Made by a program: the position numbers and the translations under genes. The notes under the pieces are model-generated. The model worked only from the letters and a program-made list of their open reading frames with translations. It was not told the DNA's origin and did not search any database. 32,000 nucleotides of DNA, taken from contig BAAFSQ010000071.1 of NCBI GenBank assembly GCA_054661495.1, positions 1 to 32,000 on the forward strand, in the 5' to 3' direction. Positions 1 through 32,000 of this stretch are shown one piece after another (the first letter of the stretch is position 1; the number at the start of each line of letters is the position of its first letter). Origin of the DNA: Zygophlyctis sp. KS116 (lineage: Eukaryota > Fungi > Chytridiomycota).

Positions 1-1402
1 AATCAGATATTAGAATTGAATCATCTTCATTCATACTCCAAACAGGATCTTTTGCAACCTTATAACCCTTTTCAAGACTTTCCATCCTCTCTTCTTTAAC
101 ATTGCTATTTCTGTCTGTTAATAAATCATTGCCAAAATTTGATAAAAGTAAAGTGTCCGCATCGCATTTTTCAATAAAACTATCATCTGCAATAAGACTG
201 TGATTCAGAATATTGATCTCTAAATCTTTCTTATCGGAGTTATCTGCAATAGAAGCTCTACTCTTATTCTCAAACTCCTTAATTAGAAAAGATATGTGCG
301 GTTCATCCAAAATATCTTCCTCTTTCACCTTTATATCTTCCTCTTTTACCTTTTCAGGACTAGATACCGGCAGCTCTTGAAGCAACAAGGAAGAATTACT
401 ATTTTTTTCCATTTGAGACATTGAAACACTTTCAGAATCTACAGCTTCCGAAATTGATGATCCTGAACTACTCTTATTTGCCAGCTGTTCAATTCTTGCT
501 TTGATCATTTCTATATTAACCATTAGAGTTTTGTAAATTCTTTTATTAGTGTCATCTACTTTTGAGAAACCAAAAAAAATACCAGTTATTGTGCTTGATG
601 ATTCTTGATGTGAAATATTTGATACTCTTTCAATTCCAGATTCACTATAATCCTGAACAAAAGACACGTCATATTCCACCTTCTTCACAGTATCTCTTAA
701 CGTGTCTTTATCCTGCTGATCCAACTCTTGATTAATCATTTCAATACTTTCAGAGTCCAGATTTTCCTTTATTTTCAGAGGAGAGAAAACTTTAAATTTA
801 CTTCTTCTATAATCATTCAATGCATTCAATTTCTTTTGTAATTCCAACCTTTGAGCCTCTTTTTGTTCCCTTCCTGCCCTTAAAGACGCCAACCTCTTCT
901 TCTTCCCTTCTTGAATATATTTTTGAATCTCTAGACTCTTTTCCTTTTCCTTTTGAGCCAATAACTTTGTCCGAATAATTTCTTCTTCCAACTGATTCCC
1001 CATTATTGTCGACTCTACTCCTGTTACATTCCTCCCCCTGTTATTAGCAGTTTTACTTTTATTAGACTCCTTTCTTTCTATAACCTTGCTTTTACCAATA
1101 CTTTTCTTCCCAGAGAATGCAATCGGAGCCTTGATAACTGGTTCTGTATGTCTTGAACCGCCTTCTTTTCCGTGTATTTTCCCATGCTCCTCTACATCTT
1201 TAATATCTTGTTTATTAACATGAGCTCCTTTTGCAACTGTTTGTTTTCCTTTACTTGTAGTAGAATTTACTGTTAAAACTTTGGTCTTTCTCGTCAGTTT
1301 CCTTTGATTGCCCATTGACAATTGTTCATTGGACTCAACCTCTTCATAAACTCTGTGAGCAGGGACTATATTAACTATTCTCTCTGTAAAGACAAAATTC
1401 AT
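1..1402 (-). CDS. Large low-complexity/coiled-coil protein, N-terminal part (runs off the window edge); weak resemblance to CEP350-like centrosomal proteins
   Basis: Hand translation gives an open minus-strand frame from ATG 1402 (alternative ATG 1315) to base 1, absent from the ORF track because no stop is reached. Lys/Glu/Ser rich, with segment IQKYIQEGKKKRLASLRAGREQKEAQRLELQKKLNAL. Family assignment is tentative. Confidence 0.6.
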   Translation of the reverse strand, partial: MNFVFTERIVNIVPAHRVYEEVESNEQLSMGNQRKLTRKTKVLTVNSTTSKGKQTVAKGAHVNKQDIKDVEEHGKIHGKEGGSRHTEPVIKAPIAFSGKKSIGKSKVIERKESNKSKTANNRGRNVTGVESTIMGNQLEEEIIRTKLLAQKEKEKSLEIQKYIQEGKKKRLASLRAGREQKEAQRLELQKKLNALNDYRRSKFKVFSPLKIKENLDSESIEMINQELDQQDKDTLRDTVKKVEYDVSFVQDYSESGIERVSNISHQESSSTITGIFFGFSKVDDTNKRIYKTLMVNIEMIKARIEQLANKSSSGSSISEAVDSESVSMSQMEKNSNSSLLLQELPVSSPEKVKEEDIKVKEEDILDEPHISFLIKEFENKSRASIADNSDKKDLEINILNHSLIADDSFIEKCDADTLLLSNFGNDLLTDRNSNVKEERMESLEKGYKVAKDPVWSMNEDDSILISD

Positions 1403-1413
1403 TTTCGGAATTT

Positions 1414-2016
1414 TCACTCCTTGACTGGTTCTTCTTCTTCGTCATCAGAGTCTGGAGCATTTCCTCCCTTCATAGATTCCATCATGGCATTCATATCCAT
1501 TCCTCCCATACCTGGCATACCACCCATTCCTCCAAAACTAGAGAAATCCATACCTTCCATTCCTGGCATTCCCATTCCTGGCATTCCCATTCCTGGCATT
1601 CCCATTCCTGGCATACCCATTCCTGGCATTCCAGCCTCTTCTTCATCTTCCTCATCTTCATCCTTCCATCTAGAGAAATCTAAAGTTACTTTTATTAAAG
1701 GATTACCAGTCTTTAAAAAGTTAAGTTTAGCATTTGTCAATTTTGGCCAATATTCAGCATCCTTTTTACAAAGAACCAAGACAATAGATCTAGCGCTCAC
1801 AGATTTCTTTGAGTCTTCTACCTTTATGTCTTTTAAAAAATCCATTTTGAATGAATATTCCTTTCCATTGGATGTGGCACTAAAGTCCAAAGATTTTTCT
1901 TTTAAATCCATCTTCTCGTTTGAAACATCAACAAGGTTAATGACAAGAGTAATCGTTTCTGATCTCTGGGACCAAAGAACTTGTGGGGAAAGAGTTGGAG
2001 TTTCAGCGGTCATCAT
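1414..2016 (-). CDS. SBA1: Hsp90 co-chaperone p23/Sba1 (CS domain) with Gly-Met-rich acidic tail
   Basis: [15 protein letters not shown], and [14 protein letters not shown] after removing a 27-nt GT-AG intron at 1680-1706; GMPGM repeats and an acidic C-terminus typical of p23. Confidence 0.92.
1558..1632 (-). repeat. Five tandem 15-bp coding units encoding (GMPGM)n in the p23 tail
   Basis: cattcctggcattcc repeated about 5 times with one variant (cattcctggcatacc). Confidence 0.9.
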
Positions 2017-2080
2017 TCTTTTTCTTTTTCTACAAAATACAACCTACACCTCTCGAAACTCAAAAGGCTCTACTACTACT

Positions 2081-4634
<2,554 letters not shown>

Positions 4635-4709
4635 TAGGCAAATGATTATTTTTGGAGATTTTCAATAAATCGGTTACTCGAAAGAAGATAGATGCATTAT
4701 TTTTATAAT

Positions 4710-6653
4710 CTAACGTTGAGCATATGTCAACGCTTTCTCTTTATCTGCATGCGAAGAGTTTTCTGAAACGCTGATTGAAATGACTGTCGACAAAATGGGT
4801 TGATCTCTACCCTTACAAATAATTAGACAAGAAAGCTCGATATTTTGACAATCACCATCAAGACAATCAATAAGACCGTCAGTGACACAATTTGAGCCTG
4901 GAGGCAAGTACGGTATCTAAAATTTTAAAAATAGAGCAATCACCTTTACTATATTTGGTGTGATAATGACTCTGGAAATAGGCTGTATTTTCAGCATCAA
5001 GTGAGCTGCGGGCCAGATTGATTTGTTGGTTGTCCTGATCAAAAGTGAAAATGGATTATAAACTCCAATCAACTATTATCAGTTATCTAAAACTTCAGTT
5101 ACCTCTACGTTAGCTTCTATCAGGATTGGCATCGAAGAATATGGAAAAACCTTGCTTCGATCGAGACAAACTTGCGATAATATATCCATTTTCTGAAATC
5201 TATCGAATATACCTTTATCATTTCAGGATTGATAGACATACCTTTAGCATCGTTTTTCTCCCTTTTGAGACAGTCGACAAAGGCTTTTGATTTCTTAGAA
5301 AATTCAAAATCGAGCTTTTTGTTTGCTATATCATCTAATGAAAGCGATGAATTTCTTTTCAAAATATTAACATTTACGGCCTTGTTTGTCATTATTGAAA
5401 TTAGCGCCATGTCTTCTCCTTTGAAATTCCCAAATCTAAATGCTGAAATTGTGTCAGCAAGATTCAATACAAAAATGATATCTCTTCCATTAAATATTTT
5501 GATATCCTTATTTTCTAATGCAACCATAAATCCAAAAAACTTTTTCTGTTCTATAGTAAAGTTATCTATTTGCAAAATCGGTGACGAGAAACTGCAGCTA
5601 AAAATCTCTTTTCCAATCAGACTGTAACACTTTAAGCAATTATCCATAAATGATGCAGCTATGTAATCTTTTGACAAAATAAATTGAGTAGGATTTTTTT
5701 CGAATTGAATAATTTCGATGCATGAGTTTCTATGATTTAAAAAAATGTTGAGATTACCTTGATATAACATAAATGCATCCATCTCGACACAATGCATAGA
5801 TTTTAAAATCACCAAAGTATGATCCAACGCATTTTATCTGCAAAACAGATGACGAAAGCTGAAATTTTTCTGAAATTAGGTATTTAGGAGGAGACAATAG
5901 ATAAATCTGACATTCTAATGTTCCTACAACGATAATGCTCGGCGAGAATCCATCACTAGACTCCCTTTTAGATAACTTATCTATGGCAGATATGTGAACT
6001 TGAATTGTCCGTTTTATTTCACTACATCTGACATGATCCTGCATGAGAGAAATAGATGAAATAGATGTGAGTTTTTGCATTTGATGAGAAAATGACATGT
6101 TCCCAGATAGCCTATATTTTTTAACTTGTTCAATTAGTGATTCAAAATCTGATTTTCTTTCTAAATTTTCGAATTCTTTCAACTGAGTCCAGAGGTCAAA
6201 TTCTACATCGGACATTGGCATGGGATCTAAAACTGTCCTTAAAACACAAGAGTTCCTATGGTATAGAAATATTGTATCTTTTGATGCTACAGCGATGGCA
6301 GGAATGTTTGACTGATTGTAAGACTCTGTTAATTGAATGGCTGTTAATAGTCCATACGCCTCATCAGATATAATGTCCGAATATATGAATTTTGATCCAT
6401 TAAACACTTTGAAAGCTAGATAATTATCATGTTCTTCCAGAAAGACCAAGTCTGTGGATTTTGTGCCTAGTGTATCTACTAGTATCATATTGCAGTTTCT
6501 GGTAATGTTTACGGAAACATCCTTGGGAAATGCAACAGGTATCCATGGGCAGTCATTATTTTCCTTTTCAGGACTACTATATCTACGTCTCTGATATGAT
6601 TCTCCTGAAACTGCAACTCTTGTGACTGGTTTCGACGGGGGTTTAGCAATCAT
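4710..6653 (-). CDS. BBS1: BBSome subunit BBS1-like, spliced
   Basis: Collinear with BBS1 motifs: FKVFNG, PAIAVASKDTIFLYH, EFDLWTQLK, SIIVVGTLECQIYLLSP, GSYFGDFKIYALCRDGCIYVISR, SAFRFGNFKGEDMALISI, VNILKR, QPILSTVISISVSE. Joins ORFs 5754-6653, 5120-5827 and 4710-4907. Confidence 0.8.
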
Positions 6654-7170
6654 TTACTGCGTGTTTCCTGTTTTTAACCAACTTTTATTGGATGCGCGCC
6701 GATTCATGACCCCAACAGACTGATCTTTATCCAATCCCTCAATCGCTAGTCTGATCTTTCTAAAAAGTCTAAATATTCAAAATGCCCAATCTTTATTTTT
6801 AGAGAAATTCATCAATGAGTTTCAGGAATGAAATTTTCACAAGCGTCAAGCTCCTGGTTCACATTCAACCAAAACATTCAAGTTTGAAGGATGATGTTTC
6901 TTGACAAAATCATCAAACAATGAGCTACATACTGATTCTAATGAGAGCCTTGGAGTTTCTCCCTTTAAAACAATTGTTTCAAGCCGTTCCAGTGCCTTTG
7001 CTACTTCTTCTACGTCTCATGGTATTTATTATTTTTATTGAATAAAAGGCAATTCTAAGAGCATTAACTATTTAAAAAAAGGGTCATTGGACAATGGTGG
7101 CAAACAACACAATTCAAAGATCAACCGTCGTACAACCGTCGTAACCCTCAAACTATCGGGAAAATTTAAA

Positions 7171-7662
7171 ATGGGAAAAGATTCAACTGATGAGACCTCT
7201 TATGATGAAAAGGCAGCTAAAGTGAGTGAGATCTCACATCCGCTTGCCTCAAAGAAACTGGGAAAAAAGATTTTAAAGGTTATCAAGAAGGGTAAGTTTA
7301 TTTTCTAATATCTACTAGCGACTAAAGCTAAATCAATCAAGCGAGGAGTCAAAGAAGTCGTCAAAGGCTTGAGAAAGGGCTCCAAGGGGTAATGCAAATG
7401 ATGTTTAATAGTTAGATGTGTTATCATTGCTGGAGATATTTTTCCATTGGATGTCATTGCACACTTGCCAATTTTGTGTGAAGAAGCAAATATTCCATAT
7501 ATTTATGTCCCTTCAAAAGAAGACTTGGGATCTACTGGATCAGTCAAAAATCCAACAAGTTGCATCATGATTTTAAATGCTTCAAAGGAGGCAGAGTACA
7601 AGTCTAATTACGATGAAGTTTATGCAGAGATTGAAGAGATCAATAAAAAAGTTATACGATAG
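7171..7662 (+). CDS. NHP2: H/ACA snoRNP protein NHP2 (L7Ae family), two introns
   Basis: ISHPLASKKLGKKILKVIKK|ATKAKSIKRGVKEVVKGLRKG|IIAGDIFPLDVIAHLPILCEEANIPYIYVPSKEDLG...PTSCIMI. Confidence 0.93.
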
Positions 7663-7720
7663 ACAATAGTTCTCAAGATCTAGTTTAAGTTTAAATGTTC
7701 AGGGACTTTTATTATGACAA

Positions 7721-9823
7721 TTAGTTTTCGATTGCCATCAATATCTTACTGAATGCCAAATTATCTTGTTTAATATTGCTACTTGTGTCCAAATTTGAGG
7801 ATTGTCTATTGTTATCACGTTGAATCGACCAAAAACCAATATAACTTATCCAAGAAGTTTGTTTTGCAAATTGTACAATCTTTTGAGCATCTTGCTGATT
7901 AAAAATTTGAGAGCTGACATCATTTTGTCCAATCATGGGGGTTATTCCAACAGTTGTACTGGCAAATCCAAGACTTACAAGTTGGATTCGGACAGCATTT
8001 GCCGCGCAAATTGATCCGTCGCCCATTGAAGGGAATGTTGATCCAAAATTCATAGTCATTAGATTCACCACTTTATGTTAAGAATTTAGATTACCATCTA
8101 CTCGAACACCAGCATTTTTGGCTGACAATAATATTCTTAAGCCTTCTTCCAATAATCCATAGGTTTCAACTGGTAATGTATAACTGATTTTCAAGAGTGG
8201 ATTGTTTTTTTGGAGTCCTGCAATTGCTGCATTTCTGCGATCGTTTGCAGCATAATTTGACAGTGCTGTGCCTTCAATATCAAAATCCAACCAAGATAAT
8301 GAATATTGATCAATTATGTTTTGATATTTTTGTTGCAATGCCTTTACATCGCTTGTGACAATAGCTATTTCATTTCCTTGACATTCAAAAAAAAAAATTA
8401 CCTGCAGCACCTCCAAAAGACACAATAATGTCTCCTCCAAAAAGTCGCAAGGATGTTACGGCCTTGTAGAGAAAATTTGAGGAAAGTGGAATAGATCCAT
8501 CAAATGCTGCATTTCCATTCTTATCTGCTACAACAAATGCAATTGTAAAGCGAATGACACCGACTGATTGGGAAGCATTCCGGAGTATGGCTTCGGGATT
8601 TGACCAAACATTTAAATATGGCGCAAATACTTTTTTGGGCCAGTTATAACCGACATTGAAGCCTATCAGTAAATAAAATAAAAAGACTCGAACCGGTAGG
8701 TATTGTAACTAAGATTTAAGAAAAGAGTTAGATACCTGGTACGACTGGTGGAGTTTCCACTTTTGGCGGTGGTTTAGCAATCACTGGTTGAGGCGATGAT
8801 TGTACCTGAGGAGATACAACAATCGGAGTACCGACCGTCTCGAAGGCTTTGAAAATATTGGCAAAGCTATAATCCTTTTGTGAAATCTGACTTGATGCAT
8901 ATAGAGGTCCGAATACCGAATTATCACGGTTTAAAGACCTGTCAGTTTAAAATTATCAGAAAGTGTACCAAAATGCAATGTGTGAGACCCATGAATTTTG
9001 TTGTCCGAAATTAAGAACCTGAGTTGCATCTTCTAATCGAAATATCTCGGTTGGAACATCATTTTTTCCAATCATAGGAGTAATACCAACTGATGCTTGT
9101 AATCCAGTTTGCTTGATTTGATTATTTACTCCATTTGCGGCACTTATTGAATAACCTCCCATTCCCGTGGCACCATTTGGGGCTGAATTAGGACCAAAGT
9201 CCATTGTCATCAAATTGATTACATCTATTGTAGCACCATTTTTAACAGCCGAACTTAAAAGATAAACTCCGTTATTATCCAGTCCAGAAGGAAGAACAGG
9301 CAAGGTATATGATATTCTAAGATTCGGATTATTTTGCTTTAGAATCTTGATTGCTTTGTTCCGATTATCCACTGAAATTCTATTCGCAATCGCAGCTCCT
9401 TCAATATCGAAATCAACAGCACTTACTTTATACTGATTGATGACTGATTGATAAGCCTGTGCTAATTTTATCGGATCTAAAATCACGGATCCTAGCTCAT
9501 TTCCTATGATTAACTTAAAGAACCGCACCAGTCGCGCCACCAAAACTTATGATAACATCTCCTCCCAATGCTCTGAGAGATGCAATCTGTTGAGAATAAA
9601 AATTTTGAGAAAGAGGAATGATTCCAGCCCATGCTGGCTGAGAATTCTTATCAGCCACGATAAATGCCAAAGTGTAATGTTTAACTCCAGTAGCTTTTGC
9701 TATTACTGAGACGTCCATTGTTGGCCAATTGGTTATATCAATATAAGGAGCAAATGTTTTTGCAGGCCATGAATACGTAATACCAATGATCGCTACGATC
9801 CATATCATCATCATTAATCTCAT
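7721..9823 (-). CDS. Secreted chitinase with two tandem GH18 (PF-ChiA-like) catalytic domains joined by a Pro-rich linker
   Basis: Signal-like MRLMMMIWIVAIIGITYS. Each domain has FAPY, TLAF/TIAF, SFGGAxG, DFDIE, ISYTLPV, NLMTM(D/N)FG, GITPMIGxND and FWSxxRD. Hand splicing across 8664-8735 keeps the two domains in frame. Confidence 0.88.
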
Positions 9824-9860
9824 GTCGCGAACGAAATACAAAGGATCGGATATTTAACAC

Positions 9861-10633
9861 TTAAAATCTATTATCTCTTTTTGCATTCAAACAATCTGGA
9901 CAAAACCAAACTCCTCTAGGAGGTTCAGACAGCCCTACACAATTCAAGTGAAACCATTCATTCGGACATTCTTCATTATCACAACCAATCATTTCACCAT
10001 AAGAAACCTGTCTACAATAACAATAAACTTCATTATCCCTTGTAACATTACCCCCATTTCTAACCTTTAAATTTTATAGATACCTCTTTTTCATTCTTTT
10101 TAAAGCCGATGCAGTAAAAGTAGTTCTTTTACTATCATCCTTGACCAAATCTTCTTTTAAACTGATTGAAGATCCTGATATTTTCAAAATTGGATTTAAT
10201 GATTTGTTTAGAGAAATCCCTTCTTTTTCTTCTATTTTAGAGATTATATCTGTAGATAAACGCTTGATCTGCTTATCCAACTATGATTAAAACTCTAATT
10301 ATTACCAATTCTACTGCTCTTTCAGCTAATTTGACTTTATCTTGACAAATAGATTTCGCGATCTCTGATTCTTCTAGTATTGATTTGATTGTGTCTGTAT
10401 CATTTTCTTGATTATTACTTTCCATCGATGCCTTTAATGATAGATTTAATTTTCTGCGATTAGATTCATTTTCTAAATTTAAGTAAAATGTAAGTACTAG
10501 TGAAATCTACATCTTTTTCTAGTATTTCTTTAAAGATGAATTGAATTTCTGAAGGAAGATTATCGATACCTATGATTAATGCATGTATAGTACTTGTGAT
10601 GAAATCCTCGAGCATCTCTGATGGATCATACAT
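9861..10633 (-). CDS. ING family PHD-finger chromatin protein, spliced
   Basis: N-terminal LEDFITS|[22 protein letters not shown] domain, [12 protein letters not shown]|LDKQIKRL, and C-terminal [45 protein letters not shown]. Confidence 0.93.
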
Positions 10634-10634
10634 T

Positions 10635-10750
10635 TTGCGTTTGATTTGCCGAGCGTAGTTAACAGTTCGCGTGTAAAATTGCGTTGAAGTTGCGTTGGGA
10701 TTGCGTGTAAAATTGCGTTGAAGTTGCGTTAAAATTGCGAACCGACGCAA
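10635..10750. promoter_or_regulatory. Divergent promoter with a phased TTGCG(T) array and a 28-bp direct repeat
   Basis: TTGCG at 10679, 10690, 10701, 10713, 10724 and 10735; gcgtgtaaaattgcgttgaagttgcgtt at 10669 and 10703. Lies between the divergent ING and RTT103 start codons. Regulatory role is inferred. Confidence 0.55.
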
Positions 10751-10780
10751 CGATAAAAGTGAAAATTCTTTTTTCTGATC

Positions 10781-11778
10781 ATGTCAACATTCTTTAAAAA
10801 GGAAGCATTGGAAGCTAAATTAGAAAAGCTAACTGATACCCAAGAGTCTGTGACAGTCCTCTCCCAGTATTTTGTATTTCATCGTAATCAGGCGGAAGAA
10901 GCTGTAGATACTTGGTTAGAATCACTTTCCAGAGGTTTGAATTTCTTTTGAATAATATTGTAGCATCGATACCCAGACGATTAGGATTTCTTCACTTGGC
11001 TAATGATATCTTGCAGCATACAAAGAGAAAAGGCGAAGAATTTGTAAAGGCGTTTGGAAAAGTATTGCCGGATGCGATTACGACTTGTTCAACGTAAACA
11101 ATTTTAAATCTAAAATTAGGGGGGCTCCGTCAGGTATGGTTTCAAAGATCAATCGTCTGATCAATATTTGGGATGAAAGAAGGATTTTTGATGAACAGAG
11201 TATTAGACAATTTAAATCAAAATTACCAAATGGATCAAGTGCATTGAGTGATAAAAAGACAGCCGATAAAAAACTTACTCCTAATATTTCTGGTAGTATT
11301 GGAAATGGAGATACAAAGAAATCAGTCTCAATTCTTGTTCCTCCATCTTATGAAGCACCATTGCCATTTGTTAAAATATTTACTTCTTTAAAAAACTTGG
11401 AAAAGAAAAGGTTGGCACAAGGTGGACGAATGGCTACAGAAATTGAACCTTCAATCACTGACGAATCAATTTTGAATCAAGCAAATGGTAAAATAATGTC
11501 TTTAATTATAGATCCCTCTACAATACAGTCATTGATGTCCAAGGTTAATTCAGCTCTAACACTTACAGCTGCATATAGATCAACAATGCAGGAAGAATGG
11601 ACAACTAGAGAAAATTTAATGTTTGAATTAAGAAAAGTTGTCAAGGAATTGGAAACTTCTCAAGCCCAATTAAATGGATTAAAAGCTGTACTAAAGATTT
11701 ATCTAAATTTTATAGAATATTGAAATGATTGAAAACGAATTCTTATCTACAAAGAGAAAATTAGGAGAAAAATCTTAA
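10781..11778 (+). CDS. RTT103: RTT103/RPRD1-like RNA Pol II CTD-interacting domain (CID) protein
   Basis: LEAKLEKLTDTQESVTVLSQYFVFHR, RRLGFLHLANDILQHTKRKGEEFVKAF, INRLINIWDERRIF, followed by a coiled coil; several short introns. Confidence 0.85.
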
Positions 11779-11806
11779 TGTTTTTTTATTTTTTGAACAA
11801 GACCAG

Positions 11807-12725
<919 letters not shown>

Positions 12726-12925
12726 TTTATCACCGACCTCTGTCCCACCCCTGTGTATGTCATCCGGTCATTAGACGATTACTACCAACCATGATGAATG
12801 ATGCATTACCGGCCATGATGAGCTATAGATGATGAATGCATGATAGATGAATGATCCAAAAGCATTCGTCGGTCTTGACAATCTACAGATCTGTCCGATC
12901 GGACTTTGTTTTCTAATTTTCTGAA

Positions 12926-14484
12926 ATGTCAATGACATTATTAAAACTACTGGAATTCAAGTCTTTAAAAACTCAAAGAAATAATCATGCTAAGCCTTTG
13001 GATGAGATTATGTACTTTTTGCTTTCTAGAATTGATCCAATTGGAATAAAGGTAATTTACTAATTCTATAAAGTATAGGAGACTCATTTTTGTTGGCCGA
13101 TTTATGATGCAAAACAGTCGCAGGAATTTAAGTCTGTATGTTTAAAACTACTAGACAAACTACACGCACAAGGCAAAATTAAGACTCAATTCAAGAAATT
13201 CAATTATGATATAACCAAATGTGAAAATAATATTATTGAACTATGTTTATGTTTGATAAAGTCTAGAATCAAGCAGGATAATAATATGACGGTAATTTAA
13301 CAATTTTAAATTTCTCAAGGTTGATGAATTAAAGCAGTCTGTTCACAAGACGATTGAGACTAGATCATGTCTAGAAAGTAAAGTGAATCAACAGACCGAA
13401 TTGCTTAATCTTGAAATTCAAAAATTAGATCAAAAATTGGTAAGTGTTTCTATTTTATGGTTAGAAATCAGTGCAGGAAGATGTAAATCTTGAAAATGAG
13501 AAAAGAATTGCTCTTCAAAATCAAAAGGAGCATTTGTCTACAAAACTAAAAGGAGAATTGGAAATGTTGGAATGTTGTATTGCAAGGATGAATAAAGGTA
13601 ATTTCATAAAAATATTAATAAATAGCAAATGGTCATTTAGTTCATTTACTTGATGATAAAAATATTCTAGGGAGGATGGATCTTGTATTTTCTGAAGGGA
13701 AGACTGCAGCAGATTTTCAAAAATATATGGAAAAGGTAATTATCAAGTACGAATAAGCTTAGGAATCCATGGAACCTTTTAAAGATGGAAAACTAGATCT
13801 TGTGGTATTTTTAAAGTTATACAAGTTGCTTTTAATGGAAATGATTGAAGATGCAAAGTCTGCAGAGACAGAAACAAGTCTGGGAGTTGAAAGTAACTCA
13901 AAAAATTATTTTAAATTTTGTAGGATTACCAGATGCTCTATTCAAGTTGAAAAATCTATCAGAATTAATTCAGTCATCTAATTTAGATTTAAGTAATAGT
14001 ATTTCAAGAGAAAACAAAATTATGGAAAGGTTTAAAAGGTATTTTATTTACAATTTAAGTTTTCAGTCTCTTGAATGATTCTGAGACCGAAAAGAGCGTC
14101 ACAAGGTATTTCTATTGAATTCATTATAGGTCATTTTTAATGAGTTCTCGTATTTCTATCTTTGATGAACATATTGAACCTCTGGAATTGAAAGACAGTC
14201 ATCAGTTAAATTCTCATCTTATTGAATCTTTAAACTCTTCGATCGAGTCAATGATTAAAGAAAAAAAGGAAAACATTCTTCCAGCAAAAAAATCGGATAT
14301 TTTTAAGAAATGTATTCATTTTAGATTAGAATTGATTTTTGTAGTGGCACGCAGCATTTTGTCGAGTAGAAAGAAAAACGATATGGAGACTGATAACATT
14401 TTTGGTATTATTATCGTCAATTTAATGCTAGATGAAAATTGTCCGTCTTTTATAATGAATGACGATGATACTTTAATCTTGTAA
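12926..14484 (+). CDS. HAUS6: HAUS6 (augmin subunit 6)-like protein, many short introns
   Basis: N-terminal KPLDEIMYFLLSRIDP..|FCWPIYDAKQSQEFKSVCLKLL matches the HAUS6 N-terminal motif, followed by coiled-coil exons. The 3' end is approximate. Confidence 0.7.
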
Positions 14485-15489
14485 ATATTCGCTTTGTAAG
14501 GTTTTTGTAACACATTTCTTAAGCTGAAGGCAGCAATTACTTGAAAGAATATTTTGTAGTGATCTTACTATATCTGCTCTTTTATATGATTTCCGTGCAT
14601 TGGATTGTAAGGCGCATTGCTTTGTTAAAAGTGGTAATAGAGATATCAATCCTTGCAGAAAATCTTCTTTATCTAAATCTGTACTGTCTATTTCACGTAT
14701 TGTAACGTCCAATAATACAATTACATCATTTGTATAAAAGAATTCTTGATCTTTACAATCTTCCAAGATTCTTCTTGTAAATTGTACCAATTGTCGCTTT
14801 AAGGAAAAATCCATCGATCTATTCATTAAAAATATAATATTTTCTGATAGAGTCTTTGTGGACTTTCTTCTTGATATCATTATAAGATTGATCTTGTTGC
14901 GCAAACTAGGCACAGAAGTGCATTTGCTATCGAATTGATCTTGGATATTTAACTTGGATTAATAAATAATGATCTTTACTAGAAGCTTGAGTAGTTCATA
15001 ACTGTAATCATCATTGTCACGCTCCAATTCAATTTCGTCCAATAGCTTGGTAAGGAATGAATCATCAAATTCTTGAACTTCATTAATAGACAACTGCTGA
15101 ACTTTAAGAATTTCATTCATGAGCAATGTATTCGTCCGCTTTCCTGAACGACTGCCGTCGAGGAAAAATTGAATGCAGTCACTGATGCACAGATTTTTGA
15201 ATAGATTGTTAAAATAACTGCGTCCGATTTTCAGATATAATAGAAAAATAATTTCTTTCAATGATGCACTATTAATGCATTGAAGTTTTTCGACAAAATC
15301 ATACATGGTGTCATCATCAAGTCCGGTTAAGAAATAATTGACTAACTTATCCATGTTAAAATCACTTTCCAGCAGAATGCTCAAGCTCCTTGCTGTGTCT
15401 TCATTTACTTTAGACAATGCATTCTCTTGGAATTTAATTGAACTAAAAATACCAACAATTGTGCTTTCTGAATCAGATAATAACTCCAT
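14473..15489 (-). CDS. LDB17: SPIN90/Ldb17/Dip1 family Arp2/3 activator (DUF2013 domain)
   Basis: YSYELLKLL, TLSENIIFLMNR, FFYTNDVIVLLDVTIREI; intron near 14940-14966. The start may lie further upstream. Confidence 0.8.
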
Positions 15490-16010
15490 ACTAGACTTTT
15501 GTGTGGATTATAACCGAGACGTGTTATAACTGCCGACCAATTCATGATTTTCGTCCGATTCAATAAATATTAGCACTGAAGAGGAGAAACTTGATTCTAA
15601 ACATCTCTTCTCGGACACAGATTCTTATGCAGAGAAGACAATTTCTCAATATCAATTTGATCTGGGTTGGATGTATAGACTATCGATTTTTTAAAAAGAT
15701 AAATTGCACATTATATTATTTTGTGTCGGTTAGAGATGCATCAAAAATCTTTACAACCAGGAGCAGCAACTGAAAAACATTCTAGCAGAAAAAGGTAAGT
15801 AGATGTAATCTGTATAGGTAGGGATCGTAGATGCAGAGTTATTATCTGCAGCCGGGGAACCCATATACATAACTTATCGGAGATTGCAATCAGACAATTA
15901 TCATTAACTACATCTGTTTAGTTGAAGAGATGGTTGTCATTTGCGATGGCGTTACTCTTATTTTTAGTTTATAGATTCGTACCTCAAATACCAAGTTCAA
16001 AATTAAAATA

Positions 16011-17047
16011 CTATCCTATTTTCTGCTTTATGATTTTTGGTGTAGAGTCATTATTAAAATTCGGCGAGGAATACTTTAGAGTATTTAATATTCTACTTGA
16101 GAATTCTTGATCAAGACCAATATTAAATAGCAGATCAACTACTGATTTCATCTATTTTTAAAAAAAATAAAACTTACATCAATCTTGCTAGTTTTTGCAA
16201 AAACACCATTTGGATCAATGTGATCATATATAATACAACAAATTGTCATTATTTTACATTTACTATGGATATTAATCTGATTCTGATCAGTGTTTTTGTG
16301 TTTAGATAAAATTAAGTAACAGGCTGCAGCAATCGTAAAGAATACTTGTAGAATGCTAGATGCTTTAATTTCTACCTTTATATAAACTTTTTAAAAATTA
16401 CTTTTTGAATTCCATTTTTTAAGTTTGAGATGATTTTGACAGTCATTGGATTCATTTGAGCGAGAAATAATGAAATATAATTGGTTTCTTCGTCTGGTAT
16501 AATGATTATATCTGGCTATTGTTTTTAGATTTCAATACTTACAGACTTGGATTCCTTGATTTTTGATAATGATCTTCTATAATAACTGAAATCATTCTGC
16601 AATGCTGGATTAGATAATTTTAACCAATCAAATTCAGCATAAAATTCCAAGAGCGCTGAAAGTCTCTCTAGATCTAGTCTGTGAGATTCTATTTTTGATT
16701 GAAAATCGTCTGCTGATAATCTCTTGATAATTTGATAAAAGCTAGTGTCTAATTTTTTAAAATATTATAATACCTATTTCACATGAAATTTGATAATATT
16801 TTCGAATGTCCAGAATACAAGGATTAAGCTTTTTACAAACCGCTGCATCATTTACGGAACTCGGATTAGAAATCGCTTCTTTGATATAAGTAGCGCAACC
16901 GGTGTAATTCCTTTGCGAGTTTAAAATTTCAACGAGGTGAGCTGGAATATCTATGGGTGGTAAAAGATCAATATCAATAGATTCTATCTCTTTCCATGAT
17001 GTAGTATCGGTATAGATTGATTTGAAGAATGAGAAGATATTTCCCAT
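16011..17047 (-). CDS. CYRI: CYRI/FAM49, copy 2 (I13T relative to copy 1, TAG stop)
   Basis: Essentially identical to 2081-3117 including introns; stop TAG at 16011-16013. Confidence 0.88.
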
Positions 17048-17113
17048 TTGTTGCGAGCGTCAGTCACGAAAACGCCAACGCCAAACGCGCGTCCCTTGCA
17101 AAAAATTATGAGA
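16012..17113 (+). repeat. Copy 2 of the ~1.1-kb direct duplication
   Basis: Direct comparison with 2082-3184. Confidence 0.97.
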
Positions 17114-18536
17114 CATGTTCTTCAGGCTGCCTTTTTTCCTGATCATATTCTGAGAGAAAGTTTATTACTTTTTTCCTCTTGAATTTTTTGGCAATTTTCA
17201 TGGCAGTTGTAATATTTTTGGAGAAATCCATTTTGTAATTTACCAGCAAGAATTTTAGAGCAACCAGTCTACCAAATTTCACAGCATCAAATATTGAGTT
17301 TAGTGTTATTTTCATTCTAGTATCTTGTAAAAGTCTCTTTAAAAGTCTTAAATCCCCGTTCTTACTAGCAATCACCAATGGGTTATAATCTGCTAGTTGA
17401 GGATCAATACTAGTTTCATTCAGCAAGAAATCAACCACTTGTATTTGCCCTTCTTCACAAGCAAACTTTAGTCCCTGATTCAACTCTACTGCTAGATCCT
17501 TTGCAGTACGCCCCTTTATATATCTAGAATCCTCGAAGAGCCTCTTTGCCATTTTTACATTCCCAATTTTACAAGCAGCACCGAATGCTTTATCTCGTGT
17601 CATTTCTGGATCTACACTTGTATTTTTCAATAAAATATCGACAATTTCAAAATAGTTTAGGCTAGACGCTGTTGTTAAAGAACTATTCAACTCTTTTTGA
17701 CTATGCATTCTTGGATCTTGTAGTAGAAATTGAACCAATGCTAAATTATTATTACTGCAAGCGTATTTTAGTATCCCTTTTGGAGAAACTCTAAAATCTT
17801 TAAGTAATATTTTAACAATTTCCCCATGATTATTCTGACAAGCCGCCTTGATTGCATAATTATCCAAATCAGAAGGATTTATCCTAGAATCTTTAATAAG
17901 AATTTTGACAATTTCATAATGACCATTTTCAGCAGCTAGCCTAAATCCCTTATTTGATTGAGATCCAGGATCAACTCTAGAATCTCTTAATAAATCCTCA
18001 ACCCGACTTTTAAACCCATATTGACAAGTCTTGTGAAAAGATTCATCATTTACAAATTCATTAATGACTCTATCGTCTTCCAGTAATAATTTCTTAATTT
18101 GAGAAATCCTTGCATTATAAATTGCCTGATCTTGTAATGCCTGAGGATTAACAAAAGGATTCTTTAATAGCAATTTCACCAATTCAGGGCTATTATATCT
18201 AACAGCTGTCCGAATTGCAAGATCATAACCATAAGATGCGTCAACCTGATTAAAATTCCCATGTTTGACTGTCAACCAAAGTAATTTTAGATTTTTTTCA
18301 TGTAATGAAATTCGAAGTGATTTAGCAATTTTGTCAGTTGATATATTGAAGAAATCATTGCTCAGTAGTCTGATCAGGAGCCTCATATTCCTTTGACGCA
18401 ATGCAACATCAAAGATTGCATCTGCATTCCTTATTTTTAAGATTCTATCGGTAATTATTCTTTCCGGACATGCATTGACTGACGATCGGATTGAAGATTG
18501 ATATATAGTTTGAGCAGATGCAGTGATGTTTTTCAT
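17106..18536 (-). CDS. Intronless ankyrin-repeat protein
   Basis: 476-aa ORF with repeated units such as LLRDSRVDPGSQSNKGFRLAAENGHYEIVKILIKDSRINPSDLDNYAIKAACQNNHGEIVKILLKD. Confidence 0.9.
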   Translation of the reverse strand: MKNITASAQTIYQSSIRSSVNACPERIITDRILKIRNADAIFDVALRQRNMRLLIRLLSNDFFNISTDKIAKSLRISLHEKNLKLLWLTVKHGNFNQVDASYGYDLAIRTAVRYNSPELVKLLLKNPFVNPQALQDQAIYNARISQIKKLLLEDDRVINEFVNDESFHKTCQYGFKSRVEDLLRDSRVDPGSQSNKGFRLAAENGHYEIVKILIKDSRINPSDLDNYAIKAACQNNHGEIVKILLKDFRVSPKGILKYACSNNNLALVQFLLQDPRMHSQKELNSSLTTASSLNYFEIVDILLKNTSVDPEMTRDKAFGAACKIGNVKMAKRLFEDSRYIKGRTAKDLAVELNQGLKFACEEGQIQVVDFLLNETSIDPQLADYNPLVIASKNGDLRLLKRLLQDTRMKITLNSIFDAVKFGRLVALKFLLVNYKMDFSKNITTAMKIAKKFKRKKVINFLSEYDQEKRQPEEHVS

Positions 18537-18644
18537 GATTGCCCCTTGGTTAGTTCCTTACCAGCCGTTTGCCTCGGCCTTGATCGATGTTTGTGGCTTA
18601 ATCGACTGCAGGCGCAAACTATTGACTTTTTGACTTGTTTTTTG

Positions 18645-19265
18645 ATGACGATAAGCCGATGCATGTAAGTATTATGATTTAATATCAGTAGTAATACAAC
18701 ACTTGCATTAAAACGGTTTTATTCTTTCAACAGGAATTCTAGCATGTACGACAGACTGGGAGTGTCTCAACATGCATCGTTAAAGGAAATCAAATCTGCA
18801 TATTATAGCAAGAGTTTACAATGTCATCCAGATAGAGGTGGTTCAACAGAGGAGTTTCAGTTGATAAAGGAGGCATATGAAATTCTATCAAGTCCGGATA
18901 AACGCTCAAGTTATAATGCTACCGGTAAGCATGATTTTACTGGATTTAATTCTGGAAATGATAATGAATCAATGGATGCAACAATAGATGAATATTCTCC
19001 TGCTCTTGTAATTACGATTGGAATACTTTTAGCAACTGGAGCAGCAGTTGGAGTTGGAATTTATTATCATACATTTATTGAAAAGTCTCCTAGTGAAATG
19101 GAGCAAGATTTAAATTATTACAAGAGTAGAGCATTTGTATTAGAGACTACGCCTCAAGATTTCTATAAAGTACATTATGGATCAGGTTGGAAATATAAAA
19201 AGAATCATATATCACAAGTTTCTAAAGAAAAGTTAAGTGAAGGGAATGATAAGCTGTACAAATGA
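18645..19265 (+). CDS. Small J-domain (DnaJ type C) membrane protein, probably mitochondrial
   Basis: YDRLGV...EIKSAYYSKSLQCHPDRGG...FQLIKEAYEILS with HPD; TM segment ALVITIGILLATGAAVGVGIYY. An upstream exon gives the presequence-like MTISRCINTTLALKRFYSFNRNSS. Confidence 0.85.
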
Positions 19266-20512
19266 AGTTGTAAATCATAGCTTAATACAATGAGTAATAC
19301 ACGGTTCAAACATGGGTCTTCTTGATCAAAAGAAGATTTAAATGAGATTCCAAGAATTGGGCAAACTGGTAAATCTAACCATGTTTCTAGTCTCATTCCA
19401 TATTTTGGATTTTTAAAATCTGATGATCTAATCTTAGTAAAAAATAAACATACTTTACGATTCTAATAATTCCTACAAGACCTACTTGAGATACAACAAT
19501 TGCAATACTTAATTCTTTTATCCATTTTATAATTGAAAATCTATCAAGATCTCTATATCGATGATTATCTCTTTCTGATAATTCTTGAATACACGCTTCT
19601 ACTCTTAGATTATGACCATATTGTTGTGATAGATAAAGACTTGTAACACTACTTGATAGTATTAAATCATTAGATAAAAATTTAGAGTCTTGAATGCAAT
19701 CATAATAATTTATAATTTCTAGAGATTCTTGAGCTGAATACCATGAGTCAATTGAATAATCAGTCATGGATTCATCGTCTTCACTTAAAAGTCTAGAATC
19801 CATTGTTTCCTCGCAAGAATTTCTAATACCTTTGAAAAACTTTGAAAAGTCTTTGATCGGTTGCACATCTTCTATTCTTATAAATTGAGCAGTCCAATGC
19901 CATTCATTTGATATTATATCATTTGCAATCAAATCACCTGTATCGATATTCCATATACGACAGCTCCCATCAATTGAACACGAAACTAGAAAATCACCAT
20001 TAGAGCTGAAATCTATTCCTGGAATATTATGCTCATGACCTTTTAATACAAATGATTGAAGTGTAGCCATATCATACACACGAATGATCCATTCATTTGA
20101 TGAAACAGCAACTAATTTCTTTTTAGATGAAATAGCGATCCCCTATTTTATAAAATACTAGATTATTACCCAAGAAGAAATTTGATTATCCATTACTACA
20201 GCAGGGCAAGAAGACGATAAATAATTAATGATTACTTCTCCAGCATCATTAACAGCAACGAGAATATCATCATTTTCAAGATTGCCAATCTTGATTGCAT
20301 TGATGGCAAAGTTCTAGAATTCATTTCAGTAAAAGATACTATTCCTAGCGGTTTAATGTGTTGAAATTGCAACTTTCTAATCAGCTGTCCAGTCCATAGA
20401 TCAACTTGAATAATCTCATCATTGACAGCAGCAAAAAAGGAATCATCAAGCATCTCAATCAGATTAAGTCTCTGTAATTAAATACATTATCTAGATTACC
20501 CATGGAAAGCAT
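19205..20512 (-). CDS. CRT10-like WD40 protein, spliced
   Basis: MRLNLIE, INAIKIGNLENDDILVAVNDAGE, SSW|GIAIS...LVAVSSN, LKGHEHNIPGIDFS, SCSIDGSCRIWNI, DRFSIIKWIKELSIAIVVSQVG. Confidence 0.72.
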
Positions 20513-20594
20513 CCCTCTAGCAGTGGGACTTTGTATGATTTCATGACTCGAACCTCAATCATTTCGCAAAACTTAAAGTTGAAATTTATAGATT

Positions 20595-23500
20595 TTAAGA
20601 GTTTTTTAACGGAGATAATGAAAATGATGGATCAGATTCATGCGATCTATGAATAAGATGTAAATGCTTACCTATCAGACACAGATGAAAGAGATAAATC
20701 TTGTTCGGCGTGTACCATTGATCCTTTTTCGGATTTGGGAGATGTGGTATTTTCTTGTTTAGAGGCTTTTGTATTTGTTTTTGCTTTTCTAACCACCTCT
20801 TGCGCTCTGGAAATGGTTGCATCTATATCTTGAGAAAGTTCGCCCAGAGAATCAAGTGAAGAAATCTCTCCTAATGAAGTCTGATCATCTGTTTTTGTAT
20901 GGATTATCATTGGTGGTATTAATTTAAATTCATTTGGGCCTTGGATCATGTTTCCTAGAGCGTGCCTTTGAATCATTCCAATGACTTCTCCTTCACTACT
21001 TGTCAATTTATATAATTTTTACCTATACAAGTTTGTAATTACTTCTCCGTCAGAGAGCATTGTTGATAAAATAGATGTTCCAACAGATGTCGAAGATTGG
21101 GACGATTTAGTTTTTGAAGATTTGTTACTTTTAGAGGAATTTGTCTCCTTAATATCACAATAATTGTTAATCATACCTTTTCTAAAGATTTTTCTACCAA
21201 CAAGGGCTCTTGCCCAATATGTATAAAAGATGATTTAGTTGGAGCTTCAAATGTCTTTTCTTCAACAATGGAAACAATTGGTTTTCTTTCCACAACAATC
21301 TCTTGCTTTTTTAAATTGGATTCTAGTTCAATAGTATTGTTTTTAGATTTGATATTTTCATCCAATGACAGACTGTTTTTATCGCTACTCAGGGCTTCAT
21401 GTGTCATATCTGAGACGGATTCTTTTTGAATACTACTTGTGCCTTCAAAAGATAAATTAGGTATCACACTCTGTATGGCTTGATCCTTGACTAAAACTTT
21501 GATGGGAGAACTGGTAATGGGGCTAGTTGATTCAAGTTTTTGCTGTAATATAACTAGTGCCTCTTCTTGCTGGCTTGAAATAAATACTGATTTATCATTT
21601 GAATTCTTTTGGGCTTCTCTAATTTCTTCTATTAGCTTTTGCCTTTCTAGGTTAAATTCCATCAGCATTTTTTGTCGCTCTAGTTGATCTTCCTTTCTTT
21701 GGGCCTCAATAGCCTCTAAGAATTGATTTCTACCCAGTGACTCTTGATTTAATTTGTTCCACAATCCCTCTTCGAACAACTCTGAATGAACATACTTACC
21801 AATTTTTCGACTTTCTTTACTAATAACCTCATCCAAGATGCATTCTGAAATTCCACGCGCAAAAGACAAAATGTTTTGTGTCATTTCTTGAGGGAAAGAT
21901 TCAATGATATGCGCGGTCTGGACAATCTCGTCCTTTGTTGAGTTTGTTATAGCAATTTCATCCGCTTGCACACCTGCTTCTGTCTTTACTACTATCTTAG
22001 ATTCAAATTCATTTTTATGCGGAATGACTTCAGGCACGTTTTTAACTGATGGAAGCTGAGATACAGCCTCAAACTCATCAGCTTTTTTGATTTTAGTCTG
22101 CATTTTTTTGGATCTTTCATCCAATAACTTCAGCAAAATTTCATTTTGTATCCATTCAACCATTTTCTCCTCTAGTTCGGGATTACTTATATCATCAGAG
22201 CTAAAATTTTAAGTGAATTTTTGTATCTTACATATCAGCCTCTGTTGGCTCGACATAATCCAATTTTTTCTTCAAAATTGCTCGTGGTTGAGATTTCTGA
22301 ATCGTCGTCTAATTTTCAAAATGCGATAATTACATATTGTTCATTAACAAAAACAGAGCTCTCATCTAATATTTCTTTACTTTCCTCCAACTCAATTTTA
22401 TTACTTAAAGTCTGAGTTTTGATGGTTTTTCGAGGCATTACTACTGTTAATCAGAATTGGAATTAAATACCTGAAATATCTGAAGCTTCACTATCATACG
22501 GAGTCATTTGCGTTCCATGAGTTTTTTTAAGCGGGCCTGTCTGAACCGATTCATTGATAAGCTTGATTATATTTTCTTCTATAATTTTCTGCTCTTCAGC
22601 CGTAGAATTGAACTGATTTTTAATAGGATTTGCTGGAGCATCTCTTTTCTGAACGAAAACTTCTTGTCTAACAGGGGATTGTCCACGGCTAGCTGGTGAT
22701 CGACTGGAGCTTCGTTCTACTGGGCTAGGAGATCTCCTTGGACTTGGCGTCCTGTTAAGGAATTCTAAAGTTGGTGGTCTTAAAGTAGTCCTTCGCAAGA
22801 AGATAGGAGCGTTAGATAATCGAACTGTATAAAAAGGTGGAGGCCTCAGTGGAGATTTGGGCCTCATCGGTTCTGTAGCTCTTGATTCTGCTGGAGATGG
22901 TGCTCTTTTTTGAGTTGAATTGCTAAATGATTGTGCAGCATGTTTGTTTATCAATTTACTGGGTTTATCCACTGAATCCACTCTAACTGGCTCTTTGGAT
23001 TGATTTTCGCTTTTCGAAAGATGGCTGTCGCCAATTATTTCTTCTCTTCCCAAAAGTGTACGTGTTACAGCCTTGTTTCGTTTTGGCAATAAATGCTGGC
23101 CTTTATGTAATTGACTGACATGAACGTTGGCTTCTGAAGGCGGTGGCTTAAATTTGTGTAAGTTCTCTGCGGTTTGATATGACTCATATTGCTACCATTA
23201 GTTTTGAGCCATAGTACCTTTTCAAACAATGCCTGTTCTATTTTTTGATCGACTATCGCTTTAATCCTATCCAATTCCAGCAACTCATTACAAGGCTCCA
23301 GGGCTGATTTTTGCGAATTACTTAATAGCGTCACCATTGGACTACTATCCACATTTTCGATGCTTTGGTTAACGACTTGATTCCATTTCTTATGTAGATC
23401 ATTTGCGGTTTTACCAAGTTGACTATAATCTAATGGACTTGCTAGATGCTTATTTGATTTCGATGTCGGATTCTCCTTGATATTAAAGACAAAATATAAA

Positions 23501-24652
23501 TTACCTTCTGCTTTGATTTTAAAGATTGTTTTTCATTGTTCGCAGCCTTTTGAAACGCCTGAGAGTGCTCCATTATGTCATCTAAAGGAGACCAATTGAG
23601 TGTTTTCTTCATTTCTTGTGCCCCTATTCTCCAATCCACAAACTTCTTATCAAAATTCTCATCATCATGATGACTCTTGTCTGAAATATTGTGCGGCTTA
23701 GAGTATGCACCGATTTCTTCTTTGATTCCTTTAATTTCTTGCAAAAATGCTTGAAAATTGACATTTATAGACTCAAACTTTGAATCGATTAATTTAGCAA
23801 CCTTGTCTTCGAGCATATTTGAGCGAAAAACTTTTAAATCTTTCACTATAACTTTAGGCACACTTTGATCATCAGCATCCTTTATATTATCGATTGAAGA
23901 ATCTCTAGAATCTGCAGATCTTTTATTTCTTTCAAATTTTGAGTTTATGTCCGGAACTACTGCGCCTTGAATAATTTGCTGCATTTTCTCAAGATAATCC
24001 ATCTAAATATTAATTAAAAATTAAATACCTGGTGACTCATTTGCTCATTCTGAATTTCGTGAAGATTTTTGATTTGTTTGATTGCCTTGACTTTTAGATT
24101 TGACCAAAATACCTGAACATGGATAGAATCCACTTGATTATTTAAAAGAGCCTGCTGATCTTTAATTATTTTTCCACTTATAGCTTGGACTCGAGATTGA
24201 AAATCTTCGACTGACGCTAACTGCTACGTTTTGAGATATCGAATGCTTACAGAATTCAGCATATAATTAGCGTCTGGTGAATTCATAGATTTAAGCGGAG
24301 ATGTACCAGTTGATATTTTGACATTGAAATCCTTTGAGTATTTCGCATCACTTTGCTTTAGCGGTGCTTTGAATGCTTCGCCGAAAGTTTCGTCTCGAAC
24401 TTGGCTTCTAAACTTTGTAATAGTAGAATCCAGAACAGATGATGCATCTCCTAGTTGATTCAAAGATGGTGGAATTATCGTTTGTATATTCTCTTGCTCC
24501 TGATCCTGGAATGGCGGGATGCGCGTTGGGACTTGCTGAATCTCTTCAGGAAGAAGAGTCATTGATTGGTTGAGAGACCTTGAAGCGGCTCTTTCAAGCA
24601 GGTTTTGGGCTTCCTGCAAACTCTTCTCGGCAGAATTGTCAACTGAAAACAT
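20595..24652 (-). CDS. Large multi-exon coiled-coil/low-complexity protein, TALPID3 (KIAA0586)-like centriolar protein
   Basis: Chain of same-strand ORFs separated by short GT-AG introns. REKMVEWIQNEILLKLL resembles the TALPID3 WVEQEI motif; C-terminal SDGEV/SEGEV/SLGE repeats; Pro/Ser-rich middle. Confidence 0.55.
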
Positions 24653-24798
24653 TTAAAAAAAGATGACACGCTTTTTCTGAGAGAGAGAATGACTTTTTAT
24701 AGACAAAATTCAATTCAAGAAAGACATTTATCCTCTAACAAAAACTCAAATGACCTCACTTCAAAAGTATGGCTAAATCTCACAATTTTAATGATAAT

Positions 24799-26582
24799 TC
24801 ACTTTCTACCATTGATCCAGTAAGTCGTCATTGTACCTTTTCCCTACAAAATTAATAAATAGTAATTACCTTGATTTGCATCACATCAGGCTCACTGCAG
24901 TTAATGTTTGTATTCTTGATCAAGTTATATGTAGTTTCAGAAATATGGATCATCATGGGTTTTGATGAGGACTCCATACGTGATGCAGTGTTCACTGTAT
25001 CTCCGACAATGCACCAGTGAGGATTTAACTCACCCAGAACTCCTGCAGTAATTGGTCCAGAGTTTAGACCAATACGAATCTGAATAGCATCGCCCATAGC
25101 AGTTTTAAAGGTTTTTATCATTTCGATGATATCAATGGAAAAATTTACTGCACGGAAAGCATGATCGGCTGCTTTTTCAGGACAACCGGTCACAGCTAAA
25201 TACGCATCACCAATTGTTTCGACTTTGTATACTCCCCATTTCCTTGCAATGGCATCGTATTCAATCCACAATTTGTTTAGTGTACTCAACATATCTTTAG
25301 TAGATGTCTTTCCAGAAAGTACAGTAAAGTTTGCAATGTCAGAAAAGAATACAGTAACGTTTTCATATTCTTGAGCCTCGGTAGATTTTCCAGATTTGAT
25401 TTGTTGGATTACTCTAAAAAATTATAAAATAAAATTACTCTTGAGGCATCATTCTCTCCAAAAGTTTTTCGGTATTTCCCATTTCAGTTTCCAAATCTTG
25501 GGCAATACCAGACAATAAATCGACTTTTTGATTCTGAGCTTCATCAACCGAAGCATTTATCAAAATCAGGGTCAAAAAGACCTTTGCAACAATGTCAATG
25601 CCTACATAAAGTGCTTCACCTTGACCAAAAGTAATATAGTTATATCTAACAAGACCATATACAACAGGGACTTCAAAATTATTTAAGGAAAACTTACAAC
25701 AGTTCCATGCAAACATGCAAGCTAGTCTTGAAAGTTTTAATGCTGTTTTATCCAAATTACAAGCAGTCTTTCCTTCAATTGCATCAGTAAACATATCATA
25801 GAGTCCAGTAACGACAATGCAATGCGATCCGCAAGAAATGATCAAGCAAATTTCAGACCATGGTTGCTTGAGGATCGAGGCAAGAAAGCCAGTGATGACA
25901 AGAATGTAATCATGAGTCATGGTTCGCTTTACTATCGAAGTATTTCGTGTTACATTTCCAATGAGAGCTATCAAAGATGGGCAGCAAGTTAACCATTCTA
26001 TAAATCGGCCGACATCCACAGGATATCCATTTGAATCCTTCAATGATGGAGATAGTCTCAGAAAATGTAGTACATATGTACTGGTGGCCACAATATCCAC
26101 CAAAAGCAAAACCATCGCTAATCCTTTCTTCTCAGCAGTTTTTGCCGAGTTGTATCCCAAAATGGCGAATCCTATCCCGATAATAAAGGCCGAAATGGCA
26201 CATAAATAACCATAATCGGAAATTCCTCGATCAAACTTTGTTTGATATGAATATTTTGACAATGCAAATGTAGCCAGACCCACAGTTGCCAAAAACCAGT
26301 AGGCGGTTGCGCCCTTTTGATAGCGTGCAAGAGCATTACTCTTTCTACTGCTCTGTTTAGTAGCTTGATCTACTTTATCTCTCCAATTGAGCTTTTTCTT
26401 TGTATTAGCTGTCTGAACTTCATCTAGAATCAGTAATGATTAAAATTACCATAGTTTTCCTCTCTGTGTTTATTTGCTTTACATCCGCAATCCTCACATT
26501 TAAAAGATCCCTTTACAATAGAAAACTCAGTACAATCACAAGCATTGCAAGCACCTCTCATCACCTCATTCATGTCCTTCAT
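24799..26582 (-). CDS. Rhodopsin-guanylyl cyclase A (type Ib 8-TM enzymerhodopsin, CyclOp/RGC family) with N-terminal Cys-rich module
   Basis: Exons 26582-26450, 26423-25698, 25670-25439, 25413-24870 and 24843-24799. TM3 RFIEWLTCCP; TM6 WNCFPVVY; TM7 IDIVAKVF (retinal Lys); linker ending LLERMMP; cyclase FFSDIANFT, KVETIGDAY, PHWCIVGDTVNTASRMES, IKGKGTMTTYW. Confidence 0.96.
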
Positions 26583-26718
26583 ATTTTTTAATGTAAACAA
26601 ACAACAATGGATTGACGGTAGGCGCCACTATGACGCACGATTACTGAAATAGATACCACATGTCTGGGTCTAGAATTACTCATGTCTTCATAAAAAATTA
26701 TTTTCATGTAATGCATAT

Positions 26719-28490
26719 TTATGAATATTCTCTACCGTAAATCCAGTAAGTGTTCATAGTCCCTTTCCCCTTGATCTCCATGGTATCTTGATCAGACAAA
26801 ATAAATCCACTGTCTTTGATAAGTTCATATGTTGTTTCTGATATATGTATATTCATTGCCTTGGAAGTTGATTCCATCCGTGAAGCTGTATTTACTGTAT
26901 CTCCTACAATGCACCAATGAGGATTCAATTCACCTAAAATACCAGCCGTAATGGGTCCAGAATTTAAGCCAATTCGAATTTGAAGGGATTCTCCCGCGGT
27001 TGTTCTGAATTTTTTCACCATGTGAATAATATCTATTATGATTAAGCAGTCGATTCTTACCAAGAGCAAAATTAGCCGCTCTAGCAGCATGGTCAGTCGA
27101 TCTTAGAGGACACCCCGTAACAGCCAAGTATGCATCTCCAATAGTCTCAACCTTGTATACACCCCATTTTTTTGCAATGGCATCGTATTCAATCCAAAGC
27201 TTATTTAAGTTAATGAGCATTTCTTTATTCTGATTATCAGTCAAGATATAAAAATACCGATAATTTTCCTGCCAGAACTGTATAGTTTGCTATATCAGAG
27301 AAGAATACTGTAACCGATTCGAATTCTTGAGCGGTGGCACTTTCACCAGATATGATTTGACTAATGACACTAAAGTTTATAAAAGAAAATTACTCTTCGG
27401 GCATCATTCGACCTAAAAGCGTCTCAGTTTTATCTAAATCTTGAGACATTTCTTCAGCGATTCCAACCAAAACTTCAACTTTGTTGTTTTGTAGCTCTTC
27501 AACAGACGCATTTATAAGTAACATTGTAACAAAAACTTTAGACACAATATCCGCCATAGCAAACAGAAGCTCTCCAATTGGAAAACTAACAAGCTTAAAT
27601 CTAACTGAAAAGAAAATGACTGGAAAGCTGGTCCAAGATAACACAGTTACTCCTCTAGTCACCAGCAATGATAAACGGTCCAGTTTGCACATTGTTCTAC
27701 CATAAATCGCATGATTAAACATCTTAAATAACCCAGATATAACATAAAAGTATGCACCAACAGCTACTGCTAATGAAATATAAGAATAGGGAGAGCGCAA
27801 AATAGCACCTAGGAACCCAGCTGAAAGTAAGATATAATCAATAGCAACTGTTTTCTTTCCATGAGTTATATCTCTTGTTAAGACTGAAATAAGAGAAATA
27901 TATGTTGGACATGTTGCATTCCATTCAAAGAATCTGGCAAAATCTACAGGATACCCATTAACATCCCTTAGACTAGGAGTTAACCGGAAATATTTTAAGA
28001 GATGACTTAGCATTGCAATCATGTTTACAATGATTAGTATTTCACTCAGTTTCTTTCGATCATCCTTGGAGGAGAGGTATCCCATTGTAGCAAAGAATAT
28101 ACCCATGAAAAACACCGAGGATGCATACAAATAGACACCATCACTTATTCCTCTTCCAATCTTTTCTGGACGATTTTGAAAAGAAGTATATGCCCAAATA
28201 CTTGATGTAATCAGCCATATCATTGCAATCCTCCTTTGTGAAGCCAATAAGGCTGCCGTTCGCTGGTTTTCCATGATCTTTACAGAGTTAACTTTTTCCA
28301 TATATCCCTTCTTATTGCTATTTTTCCTACCCAACAATGGCATTTGACTCTCATCCTTTGACGCAATCAGGTTCTTATGTTTTGCAGATTTACATCCGCA
28401 ATCAGAGCATCGATGAGTACCATCAAATGTAAACTCTACACAGGTGCAAGACATACAAGCACCTCTCATGACTTCCCTCTTATCTTTCAT
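26719..28490 (-). CDS. Rhodopsin-guanylyl cyclase B (type Ib 8-TM enzymerhodopsin) with N-terminal Cys-rich module
   Basis: Exons 28490-27394, 27369-27258, 27229-27061 and 27032-26719. TM3 RFFEWNATCP; TM6 WTSFPVIF; TM7 ADIVSKVF; linker ending LLGRMMP; cyclase FFSDIANYT, KVETIGDAY, PHWCIVGDTVNTASRMES, IKGKGTMNTYW. Start placed by alignment with paralog A (MKDxxEVMRGAC). Confidence 0.96.
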
Positions 28491-28706
28491 TCCGAGCCAA
28501 CCGTAAACAAAGGGGTGGAAATCGGACACGGAAAGAATTGACACTTTTTATATGAGTACTCTCCAACATATGATGATCAGTATTATAAATATTTAATTAT
28601 AAGTGATACAGATGGAGTTAATATGAAATATATATTGCAGATCTTAAATCAGCTGCAACGATCATAAGAACCAAACGCCACCACGCCGCCTTATCTTATC
28701 TTCTAA

Positions 28707-29168
28707 ATGTCTGCGAAATCATCAACCGGACAGAACAAGGCTTCATGCAAGAGGTCATTCTCTTCCTTTAAAAGTGAGAATACTGAAGATGTTTTTCATG
28801 ATGATAATGTCTTTGGGTTTATGGATGATAGTGATAATTGTCGGTCAAATCTCAAATCAATTGACGATTTTCCTGTTCATGATCTAACAGAAAACCCAAC
28901 GTATCTGATGGAATTTGGATTCTGTAATGGATTTTTATGGAATGAAGAAGTTTTATTGGTAATATCTAGATTTTAATCATAGTCCCCTCCATTTTCAAAC
29001 TCTACGTCTTCGTCGTACTATTCATCCCAAATATCTAGTAACTCTAATCACATAATGCATTCTTCTTCATATCCAAATAGCAAAGCCTTTCCATCATTGT
29101 TGGCAGAAAAGTTGCGTAAAAAAAGGATATCACAAGAAACAAAAGTTGCAGAAATTAGAATTGATTAA
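28707..29168 (+). CDS. Small hypothetical protein (two exons), divergent from RGC-B
   Basis: 89-aa ORF, then a short GT-AG intron near 28959-28982 leading to an in-frame exon ending LLAEKLRKKRISQETKVAEIRID*. No family recognised. Confidence 0.45.
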
Positions 29169-30627
29169 GAATTTAACCATTCTTTTAAGCTTTCTAAACT
29201 TGTTAAATGAGATACTCCAAGTGCATTTGCAACGATTTGCCAAACAGAAGGGTCAGCATCAATCCAAGTTTTACCAAACATTTTTGAATTTTGCAGCGAT
29301 AATCGCCCTATGAGATAAATGTAGTATGAATGAGGATATCTAGCAACAGAGAGCAAATTAATCGCTTGTCGAAAACTTCCAAGATTTAAGAGACATTTTA
29401 GGATTTTATCCATACATGAGCGCTCCGAATAGATTGCTAGAGCTAATTCAGGATCAATTGGGAATACAAGGTCTCCAATTTCTTCGGTAATTTGAATGTC
29501 AGACCCGAAAAATCTCCAAATACGTTCAACTGCATTCATTCCAATCAGTACTTTAGAAAACTCTAAAGATTCAAAATCAGTCCAAGAATTTTCATTCTCA
29601 TTTCTTATAGTGACTAAAAGTTCAAAATATTCTGATTGTGCAGGCTCTATGGATGCATGTAATTGATTATTAGCATGCTTATTATACCTGTTCCAGATTG
29701 TAGGCAGAATTTCAGAGTTCCTAAATGGGCCATATGCAGGAGTTTTAACCACCTTTACTATTAAATTAAACGTTTTACATAATCATAAAGATCCTTAAAG
29801 TTATTCTCAAAAGATTCGACTATAGCAAGAGCTTGAGAATGCGAAATTGGAGGATCAGTTGCAAAACTTGGAGAAACTCCAAGATTTTTACATTCTTTGA
29901 TCATCATACTTGAGAGATACGGAGTAGATTCACTTAATGGAATCCCGTATATTTCTACTTTTTCAAGAACAGTATACCATAAATCATCTGCCATTTGTTT
30001 CTGTTGTCTTTTATGTAAAACCAACTTTATAGAATCCCCCATTACACAATACTCTGACATATCCAACATTTTAAGATCTGGCATATTCAGAATACTAAAT
30101 ATAATTGGCACTTTAATCCAATTCTTTGAATTTATTCCTACATATACTTGAATTTCCTGCGGTGCATAAATCGGACTTGTTGCCTGATAAGCGGCTCGAT
30201 ATGGTCTTACTTTAACACAAGATACTAATGATAATCCAATCAGAGAAATCACAATTTCCTCATTAGAATTTATATCCGCTGATCCAGAACTAGACCAAAA
30301 ACTTGAATCATTCAATAGAATCTTGCTCACAGACTGTTGTATATTATCAGTTGATGATGCAAAATCAGCAGATTCGGCTAGAGATATCCAATCACCAATT
30401 CCTAATTTGGAAAGAGAATATAAATCCTTGAATGCTTTGTCAGGCTCTTCAAATGAATTACCAGGAAATCGTTTATACCTTTCCAGTCTTGATATGAGCG
30501 ATCGCCAAATTGGTTTTGATCGGACAGCCTTATGAAAGTAAGAATTAATCAGACTGATTTCTAGAATAGATTCTATACAGCAATATTCCAGAATTTCTTG
30601 TAAAAGTTCAAGTGGCAATTGATTCAT
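29165..30627 (-). CDS. F-box protein with At4g00755-like beta-sandwich domain and C-terminal clathrin heavy-chain linker-like region
   Basis: F-box LPLELLQEILEY; ASSTDNIQQSVSKIL..SFWSSSGS..VRPYRAAYQATSPIYAP; a 26-nt intron joins to ESLEFSKVL..ITEEIGDLVFPIDPELALAIY..KILKCLLNLG. Confidence 0.78.
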
Positions 30628-30639
30628 TGTCAAATTTGT

Positions 30640-32000
30640 ATGCTAAAGTTTGTGGATCTTCCAGTTGATGTGTTATTTCTGATCGCAAAATGCATTGATG
30701 CAGGATCAATAGCAAGGCTAGCTTCTACTTGTAGAACATTTAAAACACTCTTGCAATCATTTTCCAACTTGATCTATAGAAATATCGCTAAACGAGACTT
30801 TGATTTATCCTTGCTTCCAAGGAATTTCACTTCATATCATCAGTTAGTATTAGTTCATGAATCTTTAAGAAGAAATCATTGTTTTCCAATTGAAACAGGC
30901 GAGAAAAAGAAGGTGCCACAATTCGCACATTTCTTAATTGCATGGCCGGTACATGAAAGGTCAGCGTATTTGATTGCACTTTCAGGAAATTATCTGATAT
31001 GGGTAGAATTTGAAAATATGAAGAAATTGTATGTAAAGGATCTTGGGAATTTTGACTGGGAAAAAGATGATGTTTTACATAGAGATTATACATTAAGGGG
31101 ACATACAGCTAGGATTGGGCTGATTCTGGCAAATAATGATGGTCTTTTGGTTTCATTTGATATAAGTTGTGATATTTATGTATGGGATTTGGCGGCAAAA
31201 AGATTAGAGAGAAAGATTAATACTAGAGATGAATTGGGAATGATAATGTCTATGAATTTTCAAAATGATCGTGTTGTTTGCGCTGGTATAAATGGGAGGA
31301 TTGCTGTTTGGAATGCTTTAAATGGACTCTTGATTCATTCATTTTCTATTCAAAGTACTTATTTAGATGTTTTAGATGAACACCAGTTAAATGTTAGTAT
31401 ATATGGTGATTTGGTTGCATTTGGTCTTTCAGATGGAAAGTTTTACATTTATAACATCTCTCAAAAAAGAATTGTCATGAGTTTTGATGTCACAAAGGAA
31501 AAAAGTCAAAGAATGTTGAGGCATGAACAAGAGCTGAATGTAATTTACGGGGTATAAGTAATCATAGGCTATTTCACCTGAACCAGGAAATTATGCACGT
31601 CAAGATAACGCCATTGAATTAAATTCAGATAGTTTGACTGGAAATAATCTTGTAGAAACTGAAGTTTTAGAGAATAATGTAGAAATTGAAATGAATATTG
31701 CAACTGATGAACATTTGGAAGACTTACAAATACTTGACGAACAAGACAATGATAGCGGCTCTGAAGACACTGATATGATGGATCTGTTTCCTCAAAATGA
31801 TTCCTCAGTTCCGTTAACTCTCTCCCTATCATCTCACTTTTTGCTTACAAATGGTCCTGATGCTTCCTGTTTGGCTCTTTGGGATCTTCGAGAAGGCAAA
31901 TTAATCGGATTTCTCGACGATATGAGAATTAGTAGGATAAATCGATCAAATATAGGGCCGTTGAGATTTGCTGAAATTTCAGCGGATAGCAGTATGATTT
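30640..32000 (+). CDS. F-box/WD40 protein (runs off the window)
   Basis: FVDLPVDVLFLIAKCID...LASTCR F-box; WD repeats LRGHTARIG...IYVWDL, GRIAVWNA, GKFYIYNI; continues after an intron near 31540. Confidence 0.85.

Follow-up and report, generated by a model that had tools for sequence, protein, structure and literature searches.

A conserved, putatively zinc-binding N-terminal module of fungal rhodopsin-guanylyl cyclases and its predicted first exon in a Zygophlyctis gene

Introduction

Rhodopsin-guanylyl cyclases (RGCs) have found wide use in optogenetics, and in the field the function of their N-terminus is still under discussion. In the Catenaria anguillulae enzyme (CaRGC, also CaRhGC), split YFP places the N-terminus in the cytosol, and fusion of YFP to the N-terminus leaves activity unchanged (PMC5967339). 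The Blastocladiella emersonii and C. anguillulae proteins differ mainly in residues 72-170 (PMC5967339), so residues 1-71 can be regarded as conserved, and Butryn et al. drew the N-terminus as an autoinhibitory or autoregulatory region and called it conserved (PMC7384201).

Light still activates CaRGC from which residues 1-43 have been removed, and this truncated enzyme is reported to be more active, with unchanged photo-behaviour and no particular differences in its FTIR difference spectra, and the construct 44-626 is the light-activated enzyme of the kinetic work; activity is lost on removal of residues 1-139, and the authors assigned a regulatory role to residues 44-139 (PMC8575461). In a second truncation, Tr64-CaRhGC, current size and light sensitivity are retained and dark activity is absent; this variant is better delivered to the plasma membrane and yields less cGMP in HEK cells (PMC12662207). 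As the truncations of residues 1-43 and 1-64 both keep light-gated activity, whatever lies within these residues is not a required input to the switch. A Cys-rich or zinc-binding description of RGC N-termini was not found in the openly searchable literature; the words cysteine and zinc are absent from PMC7384201 and PMC5967339, and cysteine occurs once in PMC8575461.

Results

A tandem pair of rhodopsin-guanylyl cyclase genes

The window, a stretch of 32,000 nucleotides from the chytrid Zygophlyctis sp. KS116, contains two RGC genes arranged head to tail, RGC-A and RGC-B, in which 136 nt separate the RGC-B stop (26719) from the RGC-A start (26582). Rhizoclosmatium rgc1 and rgc2 are likewise sequential in the genome (PMC12264004). 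The best DNA matches to the stretch are freshwater metagenome runs, and the genome assembly that was searched comprises 12.7 Mb in 1175 contigs. Pfam Bac_rhodopsin and Guanylate_cyc were matched in ORF pieces of both genes, an extension of approximately 85-120 residues precedes the Pfam rhodopsin match in each, and the last helix of each translation shows the D-x3-K motif of a rhodopsin with its retinal-binding Lys. Among solved structures, the rhodopsin part is closest to the Salpingoeca rhodopsin phosphodiesterase (7d7q/7cj3). Both proteins are placed inside the chytrid/blastoclad RGC tree (90 rows) and are new members of the RGC family that carry the family's conserved N-terminal module. 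The features of the locus are as follows.

24799-28490, minus strand: tandem rhodopsin-guanylyl cyclase genes RGC-A and RGC-B, head to tail
26450-26582, minus strand: RGC-A exon 1 (133 nt), from the first in-frame ATG after a stop; the frame closes unless spliced
26466-26582, minus strand: Cys6-His module encoded by the first 39 codons of RGC-A, matched by a 41-sequence profile
26424-26449, minus strand: candidate 26-nt mini-intron, GTAATTTT...TAG, GT..AG, with the consensus and size class of the RNA-verified intron 25414-25438
25439-26423, minus strand: RGC-A exon 2, with variable linker, predicted extra helix and type I rhodopsin (Bac_rhodopsin PF01036, E 8e-17)
25414-25438, minus strand: 25-nt mini-intron at the rhodopsin/cyclase boundary of RGC-A, GT..AG, absent from an RNA contig
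24852-25413, minus strand: RGC-A cyclase exon(s), with a further candidate intron at 24844-24869 (Guanylate_cyc PF00211, E 6e-40)
28374-28490, minus strand: Cys6-His module heading RGC-B, scored at 64 bits by the 41-sequence profile
27394-28490, minus strand: RGC-B exon 1, with module, linker and rhodopsin in one open frame (Bac_rhodopsin E 1e-19)
26719-27369, minus strand: RGC-B cyclase exons, in which 27033-27060 is a candidate 28-nt intron (Guanylate_cyc matches in ORFs 26719-27090 and 26930-27244)
27370-27393, 27033-27060, 26424-26449, 25414-25438 and 24844-24869, minus strand: candidate mini-introns of RGC-A and RGC-B

A predicted first exon of RGC-A

Translation would start at 26582, the first ATG in frame, 16 codons past an in-frame TAG. 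Unspliced, the frame of exon 1 stops a few codons past 26450 (ORF 26430-26600), and removal of 26449-26424 with one base held over lets it continue into the rhodopsin ORF 25435-26292. Exon 2, translated alone, opens with the stretch 'KLNWRDK', which resembles the 'NWKDK'/'SWKEK' that comes after the module in chytrid RGCs. All five candidate mini-introns of the two genes measure 24-28 nt and have the form GTAA...TAG. The module of RGC-A matched the 41-sequence profile at 63 bits and E 2e-16 in the genome search.

The RNA evidence consists of twelve contigs from four metatranscriptome runs, which cover parts of both genes. Record 1 of contig X13, which spans 25254-25597, omits 25438-25414 and bridges the rhodopsin and cyclase parts of RGC-A, showing that RGC-A is transcribed and that mini-introns of the GTAA...TAG class are truly spliced. 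Further contigs on RGC-A cover 25716-26166 in exon 2 and 25040-25371 in the cyclase part. The twelve contigs have no coverage over 26197-26704, which includes RGC-A exon 1, or over the RGC-B module; we therefore infer the splicing and use of exon 1 from homology and from the intron consensus common to the RNA-verified neighbour. The preliminary description of this DNA had proposed a hidden 133-nt exon joined by a 26-nt intron at 26424-26449, and the reading frame, the GT..AG ends and the local consensus all bear this out. RGC-A is thus predicted to start with a real, separately spliced first exon that encodes the Cys/His module.

RGC-B exon 1, contained in ORF 27390-28544 with its Bac_rhodopsin match, is the uninterrupted counterpart of the spliced RGC-A model, and its contiguous sequence stood in for the joined RGC-A product in the analyses, with the RGC-A exons treated separately. 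The cyclase pieces of RGC-B match PF00211 at E 6e-30 and 1e-11. The homologue search returned six metagenome proteins. Three metagenomic orthologues, when read upstream of their prokaryote-style gene calls, have the complete module, beginning with M-[KR]-D, and, like RGC-B, hold module and rhodopsin within one ORF. In one metagenomic relative, module, rhodopsin and cyclase lie in a single uninterrupted ORF of 566 aa, on contigs of approximately 1.75-1.9 kb from four samples; the ORF was probably derived from a transcript, since the cyclase region of a related genomic contig splits over several short gene calls.

Conservation of the module

The RGC-A module has the pattern C-x2-C-x-C-x11-C-x2-C-x-C-x4-H. 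In the alignment of the two window modules, 23 of 38 residues are identical (about 22 had been claimed), and the spacers that follow are of unequal length and barely alignable. The earlier contrast between a conserved module and a variable spacer, read as selection on the module, is upheld. Cys is present in 41/41 copies at each of positions 12, 15, 17, 28 and 31, His in 40/41 at position 38, and Tyr or Phe in 41/41 at position 20; Arg occupies position 9 in 36/41 and Gly position 10 in 32/41. Position 33 is Cys in 27 copies and His in 14, with no other residue, and this restriction of exchange to Cys and His suggests that it is a metal ligand. Cys/His exchange together with a conserved His is typical of structural zinc sites. 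Across the 41 copies the ligand spacing is C-x2-C-x1-2-C-x8-12-C-x2-C-x-[CH].

Occurrence in described RGCs

Named fungal proteins with the module were identified by an exhaustive profile search together with a word-based one, followed by a regular-expression scan and alignment. It forms residues 1-39 of both BeGC1 (B. emersonii) and CaRGC, also heads a 626-aa synthetic construct of the C. anguillulae protein, and is N-terminal in the alignment in proteins of Allomyces, B. britannica, Nowakowskiella, Synchytrium, Gonapodya, Obelidium and Chytriomyces. A Rhizoclosmatium globosum protein with D379, E419, D423 and C488 has the module at its N-terminus; since these residues fit the numbering of PMC12264004, this protein is RGC1. 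Among 94 RGC homologues, 25 bear the module in the annotated N-terminus, and these include both chytrid and blastoclad proteins.

In a tree from which the columns of the module had been omitted, the module is scattered over blastoclads, the RGC1 clade, Synchytrium, Gonapodya and the clade of the window genes. It is absent from all 15 tree rows of the NeoR-type clade (P0233 and the rest), and the Rhizoclosmatium protein with NeoR numbering also lacks it. RGC1, the heterodimer partner of NeoR-type subunits, carries the His variant of the module. Among the 155 best representatives, no other enzyme rhodopsin has the module pattern.

Several module-less rows of the tree adjoin near-identical rows that have the module; their gene models have probably been cut short, as has the ORF-track call for RGC-A. 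Public RGC models were also observed that start inside or just before the membrane part (P0167 compared with P0163, P0199 with P0224, and P0194 with RGC-A); these short models probably miss a short first exon.

The preliminary description had treated the module as one not described for CyclOp/RGC proteins; its absence from known members is not supported, since BeGC1, CaRGC and Rhizoclosmatium RGC1 all carry it. Of the four N-termini that it had named for a profile search (RGC1, RGC2, NeoR and BeGC1), BeGC1 and RGC1 have the module and NeoR does not. In all, the module appears to be an old, conserved and unannotated part of fungal rhodopsin-guanylyl cyclases, and what may be new is its recognition as a discrete metal-binding domain resembling ZF-HD and testin.

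The module beyond the two window genes

The 41-copy profile matched exactly four places in the 12.7-Mb genome, two of them in the window, and each heads a rhodopsin gene. This distribution rules out chance occurrence of the pattern. The other two copies head genes with a Bac_rhodopsin match and no cyclase ORF downstream.

G000:C43:44000-49200 (L017), minus strand: module-bearing gene, ORFs 4423-5100, 3778-4395 and 2784-3563, weak Bac_rhodopsin match (25 bits)
G000:C38:12608-15739 (L013/L018): fourth module copy, encoded by a separate short exon that precedes a Bac_rhodopsin ORF

In L017 the module is followed by a long linker, and an ORF with a protein-kinase domain lies 215 nt downstream on the same strand; the locus is a candidate for one rhodopsin-kinase gene or for two genes. 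No cyclase ORF lies within approximately 3 kb downstream of the gene with the fourth copy. Given two module-bearing rhodopsin genes with no recognisable cyclase, the module would accompany the 8-helix rhodopsin rather than the cyclase.

Outside fungi, proteins of the unionid mussels Sinanodonta woodiana (P0076) and Potamilus streckersoni (P0268) contain six tandem copies with a period of approximately 62 aa, each preceded by R-G as in RGCs, and have no rhodopsin or cyclase domain. Such tandem copies suggest that the module behaves as an autonomous domain. With a mussel protein as query, the homologue search added one further unionid protein only. A weak DUF4599 match of the mussel protein (23.6 bits) lies below the cut-off of 34 and was set aside.

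Fold and family searches

An AF2 model from 5 sequences was unusable (pLDDT 59) and was superseded by a run on the 41-row alignment, with a pLDDT of 77 overall and 82-85 in the core. Against predicted structures, the RGC-B module model matched ZF-HD dimerisation fingers at TM 0.73 (43 residues, 2.2 A) and Testin clusters at TM 0.63-0.64, and an Atlas model of a mussel copy matched ZF-HD at TM 0.70, LMCD1 at 0.60 and Testin at 0.58. TM-scores over 40 residues are weak support for kinship; the testin/LMCD1 likeness gains credibility from two different query models reaching the same two families. The likeness to the Cys-rich N-terminus of testin and LMCD1 that had been proposed from the spacing is thereby recovered by two fold searches (TM 0.58-0.64), with ZF-HD scoring higher (0.70-0.73).

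Searches against solved structures and sequence families gave little. Foldseek against the PDB found no match to the module at E <= 0.001, and VIA-align against 48,161 chains returned one row only, at Z 2.4, so that no solved structure in these searches matches the module. No Pfam model matches the module alone, and the 41 copies yield only sub-threshold matches of zinc-ribbon type. The profile found no PDB sequence when built from 5 copies, and only weak ribosomal and Rpb12 ribbons when built from 41. The sub-threshold sequence matches are to the zinc ribbons eL42, Rpb12, L37e and Rrn7 (E 0.04-2 and 0.001). For the plant finger, PF04770 matched one of the 41 copies at E 0.96 and none of the others, short of the family cut-off; against the whole genome at E up to 10 it found no match, a weak test in which the controls were silent too. 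Atlas feature searches returned nothing usable, or small archaeal proteins below 0.9. Complex prediction with two module copies and four Zn gave a score of 0.00, which is the tool's no-call value and is evidence neither way. The fungal Zn2Cys6 cluster (PF00172; C-x2-C-x6-C-x5-12-C-x2-C-x6-8-C) was rejected, as the spacing of the module is wrong for it and PF00172 is among the Pfam matches of no copy.

Discussion

The reading that we favour, with somewhat better than even confidence, is that the module is a conserved, zinc-folded mini-domain of RGCs for interaction, assembly or localisation that stands outside the core light switch. The module, of approximately 40 residues with Cys5-[Cys/His]-His ligands, would fold around zinc, in a fold resembling the testin/LMCD1 CR domain and the plant ZF-HD finger. 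The four knuckle cysteines of the two C-x2-C pairs would form a zinc-ribbon-like site, and C17, C/H33 and H38 a second site, possibly completed by another residue or chain. The module would hang in the cytoplasm on a variable, flexible linker and serve as a handle for protein-protein interaction, assembly or localisation of the photoreceptor in the zoospore, outside the core switch from light to cyclase. This interpretation draws on the module being conserved, rhodopsin-linked, lost in NeoR-type partners and dispensable for gating, and on the altered trafficking that follows its removal. Zinc binding and an interaction or localisation role are both predictions, and direct regulation of the enzyme would equally be in line with two truncation results, the higher activity after deletion of residues 1-43 and the reduced cGMP output of Tr64.

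A bolder version of the same idea, which we hold only tentatively, is that the module, the testin/LMCD1 CR domain and the plant ZF-HD finger constitute one ancient eukaryotic superfamily, and that the module docks zoospore rhodopsins to an eyespot scaffold, the cytoskeleton or a channel. The cyclase-less rhodopsins may then be docked too, and the module may select subunit pairing, as NeoR-type subunits lack it.

Direct intramolecular regulation, in which the module docks on the cyclase or the linker and damps activity as an 'N-terminal autoinhibitory region', is an alternative reading: Butryn et al. labelled the N-terminus autoinhibitory or autoregulatory (PMC7384201), and deletion of residues 1-43 of CaRGC is reported to raise activity (PMC8575461). 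However, the FTIR spectra are unchanged without these residues and the authors place regulation in 44-139 (PMC8575461), Tr64 has no dark activity (PMC12662207), the linker is long and poorly conserved, and two rhodopsin genes for which no downstream cyclase was found likewise begin with the module, which together make such a regulator unlikely. The light gating of the truncated enzymes, which is unaltered, also speaks against a site that binds iron in a rubredoxin-like manner or senses redox state or oxygen and reports it to the photoreceptor. C-x2-C-G knuckles occur in rubredoxins, and rubredoxin-like domains are found among the weak fold rows, but these score under the ZF-HD and testin rows, and both the conserved His and the exchange of Cys for His point to a structural zinc site; we regard an iron or redox role as improbable.

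The cysteines could instead be an S-acylation patch, binding no metal, through which the N-terminus is anchored at a membrane or lipid body, as would suit a cytosolic Cys-rich N-terminus on a membrane protein whose truncation alters trafficking in mammalian cells (PMC12662207). Such a patch would not need fixed spacing, an invariant His, an aromatic residue and Arg-Gly, would not tolerate replacement of Cys specifically by His, and would not be expected as six tandem copies in two mussel proteins that lack rhodopsin and cyclase, and it is accordingly given very little weight. Least to be expected is that RGC-A exon 1 is unused, either as a relic or because the model was joined wrongly, so that translation would begin further downstream. 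The RNA contigs leave 26197-26704 uncovered, and the nearest relative in the database has its annotated start within the membrane part, but this short version comes from gene calling on an assembly contig, and RGC-A has an unbroken frame, retains the start ATG and all ligand positions, and has an intron that fits the local consensus.

The preliminary description had ranked the module as the best candidate for an undescribed system, a view that is not supported now that known RGCs have been found to carry it. The motif is present there, and CaRGC lacking residues 1-43 and Tr64 are still light-gated, so that the refuting outcome which the description itself had named has largely come about. The RGC-A finding is instead a correct repair of a gene model and a useful domain annotation. 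The first ~40 residues of these proteins appear to form a separate domain, probably one that binds zinc, which is conserved across blastoclads and chytrids but absent from NeoR, and recognition of the module gives a concrete reason for the changes in trafficking and activity upon truncation. The module is also a defined bait for whatever holds the photoreceptor in the fungal eyespot. For annotation, a short first exon has probably been overlooked in many gene models of chytrid RGCs.

Comparison with known systems

The zinc ribbons of Rpb12, eL42, L37e and Rrn7 share with the module two C-x2-C knuckles approximately 11 residues apart; the module differs in its three extra conserved ligands, and all matches to these ribbons lie under thresholds. 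The best fold match is the ZF-HD dimerisation finger (PF04770) of plant ZF-HD and mini zinc finger proteins, at TM 0.73/0.70. The second half of this finger is of the C-x2-C-x-C-H-x3-H type, which is common to the module.

The CR domain of testin and LMCD1 has two Cys triads and then a His, as in the module, with a first triad whose spacing is unlike that of the module. It is likewise small and N-terminal and matches at TM 0.58-0.64 over 38-41 residues with two query models, a likeness that comes from fold search; Pfam has no model of the CR domain. Testin and LMCD1 continue with PET and LIM domains, whereas the module continues with a linker and rhodopsin and has no PET or LIM in Pfam. The half of testin that comprises CR and PET localises to stress fibres (PMC8684727), which is a parallel to the localisation role proposed for the module.

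The closest systems are BeGC1/BeCyclOp, CaRGC/CaRhGC and RGC1, which share with RGC-A and RGC-B the position of the module at the protein start, the M-[KR]-D start, the R-G before the first Cys, the ligand spacing and the aromatic residue, followed in each by a variable linker, an extra helix (a prediction in RGC-A and RGC-B), rhodopsin and cyclase. The RGC1 clade differs in that His replaces the sixth Cys, and RGC-A differs from BeGC1, CaRGC and RGC1 in carrying the module on its own exon. The modules of RGC-A and RGC-B are 41-43% identical to the BeGC1 and CaRGC rows, and by alignment the RGC-A module is the predicted orthologue of the first 39 residues of BeGC1 and CaRGC.

Follow-up and report, generated by a model that had tools for sequence, protein, structure and literature searches.

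Two neighboring genes on the minus strand of the window (the 32,000-nucleotide stretch of the Zygophlyctis sp. KS116 genome that was analyzed) are confirmed, by their domains and residues, as complete rhodopsin-guanylyl cyclases (RGCs), and it is likely that they represent anciently duplicated, homodimeric, light-activated cyclases of the RGC(b) type whose rhodopsin halves have become subfunctionalized for color. The first of them, gene B (RGC-B, 26719..28490), runs from an ATG at 28490 to a TAA stop and encodes approx. 563 amino acids in exons 28490-27394, 27369-27258, 27229-27061, and 27032-26719; its three introns (27393-27370, 24 nt; 27257-27230, 28 nt; 27060-27033, 28 nt) are all of the GT..AG type. 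The second, gene A (RGC-A, 24799..26582), begins with an ATG at 26582, ends with TGA rather than TAA (both therefore serve as stops), and encodes approx. 559 amino acids in exons 26582-26450, 26423-25698, 25670-25439, 25413-24870, and 24843-24799, which are separated by introns 26449-26424 (26 nt), 25697-25671 (27 nt), 25438-25414 (25 nt), and 24869-24844 (26 nt). Introns of both genes thus range from 24 to 28 nt. Introns this short initially pointed to a ciliate, but that origin was rejected in view of the use of both TAA and TGA as stops, the resemblance of the cyclases to blastoclad RGCs above all, and the placement of the rhodopsins within chytrid sequences. The B stop and the A ATG are 136 nt apart, and the coordinates, strand, and spacing of the pair agree with the original prediction.

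The gene models are supported by a spliced metatranscriptome contig and by full-length, intron-free orthologues. A phase-2 intron after the MMPxE motif is common to A and B, and its reality, proposed from the genomic sequence, is borne out by a contig from a freshwater metatranscriptome (X13 record 1) that lacks exactly the 25 letters at 25414 corresponding to the 25-nt intron of A. The intron set first described was incomplete, however, as it overlooked the in-frame 27-nt intron of A (25671..25697, minus strand), which is located in helix 6 between the equivalents of BR W182 and P186. If left unspliced, this intron would add nine residues (568 instead of approx. 559 amino acids) that are missing in all 11 aligned homologues and in the mRNA-like orthologue P0190; moreover, the genomic open reading frames of the relatives P0008, P0010, and P0011 break at the same spot, as does that of a rhodopsin encoded elsewhere in the same genome (contig C38). 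P0190 (558 amino acids) is collinear with A at all four junctions, with 81-93% identity per exon, and P0002 (554 amino acids) is collinear with B. The correction matters to anyone synthesizing gene A. With A and B, two RGC gene models that are full-length and well supported become available for a chytrid lineage.

Fragments of both genes are present among four metatranscriptome runs of freshwater or estuary origin. Contigs from these RNA libraries cover positions 27402-27552, 27629-27861, 27704-27893, and 27952-28102 of B, and none of the metatranscriptome matches spans a B intron, the hidden helix-6 intron of A (27 nt), or the stretch between the two genes. Because no B junction is bridged and such libraries may contain DNA, these contigs do not prove that B is transcribed.

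The domain organization was established by Pfam, run exon by exon, with all similarity searches likewise performed on single exons. The bacterial rhodopsin family (Bac_rhodopsin, PF01036) is matched with values of 1.2e-19 in B and 1.9e-16 in A. The Schiff-base lysine, equivalent to BR K216, is the invariant K318 of B (codon 27537..27539, minus strand) and the invariant K280 of the exon-2 translation of A (codon 25582..25584, minus strand); at the BR A215 position, it is preceded by serine in B and alanine in A, and the D212 equivalent lies four residues ahead of it in both proteins. In particular, the equivalents of R82, E85, W86, C90, D115, W182, P186, D212, and K216 are all kept in A and B. 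Modeled with AlphaFold, B exon 1 (pLDDT 79) comprises eight transmembrane helices, i.e., an additional helix (TM0; residues 76-105, 28176..28265, minus strand, pLDDT 71-91), which aligns with a hydrophobic stretch of A, and seven more, the last of which continues as one helix to residue 362 and forms the linker. The N-terminus of B carries a cysteine-rich module (28371..28490, minus strand) of the form RGAC-x2-C-x-C ... C-x2-C-x-C ... H, which is modeled with a confidence below 50 and matches no Pfam family. Its counterpart in A is encoded by exon 1 (26582-26450, minus strand), as indicated by collinearity with P0190 and by 58% identity to the B module, and the module is also kept in Obelidium and Allomyces RGCs.

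The cyclase domain of A is encoded by a single exon (24870..25412, minus strand; Guanylate_cyc, PF00211, 1.1e-50), whereas that of B (26722..27368, minus strand; PF00211) is spread over three, which score 0.0087 (under the Pfam cut-off), 3.7e-11, and 1.7e-29. Among solved structures, the A cyclase best matches those of Catenaria (6sir, 9.8e-84) and Blastocladiella (6ao9, 1.7e-81), and 6ao9 and 6sir are also the best matches of the B cyclase. That the cyclase is fused C-terminally to the rhodopsin in one polypeptide follows from the PF00211 matches in downstream exons, the junctions shared with P0190 and P0002, and the one RNA splice. All 12 catalytic or GTP-specifying residues checked are intact in both proteins, including both metal-binding aspartates, the lysine/glutamate and cysteine that specify GTP, the phosphate-binding arginine, and the asparagine and arginine of NTASR. 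The architecture originally described for both genes (TM0, a seven-helix rhodopsin with its lysine, a linker helix, and a class III cyclase bearing metal Asp, GTP-specifying Glu and Cys, and NTASR) is thereby upheld by Pfam, alignment, residue checks, and the model of B. Intact catalytic residues are nevertheless no proof of homodimer activity, since they are also retained by Rhizoclosmatium globosum RgRGC1 and RgRGC2, which are obligate heterodimers (PMC8815786; PMC12264004).

A and B share only 40% identity in their rhodopsins and 72-78% in their cyclases, so the view that they are paralogues with more strongly diverged photoreceptor halves holds; as judged from the tree, they are old paralogues. 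In an ML tree, the A clade (support 99/97) and the B clade (100/100) fall within one clade of 21 rows (100/98), which is sister (97/96) to RGCs of Entophlyctis, Polyrhizophydium, Boothiomyces, and Globomyces; the nearest named sequences are Rhizophydiales and Chytridiales RGCs. A NeoR-type clade (E85/D89/E212) and an Obelidium/Siphonaria-type clade, which we interpret as RGC(a), are placed apart from them. The phylogeny that had been called for thus assigns A and B to RGC(b), the BeGC1/CaRGC type, outside NeoR and RGC(a), in a set that does not contain the named references GpRGC1/2, GhRGC1-3, RgRGC1/2, RgNeoR, BeGC1, and CaRGC. The B-then-A order recurs in two related metagenomic contigs (L033 and L036), in which exon 1 of the A-like gene, with its cysteine module, sits after the B-like gene.

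The two clades differ at positions known to tune color. In BR numbering, A-clade members carry Cys 89, Ser 141, Cys 142, and Ala 215, and B-clade members carry Thr 89, Ala 141, Val/Leu 142, and Ser 215, and these differences hold for every member of each clade, which covers several species. In addition, A has His 145, and B has Asn87, Tyr93, and Tyr145. It has been shown that S141A blue-shifts BR, GR, and NeoR, and the blue-shifted spectrum of SRII has been explained by fewer polar residues near the ring (PMC8815786); T137A red-shifts GhRGC2 by 24 nm, and T137 may match the position of BR T89. On the strength of the clade-consistent differences at positions 89, 141, 142, and 215, B is predicted, in qualitative terms, to absorb at shorter and A at longer wavelengths. 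The two-color pair suggested by the original prediction is therefore plausible with regard to its clade-fixed residues, with spectra that are predicted only. As an extension of this reading, a blue-absorbing B homodimer (maximum at or below approx. 500 nm), a green-to-yellow A, and two cyclase-less rhodopsins (see below) might together form a four-opsin, multi-color eye, a scheme that we consider rather doubtful. Characterized homodimeric RGCs have been reported to cover approx. 525-571 nm, with 595 nm attained by mutation; RgRGC2, at 480 nm, requires NeoR. A blue homodimeric RGC, if B proves to be one, would supply a color so far missing from the optogenetic tools for cGMP. B is accordingly a candidate blue-shifted homodimeric cGMP actuator, and the pair offers a natural experiment in color tuning on a near-constant cyclase.

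It is also conceivable, but unlikely, that A and B are redundant proteins of one color, retained because of gene dosage or because they are expressed at different life stages. Every signaling residue is common to both, and their upstream regions differ save for one short shared heptamer, as would be expected of such a pair. This shared element is the forkhead-like TGTTTAC, which begins 17 nt before the ATG of A and 19 nt before that of B (28503..28509, minus strand). Upstream of A it closes a conserved block (26593..26629, minus strand; AGTGGCGCC ... CCATTGTT ... TGTTTAC) that is also found ahead of the A-like gene of L033. The window contains six copies of the heptamer versus 4.2 expected; two of the six precede the ATGs of A and B, and two lie within their coding regions. 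A composite pattern of AGTGGCG followed by TTGTTTAC was considered as a promoter signature and rejected: genome-wide, it occurs only at gene A and hence defines no regulon. Against redundancy stand the far lower identity of the rhodopsins than of the cyclases, the location of the differences at classical tuning sites, where they are fixed per clade in several species, and the retention of both paralogues since before the species in the A and B clades split.

As an alternative to two colors, the original prediction offered a heterodimeric photosensor, which stands against the preferred reading of a pair of homodimers. Such an A/B heterodimer, obligate or preferred, would use one rhodopsin as the trigger and the other as a modulator, following the RGC(a)/NeoR example. 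The neighboring position of the genes, itself conserved in L033 and L036, is consistent with such an arrangement, the similarity of linker and cyclase would make mixed dimers sterically plausible, and in chytrids the choice between homo- and heterodimers is set by the cyclase domain and not by the catalytic residues (PMC10622942). However, both proteins belong to the RGC(b) branch, whose members GpRGC1, GpRGC2, and GhRGC2 are active homodimers (PMC10622942), and their cyclases most closely resemble those of Catenaria and Blastocladiella, which are homodimeric. Neither shows NeoR-type residues: positions 85/89/212 are E/C/D in A and E/T/D in B but E/D/E in the NeoR-type P0057, P0069, and P0096, and both keep the asparagine and arginine lost in the NeoR-type cyclases P0057 and P0073. 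Moreover, known heterodimer pairs are arranged head-to-head on opposite strands, a layout absent from this same-strand tandem, and the tandem RgRGC1 and RgRGC2 are inactive together (PMC7655827; PMC10622942). A search for a NeoR-type gene, by rhodopsin and cyclase domains across the whole 12.7 Mb assembly, revealed no cyclase-bearing NeoR and no further rhodopsin-cyclase fusion; the other cyclases (C219, C80, and C199) are not near a rhodopsin. A heterodimer in general thus appears improbable, and an obligate one is unlikely judging from these sequence features.

The same searches revealed two cyclase-less rhodopsins, on contigs C38 and C43, which retain W86 and W182. It seems highly improbable that they serve as modulators of A and/or B in the manner of a lineage-specific NeoR analogue, even though both carry the N-terminal cysteine module of A and B and cyclase-less, NeoR-like rhodopsins adjoin RGC(b) genes in Rhizophydiales (PMC10622942). 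The C38 rhodopsin is the closer candidate: it nests beside the A clade, shares the helix-6 intron of A, and has E85, D89, and S115, as in NeoR-type sequences. Both, however, are unlinked to A and B and possess neither the linker nor the cyclase through which RGCs dimerize, and no function has been attributed to the published cyclase-less forms. A possible rhodopsin-kinase fusion on C43 was dismissed in favor of two genes, as a 215-nt gap without a splice donor and a separate ATG lie between the parts.

In the favored homodimer model, all-trans retinal would be bound at the helix-7 lysine of each protein, and each protein would pair with itself via its linker helix and cyclase. Light would free the cyclase from dark inhibition, leading to cGMP production, and the two genes, each probably transcribed from a promoter of its own, would provide the swimming stage with two spectral inputs to a common cGMP pathway. 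Both the zoospore setting and the co-regulation put forward in the original prediction are inferences. Likely downstream targets are two channel-like membrane proteins with a cyclic-nucleotide-binding domain (CNBD; contigs C12 and C67), which comprise an S5/S6-like segment, a C-linker, and a CNBD; in one of them, the part from S6 onward matches channels of the SthK and CNG types. Their assignment as channels is tentative: Pfam finds the CNBD alone, neither a selectivity filter nor Ion_trans is recognized in either, and no contig of the assembly has both Ion_trans and cNMP-binding matches. The proposed CNG channel is thus represented by these two channel-like genes and not by a canonical one. 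As to retinal synthesis, a search of the fragmented assembly did not find an RPE65-type carotenoid oxygenase, and the assembly has two SQS_PSY matches.

Tandem or linear RGC clusters with different colors have already been published (Broser 2020, 2022, 2023), and the A/B pair is one more case; hence, the novelty implied by the original prediction does not stand, and the picture of fungal phototaxis is unchanged by the pair. In R. globosum, RGC1 and RGC2 likewise form a same-strand tandem of green and blue RGCs (550 and 480 nm; PMC8815786). They are, however, of the RGC(a) type and inactive without their head-to-head neighbor NeoR, whereas A and B belong to another branch, in a genome with no cyclase-bearing NeoR detected. 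Closer parallels are found in Gorgonomyces haynaldii, where three linearly clustered homodimeric RGCs (GhRGC1-3) differ in their spectra, and in Globomyces pollinis-pini (GpRGC1/2): several complete RGC(b) genes occupy one locus, and the genomes likewise contain spectrally different paralogues (a difference that is predicted for A and B) together with cyclase-less relatives (PMC10622942). Unlike in those species, the A/B duplication falls in a separate clade composed only of freshwater-metagenome sequences; tandem duplication and photoreceptor divergence thus had an independent origin here, separate from the clusters published for Chytridiales and Rhizophydiales. Further differences are the long N-terminus of A and B, with its cysteine module and TM0, in place of the short N-termini of Rhizophydiales RGCs (PMC10622942), the retention of the BR P186 proline, the loss of which red-shifts GpRGC2 and GhRGC2, and the unlinked position of the cyclase-less rhodopsins, which in Rhizophydiales are next to RGC(b) genes (PMC10622942).

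Beyond these clusters, the best solved-structure match of the rhodopsin half (E 6.9e-22) is the Salpingoeca rosetta rhodopsin phosphodiesterase (PDB 7cj3, 7d7q), which is also an eight-helix enzyme rhodopsin but belongs to another lineage and carries a phosphodiesterase instead of a cyclase effector. The order of parts in A and B (cysteine-rich N-terminus, TM0, seven transmembrane helices, coiled-coil linker, and GTP-specific cyclase) is that of BeGC1/CyclOp from Blastocladiella emersonii and CaRGC from Catenaria anguillulae, and the glutamate counterion, the Cys/Asp pair, and the lysine are all conserved between them. Nevertheless, the A and B rhodopsins are only approx. 30% identical to the Allomyces homologue, and compared with BeGC1 and CaRGC, they are set apart as two tandem paralogues interrupted by introns of 24-28 nt.

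When the minus strand of positions 24600-28800 was read directly, with the large exons also found in the ORF list, the coordinates, spacing, and strand of the tandem pair of rhodopsin-guanylyl cyclase (RGC) genes in the original prediction proved exact. Gene B, which lies upstream, runs from 28490 to its stop codon at 26719 in four exons separated by introns of 24, 28, and 28 nt; the ATG of gene A (26582, with the gene ending at 24799) follows 136 nt past the B stop. All introns of both genes have GT..AG borders and lengths of 24-28 nt, and the one after the MMPxE motif has the same position and phase in A and B. The pair stood with one correction: helix 6 of A contains an in-frame GT..AG intron (GTAAG...AG) of 27 nt (25697-25671, minus strand), located between the equivalents of W182 and P186 in bacteriorhodopsin (BR) numbering. 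The naive ORF of A passes through it and gains nine residues, an insert seen on aligning A with B and absent from all 11 aligned homologues; without the 27-nt stretch, the alignment is ungapped across the W182...P186 motif. The genomic ORFs of three A-like relatives (P0008, P0010, and P0011) are interrupted at the same place, which argues that the intron is conserved, and its position is common to A and a cyclase-less rhodopsin gene on contig C38. The homologous protein P0190 (558 aa), encoded on a JGI/Logan contig of 1.7 kb, shares 81-93% identity with every A exon and is collinear with A over all four junctions; P0002 (554 aa) is likewise collinear with B. A freshwater metatranscriptome contig (X13 record 1, 25254-25597) skips exactly 25 letters at 25414, and none of the RNA contigs spans the 27-nt intron of A or any B intron.

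Exon-by-exon Pfam searches placed Bac_rhodopsin in the large exon (B, 1.2e-19; A, 1.9e-16) and Guanylate_cyc in the downstream exons of A (1.1e-50) and B (0.0087, not reaching Pfam's cut-off, 3.7e-11, and 1.7e-29). AlphaFold modelling of B exon 1 with 25 homologues (pLDDT 79, pTM 0.70) predicts a TM0 helix at residues 76-105 and then seven more helices, the last of which would run unbroken to residue 362 as the linker; the Cys-rich first 60 residues have no confident fold. Both proteins have an N-terminal Cys6-His-like module (RGxC-x2-C-x-C...C-x2-C-x-C...H; 28371-28490 in B and 26451-26582 in A, minus strand) that matches no Pfam family and has been conserved across RGCs, from those of Allomyces to those of chytrids. 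Metagenomic proteins with no other relationship to the RGCs (P0093, P0112) carry it in 6 to 9 tandem copies, which argues for an independent domain. Mapping onto BR via PDB alignments and a 63-row alignment revealed the equivalents of R82, E85, W86, C90, D115, W182, P186, D212, and K216 in both rhodopsins. Among solved structures, the Salpingoeca rhodopsin phosphodiesterase matches the rhodopsin half best. Both cyclases carry the two metal Asp residues, the guanine Lys/Glu and Cys, the phosphate Arg, and the NTASR Asn and Arg. By homology, each protein would be a retinal-dependent, light-released guanylyl cyclase.

A and B are 40% identical in their rhodopsin halves, 72-78% in their cyclases, and 58% in their Cys modules. 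Only 177 relatives emerged when 1.84 billion representatives were scanned in full with HMMER. With Blastocladiomycota plus Sanchytrium as the root, a careful maximum-likelihood tree of 51 rhodopsin domains nests the A clade (8 rows, support 99/97) and the B clade (6 rows, 100/100) in one 21-row clade (100/98) of metagenomic sequences only, the sister of which (97/96) comprises RGCs of Entophlyctis, Polyrhizophydium, Boothiomyces, and Globomyces. Podochytrium and a Chytridium lagenaria protein fall in a NeoR-type clade (E85/D89/E212), and the Obelidium/Siphonaria/Irineochytrium clade, which lacks P186, appears to behave like the NeoR-dependent subgroup, RGC(a). Tree position and clade composition indicate that A and B are paralogues of the homodimeric type, RGC(b), and that their duplication occurred inside an uncultured lineage before its sampled species split. 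The tandem arrangement is conserved: one related metagenomic contig (L033) has a B-like RGC followed on the same strand by an A-type first exon, and another (L036) has a related RGC followed by an A-like gene.

The pair had also been proposed as a candidate heterodimer. Complete catalytic residues alone do not prove homodimer formation, since RgRGC1 and RgRGC2 have the full residue set yet are obligate heterodimers (PMC8815786, PMC12264004). Those RGC(b) proteins that have been tested are homodimers (PMC10622942). Among solved structures, both cyclases come closest to the domains of the homodimeric enzymes of Catenaria (6sir, 5oyh) and Blastocladiella (6ao9), with high identity, and no NeoR with a cyclase was found in the assembly (12.7 Mb, 1175 contigs). 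The RGC(b) position, this identity, and the missing NeoR partner favour use of A and B as homodimers, and an A-B heterodimer is unlikely.

Besides A and B, the assembly has two further rhodopsin genes, four in all; both of the additional ones lack a cyclase and start with the Cys module of A and B. The first was matched by profile search at C38:13424-13888 (gene at about 1245-2334 of locus L003, C38:11924-15388, minus strand). It has the E85, D89, and S115 equivalents of NeoR-type sequences with His at position 212, terminates about 25 residues past helix 7, and looks like an RGC after cyclase loss, as it is placed beside the A clade. The second, matched at C43:47777-48328 (gene at 1501-2823 of locus L004, C43:46277-49828, minus strand), is very divergent, retains D85, D212, and K216 equivalents, and terminates directly after helix 7. 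A protein-kinase-like ORF (507-1286 of L004, minus strand; Pkinase 1.4e-9) lies 215 nt downstream; no splice donor joins the two, so they are probably separate genes.

The genome contains 25 cNMP-binding matches, two of them in membrane proteins with an S5/S6-like segment, a C-linker, and a CNBD (L020, C12:56697-59945; L019, C67:41942-44519). In the L020 protein, the stretch between S6 and the CNBD, both included, has a match to SthK and CNG channels (2.7e-20). Both proteins are candidate targets of the cGMP that the RGCs would make; neither has a canonical pore filter or a Pfam Ion_trans match. Despite four rhodopsin genes, no RPE65-type carotenoid oxygenase was found in the assembly, which may be a gap because the assembly is fragmented; alternatively, retinal may be supplied by the host or prey, or made by a different enzyme.

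The two-colour reading is plausible from differences at tuning sites, compared on the 63-row alignment, that are consistent between the A and B clades: Cys versus Thr at BR position 89, Ser versus Ala at 141, Cys versus Val or Leu at 142, His versus Phe or Tyr at 145, and Ala versus Ser at 215. A hydroxyl at position 215 causes a blue shift in BR-type pigments (BR A215T, SRII T204). The S141A change, in which a polar residue near the ring is lost, shifts BR, GR, and NeoR to the blue, and such loss explains blue-shifted SRII (PMC8815786). Removal of a Thr in GhRGC2, which may be position 89, gives a red shift of 24 nm. All four sites agree that B would be the bluer and A the redder pigment, and B is a candidate blue homodimeric RGC. 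B in this genome and a near-identical ENA copy (27900-28000, minus strand; helices 3 and 5) have Asn87, Tyr93, and Tyr145; the orthologues have Leu or Val, Leu or Phe, and Phe, respectively. Position 93 touches the retinal 13-methyl group in BR, and B photocycle kinetics may therefore differ between species.

TGTTTAC begins 17 nt before the A ATG and 19 nt before that of B (28503-28509, minus strand, for B); its reverse complement GTAAACA is equally far upstream of the C43 rhodopsin gene, and TGTTTAT begins 13 nt before the C38 gene. With the upstream regions of L003, L004, L033, and L036 taken into account, such forkhead-like motifs start 13-20 nt before the ATG in all four rhodopsin genes and in the L033 A-like gene. 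In the window, TGTTTAC occurs six times versus 4.2 expected, two of these inside the coding sequences of A and B. Ahead of A (26593-26629, minus strand) lies a longer block, AGTGGCGCC...CCATTGTT...TGTTTAC, which is kept in the L033 A orthologue and occurs once in the genome. These post hoc observations hint at separate yet similarly controlled promoters. Fragments of A and of B occur in four metatranscriptome runs, and metagenomes of freshwater, lake, and estuary origin, produced by several studies, contain DNA of the organism. An exon for the BBSome subunit BBS1 at 5754-6653 (minus strand) shows this to be a flagellum-building organism, consistent with a zoospore stage.

The kind of locus formed by A and B is already known. 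Tandem RGC1/RGC2 genes of different colours have been published for R. globosum (PMC8815786), and the A/B locus likewise holds tandem RGCs; in Rhizophydiales, homodimeric RGC(b) genes have been published in linear clusters of two or three, with cyclase-less relatives (PMC10622942), and here too clustered RGC(b)-type genes and cyclase-less relatives share a genome. Specific to A and B are a duplication that arose independently within an uncultured lineage, the candidate status of B as a blue homodimeric RGC, the retained long N-terminus with its Cys module, and the mini-introns, including the hidden in-frame one.

What the first reader, a model, noticed from the sequence alone, without database searches (positions are those of the whole stretch)
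28377..28490. Same Cys6-His module at the N-terminus of RGC-B
Seen: MKDKREVMRGACMSCTCVEFTFDGTHRCSDCGCKSAKH lies in one uninterrupted frame with the rhodopsin domain, so the fusion does not depend on any splice prediction. All six Cys and the terminal His match paralog A, and B has an additional His in the loop. Seven conserved potential ligands could form a binuclear site or an inter-subunit site in a dimer (inference).
Basis: partly seen in the sequence, partly recalled or inferred. Interest (0 to 1): 0.8.

Follow-up and report, generated by a model that had tools for sequence, protein, structure and literature searches.

The report
Conserved zinc module heading light-sensor enzyme
The first 38 residues of this fungal light-activated guanylyl cyclase are a real, conserved seven-ligand cysteine/histidine module, probably holding two zinc ions. 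The same module also heads the well-known optogenetic cyclases, where it is dispensable for light control, and it occurs in unrelated animal proteins.

Summary
Window 28490-28377 (-) encodes MKDKREVMRGACMSCTCVEFTFDGTHRCSDCGCKSAKH in the same open frame as the rhodopsin domain of RGC-B, and 28490 is the first in-frame ATG after a stop.

The module is not special to this gene:
- All four rhodopsin-cyclase genes of this genome start with it.
- So do BeGC1 and CaRGC, the model enzymes. Published deletion of CaRGC residues 1-43 removes exactly this module and leaves the photocycle and activity intact.
- An exhaustive profile search found 66 cluster representatives, nearly all with the module at residue 1. 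They include non-rhodopsin proteins of bivalves, a sponge and amphioxus.

Across 76 copies, five Cys, the final His and an aromatic residue never change; the sixth ligand is Cys or His. No Pfam family covers the module.

An AlphaFold model (pLDDT 81) has one solved-structure match: the binuclear Zn2Cys5His2 region of GCN5 PCAF_N, which has the same seven-ligand order. Its best predicted-structure match is the plant ZF-HD dimerisation finger. Both links are weak and neither family's HMM matches.

My reading is a cytosolic two-zinc accessory module for docking or pairing, not part of the light-to-cyclase relay. RGC-B's extra loop His is not conserved.

The scan's follow-up on paralogue RGC-A in this same window (s1-564351) reached the same core conclusion. 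The animal relatives and the binuclear analogy are new here.

The parts
28377..28490 (-). N-terminal Cys6-His module of RGC-B, residues 1-38. Ligand candidates are C12, C15, C17, C28, C31, C33 and H38. Other conserved residues are D3, R9, G10, E19 and F20.
28488..28490 (-). Start codon: the first in-frame ATG. It opens the conserved M-K-D start of the family.
   Evidence: family alignment
28548..28550 (-). In-frame TAA upstream of the start, so no N-terminal extension is possible without an intron.
   Evidence: Read; ORF limits
28236..28376 (-). Cytosolic linker, residues 39-85. It is less conserved than the module. It holds the alternative Met codons M50 (MPLLG) and M64 (MEKV).
28179..28235 (-). 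Approximate extra transmembrane helix TM0 (RIAMIWLITSSIWAYTSF), ahead of the seven-helix rhodopsin.
   Evidence: Sequence, by analogy with TM0 of BeCyclOp (PMC4569695); not predicted with a tool
27394..28490 (-). Exon 1 of RGC-B: module, linker, TM0, rhodopsin and the start of the coiled coil.
   Evidence: splice junction MMPE|DVISQ agrees with the intronless orthologue P0002
27370..27393 (-). Intron 1, 24 nt (GT..AG).
26719..27369 (-). Cyclase exons 2-4 (27369-27258, 27229-27061, 27032-26719 including the stop), separated by 28-nt introns at 27257-27230 and 27060-27033. The predicted protein has 563 aa.
26466..26582 (-). The same module at the start of paralogue RGC-A. It is encoded by a separate first exon, followed by a 26-nt phase-1 intron at 26449-26424.

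Best explanation
Residues 1-38 of RGC-B form a translated, autonomous, cytosolic metal-binding mini-domain. It is tethered by a linker of about 47 residues to TM0 of a rhodopsin-guanylyl cyclase. It has seven ligand positions in a 3+4 arrangement: C-x2-C-x-C-x2-aromatic, then C-x2-C-x-(C/H)-x4-H.

By analogy with the solved Zn2Cys5His2 site of GCN5 PCAF_N, it most likely binds two zinc ions, with the fifth ligand (C31) bridging them (inferred). It belongs to an unannotated family. That family heads rhodopsin-cyclases of Chytridiomycota and Blastocladiomycota, and also occurs in non-rhodopsin proteins of animals and unnamed eukaryotes (shown).

It is not part of the core light-to-cyclase relay. 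Published deletion of the homologous residues in CaRGC keeps, or even raises, activity (shown in the literature for the homologue).

The most likely role is an accessory protein-protein handle: pairing or clustering of protomers, or docking the receptor to a partner in the zoospore. A mild autoinhibitory effect is possible (inferred).
For: - Sequence and frame.
- Four paralogues in this genome, and only in rhodopsin-cyclase genes.
- BeGC1 (P0079) and CaRGC (P0078, P0083) begin with the same module, residues 1-39.
- Allomyces, Chytridium and Entophlyctis proteins carry the module, with Pfam rhodopsin matches in all three and cyclase matches in the first two.
- 66 cluster representatives at E<=1e-3, mostly with the module at residue 1. 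They include proteins of bivalves, a sponge and amphioxus.
- In 76 copies C12, C15, C17, C28, C31 and H38 are invariant. Position 33 is Cys in 52 and His in 24, a swap typical of metal ligands. Position 20 is always F or Y.
- AF2 model with pLDDT 81.
- Its only VIA match with Z>=2 among 48,161 chains is the GCN5 PCAF_N Zn region (7by1_B residues 96-154; Z 2.6, rmsd 2.5 A, 37 aligned, 27% identity).
- That region is a binuclear site with ligands C107, C113, C115, C142, C145 (bridging), H147 and H151, plus Trp118: PMC8586995.
- The best ESM Atlas match is a plant ZF-HD_dimer cluster (TM 0.71, rmsd 1.6 A over 35 residues).
- The ZF-HD consensus ends in C-x2-C-x-C-H-x3-H: PMC9369202.
- CaRGC lacking residues 1-43 keeps its photocycle, and its activity 'rather increases'. 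An N-terminal YFP tag is tolerated: PMC8575461, PMC5967339.
Against: - No metal-binding data exist.
- The Pfam HMMs for PCAF_N and ZF-HD_dimer do not match. PF06466 gives nothing at E<=10. PF04770 scores only E 0.23-0.96, about 10 bits against a cut-off of 27.
- The 7by1 match is weak (Z 2.6) and depends on the model. The shallower model (pLDDT 71) matched only generic zinc ribbons.
- I could not see the residue-by-residue superposition or the model coordinates.
- The last spacing differs: x4 here against x3 in PCAF_N.
- The proposed docking or pairing role has no direct evidence. The truncation data show only that the module is not needed in heterologous cells.
- No RNA reads could be obtained for this genome.
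Confidence: 0.6

Rival explanations
1. The module is a mononuclear Cys4 zinc ribbon, with C12 and C15 as one knuckle and C28 and C31 as the other. C17, C33 and H38 would then be structural, or would complete a second site only across two protomers of the dimeric enzyme.
For: The shallow AF2 model and Foldseek give weak zinc-ribbon or NZF-like neighbours such as TFS4, Rpb9, TFIIS, eL42 and Rpb12. Some members give weak Pfam Zn_ribbon hits, with RRN7 at 2.7e-4 and RPAB4 at 2.6e-3. RGCs are obligate dimers.
Against: C17 and H38 are invariant, and position 33 is only ever Cys or His, in 76 copies. These include monomer-looking soluble animal proteins and tandem arrays. The better model fits no zinc ribbon at Z>=2. 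The solved PCAF_N site uses all seven ligands within one chain.
Confidence: 0.2
2. The module binds a redox-active or soft metal, as a rubredoxin-like iron site, an Fe-S cluster or a Cu(I)-thiolate cluster. It would act as a redox or metal sensor modulating the photoreceptor.
For: C-x2-C-G knuckles also occur in rubredoxins. There are weak sub-threshold Pfam hits to FtrD-like iron-sulfur proteins (6 members, best E 0.0035), Fer4_6 and metallothionein. Removing the module slightly raises CaRGC activity (PMC8575461).
Against: All these hits are below the family cut-offs. The spacing does not match classical Fe-S motifs. The closest structural analogues are zinc sites.
Confidence: 0.1
3. The cysteines are lipidation (S-palmitoylation) sites that pin the N-terminus to the membrane, not metal ligands.
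For: It is a cysteine cluster on the cytosolic side of a membrane protein.
Against: The same module occurs in proteins without membrane segments and in tandem arrays. It has an invariant His and a Cys/His swap, and it is predicted to fold compactly.
Confidence: 0.04
4. The module is not part of the mature protein, because translation starts at M50 or M64, or the N-terminus is cleaved off.
For: No RNA or protein data exist for this genome. Some automatic gene models of orthologues start downstream (P0004, P0005).
Against: Conservation in the module is higher than in the linker. The M-[KR]-D start is conserved in dozens of proteins. An orthologue's transcript-like contig covers the module. Gao et al. 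[quoted passage not shown]
Confidence: 0.05

Closest known systems
N-terminus of the fungal rhodopsin-guanylyl cyclases BeGC1/BeCyclOp (Blastocladiella emersonii) and CaRGC/CaRhGC (Catenaria anguillulae)
   Same: Same position (residue 1), same seven ligands, same MKDK..RGAC start, and the same downstream architecture of TM0, rhodopsin, coiled coil and class III cyclase.
   Different: The cytosolic N-terminus is shorter here, about 85 residues against 146 in BeCyclOp (PMC4569695). RGC-B has an extra loop His. None of the papers I could search describes the module as a domain or as metal-binding. They treat residues 1-43 as a dispensable stretch.
[quoted passage not shown]
   Same: Seven ligands in the same order and of the same type, with an aromatic residue two positions after the third Cys. 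Some family members share the C-x4/5-C-x-C variant. It is the only solved-structure neighbour of the better model.
   Different: There is no HMM match to PF06466. The loop between the two halves is about 10 residues here against 26. The last spacing is x4 against x3. The aromatic residue is F or Y, not W. The sixth ligand is Cys in fungal RGCs. There is no helical connector and no MSL3-like domain. E3-ligase activity is unknown here.
Plant ZF-HD / MIF Cys/His-rich dimerisation finger (Pfam PF04770)
   Same: It is N-terminal, and its second half C-x2-C-x-C-(H)-x3-H has the same C-x2-C-x-C-x4-H spacing. It is preceded by a Cys in the C-x-E-F context. It is the best predicted-structure neighbour (TM 0.71, rmsd 1.6 A over 35 residues).
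   Different: The first half is C-x3-H-x11-C rather than C-x2-C-x-C. Sequence scores are far below the Pfam cut-off. It is plant-specific and attached to homeodomains. Dimerisation is untested here.
Classical zinc ribbons (TFIIS, Rpb9, Rpb12, eL42, NZF)
   Same: Two C-x2-C knuckles on short beta hairpins, with weak sequence and fold hits.
   Different: Zinc ribbons have four ligands and one metal. Here three further ligand positions are invariant, and the better model does not fit zinc ribbons at Z>=2.

Membership tests
Fungal rhodopsin-guanylyl cyclase (RGC/CyclOp) N-terminal module | Sits at residue 1 of a protein with TM0, a type I rhodopsin and a class III cyclase | tested here: met
   Rhodopsin matches at E 1.2e-19. 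The cyclase exons are colinear with P0002, which carries PF00211.
Fungal rhodopsin-guanylyl cyclase (RGC/CyclOp) N-terminal module | All seven Cys/His positions align with BeGC1 and CaRGC | tested here: met
   (alignment A2).
PCAF_N Zn region (Pfam PF06466) | Seven ligands in the order C, C, C, C, C, H, H, with an aromatic residue two positions after the third | tested here: met
   Pattern, compared with the ligand list in PMC8586995. The sixth ligand is Cys in RGCs and His in 24 of 76 family members.
PCAF_N Zn region (Pfam PF06466) | Match to the family HMM | tested here: not met
   No match in the six-frame own genome at E<=10. PCAF_N is not among the families hit by the 76 members.
PCAF_N Zn region (Pfam PF06466) | Structural superposition on 7BY1 | tested here: inconclusive
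   Z 2.6, rmsd 2.5 A over 37 residues, and the only hit with Z>=2. It was not recovered with the shallower model, and the residue register could not be inspected.
PCAF_N Zn region (Pfam PF06466) | Followed by a coiled-coil connector and an MSL3-like helical domain | tested here: not met
   Here the module is followed by a linker and a rhodopsin.
PCAF_N Zn region (Pfam PF06466) | Binds two zinc ions with one bridging Cys | not testable with these tools
   Needs metal analysis or a structure.
ZF-HD dimerisation finger (Pfam PF04770) | Consensus CX3HX11CX12-26CX2CXCHX3H | tested here: inconclusive
   The second half and the C-x-E-F context match; the first half differs.
ZF-HD dimerisation finger (Pfam PF04770) | Match to the family HMM above the gathering score | tested here: not met
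   E 0.96 and 10.3 bits against a cut-off of 27 for RGC-A. Two of 76 members match, best E 0.23.
ZF-HD dimerisation finger (Pfam PF04770) | Same fold (predicted models) | tested here: met
   The top ESM Atlas row is a cluster that is 100% PF04770, with TM 0.71 and rmsd 1.6 A over 35 residues. Both sides are predicted models.
Zinc ribbon (Cys4) | Exactly four ligands in two knuckles | tested here: not met
   Seven invariant or near-invariant ligand positions.

The most novel reading that the evidence does not exclude
The module defines an undescribed, ancient eukaryotic family of binuclear-zinc fingers, related to the plant ZF-HD dimerisation finger and the metazoan PCAF_N Zn region. In zoospore photoreceptors it would decide which protomers pair, where the receptor is anchored (eyespot), or how fast it is turned over by recruiting ubiquitin-conjugating enzymes. 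Optogenetic constructs lacking residues 1-43 cannot show any such in vivo control.
Probability: 0.3. Interest if true: 0.7.

Novelty: new variant of a known kind. Interest (0 to 1): 0.5.

Why it matters
Rhodopsin-guanylyl cyclases are the phototaxis receptors of zoosporic fungi and are widely used optogenetic tools. How their cytosolic N-terminus works is an open question. This work makes three points.
- The extreme N-terminus is a discrete, strongly conserved, probably two-zinc domain, not a disordered tail.
- It is older and more widespread than the photoreceptor, since animals carry it on unrelated proteins.
- A solved analogue gives a concrete, testable metal-site model.

It also suggests that constructs lacking residues 1-43 may be missing an in vivo control such as pairing, anchoring or turnover. 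For this particular gene, however, the module is simply the family's normal N-terminus.

Tried and rejected
- Pfam on the module alone found no family.
- PDB sequence searches with both profiles and with two variant members gave only chance-level zinc-ribbon-like hits and never 7BY1.
- The PCAF_N HMM against the own genome found nothing, and nothing rang in the tool's control genomes either. That negative is therefore weak.
- The word-index protein searches with RGC-B exon 1 and with P0002 reached only six close relatives. The third search, seeded with the Allomyces protein, was needed to fetch BeGC1 and CaRGC.
- The ESM Atlas feature search gave nothing informative.
- Foldseek against PDB gave only E>2 hits, and a VIA second look at them found none with Z>=2.
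- Literature searches for any mention of zinc or a cysteine-rich N-terminus in RGCs found none. The primary paper on 7BY1 (PMC7586209) is not held, so the ligand list comes from the authors' review.
- Cluster look-ups gave no names for most non-RGC members.
Exon 1 was used by reference, and the natural intronless orthologue P0002 stood in for the full length.

Full report
**Observation.**
On the minus strand, window 28490-28377 reads ATG AAA GAT AAG ... AAA CAT.
- It lies in ORF 27390..28544 (-), which continues without interruption into the rhodopsin domain. Pfam Bac_rhodopsin matches residues 125-329 at E 1.2e-19.
- An in-frame TAA at 28550-28548 lies 60 nt upstream, and 28490 is the first in-frame ATG after it. 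No longer N-terminus is possible without an intron.
- By comparison with the intronless orthologue P0002, the gene has four exons: 28490-27394, 27369-27258, 27229-27061 and 27032-26719. The mini-introns are 24, 28 and 28 nt, and the protein has 563 aa.
- I did not search any joined spliced model. Exon 1 was used by reference, and P0002, a natural stored protein, served where a full-length query was needed.

**Paralogues and orthologues.**
- RGC-A (ATG at 26582) carries the same module on a separate first exon, followed by a 26-nt phase-1 intron.
- The whole genome (12.7 Mb) holds four copies: the two here, one on contig C43 and one on C38. Each lies directly 5' of a rhodopsin-type ORF. A 76-sequence family profile finds no further copy, so in this organism the module is confined to rhodopsin-cyclase genes.
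- Three metagenomic orthologues of RGC-B keep every ligand once their truncated gene models are extended upstream.
- Within this clade the module is 66-74% identical. The linker is 49-61% identical and the rhodopsin core 59-68%. The module is therefore under at least as much constraint as the photoreceptor core.

**Is it translated?**
- Indirect evidence comes from P0002, which is 68% identical to RGC-B. It is encoded without introns on four contigs of about 1.8-1.9 kb from different samples. P0005 is identical to it over 88% of the queried part (residues 1-345) but ends by reading into intron-like sequence after MMPEE. These contigs therefore look like spliced transcripts.
- The longest contig, L009, extends 153 nt upstream of MKDGREVLRGAC and has an in-frame stop upstream.
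- The start M-[KR]-D is conserved at residue 1 in dozens of family members.
- Gao et al. [quoted passage not shown]
- A downstream start at M50 or M64 is therefore unlikely.

**The module in the model enzymes.**
A search seeded with the Allomyces protein retrieved BeGC1 (P0079), a synthetic-construct RGC (P0078) whose first 50 residues are identical to those of the genomic Catenaria anguillulae protein (P0083), and that genomic protein itself.
- All three begin MKDKDNNLRGACS(S/G)C(N/S)CPEYC(F/Y)SPTSTLCDDCKCSVTKHPIV. That is the same module in residues 1-39.
- Fischer et al. (PMC8575461) used CaRGC lacking residues 1-43 for most of their biophysics. They report no change in light-induced behaviour. 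[quoted passage not shown]
- An N-terminal YFP tag leaves CaRhGC activity unchanged (PMC5967339).
- Deleting residues 1-90 of BeCyclOp raises dark activity (PMC4569695).
- So the module itself is not needed for light-to-cyclase coupling in heterologous cells. The region between it and TM0 is.
- None of the papers I could search calls the module a domain or mentions metal binding.

**A wider family.**
A profile of seven modules, searched exhaustively against 1.84 billion representatives, gave 66 proteins at E<=1e-3. Almost all have the match starting at residue 1.
- Ten are demonstrably RGC-like beyond the module. They include proteins of Allomyces arbusculus, Chytridium lagenaria and Entophlyctis helioformis.
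- Others are not photoreceptors:
  - two freshwater-mussel proteins with 6 and 9 tandem copies;
  - a sponge protein (Oopsacas minuta, P0013) with 2 copies, and two unnamed proteins (P0022, P0069) with the same two-copy layout;
  - an amphioxus protein;
  - a fusion to a short-chain dehydrogenase;
  - many unnamed small eukaryotic proteins in which the module is followed by an acidic stretch and a second Cys/His motif.
- In 76 aligned copies C12, C15, C17, C28, C31 and H38 are invariant. D3 and R9 are present in 75 of 76. Position 20 is always F or Y. Position 33 is Cys in 52 and His in 24. A Cys/His swap at an otherwise fixed position is the classical signature of a metal ligand.
- RGC-B's extra His (H26) falls in a column that is mostly hydrophobic or Asn, so it is not a family ligand.
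- No Pfam family covers the module.

**Fold and metal site.**
- With the 76-sequence alignment, AlphaFold2 gives a compact model with mean pLDDT 81.4. A 7-sequence alignment gave pLDDT 71.
- An all-against-all structural search of 48,161 PDB representatives returned a single chain with Z>=2. It is 7by1_B, the PCAF_N domain of mouse GCN5, residues 96-154 against model residues 4-40 (Z 2.6, rmsd 2.5 A, 37 aligned, 27% identity).
- The authors' review (PMC8586995) describes exactly this stretch as a binuclear Zn2Cys5His2 'Zn region' that sequence analysis had not predicted.
  - Its ligands are Cys107, Cys113, Cys115, Cys142, Cys145 (which bridges both ions), His147 and His151.
  - It has a conserved Trp118 two residues after the third Cys.
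- The patterns compare as follows.
  - PCAF_N: C-x5-C-x-C-x2-W ... C-x2-C-x-H-x3-H.
  - Module: C-x2-C-x-C-x2-[FY] ... C-x2-C-x-[CH]-x4-H.
  - Some family members have C-x4/5-C-x-C.
- The best predicted-structure neighbour in the ESM Atlas is a cluster of plant ZF-HD dimerisation fingers (TM 0.71, rmsd 1.6 A over 35 residues). Their published consensus CX3HX11CX12-26CX2CXCHX3H (PMC9369202) shares the second half and the C-x-E-F context. ZF-HD_dimer is also the only Pfam family that scored against RGC-A's module, although at chance level.
- I therefore read the module as a 3+4-ligand two-zinc finger with C31 as the probable bridging ligand.
- The weaknesses are real:
  - Z 2.6 is low.
  - The shallower model matched only generic zinc ribbons.
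  - Neither the PCAF_N nor the ZF-HD HMM recognises the module.
  - I could not inspect coordinates or residue registers.
  - Homology to either family is not established.

**Function.**
- Shown: the module is conserved, N-terminal and cytosolic by topology. [quoted passage not shown] It is dispensable for photoactivation in the homologue.
- Inferred: it is an accessory interaction handle. The two analogues point to self- or hetero-association (ZF-HD fingers, and the RAG1 binuclear cluster mentioned) or to E2 recruitment. Deleting the Zn region abolishes GCN5 auto-ubiquitination.
- For an obligately dimeric receptor that exists as four paralogues here, and that works as heterodimers in some chytrids (PMC10622942; PMC8815786, abstract), partner choice, clustering or anchoring at the eyespot, or turnover are the plausible roles. 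None is tested.

**Verdict.**
- For this gene the module is the normal N-terminus of the RGC family, so on its own it is not a surprise. The scan's follow-up on RGC-A (s1-564351, same window) had already reached that conclusion.
- New here are the spread of the module to animal and other non-photoreceptor proteins, the family-wide ligand statistics, and a concrete two-zinc model from a solved analogue.

Noticed in passing
P0034-P0042, P0047, P0049, P0052, P0057, P0058, P0062, P0064, P0067, P0071 (unnamed ENA, Logan and JGI proteins): These small non-rhodopsin proteins combine the N-terminal module (sixth ligand His in most, Cys in P0052, P0058, P0067 and P0071) with a variable linker, acidic in many, and a second conserved motif, C-x-[FVY]-PGC-x7-8-[FY]D-x-NTG-x5-6-C-x2-H. 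Two of the eight scanned (P0036, P0064) hit Pfam EsV_1_7_cys only below threshold (E 0.005 and 0.014). The source organisms are unknown.
   Followed up: partly
P0007 (Sinanodonta woodiana), P0008 (Potamilus streckersoni), P0013 (Oopsacas minuta), P0022 and P0069 (unnamed), P0060: The module occurs as 6 and 9 tandem repeats in two freshwater-mussel proteins. It occurs twice in the sponge protein P0013 and in two unnamed look-alikes (P0022, P0069). In P0060 it is fused to a short-chain dehydrogenase (adh_short, E 2.3e-17).
   Followed up: partly
window 25671-25697 (-): RGC-A seems to hide an in-frame 27-nt GT..AG mini-intron inside its rhodopsin ORF. Removing it turns ...AWNCCKFSLNNFEVPVV... into ...AWNCFPVV..., which then aligns with RGC-B ...SWTSFPVI....
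   Followed up: partly
L009:1-160: The transcript-like contig of the 68%-identical orthologue has upstream ATGs in its 153-nt leader. One short uORF ends in ATGA, overlapping the main start codon.
   Followed up: no
window 24800-27300 (-): The cyclase domains of both RGC-A and RGC-B keep both metal-binding Asp contexts (FFSDI, ETIGDAY) and the NPHWCIVGDTVNTASRME segment. By eye, neither looks like a catalytically degenerate heterodimer-only subunit.
   Followed up: no
window 28491-28706: Only about 216 nt separate the RGC-B start from a divergent ORF on the plus strand (28707-28976). A TATAAAAA-like element lies about 55 nt upstream of the ATG, and no ATG lies between it and 28490.
   Followed up: no
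L003 (G000:C43) and L004 (G000:C38): These are two further rhodopsin-type genes with the module. The C43 copy has a much longer, hydrophobic N-terminal region between module and rhodopsin. The C38 copy has SHIFAK instead of the D-x3-K context in helix 7.
   Followed up: no
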